Virus record (IMG/VR): IMGVR_UViG_2690315994_000021
DNA length: 4,458 nucleotides
Source of the DNA: a virus
Lineage: Duplodnaviria > Heunggongvirae > Uroviricota > Caudoviricetes
Reading direction: 5' to 3' (one strand)
The notes beneath the pieces were generated by a model. That model had not been told where the DNA came from, made no database searches, and saw only the letters and a list, made by a program, of their open reading frames with translations. Numbering within the stretch: the first letter of the stretch is position 1; each line of letters begins with the position of its first letter. Shown in pieces: positions 1-4,458 of the stretch. The translations under genes were made by a program, and so were the position numbers.

Positions 1-68
1 GCGATCTGCTGGTAGTGACGCGCCCAGCTCTGAGCCTCAAGACGATCCTGAATGTAATAAGCGTTCAT
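1..68 (-). CDS. Hypothetical prophage early-region protein, 5' end only (gene continues beyond the left edge)
   Basis: Minus-strand ATG at 68-66 opens a frame that stays open to position 1 ([23 protein letters not shown]...). AGGAG (plus 76-80 as ctcct) lies 7 nt upstream of the ATG. Same orientation as the upstream minus gene, consistent with a leftward operon. The N-terminus looks familiar from E. coli prophage small proteins, but I cannot name it reliably. Confidence 0.55.
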
Positions 69-143
69 GGCTGAACTCCTGAAAATGGCTGTGAAAATAT
101 CGCCCGCGAAATGCCAGGCTGATTAGGAAAACAGGAAAGGGGA

Positions 144-434
144 TTAGTGATTCAGGCCGTTACCGCGTCCGTCGAGAAAAACTTCCACGAGCAAATCACG
201 GGTATAAGTGCGCTCGATGCCGCGATGCAGATATAGCCGTCCGCGTAAATTAGCTGATGCAGTCCAGGTACCATCTTTGTGTTTGACCAGCATTCCTGGC
301 ATGACCGCACCGCGATTAACGGTCTGCGTTCCGTAATGTTGATGAACCATAAAAACTCCTGCCCGTAAGCTGGGCTGCTGAACATATATAGACTTCTGCG
401 CGTATTCAGGCGGTGGATGGCCGCCGGTTGTCAT
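144..434 (-). CDS. Hypothetical small prophage protein, first gene downstream of the leftward promoter (start uncertain: TTG 554, ATG 434 or ATG 350)
   Basis: The track ORF 144..554 starts at a TTG with no SD, and its first 40 codons are rich in rare Arg/Gly codons (AGG, CGG, CGA, GGA, GGG). ATG at 434 has GAGG about 10 nt upstream. ATG at 350 has a strong AGGAG 5 nt upstream. Stop is TAA at 146-144. The body has ordinary codon usage at about 50 percent GC. No family assigned. Confidence 0.5.
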
Positions 435-617
435 AACTAAGCCGCCTCGTTGAAGCGACTGAGGTATGAAGTGTTGAGTTGATTTCAGCTGGTCACACCG
501 ACGTTCACGCGTCCGTTTCACCCCTCGCACTCCCCGGAGCCTGCCGAAATTCAAGCTGCGGATCTAAGCGGTCATCGCAACGGTGAAGTTATAAATTTTG
601 TGATACCAACATCGATG

Positions 618-671
618 CAATAGCATGACAATAGCAATGGCTATTGGTGTGGTCAATAGCAATTGGTATTG
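618..671 (-). promoter_or_regulatory. Left operator-like cluster with embedded leftward sigma70-like promoter (pL/oL analogue)
   Basis: Heptamer CAATAGC at 618-624, 629-635 and 654-660; inverse GCTATTG at 640-646; GGTATTG at 665-671. These form an 18-bp palindrome CAATAGCAATGGCTATTG (629-646) and an imperfect copy (654-671). On the minus strand, TTGACC (plus 651-656) - 17 bp - TATTGT (plus 628-633) gives a promoter firing leftward from about 620. The same heptamer recurs in the cI-cro intergenic region. Confidence 0.45.
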
Positions 672-907
672 ATAATGTTTGATATACTTGTTCTGATTGA
701 TAATTAAATGAATTTTTATAAAAAAGAGTATGAAGACTTATTGGTGTGGCTGAAATTTGTACAGCTTTAATGTGCCTCGTGACAGAGGGGCATCGGGTTG
801 TGGTGAGCTCGGTAGGTTGGCAGCAAATTTAATCGAATATTGGTAGTCTGAGTTCTTATGTGTATTTTTTTTAGTCAGTTGCTAAATGATACATAAATGA
901 CTTATTA

Positions 908-932
908 GCCCCGCCATCGCTTTGTACGGGGC
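908..932. terminator. GC-rich hairpin immediately 3' of the SIR2-like gene; candidate intrinsic terminator, possibly bidirectional
   Basis: gccccg (908-913) pairs with cggggc (927-932) around a 13-nt loop. On the plus strand it is followed by a T-rich run (gtttatttaatttatctttt). On the minus-strand RNA it lies just after the stop codon (939-941) and is followed by a moderately U-rich tail. Confidence 0.35.
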
Positions 933-938
933 GTTTAT

Positions 939-1877
939 TTAATTTATCTTTTCAACATTTCCATGAATCAACAAGTCGTAGGCAAGAAATAGTTTCCTAT
1001 ACTGGGTTTTTAAATTGTCAACGTCGCATGTCTTGAATTGAACAAACGCTTCTTTTTTAACATAATCTTCAATCTCCTCTTTGGGGATATTTTTTATGTT
1101 CTTAATGACTATAGACAATTCTTTGTACTTTTTGAACGTTGCATCCTTTATATCTTTGATGTTGGTGTAAATTTTATTTGCATTGATTTTATCTAAGGTG
1201 ATTTTATTGAGCAAGTCGTCTAGTTTTCCGTGGCGTTCAATGCGTTGATTTAGTTTTAACACATATTTAGCTGGCAAACTTAACTCTTTCAAATTACATG
1301 AGGTTATAGTTTTTGAAAATGGAAGTTGTAATGAGTTTACTGAGCCTAATATGAAATCTATGGCTAATTTATTAGATATTTCATTTTTATTAAATAAGTA
1401 ATCTTCAAGATAATTTATTTCTTTAACTTGTGTGAATACATACTTTTTATCGCCTAGAGCAACAACTAAATTTTTTCCTTGTTTAACACTTTCTTCAAGT
1501 CTGTCTAAGTCAGAAGGTGAAACCAATAGAGTATCTAAGTGCCCTTTTTCACCCTCATTAATGATAAGTGTTTTGATGGCTCTTTGATACCTTAAAACAT
1601 CATAAGGTGAGAGCCCTTCATCAACAGCACTGATCTCATCATAGATCTGTTTATAGTTATCTGTTTTAACAGATGTATATGTAATTTGTAGCTGTTGATC
1701 GGTAATCTGTTTTGGTACTACTTCCTGTTCATTCTCTTTATATTCAATCAAAATTATTCTTTCAGCTGATTTTCGACCATCTTCTCTAGGTAGTTGTGAG
1801 GAAAAATCAGAAAGAAGTTTCTTTACATTCCTGTCAGTTAAAGAATATCCAAGAAAAACTATTGGATTTTTAATCAT
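939..1877 (-). CDS. SIR2-family protein, 3' portion: longest start-codon-initiated segment of a longer disrupted gene (frame stays open upstream to 2132)
   Basis: The 312-aa track ORF starts MIKNPIVFLGYSLTDR, which looks like an internal SIR2-like strand and not an N-terminus. Translating the same frame upstream of the ATG gives, with no stop until 2135-2133, ...NINKKAKIIITTNYDAFIKNLL...WSELYKIHGDIKDPH...: a TTNYD motif (2102-2088) and an HG motif (H at 1979-1977). This matches the sirtuin TQNID and catalytic HG motifs. There is no ATG, GTG or TTG in frame between 2132 and 1877, so the track boundary is an artefact of start-codon searching. Confidence 0.75.
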   Translation of the reverse strand: MIKNPIVFLGYSLTDRNVKKLLSDFSSQLPREDGRKSAERIILIEYKENEQEVVPKQITDQQLQITYTSVKTDNYKQIYDEISAVDEGLSPYDVLRYQRAIKTLIINEGEKGHLDTLLVSPSDLDRLEESVKQGKNLVVALGDKKYVFTQVKEINYLEDYLFNKNEISNKLAIDFILGSVNSLQLPFSKTITSCNLKELSLPAKYVLKLNQRIERHGKLDDLLNKITLDKINANKIYTNIKDIKDATFKKYKELSIVIKNIKNIPKEEIEDYVKKEAFVQFKTCDVDNLKTQYRKLFLAYDLLIHGNVEKIN

Positions 1878-2525
1878 GTTAGATAGTATCTTGGCACTAA
1901 TGAGTATAGATTTGTTGTCATATTTTTCGTAATCATCTTTATTTATGATTATTGAGTGTGGATCCTTTATATCACCATGGATTTTGTATAACTCACTCCA
2001 TCCAATAGTATCTTCGAAAAAACCATTATTTCCAATATAGAGTTTTGGAGTTACATTTTGCTCTTGAAGTAAATTTTTTATGAAAGCATCATAATTTGTA
2101 GTGATGATTATCTTGGCCTTTTTATTAATGTTTTAAATGATGCTAATTCATCAAGATTTACATCCTTTCTGATTGTGTTATTAGAAAATCTTTGGCATAT
2201 AGCGTATTTAAATGGTGAAATATCTTCACTAAAAACCCTCTTGGCATCTAGTCCATTTAATTTTAATTTGCCAGTCCTAAACAATAGATTGTAATCATTT
2301 TCAATTTTACTTGCTGCCTCTGTATAAATCTTATGATCGATATCATTATCACTGTTATTTTTATGTGATTCTTTTATTGTTAAAAGATAACTATAGAAAT
2401 CATTTGTGGGATTTGTTATTTTCCAATACTCGTTTAATAGCTCTTCCCACGTTGGGTAGTTCTCTAAATATCTTTTTGAAATGCCTGAGCCAATAAAGAC
2501 TATTGGGTAATTTTTGAATTCAAAA

Positions 2526-2535
2526 TTTTTTTTTT
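2526..2535 (-). repeat. A10 (plus-strand T10) homopolymer spanning codons 3-5 of the SIR2-like gene; frameshift or slippage site
   Basis: Ten consecutive T at plus 2526-2535, read directly. On the coding strand it gives ATG TCA AAA AAA AAA TTT TGA. A 9-A version reads straight into the SIR2 N-terminal domain. Confidence 0.9.
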
Positions 2536-2582
2536 GACATATCCATATACCTTAAGCTCTGCTTGAAACATCCATTCTATAA

Positions 2583-2611
2583 ATTATGAGGATGTCAGCA
2601 TGTCTCACCAA
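2583..2611 (-). promoter_or_regulatory. Possible sigma70-like promoter for the SIR2-like gene within the cI-SIR2 spacer
   Basis: On the minus strand: TTGGTG (plus 2606-2611) - 17 bp - CATAAT (plus 2583-2588), about 40 nt upstream of the ATG at 2540. The -35 is weak. No strong terminator is visible between cI and the SIR2-like gene, so read-through from the cI promoter is also plausible. Confidence 0.2.
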
Positions 2612-2652
2612 AACATCATCTGGTTATCTTGATGAAATCTGTCATTAATAAT

Positions 2653-3345
2653 CTACCCATGTTTTCTATATGTCTGTGGCATGCTCCCAATAACTTTCCC
2701 AAATATAAATACCCGATTCATTTCGTCTTTTTCGATCGGGTCCCATGGTGAGTAGCTCTTGTTATCAGAGATAACCAGCAGCTTATCCTTCATCATTTGC
2801 AGGCGCTTTACATGGGCTGTGTCGTCGTACAGAAACGCATAGATACCATCACCGTCGAAAGATTTAACAGTGATATCAACGAACAGAAGATCACCTGGTT
2901 CGATCGTTCCTGACATGCTGTCACCGCGTACGTTAATGATGCGGATATTTTCTGCCTTCCTGCCATCGAACATGTGACGAGCATCGTCAAACGAGTACTC
3001 AACCGAGCGTAGGACTTCTACAAACTCACGGTTGATGACACCCGGCCCAGCACTGACTTCTATATCAAGAACGTCAATCTTGAAGTATTTGGAATGGTTG
3101 ACAGCAGGCTTCCCTGATTGTTGACCGTCATTTCTCATCGGGCCTATGCCTGATGAGAGCCACTCTGTTCGAACACCCAATGCATTAGCTATTTCAACAA
3201 TTTTTGTTGAGCCGCGTGCGTTGCCGCTTGTCAGTCTCCAGATTGTGGGTTGAGCTACGCCAGACGCCTTTGCAAGAGCGCCTTGAGACATTCCAGATTG
3301 TTCCATCGCTAGGTTTAAGCGATCAGCAAGAGTTTCTTTTTTCAT
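2653..3345 (-). CDS. CI-like prophage repressor: N-terminal XRE-type HTH plus C-terminal LexA/S24 autopeptidase domain
   Basis: The track ORF 2653..3381 starts at a TTG; the likely true start is ATG 3345 (MKKETLADRLNLAMEQSGMSQGALAKASGVAQPTIWRL...), giving 230 aa. The HTH is in the N-terminus. The C-terminal part has VRGDSMSGTIEPGDLLFVD (Ser nucleophile) and HVKRL (Lys), matching the LexA/UmuD/lambda CI Ser-Lys dyad pattern, with a candidate Ala-Gly cleavage site in EVSAGPG. It is divergent from a Cro-like gene. Confidence 0.85.
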   Translation of the reverse strand: MKKETLADRLNLAMEQSGMSQGALAKASGVAQPTIWRLTSGNARGSTKIVEIANALGVRTEWLSSGIGPMRNDGQQSGKPAVNHSKYFKIDVLDIEVSAGPGVINREFVEVLRSVEYSFDDARHMFDGRKAENIRIINVRGDSMSGTIEPGDLLFVDITVKSFDGDGIYAFLYDDTAHVKRLQMMKDKLLVISDNKSYSPWDPIEKDEMNRVFIFGKVIGSMPQTYRKHG

Positions 3346-3354
3346 AAGTTTTAA

Positions 3355-3447
3355 TTTATACGCTTGCGTATTGATGGTCAAAACACGTTTTGCTATTGAT
3401 TGGATTAATACGCATTGCTATTATCCATTCATTGTAATACCAATAGG
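3355..3447. promoter_or_regulatory. Right operator/promoter region: back-to-back divergent promoters for cI (leftward) and cro (rightward) with operator-like heptamers
   Basis: Rightward: TTGATT (3396-3401) - 17 bp - TATTAT (3419-3424), then AGGA (3445-3448) 7 nt before the cro ATG at 3456. Leftward (minus): TTGACC (plus 3376-3381) - 15 bp - TATAAA (plus 3355-3360), ending about 7-10 nt before the cI ATG at 3345, implying a leaderless or near-leaderless cI mRNA as for lambda pRM. Operator-like heptamers: GCTATTG 3392-3398, GCTATTA 3417-3423, CAATAGG 3441-3447. Confidence 0.45.
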
Positions 3448-3455
3448 AATTGATA

Positions 3456-3683
3456 ATGACAAATCAAACCATTCAACTCGCAATCAGTATTACAGGTAGT
3501 CAAAAACGACTGGCAGATCTATGCGGTGTAGCCCAGCCCACTGTTTGGCGTTGGCTACACGGTGGCGGAATTGATGCCCGCTATGTAATGAAAATTGTCT
3601 CAGCCACTGGTGGAAAGATTAAACCAGCAGATATTCGTCCCGACCTTGCACCATTGTTTAACGCGAGTAATTCTGCCGCCTAA
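3456..3683 (+). CDS. Cro-like HTH regulator (YdaS-like family)
   Basis: The track ORF starts at TTG 3450, but ATG 3456 has AGGA at the right spacing. Protein MTNQTIQLAISITGSQKRLADLCGVAQPTVWRWLHGGG...TGGKIKPADIRPDL matches, from memory, the YdaS/Cro-like pattern (ITGSQ, HTH, TGG, DLRPD). It is divergent from the repressor. Stop is TAA at 3681-3683. Confidence 0.8.
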   Translation: MTNQTIQLAISITGSQKRLADLCGVAQPTVWRWLHGGGIDARYVMKIVSATGGKIKPADIRPDLAPLFNASNSAA

Positions 3684-3707
3684 ACTGCGGCGTTAACTGA
3701 TAAGGCA

Positions 3708-4253
3708 ATGACTATGCAACCACTTACATACCAACAGACTAGCGGATTTAGCCCGACTGCGGTGATAAATCGTTCTCAAACAAAACAGGCGCCAGGCCAC
3801 GAAAAAATCCGTGATGCCGTTCGCGCTTGGTCGGCTGCAGATAATCAGGATGTTGTTGCCGCACTCATTGTGAATGAGTATCGGGAGCAGGGCGGCGGCA
3901 CCATCGATTTCCCTGATGATGTCAGCCGTGCACGCCAGAAGCTGTTCCGTTTCCTCGATAACAAATTCGATTCTGAAAAATACCGAAATAACGTGCGTGA
4001 ACTGACCCCGGCAATTCTGGCGGTACTACCGCTGGAATATCGCGGCCACCTGGTTGAGCAGGATAGCTTCATGGCTCGGTTGGCTGAAATGGATAAGGAA
4101 CTCAGTGAGGCAAAGCAGGCGGTCATTCTCAACGCACCACGCCACCAGAAACTGAAGGAAATGAGTGAAGGTATTGTGTCGATGTTTCGTGTGGACCCGG
4201 ATCTGGCTGGTCCATTAATGGCGATGGTTACCACCATGCTGGGGGCAATATGA
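3708..4253 (+). CDS. CII-position regulatory protein, YdaT-like family
   Basis: 181-aa ORF directly after cro (AAGG upstream; alternative ATG at 3714). Motifs EYREQGGG and LTPAILAVLPLEYRGHL resemble what I recall of E. coli Rac YdaT-family proteins. Family assignment is from memory and not verified. Confidence 0.7.
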   Translation: MTMQPLTYQQTSGFSPTAVINRSQTKQAPGHEKIRDAVRAWSAADNQDVVAALIVNEYREQGGGTIDFPDDVSRARQKLFRFLDNKFDSEKYRNNVRELTPAILAVLPLEYRGHLVEQDSFMARLAEMDKELSEAKQAVILNAPRHQKLKEMSEGIVSMFRVDPDLAGPLMAMVTTMLGAI

Positions 4254-4420
4254 CAGGTTCAGAAATGGCGAAAGCCGGTCTGCGGGAACAGAGCCGACTT
4301 TCAGGTGCAAATCGTAACGCACTCATTGCGGAAGGAATTATGGCAAACACTGTGAACCGCCCCGGTTTTCCTGGAGAGTGTTTTATCTGTGAACTCAGGC
4401 TGCCAGATCATCGTTTCTGA
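4250..4420 (+). CDS. Small hypothetical ORF (56 aa), translationally coupled to the upstream gene
   Basis: Its ATG (4250-4252) overlaps the upstream TGA stop (4251-4253) in an ATGA arrangement. Protein MTGSEMAKAGLREQSRLSGANRNALIAEGIMANTVNRPGFPGECFICELRLPDHRF contains a CxxC. It is below the ORF-track size cutoff and I recognise no homology. Confidence 0.3.
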   Translation: MTGSEMAKAGLREQSRLSGANRNALIAEGIMANTVNRPGFPGECFICELRLPDHRF

Positions 4421-4458
4421 TGGAAGCATAATAAGCTTTTTCTGCTTCTGCCGGAGGG

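Follow-up and report, generated by a model that had tools for sequence, protein, structure and literature searches.

The CAATAGC/GCTATTG repeats at the two control regions of this prophage DNA very probably mark operators, oL and oR, on which the prophage's own CI repressor and Cro protein would act in a lambda-style switch. As read from sequence comparison, the operator unit is a dyad of 16-18 bp, Y-AATA-SS-nATn-SS-TATT-R, and CAATAGC is one spelling of its half-site. The window, by which we mean the whole stretch of 4458 bases that was analysed, comes from a lambdoid prophage of E. coli (O55:H7/O157:H7 lineage) and represents its immunity region. A prophage segment in E. coli O55:H7 DEC5E matches it at 99.9% identity, and close copies (at least 80% of the window covered) were found in 166 of 5426 complete E. 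coli genomes. The gene order is as follows.

1-68, minus strand: gam, N-terminal end
144-350, minus strand: kil
about 350-620, minus strand: pL leader, untranslated
618-671: oL, the first control region
939-2540, minus strand: SIR2-like cargo gene, PADLOC candidate PDC-S25, a pseudogene in the window
2653-3345, minus strand: cI repressor gene, 230 aa
3346-3455: oR, the second control region
3456-3683, plus strand: cro-like gene, 75 aa, Pfam YdaS_toxin/HTH, helix AQPTVWR
3708-4253, plus strand: YdaT-like gene in the cII position
from 4250, plus strand: start of replication gene O

The end of an IS3-family (IS629-like) element at 4356-4458 cuts gene O about 105 bp in, so this prophage copy is probably replication-defective. 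Eight coliphages (4A7, 4C10, 1W, 3W, Perceval, PhiR30_1, PhiR68_2 and PhiR70_1) are about 97% identical to the window on both flanks and differ from it in the DNA between the flanks. The CI protein carries an N-terminal HTH_3 domain and a C-terminal Peptidase_S24 domain (Pfam), and its recognition helix reads AQPTIWR. The alignment of CI proteins shows no variation at Ala99-Gly100, Ser143 or Lys180, and the nearest solved structure by sequence to the N-terminal domain is that of the 434 repressor (E = 1.6e-5). The cro-like ORF is divergent from cI, begins 110 bp from the cI start, and matches YdaS/HTH/P22_Cro. In E. coli O157:H7 MB41-1 (locus L048, 3655-3877) the cro-like gene is annotated as frameshifted, with a 5-bp deletion corresponding to window positions 3530-3534; cI and the boxes are intact there.

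Exact copies of the heptamer lie at 618, 629, 640 (minus strand), 654 and 3392 (minus strand) and nowhere else in the window, as a sequence-only reading of this DNA had reported. Five copies compare with 0.78 expected, and none of 200 dinucleotide shuffles reached five. The density within 618-660 is 93 per kb, against 0.145 per kb in a background of some 290 kb, taken from related prophages and their flanks, from which operator zones were excluded. The one-mismatch near-copies at 665-671, 3417-3423 and 3441-3447 are present as described. When one mismatch is allowed, however, the copies in the window rise to 25, where 14.7 would be expected, and this number was reached by 3 of 200 shuffles; this enrichment is weak, and the near-copies therefore carry no weight by themselves. 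Near-copies had been placed over the cro promoter, and they do exist, but the one at 3441-3447 falls downstream of the predicted -10 and is unconserved in relatives. The 18 bp at 629-646 (CAATAGCAATGGCTATTG), called a perfect palindrome in that reading, are in fact self-complementary at 16 of 18 positions: two perfect 7-bp arms enclose a centre, AATG, that is not palindromic.

The view that both control regions share a motif was borne out, but the unit of that motif is the dyad of 16-18 bp and not the heptamer. The full dyad pattern matches the window 3 times, with 0.26 matches expected. Repeat finding placed 18-mers at a distance of 25 bp in oL (629-646 and 654-671), and a 25-bp register linked 3354-3372, 3381-3397 and 3404-3422 in oR. 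A degenerate 16-mer, AATA-SS-N4-SS-TATT, at a threshold of at least 11 of 12, matched the window at 630, 655, 3357, 3382, 3407 and 3436 only, indicating that oR has three boxes. The third of these, at 3356-3373, and the 25-bp register of all the boxes were absent from the earlier reading. The boxes, with their scores, and the promoter-like sites returned by a promoter scan are listed here.

629-646: oL box 1, CAATAGC-AATG-GCTATTG, covers the pL spacer and -10, 20.6 bits
654-671: oL box 2, CAATAGC-AATT-GGTATTG, covers the pL -35 and the DNA just upstream, 19.7 bits
3356-3373: oR3-like box, TTATACG-CTTG-CGTATTG, covers the pRM spacer and -10, 20.5 bits
3381-3398: oR2-like box, AAACACG-TTTT-GCTATTG, abuts the pRM -35 and overlaps the pR -35 by 3 bp, 15.8 bits
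3406-3423: oR1-like box, TAATACG-CATT-GCTATTA, covers the pR spacer and -10, 20.8 bits, conserved
628-656, minus strand: pL-like promoter, TTGACC-17-TATTGT, with TG extension
3353-3381, minus strand: pRM-like promoter, TTGACC-17-TAAATT
3396-3424, plus strand: pR-like promoter, TTGATT-17-TATTAT, with TG extension

Both at oL and at oR the centres of adjacent boxes are separated by 25 bp, and oL has two good boxes rather than three. The oR3-like box is near-invariant among 20 distinct relatives; the oR2-like box is conserved and is a weaker match, its left arm AAACACG being off consensus. As to which heptamers are parts of operators, those at 629, 640, 654 and 3392 sit inside boxes, as the earlier reading would have them, whereas those at 618-624 and 3441-3447 found no support as operators.

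The boxes overlap three promoter-like sites that were found independently. The leftward TTGACC-17-TATTGT promoter noted earlier was recovered by the scan (656-628, with the TG extension), and the oL of phage 4A7 holds a TTGATA-17-TATTAT promoter-like site arranged in the same way as pL of the window. The -10 hexamers of pR and pL consist of the box arm TATT followed by AT (pR) or GT (pL). The GGTCAA hexamer of pRM is conserved in relatives. Since the predicted pRM start lies at or next to the cI ATG, with no visible SD, the cI mRNA is likely to be leaderless. Single-base differences between the window and related E. coli prophages in oL fall at 639 (box centre), 651 (pL -35) and 665 (an S position of box 2); at 651 the -35 is TTGACC in the window and TTGACT in 4 of 4 relatives.

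We surveyed the distribution of the boxes with the CI N-terminal domain, which was searched against one genome per species and gave 38 loci. Their hosts are Kluyvera, Citrobacter, Enterobacter, Yokenella, Pluralibacter, Raoultella, Dryocola, Siccibacter, Buttiauxella, Proteus, Providencia, Morganella, Serratia and others, and about 30 prophages from more than 12 enterobacterial genera have the CI helix AQPTIWR in common. In these prophages the three oR boxes stay at constant distances from the start of cI although the spacers have diverged, and each prophage has a box cluster of its own 0.9-3.2 kb downstream of cI. Across the 30 loci analysed (268.6 kb), 76 matches of the degenerate box fell at -77, -52 and -27 relative to the cI ATG, inside the 130-bp stretch that precedes the gene, and 68 fell in clusters 0.86-3.2 kb downstream of cI. 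Elsewhere in these loci there were 19 matches, and the reversed-sequence control gave 12. Among 20 distinct oR sequences, minority bases per column numbered 0.40 in the boxes against 5.61 outside boxes and hexamers. The symmetrised consensus is Y-AATA-SS-n-A-T-n-SS-TATT-R, in which the central AT (83%) and the outer Y/R (88%) stand outside the rule by which boxes were selected. Most AQPTIWR loci among the 38 have boxes at threshold, the exceptions being L037, which is sub-threshold at oR, and L035, which has none; loci with ISQPAIQK, VSQPAIAK or AQPTIWK are without boxes. One locus (L020, JBKEAL010000003.1, 1652 bp) with an enterobacterial cI-oR-oL arrangement and all boxes comes from a Parachlamydiaceae MAG bin and is probably mis-binned.

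The box-scoring rule was derived from the window itself and is circular to that extent. A matrix trained only on non-E. coli oR boxes at fixed offsets from cI avoids this circularity, and the two oL 18-mers of the window were among its four best matches. In 500 first-order randomisations the maximum was 16.9 bits and the 95% point 13.6.

We then compared the repressors and boxes of individual phages, which were intermediates from a protein search of phage genomes.

4A7, Salmonella Salfasec13b and Klebsiella ST11-VIM1phi8.2: CI AQPTIWR, Cro AQPTVWR, the window's three oR boxes
PhiR5_1 and PhiR47_2: CI SQAAIQK, Cro SQQAVYK, boxes ACAACC/GGTTGT
HK639: CI SQPAIQK, Cro SQPAVHK, boxes ATAACC-N2-GGTTAT

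In the three phages of the first line the oR boxes are nearly letter-identical and the spacers differ; each has 2-4 boxes in an oL of its own, with different sequences. PhiR5_1 and PhiR47_2 carry a CI whose C-terminal domain is near-identical to that of the window and whose N-terminal domain differs, as does their Cro. Neither has any of the dyad boxes; the heptamer does not occur in PhiR47_2 and occurs in PhiR5_1 as one stray copy that lies in neither control region. By this natural swap of domains the boxes are linked to the DNA-binding domains of CI and Cro.

The search was also run from the DNA side. Among 2.9 million viral contigs, 42 were found to carry two perfect degenerate boxes at a distance of 25 bp. 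The AQPTIWR/AQPTVWR pair was encoded 1-3 kb away in 12 of them. In 19 others, repressors of the SQPSVWK or AQPSVWK type and Cro proteins with K/RQP(S/T)VWA directly flank the boxes; one has the Cro-type helix RQPTVWA alone, five have TQPT(I/V)HR or AQATIHR helices, and in five no helix was found. The helix regular expression had no match in a reversed-sequence control of 833,386 residues. Because this expression was widened after examples had been seen, only the 12 contigs with the original helices are a clean prediction, and the rest are a lead. Taken together, the domain-swap phages, HK639, the 38 loci and the DNA-first scan show that the operator sequence co-varies with the CI/Cro DNA-binding domain. 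The earlier proposal of one repressor acting at oL and oR, with the SIR2-like gene between them, is supported in substance by independent comparative evidence.

It is improbable that the heptamer itself is the unit, with single or directly repeated CAATAGC recognised wherever it stands, including 618-624 and 3441-3447. The copies at 618 and 629 do form a direct repeat with a period of 11 bp, one helical turn, which would suit such a unit. Yet 4A7, Salfasec13b and ST11-VIM1phi8.2 lack the 618 copy in their oL, the bases conserved near 3441-3447 are not that near-copy but AATAC at 3436-3440, and every conserved site is a dyad with an nATn centre. The inverted heptamers at 640-660 were listed, on both strands, by a terminator scan, and might be taken for an RNA or DNA hairpin acting as a terminator or attenuator. 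The stem is short, however, with 3 G-C pairs only, and its place, within the -35/-10 region of pL, is upstream of the point where the transcript is predicted to begin. The repeats can pair simply because two dyad boxes lie next to each other, and the oR boxes form no such hairpin. We regard this explanation as the least credible of those weighed here.

The binder might instead be another protein, for instance the homologue of cII (YdaT-like), a host factor or the replication protein O, or the boxes might be conserved merely as promoter hexamers. The intergenic DNA is A+T-rich and promoter-dense, and the right arm with 1-2 further bases makes up the -10 of pR (TATTAT) and of pL (TATTGT); because the A+T-rich boxes partly coincide with these hexamers, some of the conservation could reflect promoter function. 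Conservation extends well past the hexamers, however, to both arms and the nATn centre, and the oR3 box and the left arms coincide with no -10. The cII and O DNA of PhiR5_1 and PhiR47_2 is about 96% identical to that of the window, yet these phages have different boxes and none of the dyad boxes, and across genera the boxes follow the recognition helix of CI and Cro; the domain swap thus speaks against binding by cII, O or a host factor. We give these alternatives only a small chance, and take the boxes as putative CI/Cro operators in what follows.

Two further sites contain or adjoin heptamer copies.

618-624, plus strand: lone heptamer where pL is predicted to start, repeating the left arm of box 1 in direct orientation at a distance of 11 bp
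3435-3452: candidate weak fourth box, TAATACC-AATA-GGAATTG (TAATACCAATAGGAATTG), between the pR start and the cro start codon

A third oL box at 618-635 was rejected, since this register is self-complementary at 0 of 18 positions and has no matrix score. The 618-624 copy may be a weak added contact at the pL start, or a relic. The register 3441-3458, which contains the near-copy 3441-3447, was rejected as well: it scores 9.4 bits, is unconserved, and straddles the centre of the better register 3435-3452. The latter scores 14.4 bits, above the 95% null point of 13.6, and its right arm is the cro SD. Its left arm, (A/T)ATAC, is kept in all relatives, including those of Proteus and Providencia, and the SD is conserved too. 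The site could be a weak fourth operator or an element of the cro leader. If it is a fourth box, the cro leader and SD would come under a further control that lambda does not have.

The contigs from the DNA-first scan also provide hints that an AATA-SS half-site code is common to at least three separate repressor/Cro groups from different phage lineages, namely those with AQPTIWR, those with SQPSVWK and K/RQPxVWA, and those with TQPT(I/V)HR. The contigs L052, L053 and L055, 17 other viral contigs, and L050, L059, L073, L078 and L086 have the same box pairs at the 25-bp spacing, with helices of the SQPSVWK and K/RQPxVWA kind or of the TQPT(I/V)HR kind. If the code is true, specificity between the groups would be set by the centre and flanks of the box and not by its arms. 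Together with the possible conserved fourth box at 3435-3452, it is put forward only tentatively, as a possible recognition code in which the AATA-SS half-site is read by a Q-P-(T/S)-(I/V)-(W/H) helix.

In the switch that we propose, dimers of CI, which has a 434-like HTH with helix AQPTIWR, would bind the three oR boxes and also the two oL boxes, over the pL -10 and the pL -35. With box centres 25 bp apart, the dimers could bind cooperatively in pairs by way of their C-terminal domains, as those of lambda do. CI on these sites would silence pL and pR, and would probably activate and then repress pRM. Cro, with helix AQPTVWR, is expected on the same boxes, and RecA-stimulated self-cleavage of CI at Ala99-Gly100 would lift the repression. 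The SIR2-like gene is presumably co-transcribed from pRM in lysogens, like lambda rexAB or bstA of BTP1. The 112 bp between cI and the SIR2-like gene hold no predicted terminator-like site, and just past the SIR2-like stop codon (918-933) stands a G+C hairpin with a run of T, terminator-like as scored on the plus strand, which makes co-transcription of cI and the SIR2-like gene from pRM a reasonable reading.

The SIR2-like gene matches the PDC-S25 profile in two fragments, at positions 5-145 (E = 1.7e-58) and 227-526 (E = 6.8e-122), and matches Pfam SIR2_2 weakly. Its reading frame is broken in the window by two homopolymer frameshifts. The first is T10 in place of T9 at 2526-2535 (codons 3-5), which puts the ATG out of frame and is also present in DEC5E; the second is T5 in place of T6 near 2119 (2119-2123), for which the window stands alone among the four relatives compared. 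Strains A35, MB41-1 and NCTC9699 have an intact allele of 533 aa. The frameshifts reflect either genuine decay or sequencing errors in homopolymers. In the intact allele the start codon is followed directly by an A9 run, long enough for frequent slippage, and this poly-A tract could be an on/off switch or a sequencing artefact. We found no functional report on PDC-S25 in the literature; the sole paper naming it does so in passing.

Among the relatives, the distance from cI to oL ranges from 0.86 to 3.2 kb, and the cargo genes differ. The slot holds HipA_2 with DUF3037, DUF6414, a SocA/Panacea-domain protein, a ParA-like ATPase, lipoproteins, or ASCH-domain and GevT/GevA genes, or it is empty. 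The interval between cI and N is a known mosaic hotspot, occupied by rexAB in lambda and by bstA in BTP1 (PMC8585504).

On the other side of oL, no gene for an N-like antiterminator was found between pL and kil in the window. The 270-nt pL leader (350-620, minus strand) is conserved in 4A7, PhiR5_1 and PhiR47_2, phages of other immunity types. As a candidate put-like RNA it aligns patchily with putL of HK639, and its fold is no better than that of shuffled sequences (z = -0.99); an Rfam scan of the window gave no match at E <= 1. To the right of oL, an element at 696-724 (TGATAnnnAAATGAATTTaTTTTT) is also found in HK639, Salfasec13b and ST11-VIM1phi8.2, though their operators differ, its copies including those at about 6500-6530 of L008 and about 6225-6255 of L005. 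In HK639 and Salfasec13b it lies just upstream of a small rightward ORF and is promoter-like (TTGATA-18-TATAAA in Salfasec13b), whereas in the window the spacer is shorter and no rightward ORF adjoins it. A tblastn search of the window found no homologue of the small rightward ORFs at oL of HK639, Salfasec13b and ST11-VIM1phi8.2. A short sequence, ATTGATAAT, occurs three times (668-676, 696-704 and 3449-3457; 0.15 expected, 0 of 200 shuffles), twice beside oL and once across the cro start codon. An exact 11-mer, TATTGGTGTGG, is found at 642-652 and again at 739-749, 97 bp apart, the second copy beginning with CTTATTG, a near-copy of the box arm.

The arrangement is that of lambda. Both have an HTH repressor with an S24 autopeptidase domain and a divergent cro, three boxes between cI and cro (over the pR -10, abutting the pRM -35 and over pRM), and a second cluster over pL, which in the window is 2.8 kb away. 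The lambda boxes are spaced 23-24 bp apart, and those of the window 25 bp. The window differs from lambda in that the operator sequence is unrelated, the unit is 18 bp instead of 17 bp, and oL has two good boxes. Its Cro is an HTH of the YdaS type, the gene in the cII position is YdaT-like, there is possibly an extra weak box over the cro leader, and the pL operon has no N gene within the window. Both have a cargo slot between cI and oL, which in lambda holds rexAB (PMC8585504).

The 434 operators are 14 bp (ACAA-N6-TTGT), in contrast to the 18-bp unit with AATA-SS arms described here, and the recognition helices differ. The P22 c2 operator is likewise of 18 bp, with 7-bp arms and a 4-bp centre that is not contacted, in which it is like the boxes of the window; its arms, however, read ATTTAAG, and its recognition helix is different. 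HK639, an HK022-like phage with RNA-based antitermination, has the same order of cI, a 75-aa cro and a 181-aa YdaT-like cII. Its CI is 46% identical to that of the window in the alignment and 45.2% by tblastn, with helix SQPAIQK and 14-bp boxes, ATAACC-N2-GGTTAT. It has annotated pL, pR and a putL-like RNA, and it is with the region of this putL that the pL leader of the window aligns patchily.

The closest repressors are found in P22-like phages of Salmonella. In residues 1-74, the N-terminal part of CI from ST104, BTP1, SE1 and ST160 is 87.8% identical to that of the window, and the same value holds for Salfasec13b, which shares the helix AQPTIWR and the three oR boxes. BTP1 has its defence gene bstA in the slot downstream of cI, where the window has the SIR2-like gene (PMC8585504). 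The ST104-type phages differ from the window in their virion and replication modules, in having an N-like antiterminator, and in the details of their oL boxes. The ST104 repressor was described as a separate, unstudied specificity by Villafane et al. 2008 (PMC2629481). Our literature search found no description of operators for the immunity of ST104/BTP1 type and no binding, footprint or reporter results for an AQPTIWR-type repressor, and a full-text search for the heptamer together with operator or repressor returned unrelated papers only. The operator map thus appears to be new for a kind of system that is known, and since the arrangement is that of textbook lambda, the result is unsurprising and is of use for annotation and for choosing experiments.

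These data yield an operator map, with a consensus, that can be put to the test; the immunity type concerned is widespread among prophages of Enterobacterales and includes ST104, BTP1 and coliphage 4A7. They also document a variable cargo slot within the immunity region, which holds a SIR2-like candidate defence gene in the window and HipA-like kinases, a Panacea-domain protein and others in its relatives.

What the first reader, a model, noticed from the sequence alone, without database searches (positions are those of the whole stretch)
939..2540. Sirtuin-fold (SIR2-like) candidate anti-phage NADase hidden behind a truncated ORF call
The ORF track shows only a 312-aa protein starting MIKNPIVFLGYSLTD. 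Reading the minus strand directly shows the gene is about 1.6 kb. The -1 frame near the 5' end encodes a glycine-rich NAD-binding loop (PIVFIGSGIS). The long frame encodes TTNYD and KIHGD. This is the canonical sirtuin order GAGxS, TQNID, HG, so the catalytic Asn and His appear conserved. SIR2-like domains are established NAD-depleting effectors in several anti-phage systems (Thoeris ThsA, DSR, SIR2-HerA, SIR2-pAgo). Here the domain sits in a single roughly 533-codon gene with a different, unassigned C-terminal region and no partner gene in the window. That makes it a candidate for an uncharacterised single-gene SIR2 defence architecture.
Basis: partly seen in the sequence, partly recalled or inferred. 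Interest (0 to 1): 0.85.

Follow-up and report, generated by a model that had tools for sequence, protein, structure and literature searches.

The report
Dead prophage SIR2 defence-candidate gene
This is a broken copy of a prophage gene for a SIR2-type NAD-degrading enzyme that is already catalogued as an untested anti-phage candidate, so it is real and correctly recognised but neither new nor functional in this genome.

Summary
Minus-strand bases 2540-939 are a 1.6 kb SIR2-like gene split over two frames.

- **Domain:** the repaired protein matches Pfam SIR2_2 (7e-23). It keeps the TTNYD Asn and HG His that align with the ThsA catalytic residues. The model superposes on DSR2, ThsA and KomC SIR2 domains.
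- **Not uncharacterised:** it matches PADLOC PDC-S25 end to end (2.5e-234) and phrog_2695. Both are catalogued but untested.
- **The truncated ORF call is correct for this DNA.** The copy carries two homopolymer frameshifts and a Glu155Lys change at a nearly invariant residue. The same three lesions occur in three independent assemblies, so this is a lineage-fixed pseudogene.
- **Context:** the gene sits directly downstream of the prophage cI-type repressor, between cI and oL/pL, where lambda carries rexAB. Relatives in Morganella, Leclercia, Streptococcus and Listeria prophages lie in the same lysogeny module with no conserved partner gene.
- **C-terminal half:** it is a family-exclusive helical domain with no significant structural match.

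The intact protein is most likely a lysogen-expressed NAD+-depleting exclusion enzyme. That function is inferred, not shown.

The parts
939..2540 (-). SIR2_2-family gene (PDC-S25 / phrog_2695), pseudogene in this window. Intact alleles encode 533 aa from the ATG at 2540-2538. An alternative in-frame ATG lies at 2546-2544.
2526..2535 (-). Frameshift 1: T10 on the + strand (A10 in the coding strand, codons 3-5). Intact alleles have 9.
   Evidence: 3 of 166 complete E. coli genomes share the 10-mer; the tract is specific to the E. coli allele.
2119..2123 (-). Frameshift 2: T5 where intact alleles have T6. It separates the glycine loop from the catalytic motifs.
   Evidence: none of 166 complete genomes is identical to the window across 2085-2150.
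2076..2078 (-). Codon AAA (Lys) where intact alleles have GAA (Glu155). This is the Glu of TTNYDxxIE, conserved in at least 90% of 45 homologues.
2477..2506 (-). PIVFIGSGIS glycine-rich loop of the Rossmann fold (G17 and G19 invariant).
2088..2102 (-). TTNYD motif (invariant; Asn149 aligns with ThsA N112).
1971..1985 (-). KIHGD motif (His188 conserved in at least 90%, Gly189 invariant; aligns with YKMHGD of ThsA).
942..1667 (-). C-terminal half (aa 292-533): conserved linker region followed by an all-helical domain found only in this family.
939..1877 (-). The 312-aa residual ORF that gene callers report. It lacks the glycine loop, Asn and His.
2653..3345 (-). cI-type repressor (HTH + S24 peptidase), same strand and immediately upstream of the SIR2 gene. 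The gap to the SIR2 start is about 110 nt, with no promoter-like or terminator-like site flagged in it.
628..671 (-). pL-like promoter with two 18-bp palindromic operator-like sites (oL).
3353..3450 (.). Divergent pRM-like and pR-like promoters with related operator half-sites (oR).
910..933 (.). GC-rich hairpin just past the stop codon. The scan flags it as terminator-like only for the + strand.

Best explanation
The locus is an inactivated copy of a single-gene prophage cargo family, held as PADLOC candidate PDC-S25 and PHROG 2695.

**The intact protein (533 aa)**
- The N-terminal half (aa 1-290) is a SIR2_2 Rossmann domain carrying the Asn149/His188 catalytic pair used by the defence NADases ThsA, DSR2 and KomC.
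- The C-terminal half (aa 292-533) is a helical domain found only in this family.

**Position.** The gene lies on the same strand directly downstream of the prophage cI-type repressor, between cI and oL/pL. This is where lambda carries rexAB.

**Most likely mechanism (inferred).** The gene is probably transcribed with cI in the lysogen. Infection by another phage would release the SIR2 domain from control by the C-terminal domain. The enzyme would then hydrolyse NAD+ and abort the infection.

**State in this genome.** The gene is dead. Two homopolymer frameshifts and a Glu155Lys substitution leave only a 312-aa C-terminal ORF without the catalytic residues.

**Shown versus inferred.** Shown here: family identity, fold, conserved motifs, gene position, pseudogene state. 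Inferred: transcription from the cI promoter, NADase activity, a sensor role for the C-terminal domain, an anti-phage phenotype.

**Confidence by component.** Family identity and pseudogene state about 0.95. Anti-phage NADase function of the intact family about 0.6.
For: **Identity**
- Pfam SIR2_2 7.4e-23.
- PADLOC PDC-S25 2.5e-234 over positions 1-526 of 528.
- phrog_2695 5e-201 over the full length.
- 789 homologues of 530-545 aa from Enterobacterales to Firmicutes.

**Catalytic motifs**
- TTNYD and G189 are invariant, and H188 and E155 are conserved in at least 90% of 45 sequences.
- They align to ThsA TTNYD and YKMHGD. PDB entry 8bto carries TTAYD at that position.

**Fold**
- The AF2 model has mean pLDDT 80.8.
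- Foldseek finds the SIR2 domains of DSR2, ThsA and KomC at 1e-9 to 1e-8, with TM 0.61-0.65 normalised to the isolated SIR2 chains.

**Context**
- In E. coli the gene lies between the cI-type repressor and Kil/Gam.
- Operator and promoter sites bracket it.
- No promoter-like or terminator-like site is flagged between cI and the gene.
- It lies directly after the repressor in Morganella and Leclercia prophages and in the inducible Streptococcus phage SVep1.
- It lies in the repressor-integrase module in S. suis, Listeria and phage Javan227.
- No partner gene recurs across these contexts.

**Pseudogene state**
- The window differs from the O55:H7 DEC5B allele at only three positions in 4,352 nt, and all three are in this gene.
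- Identical lesions occur in GCA_001284825.1, ERR10017185 and ERR137783. One of these lacks the IS insertion present in the other two.
Against: - No experiment on any member of this family was found. PDC systems are explicitly untested.
- NADase activity is inferred from motifs alone.
- Co-transcription with cI rests on the absence of consensus promoter or terminator hits. That is weak evidence.
- In Bacillus altitudinis the gene sits after the lysis module rather than next to the repressor.
- Residues 334-370 are conserved but modelled at pLDDT below 50. Part of the architecture is therefore not understood.
Confidence: 0.72

Rival explanations
1. The frameshifts are sequencing or assembly errors in homopolymers, and the gene is intact in the organism.
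For: Both indels lie in homopolymer runs. Three of 166 complete genomes also show the 10-mer. The window is a short draft contig.
Against: The same three lesions, including a base substitution, are present in three assemblies from separate read sets. One of those has a different downstream structure, with no IS insertion. None of 166 complete genomes has the T5 allele, so T5 is not a common error at this site.
Confidence: 0.04
2. It is an orphan Thoeris-type effector (ThsA-like) that responds to a signalling nucleotide made by a TIR protein encoded elsewhere.
For: The closest solved relatives by sequence are ThsA proteins (1e-11). PADLOC ThsA models hit at 1.7e-20.
Against: The ThsA matches cover only the SIR2 core (aa 147-259 or 147-288). 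No SLOG domain is detected. The C-terminal half is all-helical with no ThsA match. No TIR or ThsB gene lies within about 6 kb in any of the contexts examined.
Confidence: 0.06
3. The family is not a defence gene. It is a prophage-encoded NAD-dependent protein modifier (deacylase or ADP-ribosyltransferase) that tunes lysogeny, induction or host physiology, which would explain its position next to the repressor.
For: The gene is consistently placed in the lysogeny module beside the repressor across phyla. No experimental defence phenotype is known.
Against: The protein matches SIR2_2 and not the classical sirtuin family. Every structural neighbour is a defence NADase. Members of the family were picked up by PADLOC because they are embedded in BREX, DISARM or RM systems. 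The repressor-adjacent site is a classical site for exclusion genes such as rexAB (established knowledge).
Confidence: 0.12
4. The broken copy still makes active protein, by transcriptional slippage or ribosomal frameshifting at the A10 and A5 tracts (a phase-variable or recoded gene).
For: A runs of 9 or more are known slippage sites (established knowledge). The A9/A10 length varies among strains.
Against: Two independent frame corrections would be needed, one at a run of only 5. The Glu155Lys change hits a nearly invariant residue. The A tract is absent from homologues in other genera, so it is not a conserved regulatory device.
Confidence: 0.03

Closest known systems
PADLOC phage defence candidate PDC-S25 (models PDLC04967/PDLC04968); the same family as PHROG phrog_2695 and RefSeq WP_000038831.1 'SIR2 family protein'
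   Same: The match is full length (2.5e-234, positions 1-526 of 528; phrog_2695 positions 3-530 of 531). It is a single gene of the same length and architecture.
   Different: The copy in this window is a pseudogene: two frameshifts plus E155K. The family itself is only a computational candidate with no reported phenotype.
DSR2 (defence-associated sirtuin 2, Bacillus subtilis), a single-protein SIR2 NADase activated by the phage tail tube protein
   Different: DSR2 is about 1,000 aa against 533 aa here. No PADLOC DSR model hits at E of 1 or better. The C-terminal domain shows no specific similarity to DSR2. The trigger is unknown.
Thoeris ThsA (SIR2-SLOG NADase)
   Same: ThsA is the closest solved sequence relative of the SIR2 core. 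TTNYD and HGD align with ThsA N112 and the HG histidine.
   Different: There is no SLOG domain and no ThsB/TIR partner gene. The C-terminal half is unrelated.
Lambda rexAB (exclusion genes transcribed with cI)
   Same: Same genomic slot and orientation: between cI and oL/pL, downstream of cI on the same strand, in a lambdoid prophage.
   Different: No sequence or domain relationship. The predicted effector here is an NADase rather than a membrane channel. Co-transcription with cI was not shown.
KomC (Kongming SIR2 NADase)
   Same: The SIR2 core is related by sequence (4e-7) and by fold.
   Different: KomC is a 264-aa SIR2-only subunit of a multi-gene system. Here the SIR2 domain is fused to a 240-aa domain and has no partner genes.

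Membership tests
SIR2_2 (Pfam PF13289) / DHS-like NAD-binding superfamily | HMM match above the curated cut-off | tested here: met
   81.7 bits against a cut-off of 24.5, E 7.4e-23, aa 146-285 of the repaired protein.
SIR2_2 (Pfam PF13289) / DHS-like NAD-binding superfamily | Catalytic Asn and His in the TTNYD and HG motifs, with a glycine-rich loop upstream | tested here: met
   The motifs are present in the window's frames. They are invariant or nearly invariant across 45 homologues and align to the ThsA motifs. In the window they lie on different reading frames from the start codon.
SIR2_2 (Pfam PF13289) / DHS-like NAD-binding superfamily | Rossmann-type SIR2 fold | tested here: met
   The AF2 model of the intact allele has pLDDT around 90 over most of aa 11-160. 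Foldseek hits to DSR2, ThsA and KomC SIR2 domains have E 1e-9 to 1e-8 and TM 0.61-0.65 normalised to target.
SIR2_2 (Pfam PF13289) / DHS-like NAD-binding superfamily | NAD+ hydrolase activity | not testable with these tools
   Needs an enzyme assay.
PADLOC PDC-S25 / phrog_2695 | Full-length match to the family model | tested here: met
   2.5e-234 over positions 1-526 of 528. 5.2e-201 over positions 3-530 of 531.
PADLOC PDC-S25 / phrog_2695 | Intact open reading frame | tested here: not met
   Two frameshifts and E155K, reproduced in three assemblies. The window holds a pseudogene of this family.
PADLOC PDC-S25 / phrog_2695 | Anti-phage phenotype | not testable with these tools
   PDC systems are listed as untested. 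No paper reporting a test was found.
Thoeris (ThsA + ThsB) | SLOG/STALD nucleotide-sensing domain C-terminal to SIR2 | tested here: not met
   ThsA models match only the SIR2 part. There is no SLOG hit in Pfam. The C-terminal half is all-helical with no ThsA structural match.
Thoeris (ThsA + ThsB) | Adjacent TIR-domain ThsB gene | tested here: not met
   None in the window or within about 6 kb in E. coli, Morganella, Leclercia, Bacillus, S. suis, Listeria or two Streptococcus phages.
DSR1/DSR2 | Match to DSR family models; a protein of about 1,000 aa with a long C-terminal sensor | tested here: not met
   No DSR model appears among PADLOC hits at E of 1 or better. The protein is 533 aa. Only the SIR2 domain superposes.
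DSR1/DSR2 | Activation by direct binding of a phage structural protein | not testable with these tools
   Needs escaper-phage genetics or biochemistry.
SIR2-HerA, SIR2-pAgo and other multi-gene SIR2 systems | Conserved partner gene (HerA helicase, short pAgo/APAZ) in the same operon | tested here: not met
   No such neighbour appears in any context. Only weak, partial hits to the SIR2-pAgo models.
Classical sirtuin deacylases (Pfam SIR2, PF02146; CobB-like) | Match to PF02146 | tested here: not met
   Only SIR2_2 is reported at E of 1 or better.
Repressor-linked exclusion cargo (rexAB-like slot) | Located between cI and oL/pL on the cI strand of a lambdoid prophage | tested here: met
   Gene order Gam-Kil-oL/pL-SIR2-cI-oR-cro-YdaT-O.
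Repressor-linked exclusion cargo (rexAB-like slot) | Transcription from the repressor maintenance promoter in lysogens | tested here: inconclusive
   No consensus promoter or terminator is flagged in the gap of about 110 nt. Consensus scans cannot establish transcription.

The most novel reading that the evidence does not exclude
The intact family (PDC-S25 / phrog_2695) may be a genuine, still unvalidated single-protein defence. On this reading its family-exclusive C-terminal helical domain is a new kind of phage sensor that gates a SIR2 NADase. Temperate phages from Proteobacteria to Firmicutes would carry it in the repressor operon as a functional replacement for rexAB. Repeated decay of copies would reflect a fitness or autoimmunity cost. 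The decayed copies seen are this lineage, the A10 alleles, phage BK5-T and phage IPP23.
Probability: 0.55. Interest if true: 0.5.

Novelty: already known. Interest (0 to 1): 0.27.

Why it matters
For this window it matters little. The gene is dead, and its family is already flagged by standard defence-annotation tools.

The family itself is a reasonable candidate to test, for four reasons:
- It is a compact single-protein SIR2 system.
- Its second domain is found nowhere else among 1.84 billion protein representatives.
- Temperate phages of very different hosts carry it in the same repressor-linked slot.
- An intact E. coli allele is available in 166 complete genomes.

Identifying its trigger would add one more sensor type to the SIR2 NADase defences. 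It would also give a clear non-lambda example of cargo occupying the rexAB slot. The lineage-fixed triple lesion is a small data point on how readily prophage defence cargo decays.

Tried and rejected
1. **Artefact hypothesis: rejected.** Exact look-up of the 312-aa residual ORF found the window's own contig plus two other read sets with identical lesions.
2. **Phase variation at the A tract: rejected as a conserved device.** Only 3 of 166 complete genomes have A10, and the tract is absent in other genera. A first 61-base megablast of the tract found nothing and had to be repeated in distant mode.
3. **Thoeris, DSR, SIR2-HerA or pAgo membership: rejected** on domain and neighbour tests.
4. **C-terminal domain as a module shared with other effectors: rejected.** A profile search of 1.84 billion representatives gave 119 hits, all with the same architecture or as fragments. 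The single exception is an odd aminotransferase fusion.
6. **Literature search for a validated name: nothing found** beyond PADLOC listings.
7. **NCBIfam:** no model matches the protein.
8. **Rfam:** nothing in the window.

Full report
**Observation**

The window is a 4,458-bp stretch of a lambdoid prophage early region.
- The ORF list shows only a 312-aa minus-strand ORF at 939-1877, beginning MIKNPIVFLGYSLTD.
- Three-frame translation of the minus strand shows a short MDMSKKKF* start.
- A second frame then carries KKNFEFKNYPIVFIGSGIS... as far as a stop after ...TLIKRPR.
- The first frame resumes with KAKIIITTNYDAFIKNLL...KIHGD... and runs to the stop at 941-939.
- The frame changes coincide with a T10 run at 2526-2535 and a T5 run at 2119-2123.
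- Removing one base from the first run and adding one to the second gives one ORF of 535 aa, or 533 aa from the second ATG. The second ATG has the better Shine-Dalgarno spacing when the sequence is read directly.

**What the gene is**

- The repaired protein matches Pfam SIR2_2 (7.4e-23, aa 146-285).
- It matches the PADLOC model PDC-S25 almost end to end (2.5e-234, positions 1-526 of 528).
- PHROGs holds the same family as phrog_2695, function unknown (5e-201, full length).
- ThsA models hit only the SIR2 core, and no DSR model hits.
- DNA search finds the locus at 99% identity or better in 166 of 5,426 complete E. coli genomes. It is always a single chromosomal copy annotated "SIR2 family protein".
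- A protein search returns 789 relatives. Full-length homologues of 530-545 aa occur in Enterobacteriaceae, Morganellaceae, Enterococcus, Listeria, Bacillus, Streptococcus and others at 40-75% identity.
- In an alignment of 45 of them, T147 T148 N149 Y150 D151 and G189 are invariant. H188 and E155 are conserved in at least 90%.
- Against solved structures the best sequence matches are ThsA proteins, 1e-11. TTNYD lies on ThsA TTNYD (N112) and KIHGD on YKMHGD. Entry 8bto carries TTAYD at that site. KomC also matches.
- An AlphaFold model of the intact allele has mean pLDDT 80.8.
- Foldseek places its N-terminal half on the SIR2 domains of DSR2, ThsA and KomC (E 1e-9 to 1e-8, TM 0.61-0.65 normalised to the isolated SIR2 chains).

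The SIR2 assignment, with conserved catalytic Asn and His, is therefore well supported.

**The C-terminal half**

- Residues 292-533 were modelled separately. Residues from about 370 onward are confidently all-helical, with pLDDT above 90.
- Foldseek finds nothing significant; the best E-value is 1.2.
- A profile of this half was searched against 1.84 billion representative proteins and found only 119 proteins. All have the domain at about 290-535 of a protein of about 530 aa, or are fragments.
- Intermediate-length hits are N-terminally truncated SIR2_2 proteins. There is one odd aminotransferase fusion.
- The domain is therefore exclusive to this family and is not a module shared with other effectors.
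- Conservation is highest in the SIR2 core and in aa 292-365, and lowest in aa 400-480.
- Residues 334-370 are conserved but poorly modelled. This remains unexplained.

**State of this copy**

- Alignment with intact alleles shows that the window differs from the O55:H7 DEC5B sequence at only three positions in 4,352 nt, all inside this gene. They are the extra T at 2526-2535, the missing T at 2119-2123, and C to T at 2078.
- If placed at random, all three would fall in the 1.6 kb gene with a probability of about 0.05 (my arithmetic).
- The substitution turns Glu155 of TTNYDAFIE into Lys.
- None of the 166 complete genomes is identical to the window over 2085-2150.
- Three of them share the 10-mer, and PGAP then calls an ATA start or a shortened CDS.
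- Exact look-up of the 312-aa residual product shows that the window is contig CYBJ01000081.1 of GCA_001284825.1. The same product occurs in two other read sets, ERR10017185 and ERR137783.
- Both of those carry all three lesions.
- One of them lacks the IS3-family insertion that ends the window at 4353.
- The lesions are thus inherited in a lineage and are not assembly noise.
- The remaining ORF lacks the glycine loop, Asn149 and His188, so this copy cannot be an active enzyme.
- The A9 tract is peculiar to the E. coli allele. It is best seen as a fragile site rather than a regulatory device.

**Context**

- The gene order is Gam, Kil-type FtsZ inhibitor, an operator/promoter region, the SIR2 gene, a cI-type HTH-S24 repressor, a divergent promoter region, a Cro/YdaS-type gene, a YdaT-type gene and an O-type replication gene.
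- Two 18-bp palindromes, CAATAGCAATGGCTATTG, overlap a pL-like promoter at 628-671. Related half-sites surround pRM-like and pR-like promoters at 3353-3450.
- The SIR2 gene thus sits inside the immunity region, on the cI strand directly downstream of cI. This is the slot that holds rexAB in lambda (established knowledge).
- G+C falls to 25-32% across the gene against about 50% in the flanks, as expected of acquired cargo.
- No promoter-like or terminator-like site is flagged in the gap between cI and the gene. This is compatible with co-transcription but does not show it.
- The same placement recurs far away:
  - directly after the repressor in Morganella and Leclercia prophages;
  - directly after the repressor in the mitomycin-induced Streptococcus phage SVep1;
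  - in the repressor-integrase module in S. suis, Listeria and phage Javan227.
- In Bacillus altitudinis the gene follows the lysis genes of a PBSX-like element.
- No neighbouring gene is shared among these contexts. The single-gene reading holds.

**Mechanism**

- The best-supported reading is a lysogen-expressed, single-protein NAD+-depleting exclusion or abortive-infection enzyme.
- It would work like DSR2: SIR2 activity is held in check by, and released through, the C-terminal domain.
- Fold, motifs and position are shown here. Activity, trigger and phenotype are inferred.
- It is not a member of Thoeris, because there is no SLOG domain and no ThsB.
- It is not a member of DSR1/2, because there is no model match and it is half the size.
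- It is not one of the partner-dependent SIR2 systems.

**Known or new**

- RefSeq, PADLOC and PHROGs all already hold this family.
- The PADLOC PDC set is described by its authors as 145 untested candidates found by guilt-by-embedding.
- Later work treats PDC systems as unvalidated.
- The only paper that names PDC-S25 lists it in an O157:H7 strain.
- No functional study was found.

The finding is therefore a correct recognition of a catalogued but untested candidate family, seen here as a dead copy.

**Verdict**

Observation confirmed, interpretation partly supported, novelty low, interest modest.

Noticed in passing
window 4353-4458: The window ends in the terminal sequence of a multi-copy IS3-family element (TGAACCGCCCCGG...). 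It interrupts the O-type replication gene that starts at 4250. A sister assembly with the same SIR2 lesions lacks this insertion.
   Followed up: partly
window 629-671 and 3389-3450: Two 18-bp palindromes, CAATAGCAATGGCTATTG, overlap the pL-like promoter. Related half-sites sit around the divergent pRM/pR-like promoters. There are 7 matches against 0.7 expected by chance. They are probably the operators of this immunity type.
   Followed up: partly
window 2526-2535; L004, L005, L006: The A9 tract at codons 3-5 is 10 long in 3 of 166 complete E. coli genomes from different serotypes. PGAP rescues two of these with an ATA start and truncates the third. The tract is absent from homologues in other genera.
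   Followed up: yes
Lactococcus phage BK5-T 23715-24914; Streptococcus phage IPP23 1943-3004: Other phage copies of the family look decayed. In BK5-T the match spans two annotated ORFs at 75% coverage, and in IPP23 it covers 66%. A 312-aa fragment (P0062) also exists in another lineage. This suggests recurrent loss of the gene.
   Followed up: no
intact protein aa 292-370 (window about 1667-1431, minus strand): The motifs TDNY, EGLSPYxVLRYQ and GKNxVVALGD are strongly conserved across phyla. AlphaFold nevertheless models aa 334-370 at pLDDT below 50. This may be an interface or ligand site that needs a partner or an oligomer.
   Followed up: no
window 939-2560 compared with Streptococcus phage Javan227: A 328-nt stretch of the E. 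coli gene still aligns at 68% nucleotide identity with a Streptococcus phage copy. The gene is 25-32% G+C in a region of about 50% G+C. This hints at transfer from a low-G+C host.
   Followed up: no
P0180: One representative protein joins a DegT-type aminotransferase N-terminus to part of the family's C-terminal domain. It is probably a chimeric or disrupted gene.
   Followed up: no
L003 and L004, the cro/YdaS-type gene equivalent to window 3456-3683: In O157 strains 644-PT8 and 155 the cro-like gene next to this immunity region is annotated as frameshifted, with a 5-bp deletion at window 3530-3534. These prophages are decaying at several points.
   Followed up: no

What the first reader, a model, noticed from the sequence alone, without database searches (positions are those of the whole stretch)
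939..3381. Defence cargo in the rexAB-equivalent slot, likely co-expressed with the repressor in lysogens
Gene order on the minus strand is cI-like repressor, then the SIR2-like gene, then a hairpin, then the operator/promoter cluster, then early genes. This mirrors lambda cI-rexA-rexB-timm-oL/pL-N. The insert is sharply AT-rich relative to the repressor and early genes, consistent with a horizontally acquired moron. No convincing terminator separates cI from the SIR2-like gene, so it may be transcribed from the repressor promoter during lysogeny. The S24 domain in the repressor suggests SOS induction would then shut off or change its expression.
Basis: inference. Interest (0 to 1): 0.7.

Follow-up and report, generated by a model that had tools for sequence, protein, structure and literature searches.

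The report
Broken SIR2 defence gene beside prophage repressor
Just downstream of the repressor gene of a decaying E. coli lambda-like prophage, in the swap-in slot where phage lambda keeps rexAB, sits a SIR2-type candidate anti-phage gene, but this copy is broken by two single-base frameshifts, so it is an ordinary, inactivated example of a known arrangement.

Summary
On the minus strand the order is cI-type repressor (2653-3345), a 112-nt spacer with no terminator, an AT-rich SIR2 gene (939-2540, 29.6% GC against 46-53% in the flanks), a hairpin (908-933), OL/pL (628-671) and then kil and gam.

Prophages with the same cI carry at least five other cargoes in this slot, or nothing. Four of those cargoes match PADLOC defence or candidate-defence families.

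The intact protein (533 aa) matches PADLOC candidate PDC-S25 and phrog_2695 over its full length. It keeps the catalytic Asn and His of ThsA-type NADases and has a helical-repeat C-terminal domain with no specific relative. Homologues also lie downstream of repressors in Leclercia, Morganella, Providencia and Streptococcus phages.

Three corrections are needed:
- The window's copy is not an open reading frame. It has two homopolymer frameshifts, one shared with 3 of 166 genomes and one with none.
- The hairpin is not a canonical terminator on the cI strand.
- No N gene is present.

An IS3-family element also interrupts replication gene O.

Co-transcription with cI is plausible but untested. 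The cI-to-pL hotspot is already published (rexAB, bstA). I rate this a new member of a known kind, of modest interest.

The parts
1..68 (-). 5' part of the gam gene (early-left operon)
   Evidence: Annotated as a Gam family protein in the 99.9% identical locus L001.
144..350 (-). kil (cell-division inhibitor), the first annotated early-left gene
   Evidence: phrog_294 Kil, E 1.3e-37; annotation in L001 and L002.
351..587 (-). Early-left leader, conserved backbone; homology with sister phages ends at 587
   Evidence: 97-99% identical in all cargo variants. No gene is annotated here and there is no Rfam match.
588..2652 (-). AT-rich replaceable block (30.9% GC): diverged OL/pL, a unique 717-907 segment, the hairpin, the SIR2 gene and the spacer
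   Evidence: blastn against the same-cI phage 4A7 aligns only 1-587 and 2653-4352. GC values. The operator stretch is about 72% similar to sister variants.
629..671 (.). OL: two 18-nt near-palindromic operator-like sites (629-646 and 654-671)
   Evidence: 8 matches in the window against 0.1 expected, all at OL or OR.
628..656 (-). pL candidate (TTGACC, 17-nt spacer, TATTGT, with TG), overlapping the operators
908..933 (.). G+C-rich hairpin 5 nt after the SIR2 stop codon; no U-tract on the minus strand, T-run on the + strand
   Evidence: -18.1 kcal/mol, z -2.2.
939..2540 (-). SIR2_2-family gene (PDC-S25 / phrog_2695), pseudogenised here by two frameshifts; the intact allele encodes 533 aa
2526..2535 (-). 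Frameshift 1: T10 run (A10 in sense, codons 3-5) where the intact allele has 9
   Evidence: Shared by 3 of 166 genomes.
2119..2123 (-). Frameshift 2: T5 run (A5 in sense) where the intact allele has 6
   Evidence: Shared by 0 of 166 genomes.
939..1643 (-). Region encoding the C-terminal helical-repeat domain (residues 300-533 plus the stop codon), in frame in the window
2541..2652 (-). cI-to-SIR2 spacer: no terminator, only a weak promoter-like match (2611..2583, TTGGTG-17-CATAAT), Shine-Dalgarno-like AAGG at 2553-2550
2653..3345 (-). cI-type repressor (230 aa): HTH_3 plus Peptidase_S24, with Ala-Gly 99-100, Ser143 in GDSM and Lys180
3353..3381 (-). pRM candidate (TTGACC-17-TAAATT); its -10 element ends 7 nt before the cI ATG
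3396..3458 (+). pR candidate (3396-3424) and OR operator-like sites (3406-3458)
3456..3683 (+). cro-like gene (YdaS family)
3714..4253 (+). cII-like gene (YdaT family)
4250..4352 (+). First ~34 codons of replication gene O, cut off by the IS element
4353..4458 (.). End of an IS3-family (IS629-like) insertion sequence
   Evidence: 98% identical to L002 7500-7601, beside an annotated IS3 transposase. Phage hits are annotated IS629.

Best explanation
Window 588-2652 is one of several interchangeable accessory modules that occupy the interval between the repressor gene and OL/pL in a family of E. coli lambdoid prophages. This is the known cI-N mosaic hotspot, where lambda carries rexAB and BTP1 carries bstA.

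The cargo is a single gene of the SIR2_2 family (PADLOC candidate PDC-S25, phrog_2695). In its intact form the protein has 533 aa. The N-terminal part is a ThsA/DSR2-type SIR2 domain with the catalytic Asn149 and His188. The C-terminal part is an about 235-residue helical-repeat domain.

Inferred mechanism for intact alleles:
- The gene is transcribed in lysogens, mainly by read-through from the repressor promoters (pRM, and pRE during establishment).
- The helical domain senses a component of a superinfecting phage.
- The SIR2 domain then hydrolyses NAD+ and aborts the infection.
- RecA-driven cleavage of cI would end pRM-driven transcription on induction.

In this window the gene is dead. 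Two single-base homopolymer indels put codons about 5-140 out of frame. The host prophage is also decaying, with an IS3-family element in replication gene O.

Basis of each step:
- Shown here: position, variability of the slot, family membership of the intact allele, conserved catalytic residues, the frameshifts.
- Inferred: NADase activity, anti-phage role, sensor role of the C-terminal domain, co-transcription with cI.
For: Position and order.

Variable slot:
- The same-cI phage 4A7 aligns only at 1-587 and 2653-4352.
- 166 of 5426 genomes have the module, always with this cI, while about 2000 others match cI only, with the break at the stop codon.
- At least five other cargoes or an empty slot occur. 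Four of them hit PADLOC families: PDC-M11, PDC-M66, PD-T4-6 and PDC-M63.

Family:
- PDC-S25 E 9.5e-235 over residues 3-526.
- SIR2_2 E 1.3e-23.
- phrog_2695 E 5e-201.

Catalytic residues: N149 and H188 align with ThsA N112 and H152. N149 is invariant and H188 is at least 90% conserved in 51 homologues.

Fold:
- The SIR2 domain matches DSR2, ThsA and KomC.
- The C-terminal domain is a helical repeat and is more divergent than the SIR2 part.

Coupling to the repressor:
- No terminator lies between cI and the cargo in 8 of 8 variants.
- Homologues lie directly downstream of, and co-oriented with, unrelated repressors in Leclercia, Morganella, Providencia and Streptococcus phage SVep1 (30-nt gap). 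In Streptococcus phage Javan227 two intervening genes separate repressor and homologue.
- The precedent is the cI-bstA operon, transcribed from the cI promoter across an 88-bp gap (PMC7067206, PMC8585504).

Pseudogene. IS in gene O.
Against: - No experiment on PDC-S25 was found. The only text hit merely lists it in an O157:H7 genome.
- No transcript data exist for this locus. A weak promoter-like match in the spacer (2611..2583) means independent transcription cannot be excluded.
- The hairpin after the gene is not a canonical terminator on the cI strand. The conserved backbone terminator of sister variants is missing, so how a pRM transcript would stop before pL is unclear.
- Both frameshifts lie in homopolymer runs and cancel each other (+1, -1). 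This is also the pattern expected from sequencing error.
- Some homologues are not next to a repressor (Atlantibacter, at a prophage end; Enterococcus, in an island).
Confidence: 0.72

Rival explanations
1. The two frameshifts are homopolymer sequencing or assembly errors, and the gene is intact and functional in the window's strain.
For: Both indels lie in A/T runs of 5-10 bases, and they are +1 and -1, so the frame is restored. 163 of 166 genomes do not share the window's 81-nt allele around site 1, and the records listed span 80 nt, consistent with A9 there; none of the 166 shares the window's allele at site 2. Repairing the two bases gives a 533-aa ORF with no stop codons.
Against: The A10 allele recurs in 3 independent complete assemblies, including DEC5E. 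The window has a further private substitution inside the gene (2078), so two of its three differences from DEC5E in 4352 nt fall in this gene. The prophage also has an IS element in gene O, which fits decay.
Confidence: 0.3
2. The gene is a self-contained moron, transcribed from its own promoter in the spacer and not coupled to cI transcription.
For: A TTGGTG-17-CATAAT match lies at 2611..2583. Each cargo variant brings its own, unrelated 5' spacer. In Atlantibacter and Enterococcus the homologue is not next to a repressor.
Against: The match has only 8 of 12 consensus positions and falls below the scan threshold. There is no terminator after cI in any variant. The gap is only 30 nt in SVep1. 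The nearest studied case, bstA, is transcribed from the cI promoter.
Confidence: 0.25
3. The SIR2 protein is not an anti-phage defence. It would instead serve the prophage in another way, for example as a deacylase, as an NAD-dependent regulator of lysogeny, or as an addiction toxin.
For: No experimental evidence for defence was found. Pfam, NCBIfam and PHROGs give no function beyond the SIR2 domain.
Against: The closest sequence and structure relatives of the SIR2 domain are the defence NADases ThsA, DSR2 and KomC, not sirtuin deacetylases. The slot's other occupants are defence or candidate-defence families. One homologue sits beside restriction-type nucleases.
Confidence: 0.1
4. The A9/A10 tract at codons 3-5 is a functional on/off switch, acting by slipped-strand phase variation or transcriptional slippage, rather than accidental damage.
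For: The length of the tract varies among otherwise near-identical O55:H7 strains: A10 in DEC5E, while DEC5A and TB182A do not share it and their matches span 80 nt, consistent with A9. From general knowledge, runs of 9 or more A are slippage-prone in E. coli.
Against: Only 3 of 166 genomes carry A10. Homologues in Leclercia and Morganella have no A-run at the start. The second frameshift at an A5 run cannot be explained this way.
Confidence: 0.08

Closest known systems
Lambda rexAB and the cI-N mosaic hotspot of lambdoid phages (Degnan et al. 2007, as cited in PMC8585504 and PMC7067206)
   Same: The position is the same: directly downstream of the repressor gene, on the same strand, and upstream of OL/pL. 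The content varies among phages that share the flanks, and the occupants are mostly defence-type genes.
   Different: The protein has no homology to RexA or RexB. It is one gene instead of two. No N gene follows pL. The SIR2 module also replaces the backbone terminator and carries a diverged OL.
BstA of Salmonella prophage BTP1 (PMC8585504, PMC7067206)
   Same: Both are single-gene abortive-infection-type cargo downstream of cI. Both associate with repressor loci across genera. A short spacer with no terminator separates cI from the cargo (88 bp for bstA, 112 nt here).
   Different: The protein family is unrelated. Co-transcription and defence are demonstrated for bstA but not for this gene. 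No counterpart of the aba self-immunity element was looked for or seen.
ThsA (Thoeris) SIR2 NADase, PDB 6LHX and 8BTO
   Same: It is the best sequence match among solved structures (E 3.8e-12 over residues 145-286). The catalytic Asn and His are conserved and the SIR2 fold is shared.
   Different: This protein has no SLOG domain, and no ThsB/TIR partner is nearby. Its C-terminal domain is a helical repeat. PADLOC ThsA models match only the SIR2 core.
DSR2 (single-protein SIR2 defence that senses the phage tail tube), PDB 8WY8 and others
   Same: It is the top Foldseek hit. Both are single polypeptides with an N-terminal SIR2 NADase domain and a C-terminal all-helical region. From general knowledge, DSR2's helical C-terminal region is its sensor.
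   Different: DSR2 is about 1000 aa against 533 aa here. No DSR2 model appears among the PADLOC hits at E 0.01 or better. The structural match covers the SIR2 domain only (TM about 0.35 normalised to the query).
PADLOC PDC-S25 / phrog_2695
   Same: The intact allele matches both over its full length (E 9.5e-235 and 5e-201).
   Different: Both are computational groupings of unknown or candidate function. The window's own copy is frameshifted.

Membership tests
Lambdoid cI-to-pL accessory hotspot (rexAB slot) | Lies between the 3' end of the repressor gene and OL/pL, on the repressor's strand | tested here: met
   cI 2653-3345, gene 939-2540, OL/pL 628-671, all on the minus strand.
Lambdoid cI-to-pL accessory hotspot (rexAB slot) | Content differs among phages that share the flanking repressor and early-left genes | tested here: met
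   At least five other cargoes or an empty slot occur with the same or related cI. Homology breaks at the cI stop codon.
Lambdoid cI-to-pL accessory hotspot (rexAB slot) | Transcribed with the repressor in lysogens | not testable with these tools
   Only indirect support: no terminator in the spacer in 8 of 8 variants, and the bstA precedent.
Lambdoid cI-to-pL accessory hotspot (rexAB slot) | Intrinsic terminator (timm-like) between the cargo and OL | tested here: inconclusive
   A hairpin is present at 908-933 but has no U-tract on the minus strand. The conserved terminator of the 7 sister variants is absent here.
RexA/RexB proteins | Sequence homology to RexA or RexB | tested here: not met
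   Pfam and PADLOC scans return only SIR2-type families.
PADLOC PDC-S25 / phrog_2695 | Full-length match to the family profile | tested here: met
   The intact allele gives E 9.5e-235 (residues 3-526 of 533) and phrog_2695 E 5e-201.
PADLOC PDC-S25 / phrog_2695 | Uninterrupted reading frame in this window | tested here: not met
   Two frameshifts, at the 2526-2535 and 2119-2123 runs.
PADLOC PDC-S25 / phrog_2695 | Demonstrated anti-phage activity | not testable with these tools
   No experimental report was found in the held literature.
Defence-type SIR2 NADases (ThsA/DSR2/KomC class) | SIR2 fold with the catalytic Asn and His | tested here: met
   N149 and H188 align with ThsA N112 and H152 and are conserved. 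Foldseek hits have E down to 1.7e-9.
Defence-type SIR2 NADases (ThsA/DSR2/KomC class) | NAD+ hydrolysis triggered by infection | not testable with these tools
   Needs biochemistry or in-vivo NAD+ measurement.
Thoeris (ThsA+ThsB) | SLOG domain in ThsA and an adjacent TIR-domain ThsB | tested here: not met
   No SLOG or TIR hit in Pfam. Neighbours in 6 contexts are phage regulators or early genes.
DSR2 | Match to DSR2 profiles and an about 1000-aa architecture | tested here: not met
   533 aa, and no DSR2 model among the PADLOC hits. Structural similarity is limited to the SIR2 domain.
LexA/lambda-cI type autocleaving repressor (Peptidase S24) | HTH plus S24 domain, with an Ala-Gly cleavage site and a Ser/Lys dyad | tested here: met
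   HTH_3 and Peptidase_S24. AG 99-100, GDSM 141-144, KR 180-181. Cleavage itself was not tested.

The most novel reading that the evidence does not exclude
PDC-S25 / phrog_2695 may be a prophage-specialised SIR2 NADase whose placement behind the repressor gene is itself functional. On this reading, transcriptional coupling to cI keeps it on in lysogens. It also switches it off when cI is cleaved, which would give the resident prophage self-immunity during induction. The unclassified helical-repeat C-terminal domain would be a new sensor of a phage component. The association with repressors holds from Enterobacterales to Streptococcus phages.
Probability: 0.2. Interest if true: 0.6.

Novelty: new member of a known kind. 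Interest (0 to 1): 0.33.

Why it matters
The result adds one more documented occupant, a SIR2-type candidate, to the repressor-adjacent hotspot of lambdoid prophages. In one E. coli phage lineage this slot alone cycles through at least six different cargoes, four of which match PADLOC defence or candidate-defence families. The SIR2 family (PDC-S25, phrog_2695) is still untested. Its repeated placement behind unrelated repressors in Gram-negative and Gram-positive temperate phages makes it a sensible candidate for experiments. It also provides a test case for how a prophage avoids its own NAD+-depleting defence. The window's own copy is a broken relic, so nothing functional is expected from this particular strain.

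Tried and rejected
- Rfam scan of the whole window at E up to 1 gave no match, so there is no known RNA element (put, nut or sRNA) in the leader or in 700-938.
- NCBIfam has no family for the SIR2 protein.
- A literature search for GevT/GevA (names in the PhiR phage records) and for the PhiR/ECOR phage collection found nothing relevant. PDC-S25 appears once, as a genome listing only. A search for prophage SIR2 with repressor and NAD depletion found nothing specific.
- I considered whether the hairpin is the group's timm terminator and rejected this. The sister variants share a different, canonical terminator that the SIR2 module lacks.
- I considered whether the SIR2 cassette moves together with its flanks and rejected this. 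Similarity to loci in other genera stops at the ORF, plus about 13 nt upstream in Leclercia.
- I looked for an N-like gene. No Pfam hit was found for the 136-aa in-frame extension of kil.
Full report
**Source and layout.** The window is the immunity region of an E. coli lambdoid prophage. It is 99.9% identical over 1-4355 to O55:H7 strains, where the prophage sits at the tRNA-Arg/intD (DLP12) site. The same module also occurs in an mlrA-integrated prophage of O157:H7.

On the minus strand the features run in this order:
- cI (2653-3345; HTH_3 plus Peptidase_S24)
- a 112-nt spacer
- the SIR2-like gene (939-2540)
- a hairpin (908-933)
- two 18-nt operator-like palindromes overlapped by a TTGACC-17-TATTGT promoter (628-671)
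- a 237-nt conserved leader
- kil (144-350) and the start of gam

On the plus strand lie a pR-like promoter, cro (YdaS family), cII (YdaT family) and the start of replication gene O. Operator-like sites occur only at 629-671 and 3406-3458, with 8 matches against 0.1 expected. The pRM candidate's -10 element ends 7 nt before the cI ATG. This would give a leaderless cI mRNA, as in lambda (inference).

**Checking the observation.** Gene order, the S24 repressor, the AT-rich step and the lack of a terminator between cI and the gene are all confirmed. GC is 29.6% in the gene, against 46.3% in cI and 50-53% in the flanks. Three points need correction.

1. The gene is not open in this window.
   - Compared with the intact 1602-nt allele of NCTC9699, the window has an extra base in the A-run at codons 3-5 (T10 at 2526-2535) and lacks a base in the run at 2119-2123.
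   - The shifts are +1 and -1. About 136 codons are out of frame, including the GxGxS loop, and the longest ORF left (939-1877) lacks the catalytic residues.
   - Of the 166 complete E. coli genomes that carry the gene, 3 share the first shift and none shares the second.
   - The window differs from DEC5E at only three positions in 4352 nt, and two of them lie in this gene.
2. The hairpin is real (-18.1 kcal/mol, z -2.2) but has a T-run only on the plus strand.
3. No N homologue follows pL.

**Is it variable cargo?** Yes.
- Phage 4A7 has the same cI, cro and cII at 97% identity but aligns only at 1-587 and 2653-4352.
- In the complete E. coli genomes the SIR2 module is present in 166 of 5426, always with this cI.
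- About 2000 other genomes match only cI or its S24 half, and the break falls at the cI stop codon.
- An evenly spaced sample of the ranking suggests roughly 550 genomes have this cI without SIR2.

The slot otherwise holds the following:

| Cargo | Where seen | PADLOC family |
|---|---|---|
| ASCH protein plus 353-aa protein | 4A7, PhiR47_2 | PDC-M11 |
| HipA_2 plus DUF3037 | PhiR5_1, O157:H16 | PDC-M66 (E 6e-15 and 3.8e-16 in PhiR5_1; in O157:H16 only the DUF3037 protein, E 2.6e-8) |
| Ser/Thr kinase plus a small protein | S1-KEN-04-A | PD-T4-6 models |
| DUF6932 plus 310-aa protein | C41 | PDC-M63 |
| DUF7946/DUF7947 protein | CE0026a | not scanned against PADLOC |
| nothing | PhiR34_1 | not applicable |

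All seven non-SIR2 variants lack a terminator between cI and the cargo. They share one canonical backbone terminator after the cargo (CCCGGCCACCGTGCCGGG followed by TTTTCTTTTG, with a 2-nt variant in CE0026a). They also share the kil-to-OL backbone at 86-97% identity, 95-97% among the variants with the same cI.

The SIR2 variant is the odd one. It lacks that terminator, its operator stretch is only about 72% similar, and 717-938 is unique to it. It therefore arose by replacement of a larger block that includes OL/pL, not by simple insertion into the slot.

**The protein.**
- The intact allele (533 aa) matches PADLOC PDC-S25 over its full length (E 9.5e-235).
- It matches phrog_2695 (unknown function, E 5e-201) and Pfam SIR2_2 (residues 144-283), and nothing in NCBIfam.
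- The best solved relatives are the ThsA proteins and KomC. N149 and H188 align with ThsA N112 and H152.
- In 51 homologues N149 and the glycine loop are invariant, and H188 is at least 90% conserved.
- An AlphaFold model (pLDDT 81) matches DSR2, ThsA and KomC through the SIR2 domain only.
- The protein is not Thoeris (no SLOG domain, no TIR partner) and not DSR2 (half the size, no profile hit).

**Distribution and context.** Full-length homologues occur in Enterobacterales, Morganellaceae and Firmicutes. In several cases the gene lies directly downstream of, and co-oriented with, a repressor that is unrelated to the one here:
- Leclercia, in a Rac-like prophage
- Morganella
- Providencia, after a small DUF3024 gene
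- Streptococcus phage SVep1, with a 30-nt gap

In Streptococcus phage Javan227 it also lies in the repressor-integrase module, after two intervening genes. In Atlantibacter it sits at a prophage end. In Enterococcus it sits in an island with nuclease genes. Nucleotide similarity between genera is confined to the ORF. The Leclercia and Morganella copies end with clean intrinsic terminators.

**Most likely working.**
- Shown: the position in the slot, the slot's variability, the family assignment, the conserved catalytic residues, and the broken frame.
- Inferred from the ThsA/DSR2 class and from the rexAB and bstA precedents: intact alleles are transcribed with the repressor in lysogens, the helical domain senses an incoming phage, and the SIR2 domain depletes NAD+ to abort infection. 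cI cleavage on SOS induction would end pRM-driven expression.

The published literature already describes the cI-N interval as a mosaic hotspot that carries rexAB and bstA. It shows cI-bstA co-transcription across an 88-bp gap (PMC7067206, PMC8585504).

In this window the gene is inactive, unless the two homopolymer differences are sequencing errors (I give that about 0.3). The prophage is decaying as well. An IS3-family (IS629-like) end at 4353-4458 cuts gene O after about 34 codons.

**Verdict.** Co-expression is plausible but untested. The arrangement is a new member of a known kind: an uncharacterised SIR2 candidate in a well-known prophage hotspot. Interest is modest. The most useful lead is the cross-phylum coupling of this SIR2 family to repressor genes.

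Noticed in passing
window 4353-4458 (and gene O at 4250-4352): The last ~105 nt are the end of an IS3-family (IS629-like, TGAACCGCCCCGG...) element inserted in replication gene O after about 34 codons. The prophage in this strain should be replication-defective. This insertion is absent from the closest complete genomes.
   Followed up: yes
window 351-587: The leader between pL and kil is 97-99% conserved in all cargo variants, but it has no annotated gene, no N homologue and no Rfam match. The in-frame upstream extension of kil (ORF 144-554) contains an arginine-rich stretch (GVKRTRERR) that recalls N-protein RNA-binding motifs. Some phage records annotate a longer Kil that includes it.
   Followed up: no
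window 693-933: A 26-nt imperfect direct repeat (693-718 and 882-907, 77%) brackets a segment unique to the SIR2 module. That segment has a stable + strand fold at 760-830 (z -2.1). The 908-933 hairpin reads as a terminator only on the + strand. A small + strand transcript is possible, but no promoter was found.
   Followed up: partly
L003 1296-1330, and the equivalent in L004, L005, L018-L021: All seven non-SIR2 cargo variants share one canonical terminator (CCCGGCCACCGTGCCGGG then TTTTCTTTTG, with a 2-nt variant in L021) between the cargo and OL. The insertion point of this hotspot is therefore precisely the interval from the cI stop codon to that terminator. The SIR2 module lacks it and carries a diverged OL.
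   Followed up: yes
L003, L005, L018, L019, L020, L021 (slot between cI and OL): Alternative cargoes with the same cI backbone are PDC-M11 (ASCH plus 353 aa), HipA_2+DUF3037 (PDC-M66), a PD-T4-6-like Ser/Thr kinase with a small upstream gene, PDC-M63 (DUF6932 plus 310 aa) and a DUF7946/DUF7947 protein. Most are untested candidates.
   Followed up: partly
L017 2227-4593; L016 728-4569: Streptococcus temperate phages SVep1 and Javan227 carry 42-44% identical homologues of the SIR2 protein in the repressor-integrase lysogeny module. In SVep1 the gene starts 30 nt after the cI-like repressor.
   Followed up: partly
L022 12938-15677 (E. coli O157:H7 MB41-1): The same immunity module with an intact SIR2 gene sits in a prophage integrated next to mlrA (yehV), a different site from the argU/DLP12 site of the O55:H7 copies. 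In that strain the cro-like gene is annotated as frameshifted.
   Followed up: no
window 651: A private G (A in both comparison genomes) lies in the 7-nt spacer between the two OL operator-like sites.
   Followed up: no
window 3353-3381 and 3345: The pRM-like promoter's -10 element ends 7 nt upstream of the cI ATG, which implies a leaderless cI mRNA as in lambda.
   Followed up: no

Follow-up and report, generated by a model that had tools for sequence, protein, structure and literature searches.

PDC-S25, a prophage-borne SIR2 family with a putative infection-sensing C-terminal module, and its disrupted copy in a lambdoid prophage

Introduction

Bacterial immunity repeatedly employs SIR2 NADases as effectors, and the non-catalytic part of each protein sets the trigger of the system. 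When a SIR2-like protein carries a long C-terminal region of its own, the question is therefore what this region is and whether it could be deciding when the enzyme is switched on. Such a protein is encoded on the minus strand of the viral DNA studied here (the window, meaning the whole stretch of 4,458 nucleotides that was analysed). A single gene of about 530 amino acids would be a compact system for learning how a lone protein detects infection and sets off the depletion of NAD+. The first-pass annotation of this DNA, made from the sequence alone, had described a continuous SIR2 protein of 533 residues with 280-300 residues beyond the SIR2 core, to which no domain could be assigned, and had implied that the family might be an undescribed one. 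The present analysis follows the gene from its prophage setting to the family to which it belongs and to the parts of its product. At a rough probability of 0.6 we read it as prophage cargo of the family PDC-S25, in which the C-terminus senses infection and gates a NADase like that of ThsA and DSR2, and which is present here as a pseudogene. The coordinates of the features are collected in Table 1.

Table 1. Features of the window and of the repaired SIR2 protein (residues in 533-aa numbering)
Feature	Position	Strand	Basis or remark
kil, cell-division inhibitor, next gene downstream of the cargo slot	144..350	-	PF27398 KilR
TGCTATTG operator-like half-site cluster, OL/PL-like region	618..671		Overlaps promoter-like site 656..628 minus
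GC-rich hairpin (GCCCCG...CGGGGC) directly after the SIR2 stop codon	908..932	-	Read from sequence
SIR2-family (PADLOC PDC-S25) gene, disrupted	939..2546	-	Repair and relatives; stop codon 939-941
Sole intact ORF of the gene, 312 aa, start at internal Met222	939..1877	-	ORF listing
Family-specific all-alpha bundle, residues 373-533	942..1424	-	AlphaFold2
Conserved connector, residues 306-372	1425..1625	-	AlphaFold2, alignments
SIR2 (SIR2_2/ThsA-like) fold, residues 1-305	1626..2540	-	Pfam, ThsA alignment, AlphaFold2, Foldseek
Predicted catalytic His188 codon	1977-1979	-	ThsA alignment
G-to-A relative to intact relatives, Glu155Lys	2078..2078	-	
Predicted catalytic Asn149 codon	2094-2096	-	ThsA alignment
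A5 run, about codon 141, -1 frameshift relative to A6 in intact relatives	2119..2123	-	
A10 run, codons 3-5, +1 frameshift relative to A9 in intact relatives	2526..2535	-	
GxGxS NAD-binding motif	residues 17-21		
cI-like repressor (HTH and peptidase S24)	2653..3345	-	Pfam of identical gene; directly upstream of the SIR2 gene, co-oriented
OR-like region with TGCTATTG half-sites	3353..3448		PRM-like 3381..3353 minus, PR-like 3396..3424 plus
End of an IS3-family element, cutting the O-like replication gene after codon 34	4356..4458		

Prophage context of the SIR2 gene

At 99.9% identity the window matches a lambdoid prophage of the DLP12 type, integrated beside tRNA-Arg and fimZ in E. coli O55:H7 as well as in other strains. 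On the minus strand the order is the cI-like repressor, the SIR2 gene, the hairpin, a non-coding stretch of 588 bases, kil and the beginning of gam. On the plus strand are a cro/YdaS-like gene, a YdaT-like gene and an O-like replication gene of which only the initial 34 codons are left; because an IS3-family element truncates the latter, the prophage is defective in replication in this strain. The hairpin could possibly act as a transcription stop, as judged from its sequence, and the plus strand has a called terminator-like site of its own at 918-933. No RNA family was found in the window by Rfam.

The half-sites of TGCTATTG number 11 against 5.3 expected. They are clustered at 618-671, with a perfect CTATTG-N7-CAATAG palindrome at 641-659, and at 3391-3448, in the interval between the repressor and cro. 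These clusters resemble OL and OR operators for the cI-like repressor, bracketing a unit made of cI and the SIR2 gene, and the OL/PL-like region is predicted to drive kil, gam, bet and exo. Because half-site and promoter-like clusters flank the cI/SIR2 unit, the SIR2 gene is placed between OL/PL and cI. The 107 bases that separate the repressor from the SIR2 gene contain no called promoter-like or terminator-like site, which makes co-transcription plausible; in lysogens the two genes probably share a transcript.

Two observations concern the origin of the gene and its slot. The SIR2 gene (900-2650) has a GC content of 28-30%, the prophage genes on either side having about 50%, and homologues are common in low-GC Firmicutes and Morganellaceae; together these point to horizontal acquisition. 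Phages with an immunity region about 96.5% identical to the present one carry other cargo between cI and kil, including the toxin-antitoxin pairs GevT/GevA in PhiR47_2 (2331-3759) and HipA/HipD in PhiR5_1 (2357-3930). Further phages of this kind list, for example, an ASCH-domain protein among the features of this region, its position in the slot being unconfirmed.

A disrupted copy of the gene

A continuous SIR2 protein of 533 residues, as the first annotation had it, is not encoded by this copy. The gene contains two frameshifts, and only an ORF of 312 amino acids is left open. Both indels were found by three-frame translation and alignment to intact genes that are 99.9% identical. When they are repaired, the product has 535 amino acids if translation starts at the ATG at 2546 and 533 if it starts at the ATG at 2540. 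In the unrepaired sequence, translation from the ATG ends after 8 codons (MDMSKKKF and a stop) owing to the A10 run. The 312-aa ORF lacks the predicted catalytic Asn149 and His188, both of which are encoded upstream of Met222. Since the two frameshifts part the start codon and the NAD-binding motif from the remainder, no active enzyme can be made. A separate C-terminal isoform starting at Met222 was considered and set aside, there being no Shine-Dalgarno sequence upstream of it.

Sequencing error as the cause of the frameshifts was also rejected. The complete allele (the A10 run, the A5 run and the G-to-A change) is present in the NCBI contig CYBJ01000081.1 (GCA_001284825.1), which over all its 4458 bases is the reverse complement of the window, and in the Logan read-set assemblies ERR10017185 and ERR137783, of which ERR137783 may underlie the NCBI assembly, so that the three sources are not certainly independent. 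An identical 312-aa product is called in three assemblies. The occurrence of an identical allele in three assemblies argues that the frameshifts are real mutations and not assembly noise. Over 4.3 kb the window shows about four differences from strain DEC5B, three of them within the first 470 bases of the gene. At the A5 site, A6 is found in both relatives that were examined directly. The family is present in 166 of 5426 complete E. coli genomes (~3%); none of the 166 matches the window without differences at the A5 site, and three of them have the A10 run alone. We read the SIR2 gene as a pseudogene in the lineage of this window. As the copy is inactive, the phenotype of the source strain would be uninformative about the family.

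The recurrence of A10 alone among the E. coli genomes makes the 5' A9 run look like a mutational weak point at which a probably costly gene is switched off, and this recurrent change may reflect the fitness cost of carrying the gene. A conserved phase-variation switch at this run was rejected, because the tract is absent from the homologues in other genera and is thus not a feature of the family. It is possibly a fragile site specific to E. coli. Some Gram-positive phage genomes, among them Lactococcus phage BK5-T (23715-24914) and Streptococcus phage IPP23, contain only partial or split copies of the homologue, in which the coverage is 66-75%, spread over one or two ORFs. Decay of the gene may be common outside E. 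coli too.

The family and its SIR2 domain

The repaired protein is 99% identical to WP_000038831/WP_001417737, which are annotated as 'SIR2 family protein'. It matches the PADLOC candidate PDC-S25 over nearly its whole length (E=1.2e-233, residues 3-526 against model positions 5-526 of 528). The models of PDC-S25 are PDLC04967 and PDLC04968, and they are equivalent to PHROG 2695, which PHROGs lists with function unknown and which is matched at E=9e-201. The earlier suggestion of an undescribed family is therefore not upheld, since the family is already catalogued in both collections. The C-terminal 282 residues by themselves match PDC-S25 at E=9e-101, and the C-terminus alone matches phrog_2695 at 1e-81. 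Given these family-model scores and the conservation of the region in hundreds of homologues, the C-terminal region is more than a chance extension of the reading frame. In the searchable literature PDC-S25 appears solely as a PADLOC prediction in an O157:H7 strain, and no experiments on the family were found there. One paper on S. thermophilus that came up concerns SIR2-HerA and not this family.

The only Pfam match of the repaired protein is SIR2_2 (PF13289), at residues 144-283 (E=7e-23; 81.6 bits, the gathering cut-off being 24.5). The canonical sirtuin family PF02146 gave no match at E<=1 in the same Pfam scan. The protein has only three cysteines (residues 115, 415 and 505), and the canonical zinc module needs four, so it has no zinc ribbon. 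Matches to PDB sequences (ThsA, KomC and chains related to them) are confined to residues 139-286. In the alignment with ThsA, N149 stands opposite ThsA N112 and H188 opposite H152, which we take to be the catalytic residues of that enzyme. G17, G19 and N149 are invariant among 93 homologues, and H188 is kept in at least 90% of them. When the full-length predicted structure was searched with Foldseek, ThsA and DSR2 were found at about 1e-10, or about 1e-9 for DSR2, through the SIR2 domain only. Judged from these residues and alignments, intact members of the family are predicted to be NADases.

Anatomy and distribution of the C-terminal region

The region to which the first-pass annotation could assign no domain (942-1790, minus strand) encodes residues 251-533 in the numbering of the repaired protein of 533 amino acids. 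It does not begin where the SIR2 fold ends. At about residue 250 the chain is still inside that fold: the SIR2_2 match runs to 283 and the ThsA alignment to 286, and AlphaFold2 places strands at 262-293 and a helix at 296-304, so that the fold continues until about residue 305. An additional C-terminal part does exist, as had been proposed, but instead of 280-300 residues it comprises about 228 (942-1625), the other 55 or so of the 283 being part of the SIR2 fold. The composition was well described as lysine- and leucine-rich (K 12.7%, L 11.7%), and the peptide quoted in that description is present at residues 445-496. The expectation that the C-terminus would be largely helical is borne out by AlphaFold2, in which residues 306-533 are almost wholly helical. 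The full-length model, built with 93 homologues, has a pLDDT of 82, and a separate model of residues 305-533 has a pLDDT of 80.

Within the additional part two regions can be told apart. The connector consists of a long helix (312-332) followed by a low-confidence segment, with the motif LVSPxDLDxLE...GKxIVVALGDKK and the invariant residues G309, L335, L339, A361 and G363. Its pLDDT is only 44-62 over residues 331-370. This low confidence leaves the relative arrangement of the two domains undefined in the model, the pTM of the full-length prediction being 0.60. The bundle that follows has about ten helices, is modelled at pLDDT 85-98 (residues 374-526) and contains the quoted peptide. Its conserved residues are Y377, D380, Y381, P407, F408, N481, R515 and D522. 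Mean pairwise identity is 0.53 in the connector and 0.52 in the SIR2 domain, as against 0.34 in the bundle. On these alignments the bundle evolves faster than the enzyme part, and the connector is conserved as strongly as the SIR2 domain.

Residues 333-372 (1425-1544) are the worst-modelled segment in spite of 93 aligned sequences, several invariant residues and the VVALG motif. Going by the models, this segment may be ordered only in an oligomer or in an activated state.

Searches for a known domain in the C-terminus agree with the first reading that none can be assigned. No Pfam or NCBIfam domain covers it, and no Pfam family recurs in the C-termini of 30 family members scanned individually. 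A profile built from 30 C-termini gave nothing below E=0.1 against all PDB sequences, and the viral predicted structures of BFVD gave no match at E<=0.001. Searched by itself, the C-terminus brought up no PADLOC or PHROGs model other than those of the family. Sub-threshold matches of the C-terminus to RBB1NT, DUF4047 and RlmC were set aside as chance. A confident match to a sensor domain of an already described SIR2 system, the result that would have made the region a known one, was looked for and did not occur. The view that the region does not resemble SLOG or the partners HerA and Argonaute holds as far as sequence and fold comparison reach. PDC-S25 is thus catalogued, yet its C-terminal module is undescribed and the bundle is without a detectable relative.

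A profile of the C-terminal region was searched against 1.84 billion representative proteins and gave 107 matches. Nearly all of these lie at about residues 300-535 of proteins of 520-545 amino acids, or are fragments. Among ten matches whose domains were checked, SIR2_2 was found in five, no Pfam domain in four and a beta-propeller in one (P0222), the last being a spurious short match and not a carrier of the module. Three of the four matches devoid of Pfam domains were inspected; in two of these the last part of the SIR2 domain is still present, and they appear to have lost their N-terminus. A fusion of the module to another effector was looked for and not found. From these matches the C-terminal module appears to be specific to this SIR2 family. 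Many modular sensor domains recombine with different effectors; this one apparently has never done so, which would equally fit a structural or oligomerisation role.

Homologues occur in prophages of enterobacteria, Morganellaceae, Listeria, streptococci, enterococci and Bacillus. In every context examined the family gene stands alone, in a lysogeny or accessory module of the prophage. It follows directly after an S24 repressor in E. coli, Morganella and Kosakonia, lies between repressor and integrase in Streptococcus suis, adjoins a serine integrase in Listeria and comes after the lysin in a Bacillus prophage. Across these six the neighbours differ, and a conserved partner gene was not found.

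Discussion

The present analysis describes the C-terminal region of a SIR2 family that is carried by temperate phages. By analogy with other SIR2 systems, and because partner genes are absent from the neighbourhoods, the most likely role for this C-terminus is that of a regulator or sensor gating the NADase. A solitary gene with a faster-evolving bundle is compatible with a sensor or regulator, and is not a demonstration of it. In the intact members of the family the bundle would recognise some cue that signals infection, a phage protein being the likeliest one. The connector would then pass this event to the SIR2 domain, either by releasing autoinhibition or by driving oligomerisation. The SIR2 enzyme would in turn deplete NAD+ and the infection would be aborted, in the manner of DSR2 and ThsA. 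A more specific version can be put forward tentatively, at somewhat short of an even chance. It holds that the bundle is an undescribed receptor for a phage protein, wired through a flexible connector to a ThsA-like NADase, and that PDC-S25 is a compact, DSR2-like abortive-infection system in one protein, carried in the lysogeny modules of Gram-negative and Gram-positive temperate phages to exclude competitors.

It should be considered that the C-terminal module could be a scaffold for oligomerisation or autoinhibition, activation being sensed by the SIR2 domain itself or following a general change in the state of the cell, like a metabolite shift or the loss of a host factor. The module is found almost solely at the C-terminus of proteins of 520-545 amino acids or in fragments, and of the family matches that were checked, five carry SIR2_2 and none another effector domain. 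A connector as conserved as the catalytic domain is also in keeping with such a scaffold, and low pLDDT in a conserved segment is what an interface formed only in the oligomer would give. According to the titles of PDB entries, the solved structures are a helical assembly for ThsA and a tetramer for DSR2. On the other hand the bundle is markedly more variable than the SIR2 domain, which is unexpected for a pure self-assembly interface, although its lower conservation could come from weak constraint and not from an arms race. Moreover, with no partner gene in any context examined, some part of the polypeptide must perceive infection. We therefore regard a mere scaffold as unlikely, at something like one chance in a handful or slightly better, and prefer a C-terminus that senses infection.

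Two other explanations are less likely than the scaffold. The C-terminus might bind a small-molecule signal made by an unlinked host or phage enzyme, as the SLOG domain of ThsA binds gcADPR. The SIR2 domain is indeed closest to those of ThsA and KomC, both of which belong to signal-dependent systems, and the conserved polar residues D380, Y381, N481, R515 and D522 could line a pocket; yet the region is all-alpha and resembles neither SLOG nor Macro nor any other nucleotide-binding fold, and a TIR, cyclase or kinase gene is not a conserved neighbour in the genera examined, which makes a small-molecule sensor improbable. Slightly less credible still is a function outside defence, in which a NAD-dependent deacylase or ADP-ribosyltransferase of the prophage would modify a host or phage protein to aid lysogeny and the C-terminus would select the substrate. 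Some records do name homologues 'NAD-dependent protein deacylase', and a position in the lysogeny module would fit any function in lysogenic conversion. Against this, the domain is of the SIR2_2/ThsA type and has neither the canonical sirtuin match nor a zinc ribbon, PADLOC lists the family among its defence candidates, sister phages carry toxin-type cargo in the same slot, and repeated loss of function at the A-run is in keeping with a gene that is costly and toxic. Taken together, we infer a defence role for the family.

Comparison of related phages indicates that the site next to the repressor is an exchangeable cassette. The position of the gene in the slot of rexAB adds evidence for a repressor-adjacent, exchangeable defence cassette in lambdoid phages.

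Comparison with known systems

In lambda, rexAB lies in the same slot as the SIR2 gene, between OL/PL and cI and co-oriented with the repressor; the proteins are unrelated, so the analogy is one of position and function only. SIR2-HerA and the SIR2-APAZ/short pAgo systems (SPARSA) likewise use a SIR2 NADase as effector. However, no HerA or Argonaute gene adjoins the gene here and the protein has no APAZ-like region; the model of the pAgo-associated SIR2 protein is matched weakly (E=8e-4) and in the SIR2 part only.

PDC-S25 itself is the closest known entity, both in the match to its full-length model and in being a single gene on mobile elements. It is, however, a computational candidate that comes with no described mechanism or annotation of its C-terminal domain, and the copy studied here is frameshifted. 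Among the systems with a name, Thoeris ThsA has the SIR2 domain closest by sequence (PDB 6lhx at E=1e-11; PADLOC ThsA at 2e-20, residues 145-257), and its catalytic Asn and His align with N149 and H188 of the family. Its C-terminal SLOG/STALD domain is absent here, the place being taken by an all-alpha region that has no fold match, and an adjacent ThsB/TIR gene was seen in none of the family neighbourhoods examined.

DSR2 has about 1000 amino acids, with a long helical middle and C-terminal domains, and a family of about 530 amino acids does not fit that build. The NADase of DSR2 is modulated by phage proteins (PMC10973363; titles of PDB entries). Like the PDC-S25 family, DSR2 is a single-gene system, in which one polypeptide joins an N-terminal SIR2 NADase to an all-helical non-catalytic region.

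What the first reader, a model, noticed from the sequence alone, without database searches (positions are those of the whole stretch)
2520..2540. A10 tract at codons 3-5 puts the start codon out of frame with the SIR2 domain
Sequence as given: ATG TCA then A x10, then TTT TGA, a stop after 6 codons. With 9 A the same ATG reads MSKKNFEFKNYPIVFIGSGIS... into the domain. The domain frame has no ATG, GTG or TTG of its own upstream. Runs of 9 or more A/T are known substrates for slipped-strand mispairing (heritable ON/OFF switching) and for RNA polymerase transcriptional slippage, which yields a mixed mRNA population. So this could be a stochastic switch on a costly NADase, or a homopolymer sequencing error.
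Basis: partly seen in the sequence, partly recalled or inferred. Interest (0 to 1): 0.6.

Follow-up and report, generated by a model that had tools for sequence, protein, structure and literature searches.

The report
Slippage-broken prophage SIR2 defence pseudogene
A run of ten A's does put the start codon of a prophage SIR2 (NAD-destroying, anti-phage-type) gene out of frame, but this copy also has a second frameshift and a damaging substitution, so it is a dead gene and not a working switch, although the A-run is a recurrent slippage hotspot in E. coli.

Summary
On the minus strand the sequence reads ATG(2540-2538) TCA, A10 (2535-2526), TTT TGA(2522-2520). The SIR2 frame has no ATG/GTG/TTG upstream.

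An A6 run is shortened to A5 (2123-2119), which stops the SIR2 frame at codon 144, before the catalytic Asn149 and His188. There is also a private E155K change at a residue conserved in at least 90% of the family. Restoring A9 would therefore not rescue this copy.

The window is the whole contig CYBJ01000081.1 of an E. coli O55:H7-type draft assembly. Two independent assemblies of public read sets carry the identical lesions, so assembly error is unlikely.

Tract lengths in 166 complete E. coli genomes with the locus:
- A9: 156
- A10: 3
- A8: 3
- in-frame A8T5: at least 2
- A11: 0

The off-length alleles sit on at least six SNP backgrounds, and all except this lineage keep the rest of the ORF intact. 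Homologues in other genera lack the tract.

Verdict: this is a decaying pseudogene of an untested candidate defence gene (PADLOC PDC-S25) in the rexAB-like slot of a lambdoid prophage. The first hit was probably at a slippage hotspot. A programmed switch is not shown.

The parts
939..2540 (-). Remains of a 533-codon SIR2-family gene (PADLOC candidate PDC-S25), broken into three frames by two 1-nt indels. The stop codon of the intact gene is at 941-939.
   Evidence: The intact orthologue L002:1621-3222 (WP_000038832) matches PDC-S25 at E 1.3e-234 and Pfam SIR2_2 at 1.2e-23. The three-frame translation of the window is and the alignment to five complete genomes.
2538..2540 (-). Native start codon ATG. 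A second in-frame ATG lies at 2546-2544.
   Evidence: Homologues from many genera start M-x-x-x-[I/N]-F at this position. An AAGG Shine-Dalgarno-like motif lies 9 nt upstream.
2550..2553 (-). AAGG Shine-Dalgarno-like motif for the native start. It overlaps the TAA (2554-2552) that closes the A10 phase upstream.
   Evidence: Direct reading. Its function is inferred.
2526..2535 (-). A10 homopolymer (A9 in 94% of relatives): frameshift number 1 (+1).
   Evidence: Census of 166 complete genomes: A9 156, A10 3, A8 3, A8T5 at least 2, A11 0. In 18 IMG/VR and metagenome loci: A9 14, A8 2, A10 1, A8T5 1.
2520..2522 (-). Premature TGA in the ATG frame, after MSKKKF.
2569..2571 (-). Upstream ATG in the A8 phase. 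In A8 alleles it opens a 543-codon ORF (MFQAELKVYGYVKKNFEF...). It is not in phase with the domain in this window.
   Evidence: PGAP annotates 543-aa CDSs in three A8 genomes. The frame was checked.
2119..2123 (-). A5 run where all relatives have A6: frameshift number 2 (-1), private to this lineage.
   Evidence: It is absent from 166 of 166 complete genomes and from 17 of 17 other loci that reach it. It is present in L006 and L008.
2108..2110 (-). TAA that ends the SIR2 frame at codon 144 (...FKTLIKRPR*) as a result of frameshift 2.
2076..2078 (-). Codon 155, AAA (Lys) instead of GAA (Glu): a private missense change at a residue conserved in at least 90% of the family.
   Evidence: position 2078. 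E155 is listed as nearly invariant in alignment A1. The context NYDAFIENLL is shown.
939..1877 (-). Residual 312-codon ORF (residues 222-533). This is the product gene callers report for this allele (CTU12178.1). It lacks the GSG loop, N149 and H188.
2653..3381 (-). cI-like repressor gene (XRE HTH plus Peptidase_S24) immediately upstream on the same strand. The annotated CDS is 693 nt.
   Evidence: Annotation WP_000712399. Pfam HTH_3 and Peptidase_S24 are recorded on the called gene.

Best explanation
The window holds a true, heritable pseudogene of a prophage-borne SIR2-family gene.

What the intact gene is (shown): a 533-aa protein with an N-terminal DSR2/ThsA-type SIR2 domain. This domain has the GSG NAD loop, Asn149 and His188. 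The C-terminal half is helical and of unknown function. It belongs to PADLOC family PDC-S25, an untested candidate anti-phage system.

Where it sits (shown): directly downstream of the cI-like repressor and between operator-like repeats. This is the slot that rexAB occupies in phage lambda. The prophage is lambdoid and integrated next to tRNA-Arg at the DLP12 (intD) site.

How it normally works (inferred): it is transcribed with the repressor in lysogens and depletes NAD+ when a superinfecting phage triggers it.

What happened in this O55:H7-type lineage:
- The A9 run at codons 2-5 gained one A by replication slippage. This separated both ATGs from the SIR2 frame (shown).
- The lineage then also acquired a -1 deletion in an A6 run at codons 140-141 and an E155K substitution (shown).
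- That the A10 change came first is inferred, because the sister strain DEC5E and 20 other contigs carry A10 alone.

Consequence: no single tract change, transcriptional slip or ribosomal slip can restore a catalytic protein. The copy is non-functional and decaying.

At the population level the A9 run is a mutational hotspot that repeatedly yields A8 and A10 alleles. The in-frame A9 is the form that selection maintains.
For: Anatomy:
- The three-frame translation and the alignment to five complete genomes show A10 plus A5 plus the 2078 change.
- N149 and H188 lie downstream of the second shift.
- E155 is nearly invariant in the family.

Real and heritable:
- The window equals contig CYBJ01000081.1 of GCA_001284825.1.
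- Logan assemblies of ERR137783 and ERR10017185 are identical at all four private sites.
- A10 alone occurs in O55:H7 DEC5E.
- The exact 448-aa product expected from an A10-only O55-type allele is on 20 contigs. The 312-aa product of the double-frameshift allele is on 3.

A second lesion is unique to this lineage: 0 of 166 complete genomes and 0 of 17 other loci.

Hotspot:
- 166 complete genomes give A9 156, A10 3, A8 3 and A8T5 at least 2.
- The off-length alleles lie on at least six SNP haplotypes, each with a 529-codon ORF still open downstream.
- Products of off-length alleles recur in large collections: 162, 12 and 2 contigs for A8, and 36 and 20 for A10.

The gene was functional and constrained: 10 synonymous against 5 non-synonymous differences among haplotypes.

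Identity:
- PDC-S25 at 1.3e-234 and SIR2_2 at 1.2e-23.
- A family profile hits DSR2, ThsA and KomC structures at 1e-15 to 1e-11.
- The AlphaFold model (pLDDT 81) matches DSR2 and ThsA SIR2 domains by Foldseek.

Context:
- The gene order repressor, SIR2, kil, gam, bet is seen.
- CAATAGCAAT-type repeats lie at 629-663 and, inverted, at 3390-3422.
- The same prophage has other pseudogenes: tape measure, nohD and a methylase.
Against: - I could not see reads, so heterogeneity of tract length within the isolate is untested.
- ERR137783 may be the same read set as the NCBI assembly. It is identical even at the odd contig end. Truly independent support then rests on ERR10017185 and on DEC5E.
- The order of the three lesions is inferred by parsimony.
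- Neither defence function nor NADase activity has been tested for PDC-S25. PDC systems are described as untested candidates in bioRxiv 10.1101/2024.01.29.577857.
- Co-transcription with the repressor is inferred only from position. The promoter scan found no more sites than shuffles do.
- With only three private changes in 4.3 kb, their concentration in the gene is not statistically significant.
Confidence: 0.8

Rival explanations
1. Contingency locus. The A9 tract at codons 2-5 is a selected, reversible phase-variation switch that turns a costly prophage NADase on and off by slipped-strand mispairing. It could have three states: A9 uses the native start, A8 uses the upstream ATG at 2571, and A10 is off. 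The window would simply be caught in the OFF state.
For: - The tract sits at the extreme 5' end of the ORF.
- Plus-one and minus-one alleles recur on at least six haplotypes with the rest of the ORF intact.
- They are seen in many assemblies.
- Two of the three phases have an ATG-initiated ORF into the domain.
- Runs of 9 A/T are slippage-prone and generally avoided in coding regions (PMC1088944).
Against: - This copy has a second frameshift and E155K, so it cannot switch back on.
- The tract is absent from every homologue outside the 99%-identical E. coli cluster, whose N-termini read MSEKIF, MPNKIF, MPEPIF and so on.
- A run of this length is expected by chance in about 28% of equally A-rich genes.
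- 94% of complete genomes carry in-frame A9.
- Off-length alleles persist as identical products on tens to more than a hundred contigs. This looks like stable inheritance, not rapid switching.
- From my own knowledge, not tested here: indel rates at A9 runs in mismatch-repair-proficient E. coli are far below classical phase-variation rates.
Confidence: 0.12
2. Sequencing or assembly artefact. The true sequence is A9 (and A6), and the indels are homopolymer errors of the draft assembly.
For: - Both indels lie in A-runs.
- The source is a short contig of a draft assembly.
- Contigs often break inside this 30%-GC gene: there are 273 'partial' proteins in one cluster.
Against: - The identical A10 and A5, and both private SNPs, appear in two separately built Logan assemblies from two run accessions.
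- A10 is shared with the complete genome of DEC5E.
- The private changes include two substitutions, which homopolymer errors do not explain.
- No other homopolymer discrepancy occurs across the 4.1 kb shared with relatives.
Confidence: 0.04
3. Pseudo-pseudogene. Full-length protein is still made from this allele through RNA polymerase slippage on the A10 run (A10 to A9 in mRNA) or a +1 ribosomal slip (Lys-tRNA on the A-run, or Phe-tRNA on UUU_UGA). A second -1 slip at A_AAA_AGG would also be needed.
For: - Transcriptional slippage on runs of 9 or more A can restore disrupted ORFs (PMC1088944).
- The A10 frame ends in AAA TTT TGA, a 'shifty stop' context.
- The second site places the rare AGG codon after AAA.
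Against: - Two independent low-probability recoding events would have to coincide on one transcript or ribosome.
- A5 is too short for efficient transcriptional slippage.
- The product would still carry E155K.
- Nothing about the out-of-frame arrangement is conserved: it is found in 0 of 166 genomes.
- For A10-only alleles such as DEC5E, a single slip is plausible, but that is not this window.
Confidence: 0.03

Closest known systems
Homopolymer-tract frameshift pseudogenes and 'pseudo pseudogenes' (Baranov et al. 2005, Genome Biol 6:R25, PMC1088944)
   Same: The ORF is disrupted by a one-base change in a 9-10 nt A-run, and orthologues in other strains of the same species are intact. The tract is prone to both replication and transcription slippage.
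   Different: This allele has a second frameshift in a short A5/A6 run plus a missense change, so slippage at the long run cannot restore the ORF. A10-only alleles in DEC5E, strain 155 and PG20180057 fit the 'pseudo pseudogene' category better.
Translational phase-variation (contingency) loci, for example Haemophilus influenzae lic1 with alternative in-phase ATGs, and Campylobacter or Neisseria poly-G/C tracts (recalled from memory, not tested here)
   Same: A repeat lies just after the start codon. Length varies among close relatives. Different phases connect to different start codons (A9 to ATG 2540, A8 to ATG 2571, A10 to none).
   Different: The tract is not conserved among homologues. One length dominates at 94%. 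No rate data exist. E. coli with intact mismatch repair is not known to use this mechanism. The copy in the window is irreversibly broken.
Defence-associated SIR2 NADases: DSR2, Thoeris ThsA, KomC
   Same: The SIR2 fold and motifs match: GSG loop, TTNYD with N149, KIHGD with H188. The family profile and Foldseek both hit these structures.
   Different: It is a single 533-aa protein. It lacks the SLOG domain of ThsA, has no TIR partner gene nearby, and lacks the ~700-aa HEAT-like sensor of DSR2. Foldseek aligned well only the N-terminal SIR2 part, so the ~240-aa C-terminal helical domain remains unassigned. Activity has not been tested.
PADLOC PDC-S25 (phage defence candidate, single gene)
   Same: The intact orthologue matches the full-length HMM over residues 3-526 of 533 at E 1.3e-234.
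   Different: PDC systems are predictions by 'guilt-by-embedding' and are untested. The window's copy is not an intact member.
Phage lambda rexAB (an immunity-region passenger expressed in the lysogen with cI)
   Same: It has the same slot: downstream of the repressor on the same strand, between OR-like and OL-like operator repeats, and followed by kil-gam-bet.
   Different: The protein is unrelated, and it is one gene instead of two. Co-transcription with the repressor is inferred, not shown.

Membership tests
PADLOC PDC-S25 / SIR2_2 (PF13289) family | Full-length match to the family HMM | tested here: met
   The intact orthologue L002:1621-3222 scores PDC-S25 E 1.3e-234 over residues 3-526, and PF13289 scores 84 bits against a cut-off of 24.5. 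The window's DNA is 99.8% identical to it.
PADLOC PDC-S25 / SIR2_2 (PF13289) family | One uninterrupted ORF encoding the protein | tested here: not met
   Two frameshifts split the window's gene into MSKKKF*, a 139-codon stretch without a start, and a 312-codon ORF.
Defence SIR2 NADase (DSR2/ThsA-like) | SIR2 Rossmann fold with the NAD-binding Gly loop and catalytic Asn and His | tested here: met
   G17, G19 and N149 are invariant and H188 is nearly invariant across 59 homologues. The family profile hits DSR2 and ThsA and the model matches them by Foldseek. In the window these residues are encoded but cannot be reached from any start codon.
Defence SIR2 NADase (DSR2/ThsA-like) | Phage-triggered NAD+ depletion and protection from phage | not testable with these tools
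The literature search found PDC-S25 only as a prediction.
Thoeris | ThsA with a SLOG domain plus an adjacent TIR-domain ThsB | tested here: not met
   Only the SIR2 part matches the ThsA models (residues 145-257). The neighbours are the repressor and kil, with no TIR gene.
Contingency (phase-variable) locus | Hypermutable simple repeat inside the 5' coding region whose length sets the reading frame | tested here: met
   The A-run spans codons 2-5, and A8, A9 and A10 give three phases.
Contingency (phase-variable) locus | Repeat-length polymorphism among close relatives arising independently | tested here: met
   156 A9, 3 A10, 3 A8 and at least 2 A8T5 in complete genomes, with off-length alleles on at least six haplotypes. 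The same mix appears in 18 further loci.
Contingency (phase-variable) locus | OFF alleles otherwise intact, so that switching is reversible | tested here: not met
   This is met in the six other off-length genomes but not in the window, L006 or L008, which carry the second frameshift and E155K.
Contingency (phase-variable) locus | Tract maintained by selection across orthologues or homologues | tested here: not met
   None of 118 other listed homologues encodes Lys-Lys at positions 3-4, so none can carry an A-run of 9 or more there. The chance expectation is 0.27-0.29.
Contingency (phase-variable) locus | High-frequency reversible switching within a clonal population | not testable with these tools
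   This needs read pile-ups, fluctuation assays or reporter fusions.
Programmed transcriptional slippage gene (dnaX of Thermus, IS elements, Shigella mxiE type) | Out-of-frame ORF organisation and tract length conserved among homologues | tested here: not met
   The in-frame A9 is the norm at 94%, and the out-of-frame forms are minority alleles. The criterion comes from PMC1088944.

The most novel reading that the evidence does not exclude
In E. coli strains where the rest of the gene is intact, the A-run could be a real three-state expression switch for a prophage SIR2 abortive-infection NADase. A9 would use the native start. A8 would use the upstream ATG at 2571 and add 10 N-terminal residues. 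A10 would be off, or leaky through RNA-polymerase slippage or a UUU_UGA +1 shift. This would generate lysogen subpopulations that differ in defence and in its cost. The window would then be a lineage in which the OFF state lasted long enough for the gene to decay.
Probability: 0.12. Interest if true: 0.6.

Novelty: new member of a known kind. Interest (0 to 1): 0.3.

Why it matters
For this window the practical message concerns annotation. The SIR2 gene should be called a pseudogene with two frameshifts. It should not be counted as an active defence system, nor as a one-step reversible switch.

More generally, the locus is a clean natural example of how a single homopolymer makes a defence gene in a mobile element unusually easy to lose. 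Off-length alleles were found in about 4% of complete genomes and 3 of 18 other loci. This affects defence-system censuses in O157:H7 and O55:H7, where pipelines mask the lesion with ATA or internal starts. It also bears on predicting the phage susceptibility of these pathogens. If the minority reading were right, it would add slipped-strand phase variation of an NADase defence gene to E. coli biology.

Tried and rejected
- Megablast of the gene against the INPHARED phage collection found no match, so no free-phage comparison was possible.
- NCBIfam gave no family.
- An exact-pattern scan of GTDB species representatives gave 0 loci. The allele cluster appears confined to E. coli-type genomes in these collections.
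- An A11 query found none among the 166 genomes.
I used exact-sequence contig counts instead. These counts are approximate: they depend on gene callers, overlap between sources, and are capped at 1000.
- I looked for a matched control homopolymer in the surrounding 50 kb. The only other run of 8 or more is T8 at window 865-872, which varies only between lineages, so no error-rate baseline could be built.
- The promoter and terminator scan found no more sites than shuffles do. It gave no independent promoter in the 112-nt repressor-SIR2 gap.
- Foldseek against the PDB gave good alignments only to the SIR2 domain, so the C-terminal helical domain stays unassigned.
- Literature searches found no experimental work on PDC-S25 and no report of a phase-variable SIR2 defence gene.
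- I considered that the +1 and -1 indels compensate each other. This is rejected because the ATG frame hits TGA after six codons and has many further stops before the second indel.

Full report
**1. The observation**

The feature lies on the minus strand. Reading 2600 to 2500 in reverse complement gives ...CTTAAGGTATATGGATATGTC-A10-TTTTGAATTC....

- ATG is at 2540-2538 and a second in-frame ATG at 2546-2544.
- An AAGG Shine-Dalgarno-like motif is at 2553-2550.
- The A-run of exactly ten is at 2535-2526.
- TGA is at 2522-2520, so the ATG frame reads MSKKKF then stop.
- The frame carrying the SIR2 sequence (KKNFEFKNYPIVFIGSGIS...) is closed upstream by TAA at 2554-2552. It has no ATG, GTG or TTG between that stop and the tract.

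The description is therefore correct.

The gene is 41.5% A and 29.7% GC. A run of nine or more A's appears in 27-29% of shuffled versions, so the tract is not improbable by itself. It is nonetheless the longest homopolymer in 50 kb of the corresponding complete genome.

**2.

The three-frame translation shows that the gene changes frame twice. The ATG and the C-terminal two-thirds share one frame, and residues ~5-143 are in another.

Alignment with five complete genomes locates the second lesion. An A6 run (ATA AAA AAG GCC, residues I-K-K-A at 139-142) is shortened to A5 at 2123-2119. This leads to ...FKTLIKRPR and TAA at 2110-2108.

The same alignment shows a private G-to-A change on the coding strand at 2078, giving E155K. 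E155 is conserved in at least 90% of a 59-member family alignment.

The catalytic-type residues N149 (TTNYD) and H188 (KIHGD) lie downstream of the second shift. With A9 restored, this allele would therefore encode only a 143-residue fragment.

**3. Is it real?**

An exact-product look-up identified the window as the complete contig CYBJ01000081.1 of NCBI assembly GCA_001284825.1.

It also found two Logan assemblies of public runs, ERR137783 (L008) and ERR10017185 (L006). Both encode the same 312-aa residual ORF. Both are identical to the window at all four private positions: A10, A5, 2078 and 651.

- L008 is identical to the window even at the atypical contig end, so it may be the same isolate.
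- L006 continues into the RM12579-type replication gene where the window diverges, from 4353 onward.

A10 alone is present in the closely related complete genome O55:H7 DEC5E. An assembly artefact is therefore unlikely, although I could not inspect reads.

**4.

The locus is present in 166 of 5,426 complete E. coli genomes, always on the chromosome at 99% identity or more. Short queries that differ only in tract length gave the counts below.

| Tract | Complete genomes |
|---|---|
| A9 | 156 |
| A10 | 3 (strain 155, O55:H7 DEC5E, O2:H6 PG20180057) |
| A8 | 3 (Z1323PEC0014, BroCaecum-55, CFIAFB20190157) |
| A11 | 0 |
| in-frame A8T5 (MSKKIFEF) | at least 2 of the remaining 4 |

- The six off-length alleles sit on at least six different SNP haplotypes. 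All keep the downstream 529 codons open.
- An independent set of 18 loci from IMG/VR and metagenomes gave A9 14, A8 2, A10 1 and A8T5 1. None has the second frameshift or E155K.
- The A5 deletion occurs in 0 of 166 complete genomes.

Exact-sequence contig counts in the 15-billion-protein collection:

| Product | Contigs |
|---|---|
| 543-aa A8 products | 162, 12 and 2 |
| 448-aa A10-type product, O157-type | 36 |
| 448-aa A10-type product, O55-type | 20 |
| O55-type intact forms | 48 and 73 |
| O157-type intact forms | at least 1000 (capped) |
| Window's 312-aa product | 3 |

The tract is therefore a recurrent site of +1 and -1 change in nature. The in-frame A9 predominates.

**5. Phases and annotation**

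- In A8 alleles an upstream ATG (window equivalent 2571-2569) comes into phase. PGAP annotates a 543-aa protein starting MFQAELKVYGYVKKNFEF.
- In A10 alleles no canonical start is available. PGAP either uses an ATA start (strain 155 and PG20180057, 534 aa) or an internal TTG (DEC5E, 448 aa).

These annotations hide the lesion.

**6. What the gene is**

- The intact 533-aa protein matches PADLOC PDC-S25 end to end (E 1.3e-234) and Pfam SIR2_2.
- A family profile hits the SIR2 domains of DSR2, ThsA and KomC in the PDB.
- An AlphaFold model (mean pLDDT 81) gives Foldseek matches to DSR2 and ThsA. TM is about 0.6 against the isolated DSR2 SIR2 domain. Nothing convincing matches the helical C-terminal ~240 residues.
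- PDC systems are untested candidates predicted by embedding in known systems (bioRxiv 10.1101/2024.01.29.577857). The only other mention found is a PADLOC prediction in an O157:H7 strain.
- Homologues at 40-75% identity occur in Enterobacterales, Morganellaceae and Firmicutes.
- Among E. coli haplotypes there are 10 synonymous and 5 non-synonymous differences. This indicates purifying selection on the intact gene.

**7. Context**

The gene lies 112 nt downstream of a cI-like repressor (HTH plus Peptidase_S24) on the same strand. It is followed by a non-coding stretch and then kil, gam and bet. A cro/YdaS-like gene and a YdaT-like gene diverge on the other side.

CAATAGCAAT-type repeats occur at 629-663 and, inverted, at 3390-3422. 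These look like OL- and OR-type operators, so the SIR2 gene occupies the slot of lambda rexAB. I infer, but have not shown, expression with the repressor in lysogens.

The prophage sits beside tRNA-Arg and intD, the DLP12 site. It carries other pseudogenes, consistent with general decay.

**8. Mechanism and rivals**

Best explanation (confidence 0.8): replication slippage lengthened A9 to A10 in an O55:H7 sub-lineage. This state is seen alone in DEC5E and on 20 other contigs. In the window's branch the now unconstrained gene picked up a second frameshift and E155K. The copy is a fixed pseudogene.

The contingency-locus reading (0.12) is supported by the 5' position, the recurrent polymorphism and the alternative start. 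Against it:
- the tract is absent in all non-E. coli homologues;
- A9 dominates;
- off-length alleles persist as stable, identical products;
- for this window, the change is irreversible.

Rescue by transcriptional slippage, the 'pseudo pseudogene' of Baranov et al. (PMC1088944), is plausible for A10-only alleles. Here it would need a second, independent recoding event (0.03). Assembly error is rated 0.04.

**9. Novelty and score**

A homopolymer-slippage pseudogene is a known kind of thing. The specific locus, a candidate SIR2 defence gene in the immunity region of an O157/O55 prophage with a recurrently slipping A9 run, has not to my knowledge been described. I rate it a new member of a known kind, with interest 0.3.

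The most novel reading still open is a true three-state switch in strains with an intact gene (probability about 0.12, interest if true 0.6).

Noticed in passing
window 2523-2535 (compare L014:101-185, L015:101-185, L028): At least three genomes or contigs (O157:H7 strain 7636, Ec-U3 and one IMG/VR contig) carry A8T5 instead of A9T4. This gives in-frame MSKKIFEF (N5I). It is either an A-to-T substitution or a -1 slip in the A-run compensated by a +1 slip in the adjacent T-run. Ile at position 5 is the family consensus.
   Followed up: partly
window 2569-2571 and L011-L013:1803-3434: In A8 alleles an upstream ATG comes into phase and PGAP annotates a 543-aa SIR2 protein with a 10-residue N-terminal extension. 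For A10 alleles PGAP uses an ATA start (534 aa) or an internal TTG (448 aa). Frameshifted alleles are therefore annotated as intact genes.
   Followed up: partly
window 2552-2575: A mini-ORF, ATG GAT GTT TCA AGC AGA GCT TAA (MDVSSRA*), lies in the A10 phase. Its stop overlaps the AAGG Shine-Dalgarno-like motif of the main start. Its significance is unknown.
   Followed up: no
window 2520-2528: In the A10 allele the ATG frame ends AAA TTT TGA. A +1 slip of Phe-tRNA on UUUU at this 'shifty stop' would give MSKKKFEFKNYP..., back in the SIR2 frame. This is speculative.
   Followed up: no
window 4353-4458: The last ~105 nt of the contig do not match the RM12579 prophage or the Logan contig L006, both of which continue into the replication-protein gene. 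L008 shares the window's version. This is either a mosaic junction with another lambdoid prophage or a repeat-boundary contig end.
   Followed up: partly
window 3530-3534: O157-type relatives (strain 155 and 644-PT8) lack 5 bp (AGCCC) inside the cro/YdaS-like gene, which PGAP marks as frameshifted there. The window and the O55 strains have it intact.
   Followed up: no
window 865-872: A T8 run in the non-coding stretch downstream of the SIR2 gene is T7 in the O157 and H10-type haplotypes. This difference follows lineage and is not recurrent.
   Followed up: partly
window 629-663 and 3390-3422: CAATAGCAAT-type repeats flank the repressor-SIR2 module in opposite orientation, together with ATTGATAATG at 668-677 and 3449-3458. 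They look like OL and OR operator sets. The private SNP at 651 lies between two of them.
   Followed up: partly
L011 and L012 (A8 haplotypes), gene codons 287, 384, 441, 468: Four of the five non-synonymous differences among E. coli haplotypes are private to the two divergent A8 strains, against three synonymous differences there. This hints at relaxed constraint in A8 lineages but is not significant.
   Followed up: no
window 939-2540 (protein clusters): Hundreds of 'partial' versions of this protein exist in NCBI draft assemblies (a 273-member cluster of N-terminal fragments). Short-read contigs evidently often break inside this 30%-GC gene.
   Followed up: no
L009 (NC_017656.1 676000-725900): The host prophage at the tRNA-Arg/intD (DLP12) site carries other annotated pseudogenes in RM12579: tape measure (internal stop), nohD (frameshift) and an N6-adenine methyltransferase (frameshift). 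The prophage appears to be degrading.
   Followed up: no

What the first reader, a model, noticed from the sequence alone, without database searches (positions are those of the whole stretch)
2108..2135. Second frameshift between the SIR2 Rossmann region and the TTNYD motif
The N-terminal domain frame ends at TAA 2110-2108 (...ASFKTLIKRPR*). The downstream frame opens after TAA 2135-2133 and reads NINKKAKIIITTNYD. The two frames overlap for about 22 nt, which contain an A5 run (2123-2119) and an A4 run (2134-2131). One added base there fuses them as ...SFKTLIKKAKIIITTNYD.... A5 is too short for efficient slippage. Two independent 1-nt homopolymer changes in one gene look more like sequencing error or real decay than regulation.
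Basis: seen in the sequence. Interest (0 to 1): 0.45.

Follow-up and report, generated by a model that had tools for sequence, protein, structure and literature searches.

The report
One-base deletion in dead SIR2 gene
A prophage gene for a SIR2-type candidate anti-phage enzyme has lost one A from a run of six, on top of an earlier one-base gain near its start, so this is an ordinary decaying gene and neither a regulatory device nor a sequencing mistake.

Summary
On the minus strand one frame ends at TAA 2110-2108, and the next opens after TAA 2135-2133. The two frames overlap by 22 nt, which hold an A5 run at 2123-2119.

The gene is a single 533-aa "SIR2 family protein". It matches the PADLOC candidate PDC-S25 over its full length and sits just downstream of the cI-type repressor of a lambdoid prophage. 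All 166 complete E. coli genomes that carry it have A6 here, and none has A5. Homologs at 40-75% identity, from Enterobacteria to Firmicutes and temperate phages, are also single ORFs that read through ...KKAKxIITTNYD.

The window is NCBI contig CYBJ01000081.1. The same A5 allele, with A10 at the first site and a private E155K change, appears in independent Logan assemblies of two read sets. One of these lacks the IS element that ends this contig. The deletion is therefore a real inherited mutation.

The deletion stops translation three codons later, upstream of catalytic Asn149 and His188. No start codon follows until Met at 1877, and there is no frameshift-stimulating structure. The verdict is routine pseudogene decay in a degrading prophage, of low interest. 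The only mildly notable point is that the A9 tract at the first site gained an A independently on three haplotypes.

The parts
2119..2123 (-). A5 run, the site of the 1-nt deletion. The ancestral state is A6, codons K140-K141 (AAA AAG) of the intact protein.
   Evidence: Alignment to four complete genomes. 0 of 166 complete genomes have A5.
2108..2110 (-). Premature TAA that ends the N-terminal frame three codons after the deletion (...LIKRPR*).
2133..2135 (-). TAA that opens the downstream (C-terminal) frame. The frames overlap over 2132-2111.
939..2540 (-). Whole SIR2-family gene (PDC-S25 type), here a pseudogene. It runs from ATG 2540 to the stop at 941-939. The intact version is 1602 nt / 533 aa. 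GC is 30% against about 50% in the flanks.
   Evidence: (annotation of intact copies).
2526..2535 (-). A10 run, the first frameshift (+1 relative to A9). The ATG frame then stops at TGA 2522-2520 (MSKKKF*).
2078..2078 (-). Private G->A substitution giving E155K. This Glu is conserved in at least 90% of the family and aligns with ThsA E118 in the TTNYDxLIE motif.
2094..2096 (-). AAT codon of catalytic Asn149 (TTNYD). It lies downstream of the frameshift and is no longer translated in frame.
   Evidence: Aligned with ThsA N112. Invariant in alignment A2.
939..1877 (-). The only callable remnant ORF (312 aa, from the first in-frame start, Met at 1877). It lacks the GSG loop, Asn149 and His188.
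   Evidence: Exact-match look-up finds it in only 4 contigs.
2653..3345 (-). cI-type repressor with S24 peptidase domain (230 aa), directly upstream of the SIR2 gene on the same strand.
4356..4458 (.). End of an IS3-family insertion sequence that cuts the prophage replication gene O. It is a further sign that the prophage is decaying.

Best explanation
The window carries a dead allele of a single-gene, prophage-borne SIR2 NADase-type candidate defence gene (PADLOC PDC-S25). The gene sits in the slot just downstream of the cI-type repressor. A real, inherited 1-nt deletion shortened an A6 run (codons K140-K141, AAA AAG) to A5. Translation of the N-terminal frame now ends three codons later. The strand that leads into TTNYD (catalytic Asn149), His188 and the whole C-terminal helical domain are out of frame. 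The next possible start codon is Met at 1877. The allele already carried a +1 change (A9 to A10) at codons 2-5 and also has a private E155K change in the conserved TTNYDxxxE motif. In the window's own strain an IS3-family element has also cut the replication gene. The most likely order (inferred) is that the hot A9 tract mutated first. The gene, no longer under selection, then picked up the deletion and the missense change by ordinary replication slippage and point mutation. What is shown: the lesion, its uniqueness, its inheritance, and the single-ORF architecture of the family. What is inferred: the order of events, loss of function, and the NADase/anti-phage role of the intact protein.
For: The window differs from O55:H7 RM12579 in the gene only by +A (A10), -A (A5) and G->A at 2078. 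Of 166 complete E. coli genomes with the gene, 0 have A5, and 163 have A9 and 3 have A10. Intact copies are annotated as one 533-aa SIR2 family protein. PADLOC PDC-S25 matches residues 3-526 at E = 1.3e-234, and Pfam SIR2_2 scores 84 bits. Of the 120 best-scoring homologs listed, down to 40% identity, nearly all are 526-578 aa with 97-100% coverage, and the junction ...KKAKxIITTNYD is continuous. Homologs in Kosakonia, Morganella and Listeria prophages and in phages Javan227 and BK5-T are single genes. The window equals NCBI CYBJ01000081.1. Logan assemblies of ERR137783 and ERR10017185 carry the same A10 + A5 + 2078A allele, and the latter lacks the IS junction. N149 and H188 align with the ThsA catalytic residues N112 and H152. 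The model places residue 140 at the end of helix 129-141, just before strand 144-147. There is no in-frame start before 1877.
Against: I could not inspect raw reads. ERR137783 may be the read set behind the submitted assembly, so firm independence rests on ERR10017185 and one further contig that was not shown. The order of the three lesions is not resolved. A10 recurs independently, so sharing it with DEC5E may be coincidence. Loss of function is inferred, not measured. No member of PDC-S25 has a demonstrated anti-phage or NADase activity in the literature I could search.
Confidence: 0.9

Rival explanations
1. Sequencing or assembly error: the true genome has A6, and possibly A9, and the gene is intact.
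For: Both indels lie in homopolymers, the classic site of platform errors. The source is a fragmented draft assembly: a 4.5-kb contig ending in repeats.
Against: The same three changes appear in the submitter's assembly and in independent Logan assemblies of two runs. One of these runs comes from a genome without the IS insertion. Contig breaks at repeats suggest short-read data (my inference), and from general knowledge such data rarely miscount an A5/A6 run. The accompanying G->A substitution is not a homopolymer-type error.
Confidence: 0.04
2. Programmed recoding or regulation: a -1 ribosomal slip at A_AAA_AGG (rare AGG in the A site), together with transcriptional slippage at A10, yields a low dose of full-length toxic NADase.
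For: A -1 shift at the A5 run would give exactly the wild-type protein sequence. From general knowledge, AGG is a rare E. coli codon, tRNA-Lys is slippery on A runs, and A10 is long enough for RNA polymerase slippage.
Against: The A5 state is derived and private: 0 of 166 genomes have it. The heptamer is not of the X_XXY_YYZ type. There is no upstream SD-like element and no downstream structure (MFE -3.7 kcal/mol, z = +0.72). Two rare events would have to combine. The E155K change argues for relaxed selection.
Confidence: 0.03
3. Genuine two-gene arrangement: a Rossmann part and a catalytic/C-terminal part made as separate proteins.
For: The two frames overlap by 22 nt, which looks like overlapping genes.
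Against: The downstream frame has no ATG, GTG or TTG until 1877, well past TTNYD and His188. The upstream part is itself cut off from its start by the A10 frameshift. Every full-length homolog examined is one ORF.
Confidence: 0.005
4. Adaptive inactivation: the A9 tract acts as an on/off contingency switch for a costly abortive-infection enzyme, and the A5 deletion locks the OFF state under selection against the gene.
For: A10 arose on three different gene haplotypes (O55, O157, other). An unrelated homolog carries an independent nonsense codon. Three lesions hit the 1.6-kb gene, against only one point difference from the nearest relative in the other 2.7 kb of aligned sequence.
Against: Only 3 of 166 genomes are A10 and none is A8 or A11. 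That is far less variable than true phase-variable loci. The numbers are too small to separate selection from neutral decay, and some A10 calls in long-read assemblies could be errors.
Confidence: 0.1

Closest known systems
PADLOC phage-defence candidate PDC-S25 (NCBI 'SIR2 family protein' WP_000038831.1 / WP_000038832.1)
   Same: The restored protein matches the PDC-S25 profile end to end (3-526 of 528, E = 1.3e-234). It differs from the O55:H7 copy of the gene only at the three lesions. It has the same single-gene architecture and the same prophage position.
   Different: The window's copy is broken by two frameshifts and carries E155K. PDC-S25 is only a candidate: I found no experimental test of it.
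Thoeris ThsA (SIR2-SLOG NADase; PDB 6LHX, 8BTO)
   Same: The SIR2 domain is homologous (E = 4e-12). TTNYD Asn149 aligns with N112, His188 with H152 and E155 with E118. It is the top Foldseek match.
   Different: There is no SLOG/STALD cyclic-ADPR-binding domain, because the match covers only the SIR2 core. No ThsB/TIR partner gene lies next to it. The C-terminal half is a helical domain with no match of its own.
DSR2 (defence-associated sirtuin 2; e.g. PDB 8WY8)
   Same: It is a single-protein SIR2 NADase defence with an N-terminal SIR2 domain and a C-terminal sensor region. The SIR2 domains superpose (target-normalised TM 0.62-0.65).
   Different: DSR2 is about 1000 aa with a long HEAT-like sensor that binds phage tail tube protein. 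This protein is 533 aa, and no sequence-level match to DSR2 was seen.
Lambda rexAB slot and other morons next to cI
   Same: The gene is co-oriented with and immediately downstream of the lysogeny repressor. It is AT-rich (30% GC) relative to its flanks, as expected for a lysogen-expressed exclusion gene.
   Different: It is unrelated in sequence and in predicted mechanism to RexA/RexB.
dnaX-type programmed -1 frameshift site (A_AAA_AAG)
   Same: The intact gene contains ATA AAA AAG, an in-phase A_AAA_AAG heptamer, at exactly this spot.
   Different: No stimulatory elements are present, and the KK pair is not conserved in distant homologs. In the window the heptamer is destroyed (A_AAA_AGG).

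Membership tests
SIR2_2 / defence-type SIR2 NADase domain (Pfam PF13289) | Profile match above Pfam's gathering score | tested here: met
   The restored protein scores 84.2 bits against a cut-off of 24.5, over residues 144-283. The region matched by the profile lies wholly downstream of the frameshift in the window.
SIR2_2 / defence-type SIR2 NADase domain (Pfam PF13289) | Catalytic Asn and His equivalent to ThsA N112 and H152, plus an N-terminal GxG NAD-binding loop | tested here: met
   N149 (TTNYD) and H188 (KIHGD) align with ThsA N112 and H152. GSGIS lies at residues 17-21. All are invariant or nearly invariant across 32 homologs.
SIR2_2 / defence-type SIR2 NADase domain (Pfam PF13289) | One continuous ORF that links the NAD-binding loop to the catalytic residues, in this window's copy | tested here: not met
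   The frame breaks at A10 (2526-2535) and at A5 (2119-2123). The remnant ORF starts at 1877.
SIR2_2 / defence-type SIR2 NADase domain (Pfam PF13289) | NAD+ hydrolysis activity | not testable with these tools
   Needs biochemistry.
PADLOC PDC-S25 | Full-length match to the PDC-S25 HMM | tested here: met
   PDLC04967 at E = 1.3e-234, residues 3-526 against profile positions 5-526 of 528.
PADLOC PDC-S25 | Stand-alone single gene with no conserved partner | tested here: met
   The neighbours differ between E. coli, Kosakonia, Morganella, Listeria, Streptococcus and Lactococcus contexts. Only a repressor or an integrase recurs nearby.
PADLOC PDC-S25 | Demonstrated anti-phage activity | not testable with these tools
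   The only text mention found lists it as a predicted candidate in an O157:H7 strain.
Thoeris ThsA | C-terminal SLOG/STALD signal-binding domain | tested here: not met
   The ThsA profiles and PDB chains match only the SIR2 core: query 145-286 against ThsA 106-250.
Thoeris ThsA | Adjacent ThsB (TIR) gene | tested here: not met
   The flanking genes are the S24 repressor and kil/gam.
Programmed ribosomal frameshift site | The frameshift is conserved among homologs and has a slippery heptamer plus a stimulatory element | tested here: not met
   0 of 166 relatives need a shift. A_AAA_AGG is not a canonical heptamer. The downstream 79 nt fold at -3.7 kcal/mol, z = +0.72.
Phase-variable (contingency) homopolymer | Tract-length polymorphism across the population at this tract | tested here: not met
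   The A6 site is monomorphic in 166 genomes. The separate A9 site shows only 3 of 166 at A10.

The most novel reading that the evidence does not exclude
The A9 tract at codons 2-5 could be a true contingency switch that lets lambdoid prophages turn a costly abortive-infection NADase on and off. In that reading the A6-to-A5 deletion seen here is a selected 'lock' of the OFF state, for example one that permits superinfection by other lambdoid or Stx phages in the O55:H7/O157:H7 lineage. Independent A10 events on three haplotypes and an independent nonsense allele in another species leave this open.
Probability: 0.08. Interest if true: 0.5.

Novelty: already known. Interest (0 to 1): 0.1.

Why it matters
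It matters little beyond annotation. The locus should be annotated as one frameshifted pseudogene of a SIR2-family (PDC-S25) candidate defence gene. It should not be annotated as separate small ORFs or as a 312-aa "hypothetical protein". The case also shows inconsistent automatic handling of the A10 allele, which is given an ATA start in two genomes and a TTG-truncated protein in another. For defence-system surveys, presence of this gene in O55:H7-like strains does not mean an active system.

Tried and rejected
- **Phage collection, nucleotide search.** The gene has no near-identical match there. A protein-level search found only Firmicute temperate phages.
- **Apparent two-ORF hit in phage BK5-T.** This was a single 536-aa ORF30 plus an overlapping antisense ORF call, not a split gene.
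- **Exact look-up of the 58-aa middle fragment.** Nothing was on record.
- **Literature search for the accessions** (ERR137783, ERR10017185, GCA_001284825, CYBJ01). No paper was found, so the isolates' identities are unknown.
- **Intragenic compensation.** I checked whether the +1 and -1 changes cancel. They do return the ATG and the C-terminal part to one frame. That frame, however, has TGA at 2522-2520 and garbles residues 5-140, so there is no rescue.
- **Frameshift-stimulating RNA structure downstream.** None was found.
- **Fold search for the C-terminal domain.** Only the SIR2 half found matches. The model's weakest parts are residues 329-370.

Full report
**Observation.** On the minus strand one frame reads ...DELASFKTLIKRPR* and ends at TAA 2110-2108. 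A second frame opens after TAA 2135-2133 and reads NINKKAKIIITTNYD... The two frames share 22 nt (2132-2111), which contain an A5 run at 2123-2119 and an A4 run at 2134-2131. The 'first' frameshift is an A10 run at 2526-2535. From ATG 2540 the reading is MSKKKF followed by TGA at 2522-2520.

**The gene.** The window is the immunity region of a lambdoid prophage. On the minus strand a cI-type S24 repressor (3345-2653) is followed by the gene in question (2540-939). A kil/gam-type recombination region lies beyond it. On the plus strand lie cro-like YdaS, YdaT and the start of replication gene O, which is cut at 4355 by the end of an IS3-family element.

- The gene is AT-rich (30% GC against about 50% in the flanks).
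- 166 of 5,426 complete E. coli genomes carry it at 99% identity or better, always once and always on the chromosome.
- In these genomes it is annotated as one 1,602-nt, 533-aa 'SIR2 family protein'.
- The intact protein matches Pfam SIR2_2 (84 bits) and the PADLOC single-gene candidate PDC-S25 over its whole length (E = 1.3e-234).

**What changed.** Against O55:H7 strain RM12579 the gene differs at exactly three positions: +A in the A9 tract, -A in an A6 tract (now the A5 run), and G->A at 2078. An 86-nt probe around the A5 run matched all 166 genomes. Every listed match spans 87 nt at 98.9%, and no record reaches 99%, so A6 is the universal state and none shares A5. At the first site, 163 genomes have A9 and 3 have A10. 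Adding one A at 2119-2123 gives ...SFKTLIKKAKIIITTNYD..., identical to the intact protein.

**Single gene or two genes.** A protein search returned 789 relatives. The listed ones range from 75% down to 40% identity and come from Leclercia, Kosakonia, Yersinia, Proteus, Morganella, Providencia, Xenorhabdus, Enterococcus, Listeria, Bacillus, Streptococcus and others. Nearly all are 526-578 aa and cover 97-100% of the query.

- Alignments show an unbroken, conserved junction, F-K-x-F-L-K-K-A-K-x-I-[IV]-T-T-N-Y-D.
- In Kosakonia and Morganella prophages the gene again follows the S24 repressor directly.
- In Listeria, Streptococcus phage Javan227 and Lactococcus phage BK5-T (ORF30, 536 aa) it lies next to the integrase. 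It is always a single ORF.
- In the window, the downstream frame has no ATG, GTG or TTG until Met at 1877, past both catalytic residues.

The two-gene reading is therefore rejected.

**Error or real mutation.** An exact-sequence look-up of the 312-aa remnant ORF identified the window as NCBI GCA_001284825.1, contig CYBJ01000081.1. It also found the ORF in only three other contigs.

- The Logan assembly of ERR137783 is identical, including the IS junction.
- The Logan assembly of ERR10017185 has the same A10, A5 and 2078A. It continues for 516 nt into an uninterrupted replication gene where the window has the IS.

The allele therefore exists in at least two different genomes and in independently assembled read sets. 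It is an inherited mutation, not an assembly artefact. I could not inspect the reads themselves.

**Consequence.** The SIR2 core is homologous to Thoeris ThsA (PDB 6LHX, E = 4e-12). Asn149 of TTNYD aligns with the ThsA catalytic residue N112, and His188 with H152 (the catalytic roles of N112 and H152 are from my knowledge of the ThsA literature).

- An AlphaFold model (pLDDT 78.7) places residue 140 at the end of helix 129-141, just before strand 144-147 that leads into TTNYD.
- Foldseek matches ThsA, the DSR2 SIR2 domain and KomC through the N-terminal half only.
- The deletion thus separates the GSGIS NAD-binding loop from all catalytic residues and from the C-terminal helical domain, which is presumably the sensor.
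- The private G->A at 2078 changes Glu155 to Lys. This Glu is conserved in at least 90% of the family and aligns with ThsA E118 in TTNYDxLIE.

With the A10 frameshift, this makes three lesions in 1.6 kb. Against its nearest relative, DEC5E, the window shows only one other point difference in the remaining ~2.7 kb of aligned sequence, apart from an alignment-edge gap at the IS junction.

**Regulation.** A -1 ribosomal slip at A_AAA_AGG would in principle restore the protein. However, the state is derived and private. The heptamer is not canonical. There is no upstream SD-like element. The downstream 79 nt fold no better than shuffled sequence (-3.7 kcal/mol, z = +0.72). The +1 and -1 changes bring the start and the C-terminal part back into one frame, but that frame has an immediate TGA and garbles residues 5-140, so this is not intragenic suppression.

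**Most likely history (inferred).** The A9 tract, by far the longest homopolymer in the gene, gained an A. The same change arose on three different haplotypes: O55 (DEC5E), O157 (strain 155) and another (PG20180057). Once the gene was silent, the lineage accumulated the A6-to-A5 deletion and E155K. One descendant then acquired the IS insertion in gene O. An unrelated homolog (78% identity) carries an independent nonsense codon about 20 codons after TTNYD, so loss of this gene recurs.

**Comparison and novelty.** Functionally the intact protein resembles single-protein SIR2 NADase defences such as DSR2, and the SIR2 module of ThsA. It is not a member of either family: it has no SLOG domain, no ThsB partner, is half the size of DSR2 and has a different C-terminal domain. 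It is a member of PADLOC's untested candidate PDC-S25. The finding itself, a homopolymer deletion in an already frameshifted prophage gene, is ordinary pseudogene decay. The interest score is low.

Noticed in passing
window 2526-2535 (minus strand): The A9 tract at codons 2-5 is A10 here and in 3 of 166 complete genomes, on three different gene haplotypes (O55 DEC5E, O157 strain 155, O2:H6 PG20180057). This is a recurrent +1 hotspot. No A8 or A11 was seen in the rows inspected, and the weakest match still spans A9.
   Followed up: yes
L009 2034-3638, L010 2034-3638, L001 3377-4723: Automatic annotation of the same A10 allele is inconsistent. Two genomes get a 534-aa protein that starts at a non-canonical ATA codon (WP_072612786.1). 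DEC5E gets a 448-aa protein that starts at TTG (window 2284) and lacks the GSG loop.
   Followed up: partly
window 2078 (minus strand): A private G->A gives E155K. The Glu is conserved in at least 90% of the family and aligns with ThsA E118 in TTNYDxLIE. It lies only about 45 nt from the deletion and creates a new A6 run.
   Followed up: yes
window 4356-4458: The end of an IS3-family element (IS629-like, from memory of its terminus TGAACCGCCCCGG) interrupts replication gene O after about 35 codons. It is absent from the otherwise identical Logan contig of ERR10017185. This multi-copy element explains the 28,892 places matched by the whole window.
   Followed up: partly
L020 1945-3552 (Logan SRR32466435): A 78%-identical homolog in another lambdoid prophage is inactivated independently, by a nonsense codon (LLNE*GVTP) about 20 codons after TTNYD. 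It leaves the same 312-aa remnant ORF call.
   Followed up: yes
L002 3121-4722, around the codons equal to window 2119-2126: In the intact gene the site reads ATA AAA AAG, an in-phase dnaX-type A_AAA_AAG slippery heptamer. A -1 slip there would give a truncated product of about 150 aa. The KK pair is not conserved in distant homologs, and no stimulatory structure follows.
   Followed up: partly
L004 and L008, the cro-like YdaS gene (equal to window 3536-3540): O157:H7 copies of this prophage have a 5-nt deletion in the cro-like YdaS gene, annotated 'frameshifted'. The window's copy is intact there. Different lineages have decayed at different genes of the same prophage.
   Followed up: no
window 1-54: Both Logan contigs stop at window position 55, and the submitted contig ends 54 nt further on. 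This suggests a repeat boundary in the gam/bet region, which is shared by several lambdoid prophages, and hence a short-read assembly.
   Followed up: no

Follow-up and report, generated by a model that had tools for sequence, protein, structure and literature searches.

ATG 3345 is almost certainly the start codon of the CI-like repressor gene in the window (the whole stretch of 4,458 nucleotides analyzed here), and we regard its position as effectively settled within the limits of sequence analysis. The maintenance transcript of this gene is probably leaderless or nearly so. In the proposed mechanism, RNA polymerase would start at A3345 of the maintenance promoter, and ribosomes would bind the 5′-terminal AUG directly to yield a 230-aa repressor; the mRNA would begin with AUG and carry no ribosome-binding site, because the predicted transcription start is A3345 itself. 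The 36 nt upstream of the ATG are non-coding and form the core of the maintenance promoter, comprising a -35 element, a spacer bearing the OR3-like operator, a -10 element, and a 7-nt discriminator.

Predicted promoters and operators of the immunity region

The 4458-base window is a lambdoid immunity region from a prophage of the Bievrevirus / 4A7 / Perceval type. Three Escherichia phages, 4A7, Perceval (genus Bievrevirus), and PhiR30_1, matched it at 96–97% identity, and E. coli GE3 and O55:H7 strains matched it perfectly (100%) over stretches of 411 to 1121 bases that surround the start of the repressor gene. Of 5426 complete E. coli genomes, 722 (approximately 13%) carried the repressor-cro junction (query 3150–3560). 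The E. coli genomes with the repressor included O55:H7 and O157:H7, with the copy in O157:H7 EDL933 or Sakai near 1.78–1.87 Mb. The leftward genes of the window are kil (144–350), a SIR2-family gene (939–2540), and the repressor gene (2653–3345, minus strand; 230 aa, 693 nt), the longest-ORF form of which runs from 3381. An intergenic region of 110 bp separates the repressor gene from a rightward Cro analogue of the YdaS family (3456–3683, plus strand; Pfam YdaS_toxin and RefSeq annotation). A CII analogue of the YdaT family (3714–4253, plus strand; Pfam YdaT_toxin, RefSeq CDS of 540 nt) follows, and beyond it lies a rightward replication gene, of which only the 5′ part falls in the window.

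The repressor is CI-like, with an N-terminal helix-turn-helix (HTH) domain and a C-terminal Peptidase_S24 domain (Pfam HTH_3/HTH_31 and Peptidase_S24); the scores of 28.6 bits for HTH_3 and 67 bits for Peptidase_S24 both exceed the cut-offs. A99-G100, S143 (in GDSM), and K180 (in VKRL) were invariant in the repressor alignment (A1). We take A99-G100 to be the LexA-type Ala-Gly cleavage site and S143 and K180 to be the Ser/Lys catalytic dyad. By its domains, Ala-Gly site, and dyad, the protein is a predicted member of the LexA/CI-type S24 self-cleaving class.

A consensus scan of positions 3250–3500 returned two promoter-like sites, TTGACC-17-TAAATT (3381–3353) and the divergent TTGATT-17-TATTAT, where 0.9 ± 1.0 promoter-like matches are expected by chance per 250-bp region on both strands. 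The first site was the only leftward consensus-type promoter in 2400–4300 and is PRM-like. Its -35 element, TTGACC (3376–3381, minus strand), and its -10 element, TAAATT (3353–3358, minus strand), are separated by a 17-bp spacer, and the -10 element ends 7 nt before the ATG. We examined its conservation in a substitution alignment that comprised 104 distinct sequences of the same immunity type; the genera represented were Escherichia, Salmonella, Klebsiella, Citrobacter, Kluyvera, and Raoultella. Both hexamers, including TTGACC, and the spacer were nearly invariant in these sequences, with columns -13 to -8 (the -10 element) invariant, whereas the adjacent linkers and the third codon positions varied freely.

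The original prediction had placed the -10 element at a TATAAA just upstream of the ATG. This hexamer is present (3355–3360, minus strand) and overlaps TAAATT, but it was unreported by the scan. It lies 9 nt from the ATG and leaves a spacer of 15 bp rather than 17 bp, and other immunity groups carry TAAATT or TATATT 6 nt before their ATG. We consequently rejected TATAAA as the -10 element in favor of TAAATT with its 17-bp spacer.

The second site is a PR-like promoter with a TG extension (3396–3424, plus strand) and a predicted start near 3431, which would give the cro analogue a 25-nt leader containing AGGA. The predicted PRM-like and PR-like starts are 86 bp apart, and the promoters stand back to back. 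Three operator-like sites of 18 bp each, with a period of exactly 25 bp, overlap the two promoters. An OR3-like operator, found by pattern match (3356–3373; center -19.5 from the ATG), covers the PRM spacer and -10 element and includes the perfect palindrome ATACGC-AA-GCGTAT. A putative OR2-like operator (3381–3398; center -44.5), with a good left half and a weak right half, shares one base, the first, with the PRM -35 element, which it abuts, and overlaps the PR -35 element. An OR1-like operator, also a pattern match (3406–3423; center -69.5), lies over the PR spacer and -10 element. Conservation within the intergenic region was concentrated in the OR blocks, with variable linkers separating them. 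Two OL operators (629–646 and 654–671), 25 bp apart, lie under a PL-like promoter, TTGACC-17-TATTGT (656–628, minus strand); both had 0 mismatches to the operator pattern, for which 0.01 matches were expected by chance. This arrangement of divergent promoters and multiple operators overlapping both is a putative lambda-type switch layout. In the proposed switch, PR would be silenced by repressor on OR1 and OR2, and PRM by repressor on OR3; we infer both the operator occupancy and the autoregulation.

The predicted 5′ end of the maintenance transcript

The A of the ATG (3343–3345, minus strand) is the 8th nucleotide past the -10 element, with T at -1 and A at +1. By our own estimate, a promoter-like match on the right strand has a chance of approximately 0.5% of ending 6–8 nt before a given ATG. 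The region from -20 to -1 formed hardly any duplex with the 3′ end of 16S rRNA at ATG 3345 (-0.1 kcal/mol), in agreement with the claim that this codon has no Shine-Dalgarno (SD) sequence, and none at TTG 3381 (+0.6 kcal/mol). The SD duplex energies of the cro (-4.2), ydaT, kil, and SIR2 genes in the window were between -3.8 and -6.9 kcal/mol. Nucleotides 1–7 of the predicted mRNA, which include the 5′ AUG, were predicted to be unpaired at a level of at least 0.97 in the 45- and 90-nt folds and at least 0.83 at all lengths tried. Leaderless initiation tolerates non-AUG start codons poorly (Brock et al. 2008, cited in PMC8630535). ATG 3345 thus combines the features predicted for a leaderless start, namely an AUG codon, no SD, and an unstructured 5′ end.

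The discriminator between the -10 element and the ATG (3346–3352, minus strand) was 6 or 7 nt long and variable in sequence. Its minor-allele fraction reached 0.54, versus 0.02 or less in the block from -27 to -8 of the 104 sequences. A similar distance was found in relatives of three other immunity types, whose operators differ from those of the window: group C (HK639-like, MKTFAERL...), group D (PhiR5_1-like, MKTTLSERL...), and a C. koseri type (MNKTSFSERL...). In these relatives TAAATT, TATATT, TACATT, or TATGAT precedes the ATG at a distance of exactly 6 nt, the ATG again lacks an SD, and most of the relatives have an in-frame stop 2–8 codons 5′ of that ATG. The -10 element of group D (L195) was identified only by the TAnnnT rule; the scan gave no promoter for this locus because its -35 element is weak. 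A distance of 6–7 nt in four immunity types, with the bases between varying, is expected if the ATG is the transcription start and is otherwise unexplained, although groups A, C, and D are not fully independent in this comparison because their -10 region may stem from a common ancestor.

Group B (MQESTLKTLAD..., mostly Salmonella) has no such -10 element. Its ATG is preceded at 8 nt by GGAGG (-9.5 kcal/mol), and its predicted promoter, TAGACT-17-TAGAAT, would give a 15-nt leader. The occurrence of either a -10 element at 6 nt or a leader with GGAGG is expected if the SD-less genes use a 5′-terminal AUG, and the arrival of the group B leader together with a strong SD suggests that an SD-less internal ATG is insufficient. 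Leaderless expression could be a selectively maintained ancestral state in the enterobacterial lambdoid S24 CI-type repressor family, from which group B was converted; we put this forward tentatively, as a proposal slightly more likely to fail than to hold. If it is true, group B and the leaderless groups form a natural matched pair on the role of leaderless translation in lysogenic maintenance, and possible roles would be a low, noise-limited repressor level or insensitivity to the initiation-factor state.

We consider it unlikely that ATG 3345 is read instead from a leadered mRNA, begun at a nearby, upstream, or CII(YdaT)-dependent start, by internal SD-less initiation with help from the A/U-rich upstream sequence. 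TATAAA could direct a start near 3348 and so produce a 3-nt leader, but its 15-bp spacer compares poorly with the optimal 17 bp of TAAATT. No leftward consensus-type promoter was found upstream of 3381 by the scan, which is blind to activator-dependent promoters, and lambda also makes a leadered cI mRNA from PRE. A CII-type establishment promoter of this kind may add a leadered transcript that uses the same SD-less ATG. Group B shows that one related lineage does use a leader; that lineage, however, acquired a strong SD with it, and the -10-to-ATG distance fixed over four immunity types also argues against a leader on the maintenance transcript.

The leaderless message proposed in the original prediction was therefore supported, as a prediction, by the promoter geometry, the missing SD, the unpaired AUG, the operators, and the conserved -10-to-ATG distance. 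The start may lie at U3346 or further upstream (3346–3348), giving a 1–3-nt leader, because transcription most often starts at the 7th nucleotide past the -10 element and the A of the ATG is the next one. Literature searches turned up no mapped 5′ end, ribosome profiling, or peptide evidence for this repressor, nor anything else on it.

The start codon of the repressor gene

The longest minus-strand ORF of the repressor (3381–2653, 242 aa) opens at a TTG, and its product begins MTINTQAYKLKL-MKKETL; the minus strand around the repressor start reads ...GTTTTGACCATCAATACGCAAGCGTATAAATTAAAACTTATGAAAAAAGAAACT.... ATG 3345 is codon 13 of this ORF. The TTG (3379–3381, minus strand) forms the first three bases, and thus the first half, of the -35 element TTGACC, as had been noted from the sequence originally, and we assign it as a non-start. 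RefSeq starts the repressor at ATG 3345 (WP_000712399.1, from PGAP, and YP_009909469.1), and the curated records of phages 4A7 (RefSeq) and Perceval annotate the same 693-nt form. Extended forms occur in the GenBank records of PhiR30_1 (729 nt), Salfasec13b (726 nt), and PhiR5_1 (756 nt).

The comparison drew on 278 related loci, whose upstream regions comprised 87 distinct sequences. The 230-aa query against genome contigs gave 6 loci, too few alone for substitution statistics, and the first scan of viral contigs gave 80 near-identical loci; the diversity of the set came from scans with divergent homologues and from exact-protein look-ups. An ATG stood at the equivalent position in 276 of the 278 loci, and the two others, SfII (whose helix motif was unmatched) and one truncated locus, were unscored. 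Relatives with other recognition helices also begin at the aligned Met, and M1 was invariant in alignment A1. The Pfam HTH match opens 5 residues past the Met of ATG 3345 and leaves the N-terminal extension outside the HTH domain.

In the window, as in most relatives of the same immunity type, no stop interrupts the frame between the TTG and the ATG. In three loci with the same operators and the TTGACC...TATAAATT promoter (L236, L237, and L274), loss of 1 nt from the discriminator shifts the TTG into another frame, and the frame of the ATG is closed by a stop 2–4 codons 5′ of it. Two further loci, L285 and L287, share the operators and promoter as well; here the frame is closed by a stop 2 codons (L285) and 7 codons (L287) ahead of the ATG. 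No alternative start 5′ of the ATG was found in any of these five loci.

The substitution pattern differed between the two sides of the ATG. In the coding region from +4 to +150 of the 104 sequences, the mean minor-allele fractions at codon positions 1, 2, and 3 were 0.064, 0.027, and 0.292, respectively, and 43 of the 49 third positions varied. The corresponding values from -36 to -8 in the same frame were 0.007, 0.023, and 0.030. These 29 nt, which extend from the TTG through the -10 element, showed no codon periodicity, and all three positions were constrained alike. This uniform constraint indicates that the region from -36 to -8 is a DNA-level regulatory element and not a peptide.

A start at TTG 3381, with a 242-aa repressor made from a transcript begun further upstream, is very improbable on this evidence. 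The open frame, the extended forms in the three GenBank records, and an apparent conservation of the translated extension among long gene calls speak for it. We rejected the conservation of AIAKRVLTINTQAYKLKL in those calls as coding evidence, because all codon positions share it equally and it maps onto the blocks that hold the operators and promoter; it represents operator and promoter DNA read in frame. The TTG moreover has no SD, sits within the -35 hexamer, and lacks a leftward consensus promoter upstream, and the RefSeq start differs from it. The extension shows no excess of third-position substitutions, is absent from other immunity groups or replaced there by unrelated called extensions, and is frameshifted or stop-interrupted in the five same-operator relatives, which brings the TTG start close to refuted. 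The preference for ATG 3345 over the TTG in the original prediction thus agrees with RefSeq, with the frame-broken relatives, and with the absent codon periodicity. Less probable still is an accidental origin of the hexamers, by which AT-rich sequence would resemble a promoter without saying anything about the transcript: approximately 0.9 such matches are expected per 250 bp and a consensus match alone is no evidence of function, but the hexamers and spacer are almost invariant in 104 sequences from several genera, and their spacing from the adjoining, divergent PR-like promoter resembles that in lambda.

GenBank phage records disagree on the start of this repressor, and the comparative evidence fixes it for a repressor that over 700 complete E. 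coli genomes carry. The PhiR30_1, Salfasec13b, and PhiR5_1 records include 11–22 spurious N-terminal residues that correspond to promoter and operator DNA, and some Salmonella records start the repressor 19 residues too late, with the loss of helix 1. The correction is useful for annotation. The result itself is sound but ordinary, since it repeats a known arrangement and changes no concept.

Comparison with known repressor systems

The lambda cI mRNA from PRM is the classic leaderless message, and the cI ATG is the known PRM start. The window resembles lambda in its divergent PRM and PR with three operators between them, its HTH and S24 repressor, and the OR2 site abutting the PRM -35 element. 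Measured from the repressor ATG, the OR3, OR2, and OR1 positions are centered at -19.5, -44.5, and -69.5 in the window, compared with -19, -42, and -66 in lambda. Lambda has TAGATT 6 nt before an SD-less ATG, and the window has TAAATT 7 nt before an SD-less ATG. The likeness to lambda cI suggested at the outset was thus borne out by the operator distances and the -10-to-ATG spacing. An accessory gene lies 3′ of the repressor gene on the same strand, in the place of lambda rexAB. The two systems differ in other respects. The repressor of the window and lambda CI are only distant relatives, and the best 60 of 404 tblastn records included no lambda entry. The operators (18 bp, 25-bp period) are unlike those of lambda in sequence, and the Cro and CII analogues belong to the YdaS and YdaT families, unlike in lambda. 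The -35 element TTGACC is much nearer the consensus than the TAGATA of lambda, and the promoter of the window may therefore depend less on activation.

Leaderless repressor messages have also been reported for prophages with ydaS-ydaT genes. For PaaR2 of the cryptic prophage CP-933P (E. coli O157:H7), the transcript starts at the AUG by 5′ RACE, and N-terminal sequencing gave MQKKE (PMC8630535), compared with the predicted MKKE of the window repressor. The PRM933P region shares with the window a leftward repressor gene, rightward ydaS-ydaT, and equally spaced 18-bp palindromes, with an intergenic region of 97 bp in CP-933P and 110 bp in the window (PMC8630535). PaaR2 itself is small (approximately 15 kDa) and heads a toxin-antitoxin operon, no S24 self-cleavage domain is described in the available part of the source, and its operator consensus, GTTTAGTAA, is unlike that of the window (PMC8630535).

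RacR of the Rac prophage (E. coli K-12) is likewise divergent from ydaS-ydaT, and its strongest promoter, PracR3, gives a leaderless racR transcript according to primer extension and -10 mutagenesis (PMC9638921). RacR has three promoters and nine monomer binding sites, and no S24 domain is described for it in the available part of the source (PMC9638921). The RacR sequence is unrelated to the repressor of the window. In regard to the telomere phage PY54, RACE gave a single leaderless cI mRNA species starting from the prophage-repressor AUG; the cro mRNA of PY54 is leaderless too (PMC4488713), whereas the cro analogue of the window has the predicted leader with AGGA.

The repressor of the window is a well-supported predicted addition to the documented leaderless repressor mRNAs of lambda cI, PaaR2, RacR, and PY54 cI, and would be the fourth or fifth case on this short list. 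Together, these systems suggest that the leaderless repressor arrangement is common among lambdoid switches and is not a peculiarity of lambda.

Operator-like sites and the PL-like promoter

A fourth operator-like site, CAATAGGAATTGATAATG, was found at positions 3441-3458 (also 3435-3452), where it overlaps the Shine-Dalgarno sequence and the ATG of cro. This site lies downstream of the predicted PR start and does not fall into the 25-bp register that the other three share. The sequences CAAAAC-AC-GTTTTG (3379-3392, within the OR2-like site) and ATACGC-AA-GCGTAT (3357-3370, within the OR3-like site) are perfect 6-2-6 palindromes, and both are near-invariant across the relatives. CAAAAC-AC-GTTTTG departs from the half-site consensus of the repressor; the YdaS-type Cro could be the protein that recognises it. 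In the region 628-671, a minus-strand PL-like promoter (TTGACC-17-TATTGT, 656..628) lies beneath two perfect operators. The last base of its -35 element, position 651, is G in the window (TTGACC) and A in the E. coli strains GE3 and DEC5A, which gives TTGACT.

Repressor starts and cro/ydaS among the relatives

In the database, many entries for close homologues of the repressor take as their start a Met that is internal (MSQGALAKASG... or MAGMSQGAL...), and the resulting HTH domain is without its first helix. These entries are P0045-P0068 (Salmonella, 211 aa) and P0077-P0091 (217 aa). At the true start, the gene callers probably detected no Shine-Dalgarno sequence. A related repressor lineage, MQESTLKTLAD... 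(loci L099-L120, positions about 350-403), has half-sites that are similar and of the CAATAGC type. The leaderless arrangement is replaced in this lineage by the Shine-Dalgarno sequence GGAGG and a leader predicted to be 15 nt long.

In the O157:H7 prophage copies, cro/ydaS carries a frameshift annotation and the repressor is intact. The counterpart of window positions 3456-3683 in E. coli O157:H7 MB41-1 (L005, 3307-3529) is 5 bases shorter than the window sequence. A frameshifted cro/ydaS beside an intact repressor would lock the O157:H7 prophage in the repressed state.

The SIR2-family gene and neighbouring genes

Immediately 3' of the repressor lies a SIR2-family gene (939-2540, minus strand), which is likely an anti-phage defence moron, and no terminator-like site was found between the two genes. 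In phage λ, the slot downstream of the repressor is occupied by rexAB, whereas in the window the same slot is taken by the SIR2-family gene. In the window the gene is disrupted at two places, near 2118 and near 2526, by homopolymer indels of one base each, and is either a pseudogene or the product of sequencing error; it is intact (1602-1608 nt) in E. coli GE3, O157:H7 MB41-1, and O55:H7 DEC5A.

In GE3 (L004, 6815-8411), the genes that come after the prophage are ren, emrE, ylcJ, and ybcK. The DLP12 remnant of K-12 has the same gene set and may thus be a relative of this prophage that has decayed and lost the immunity region.
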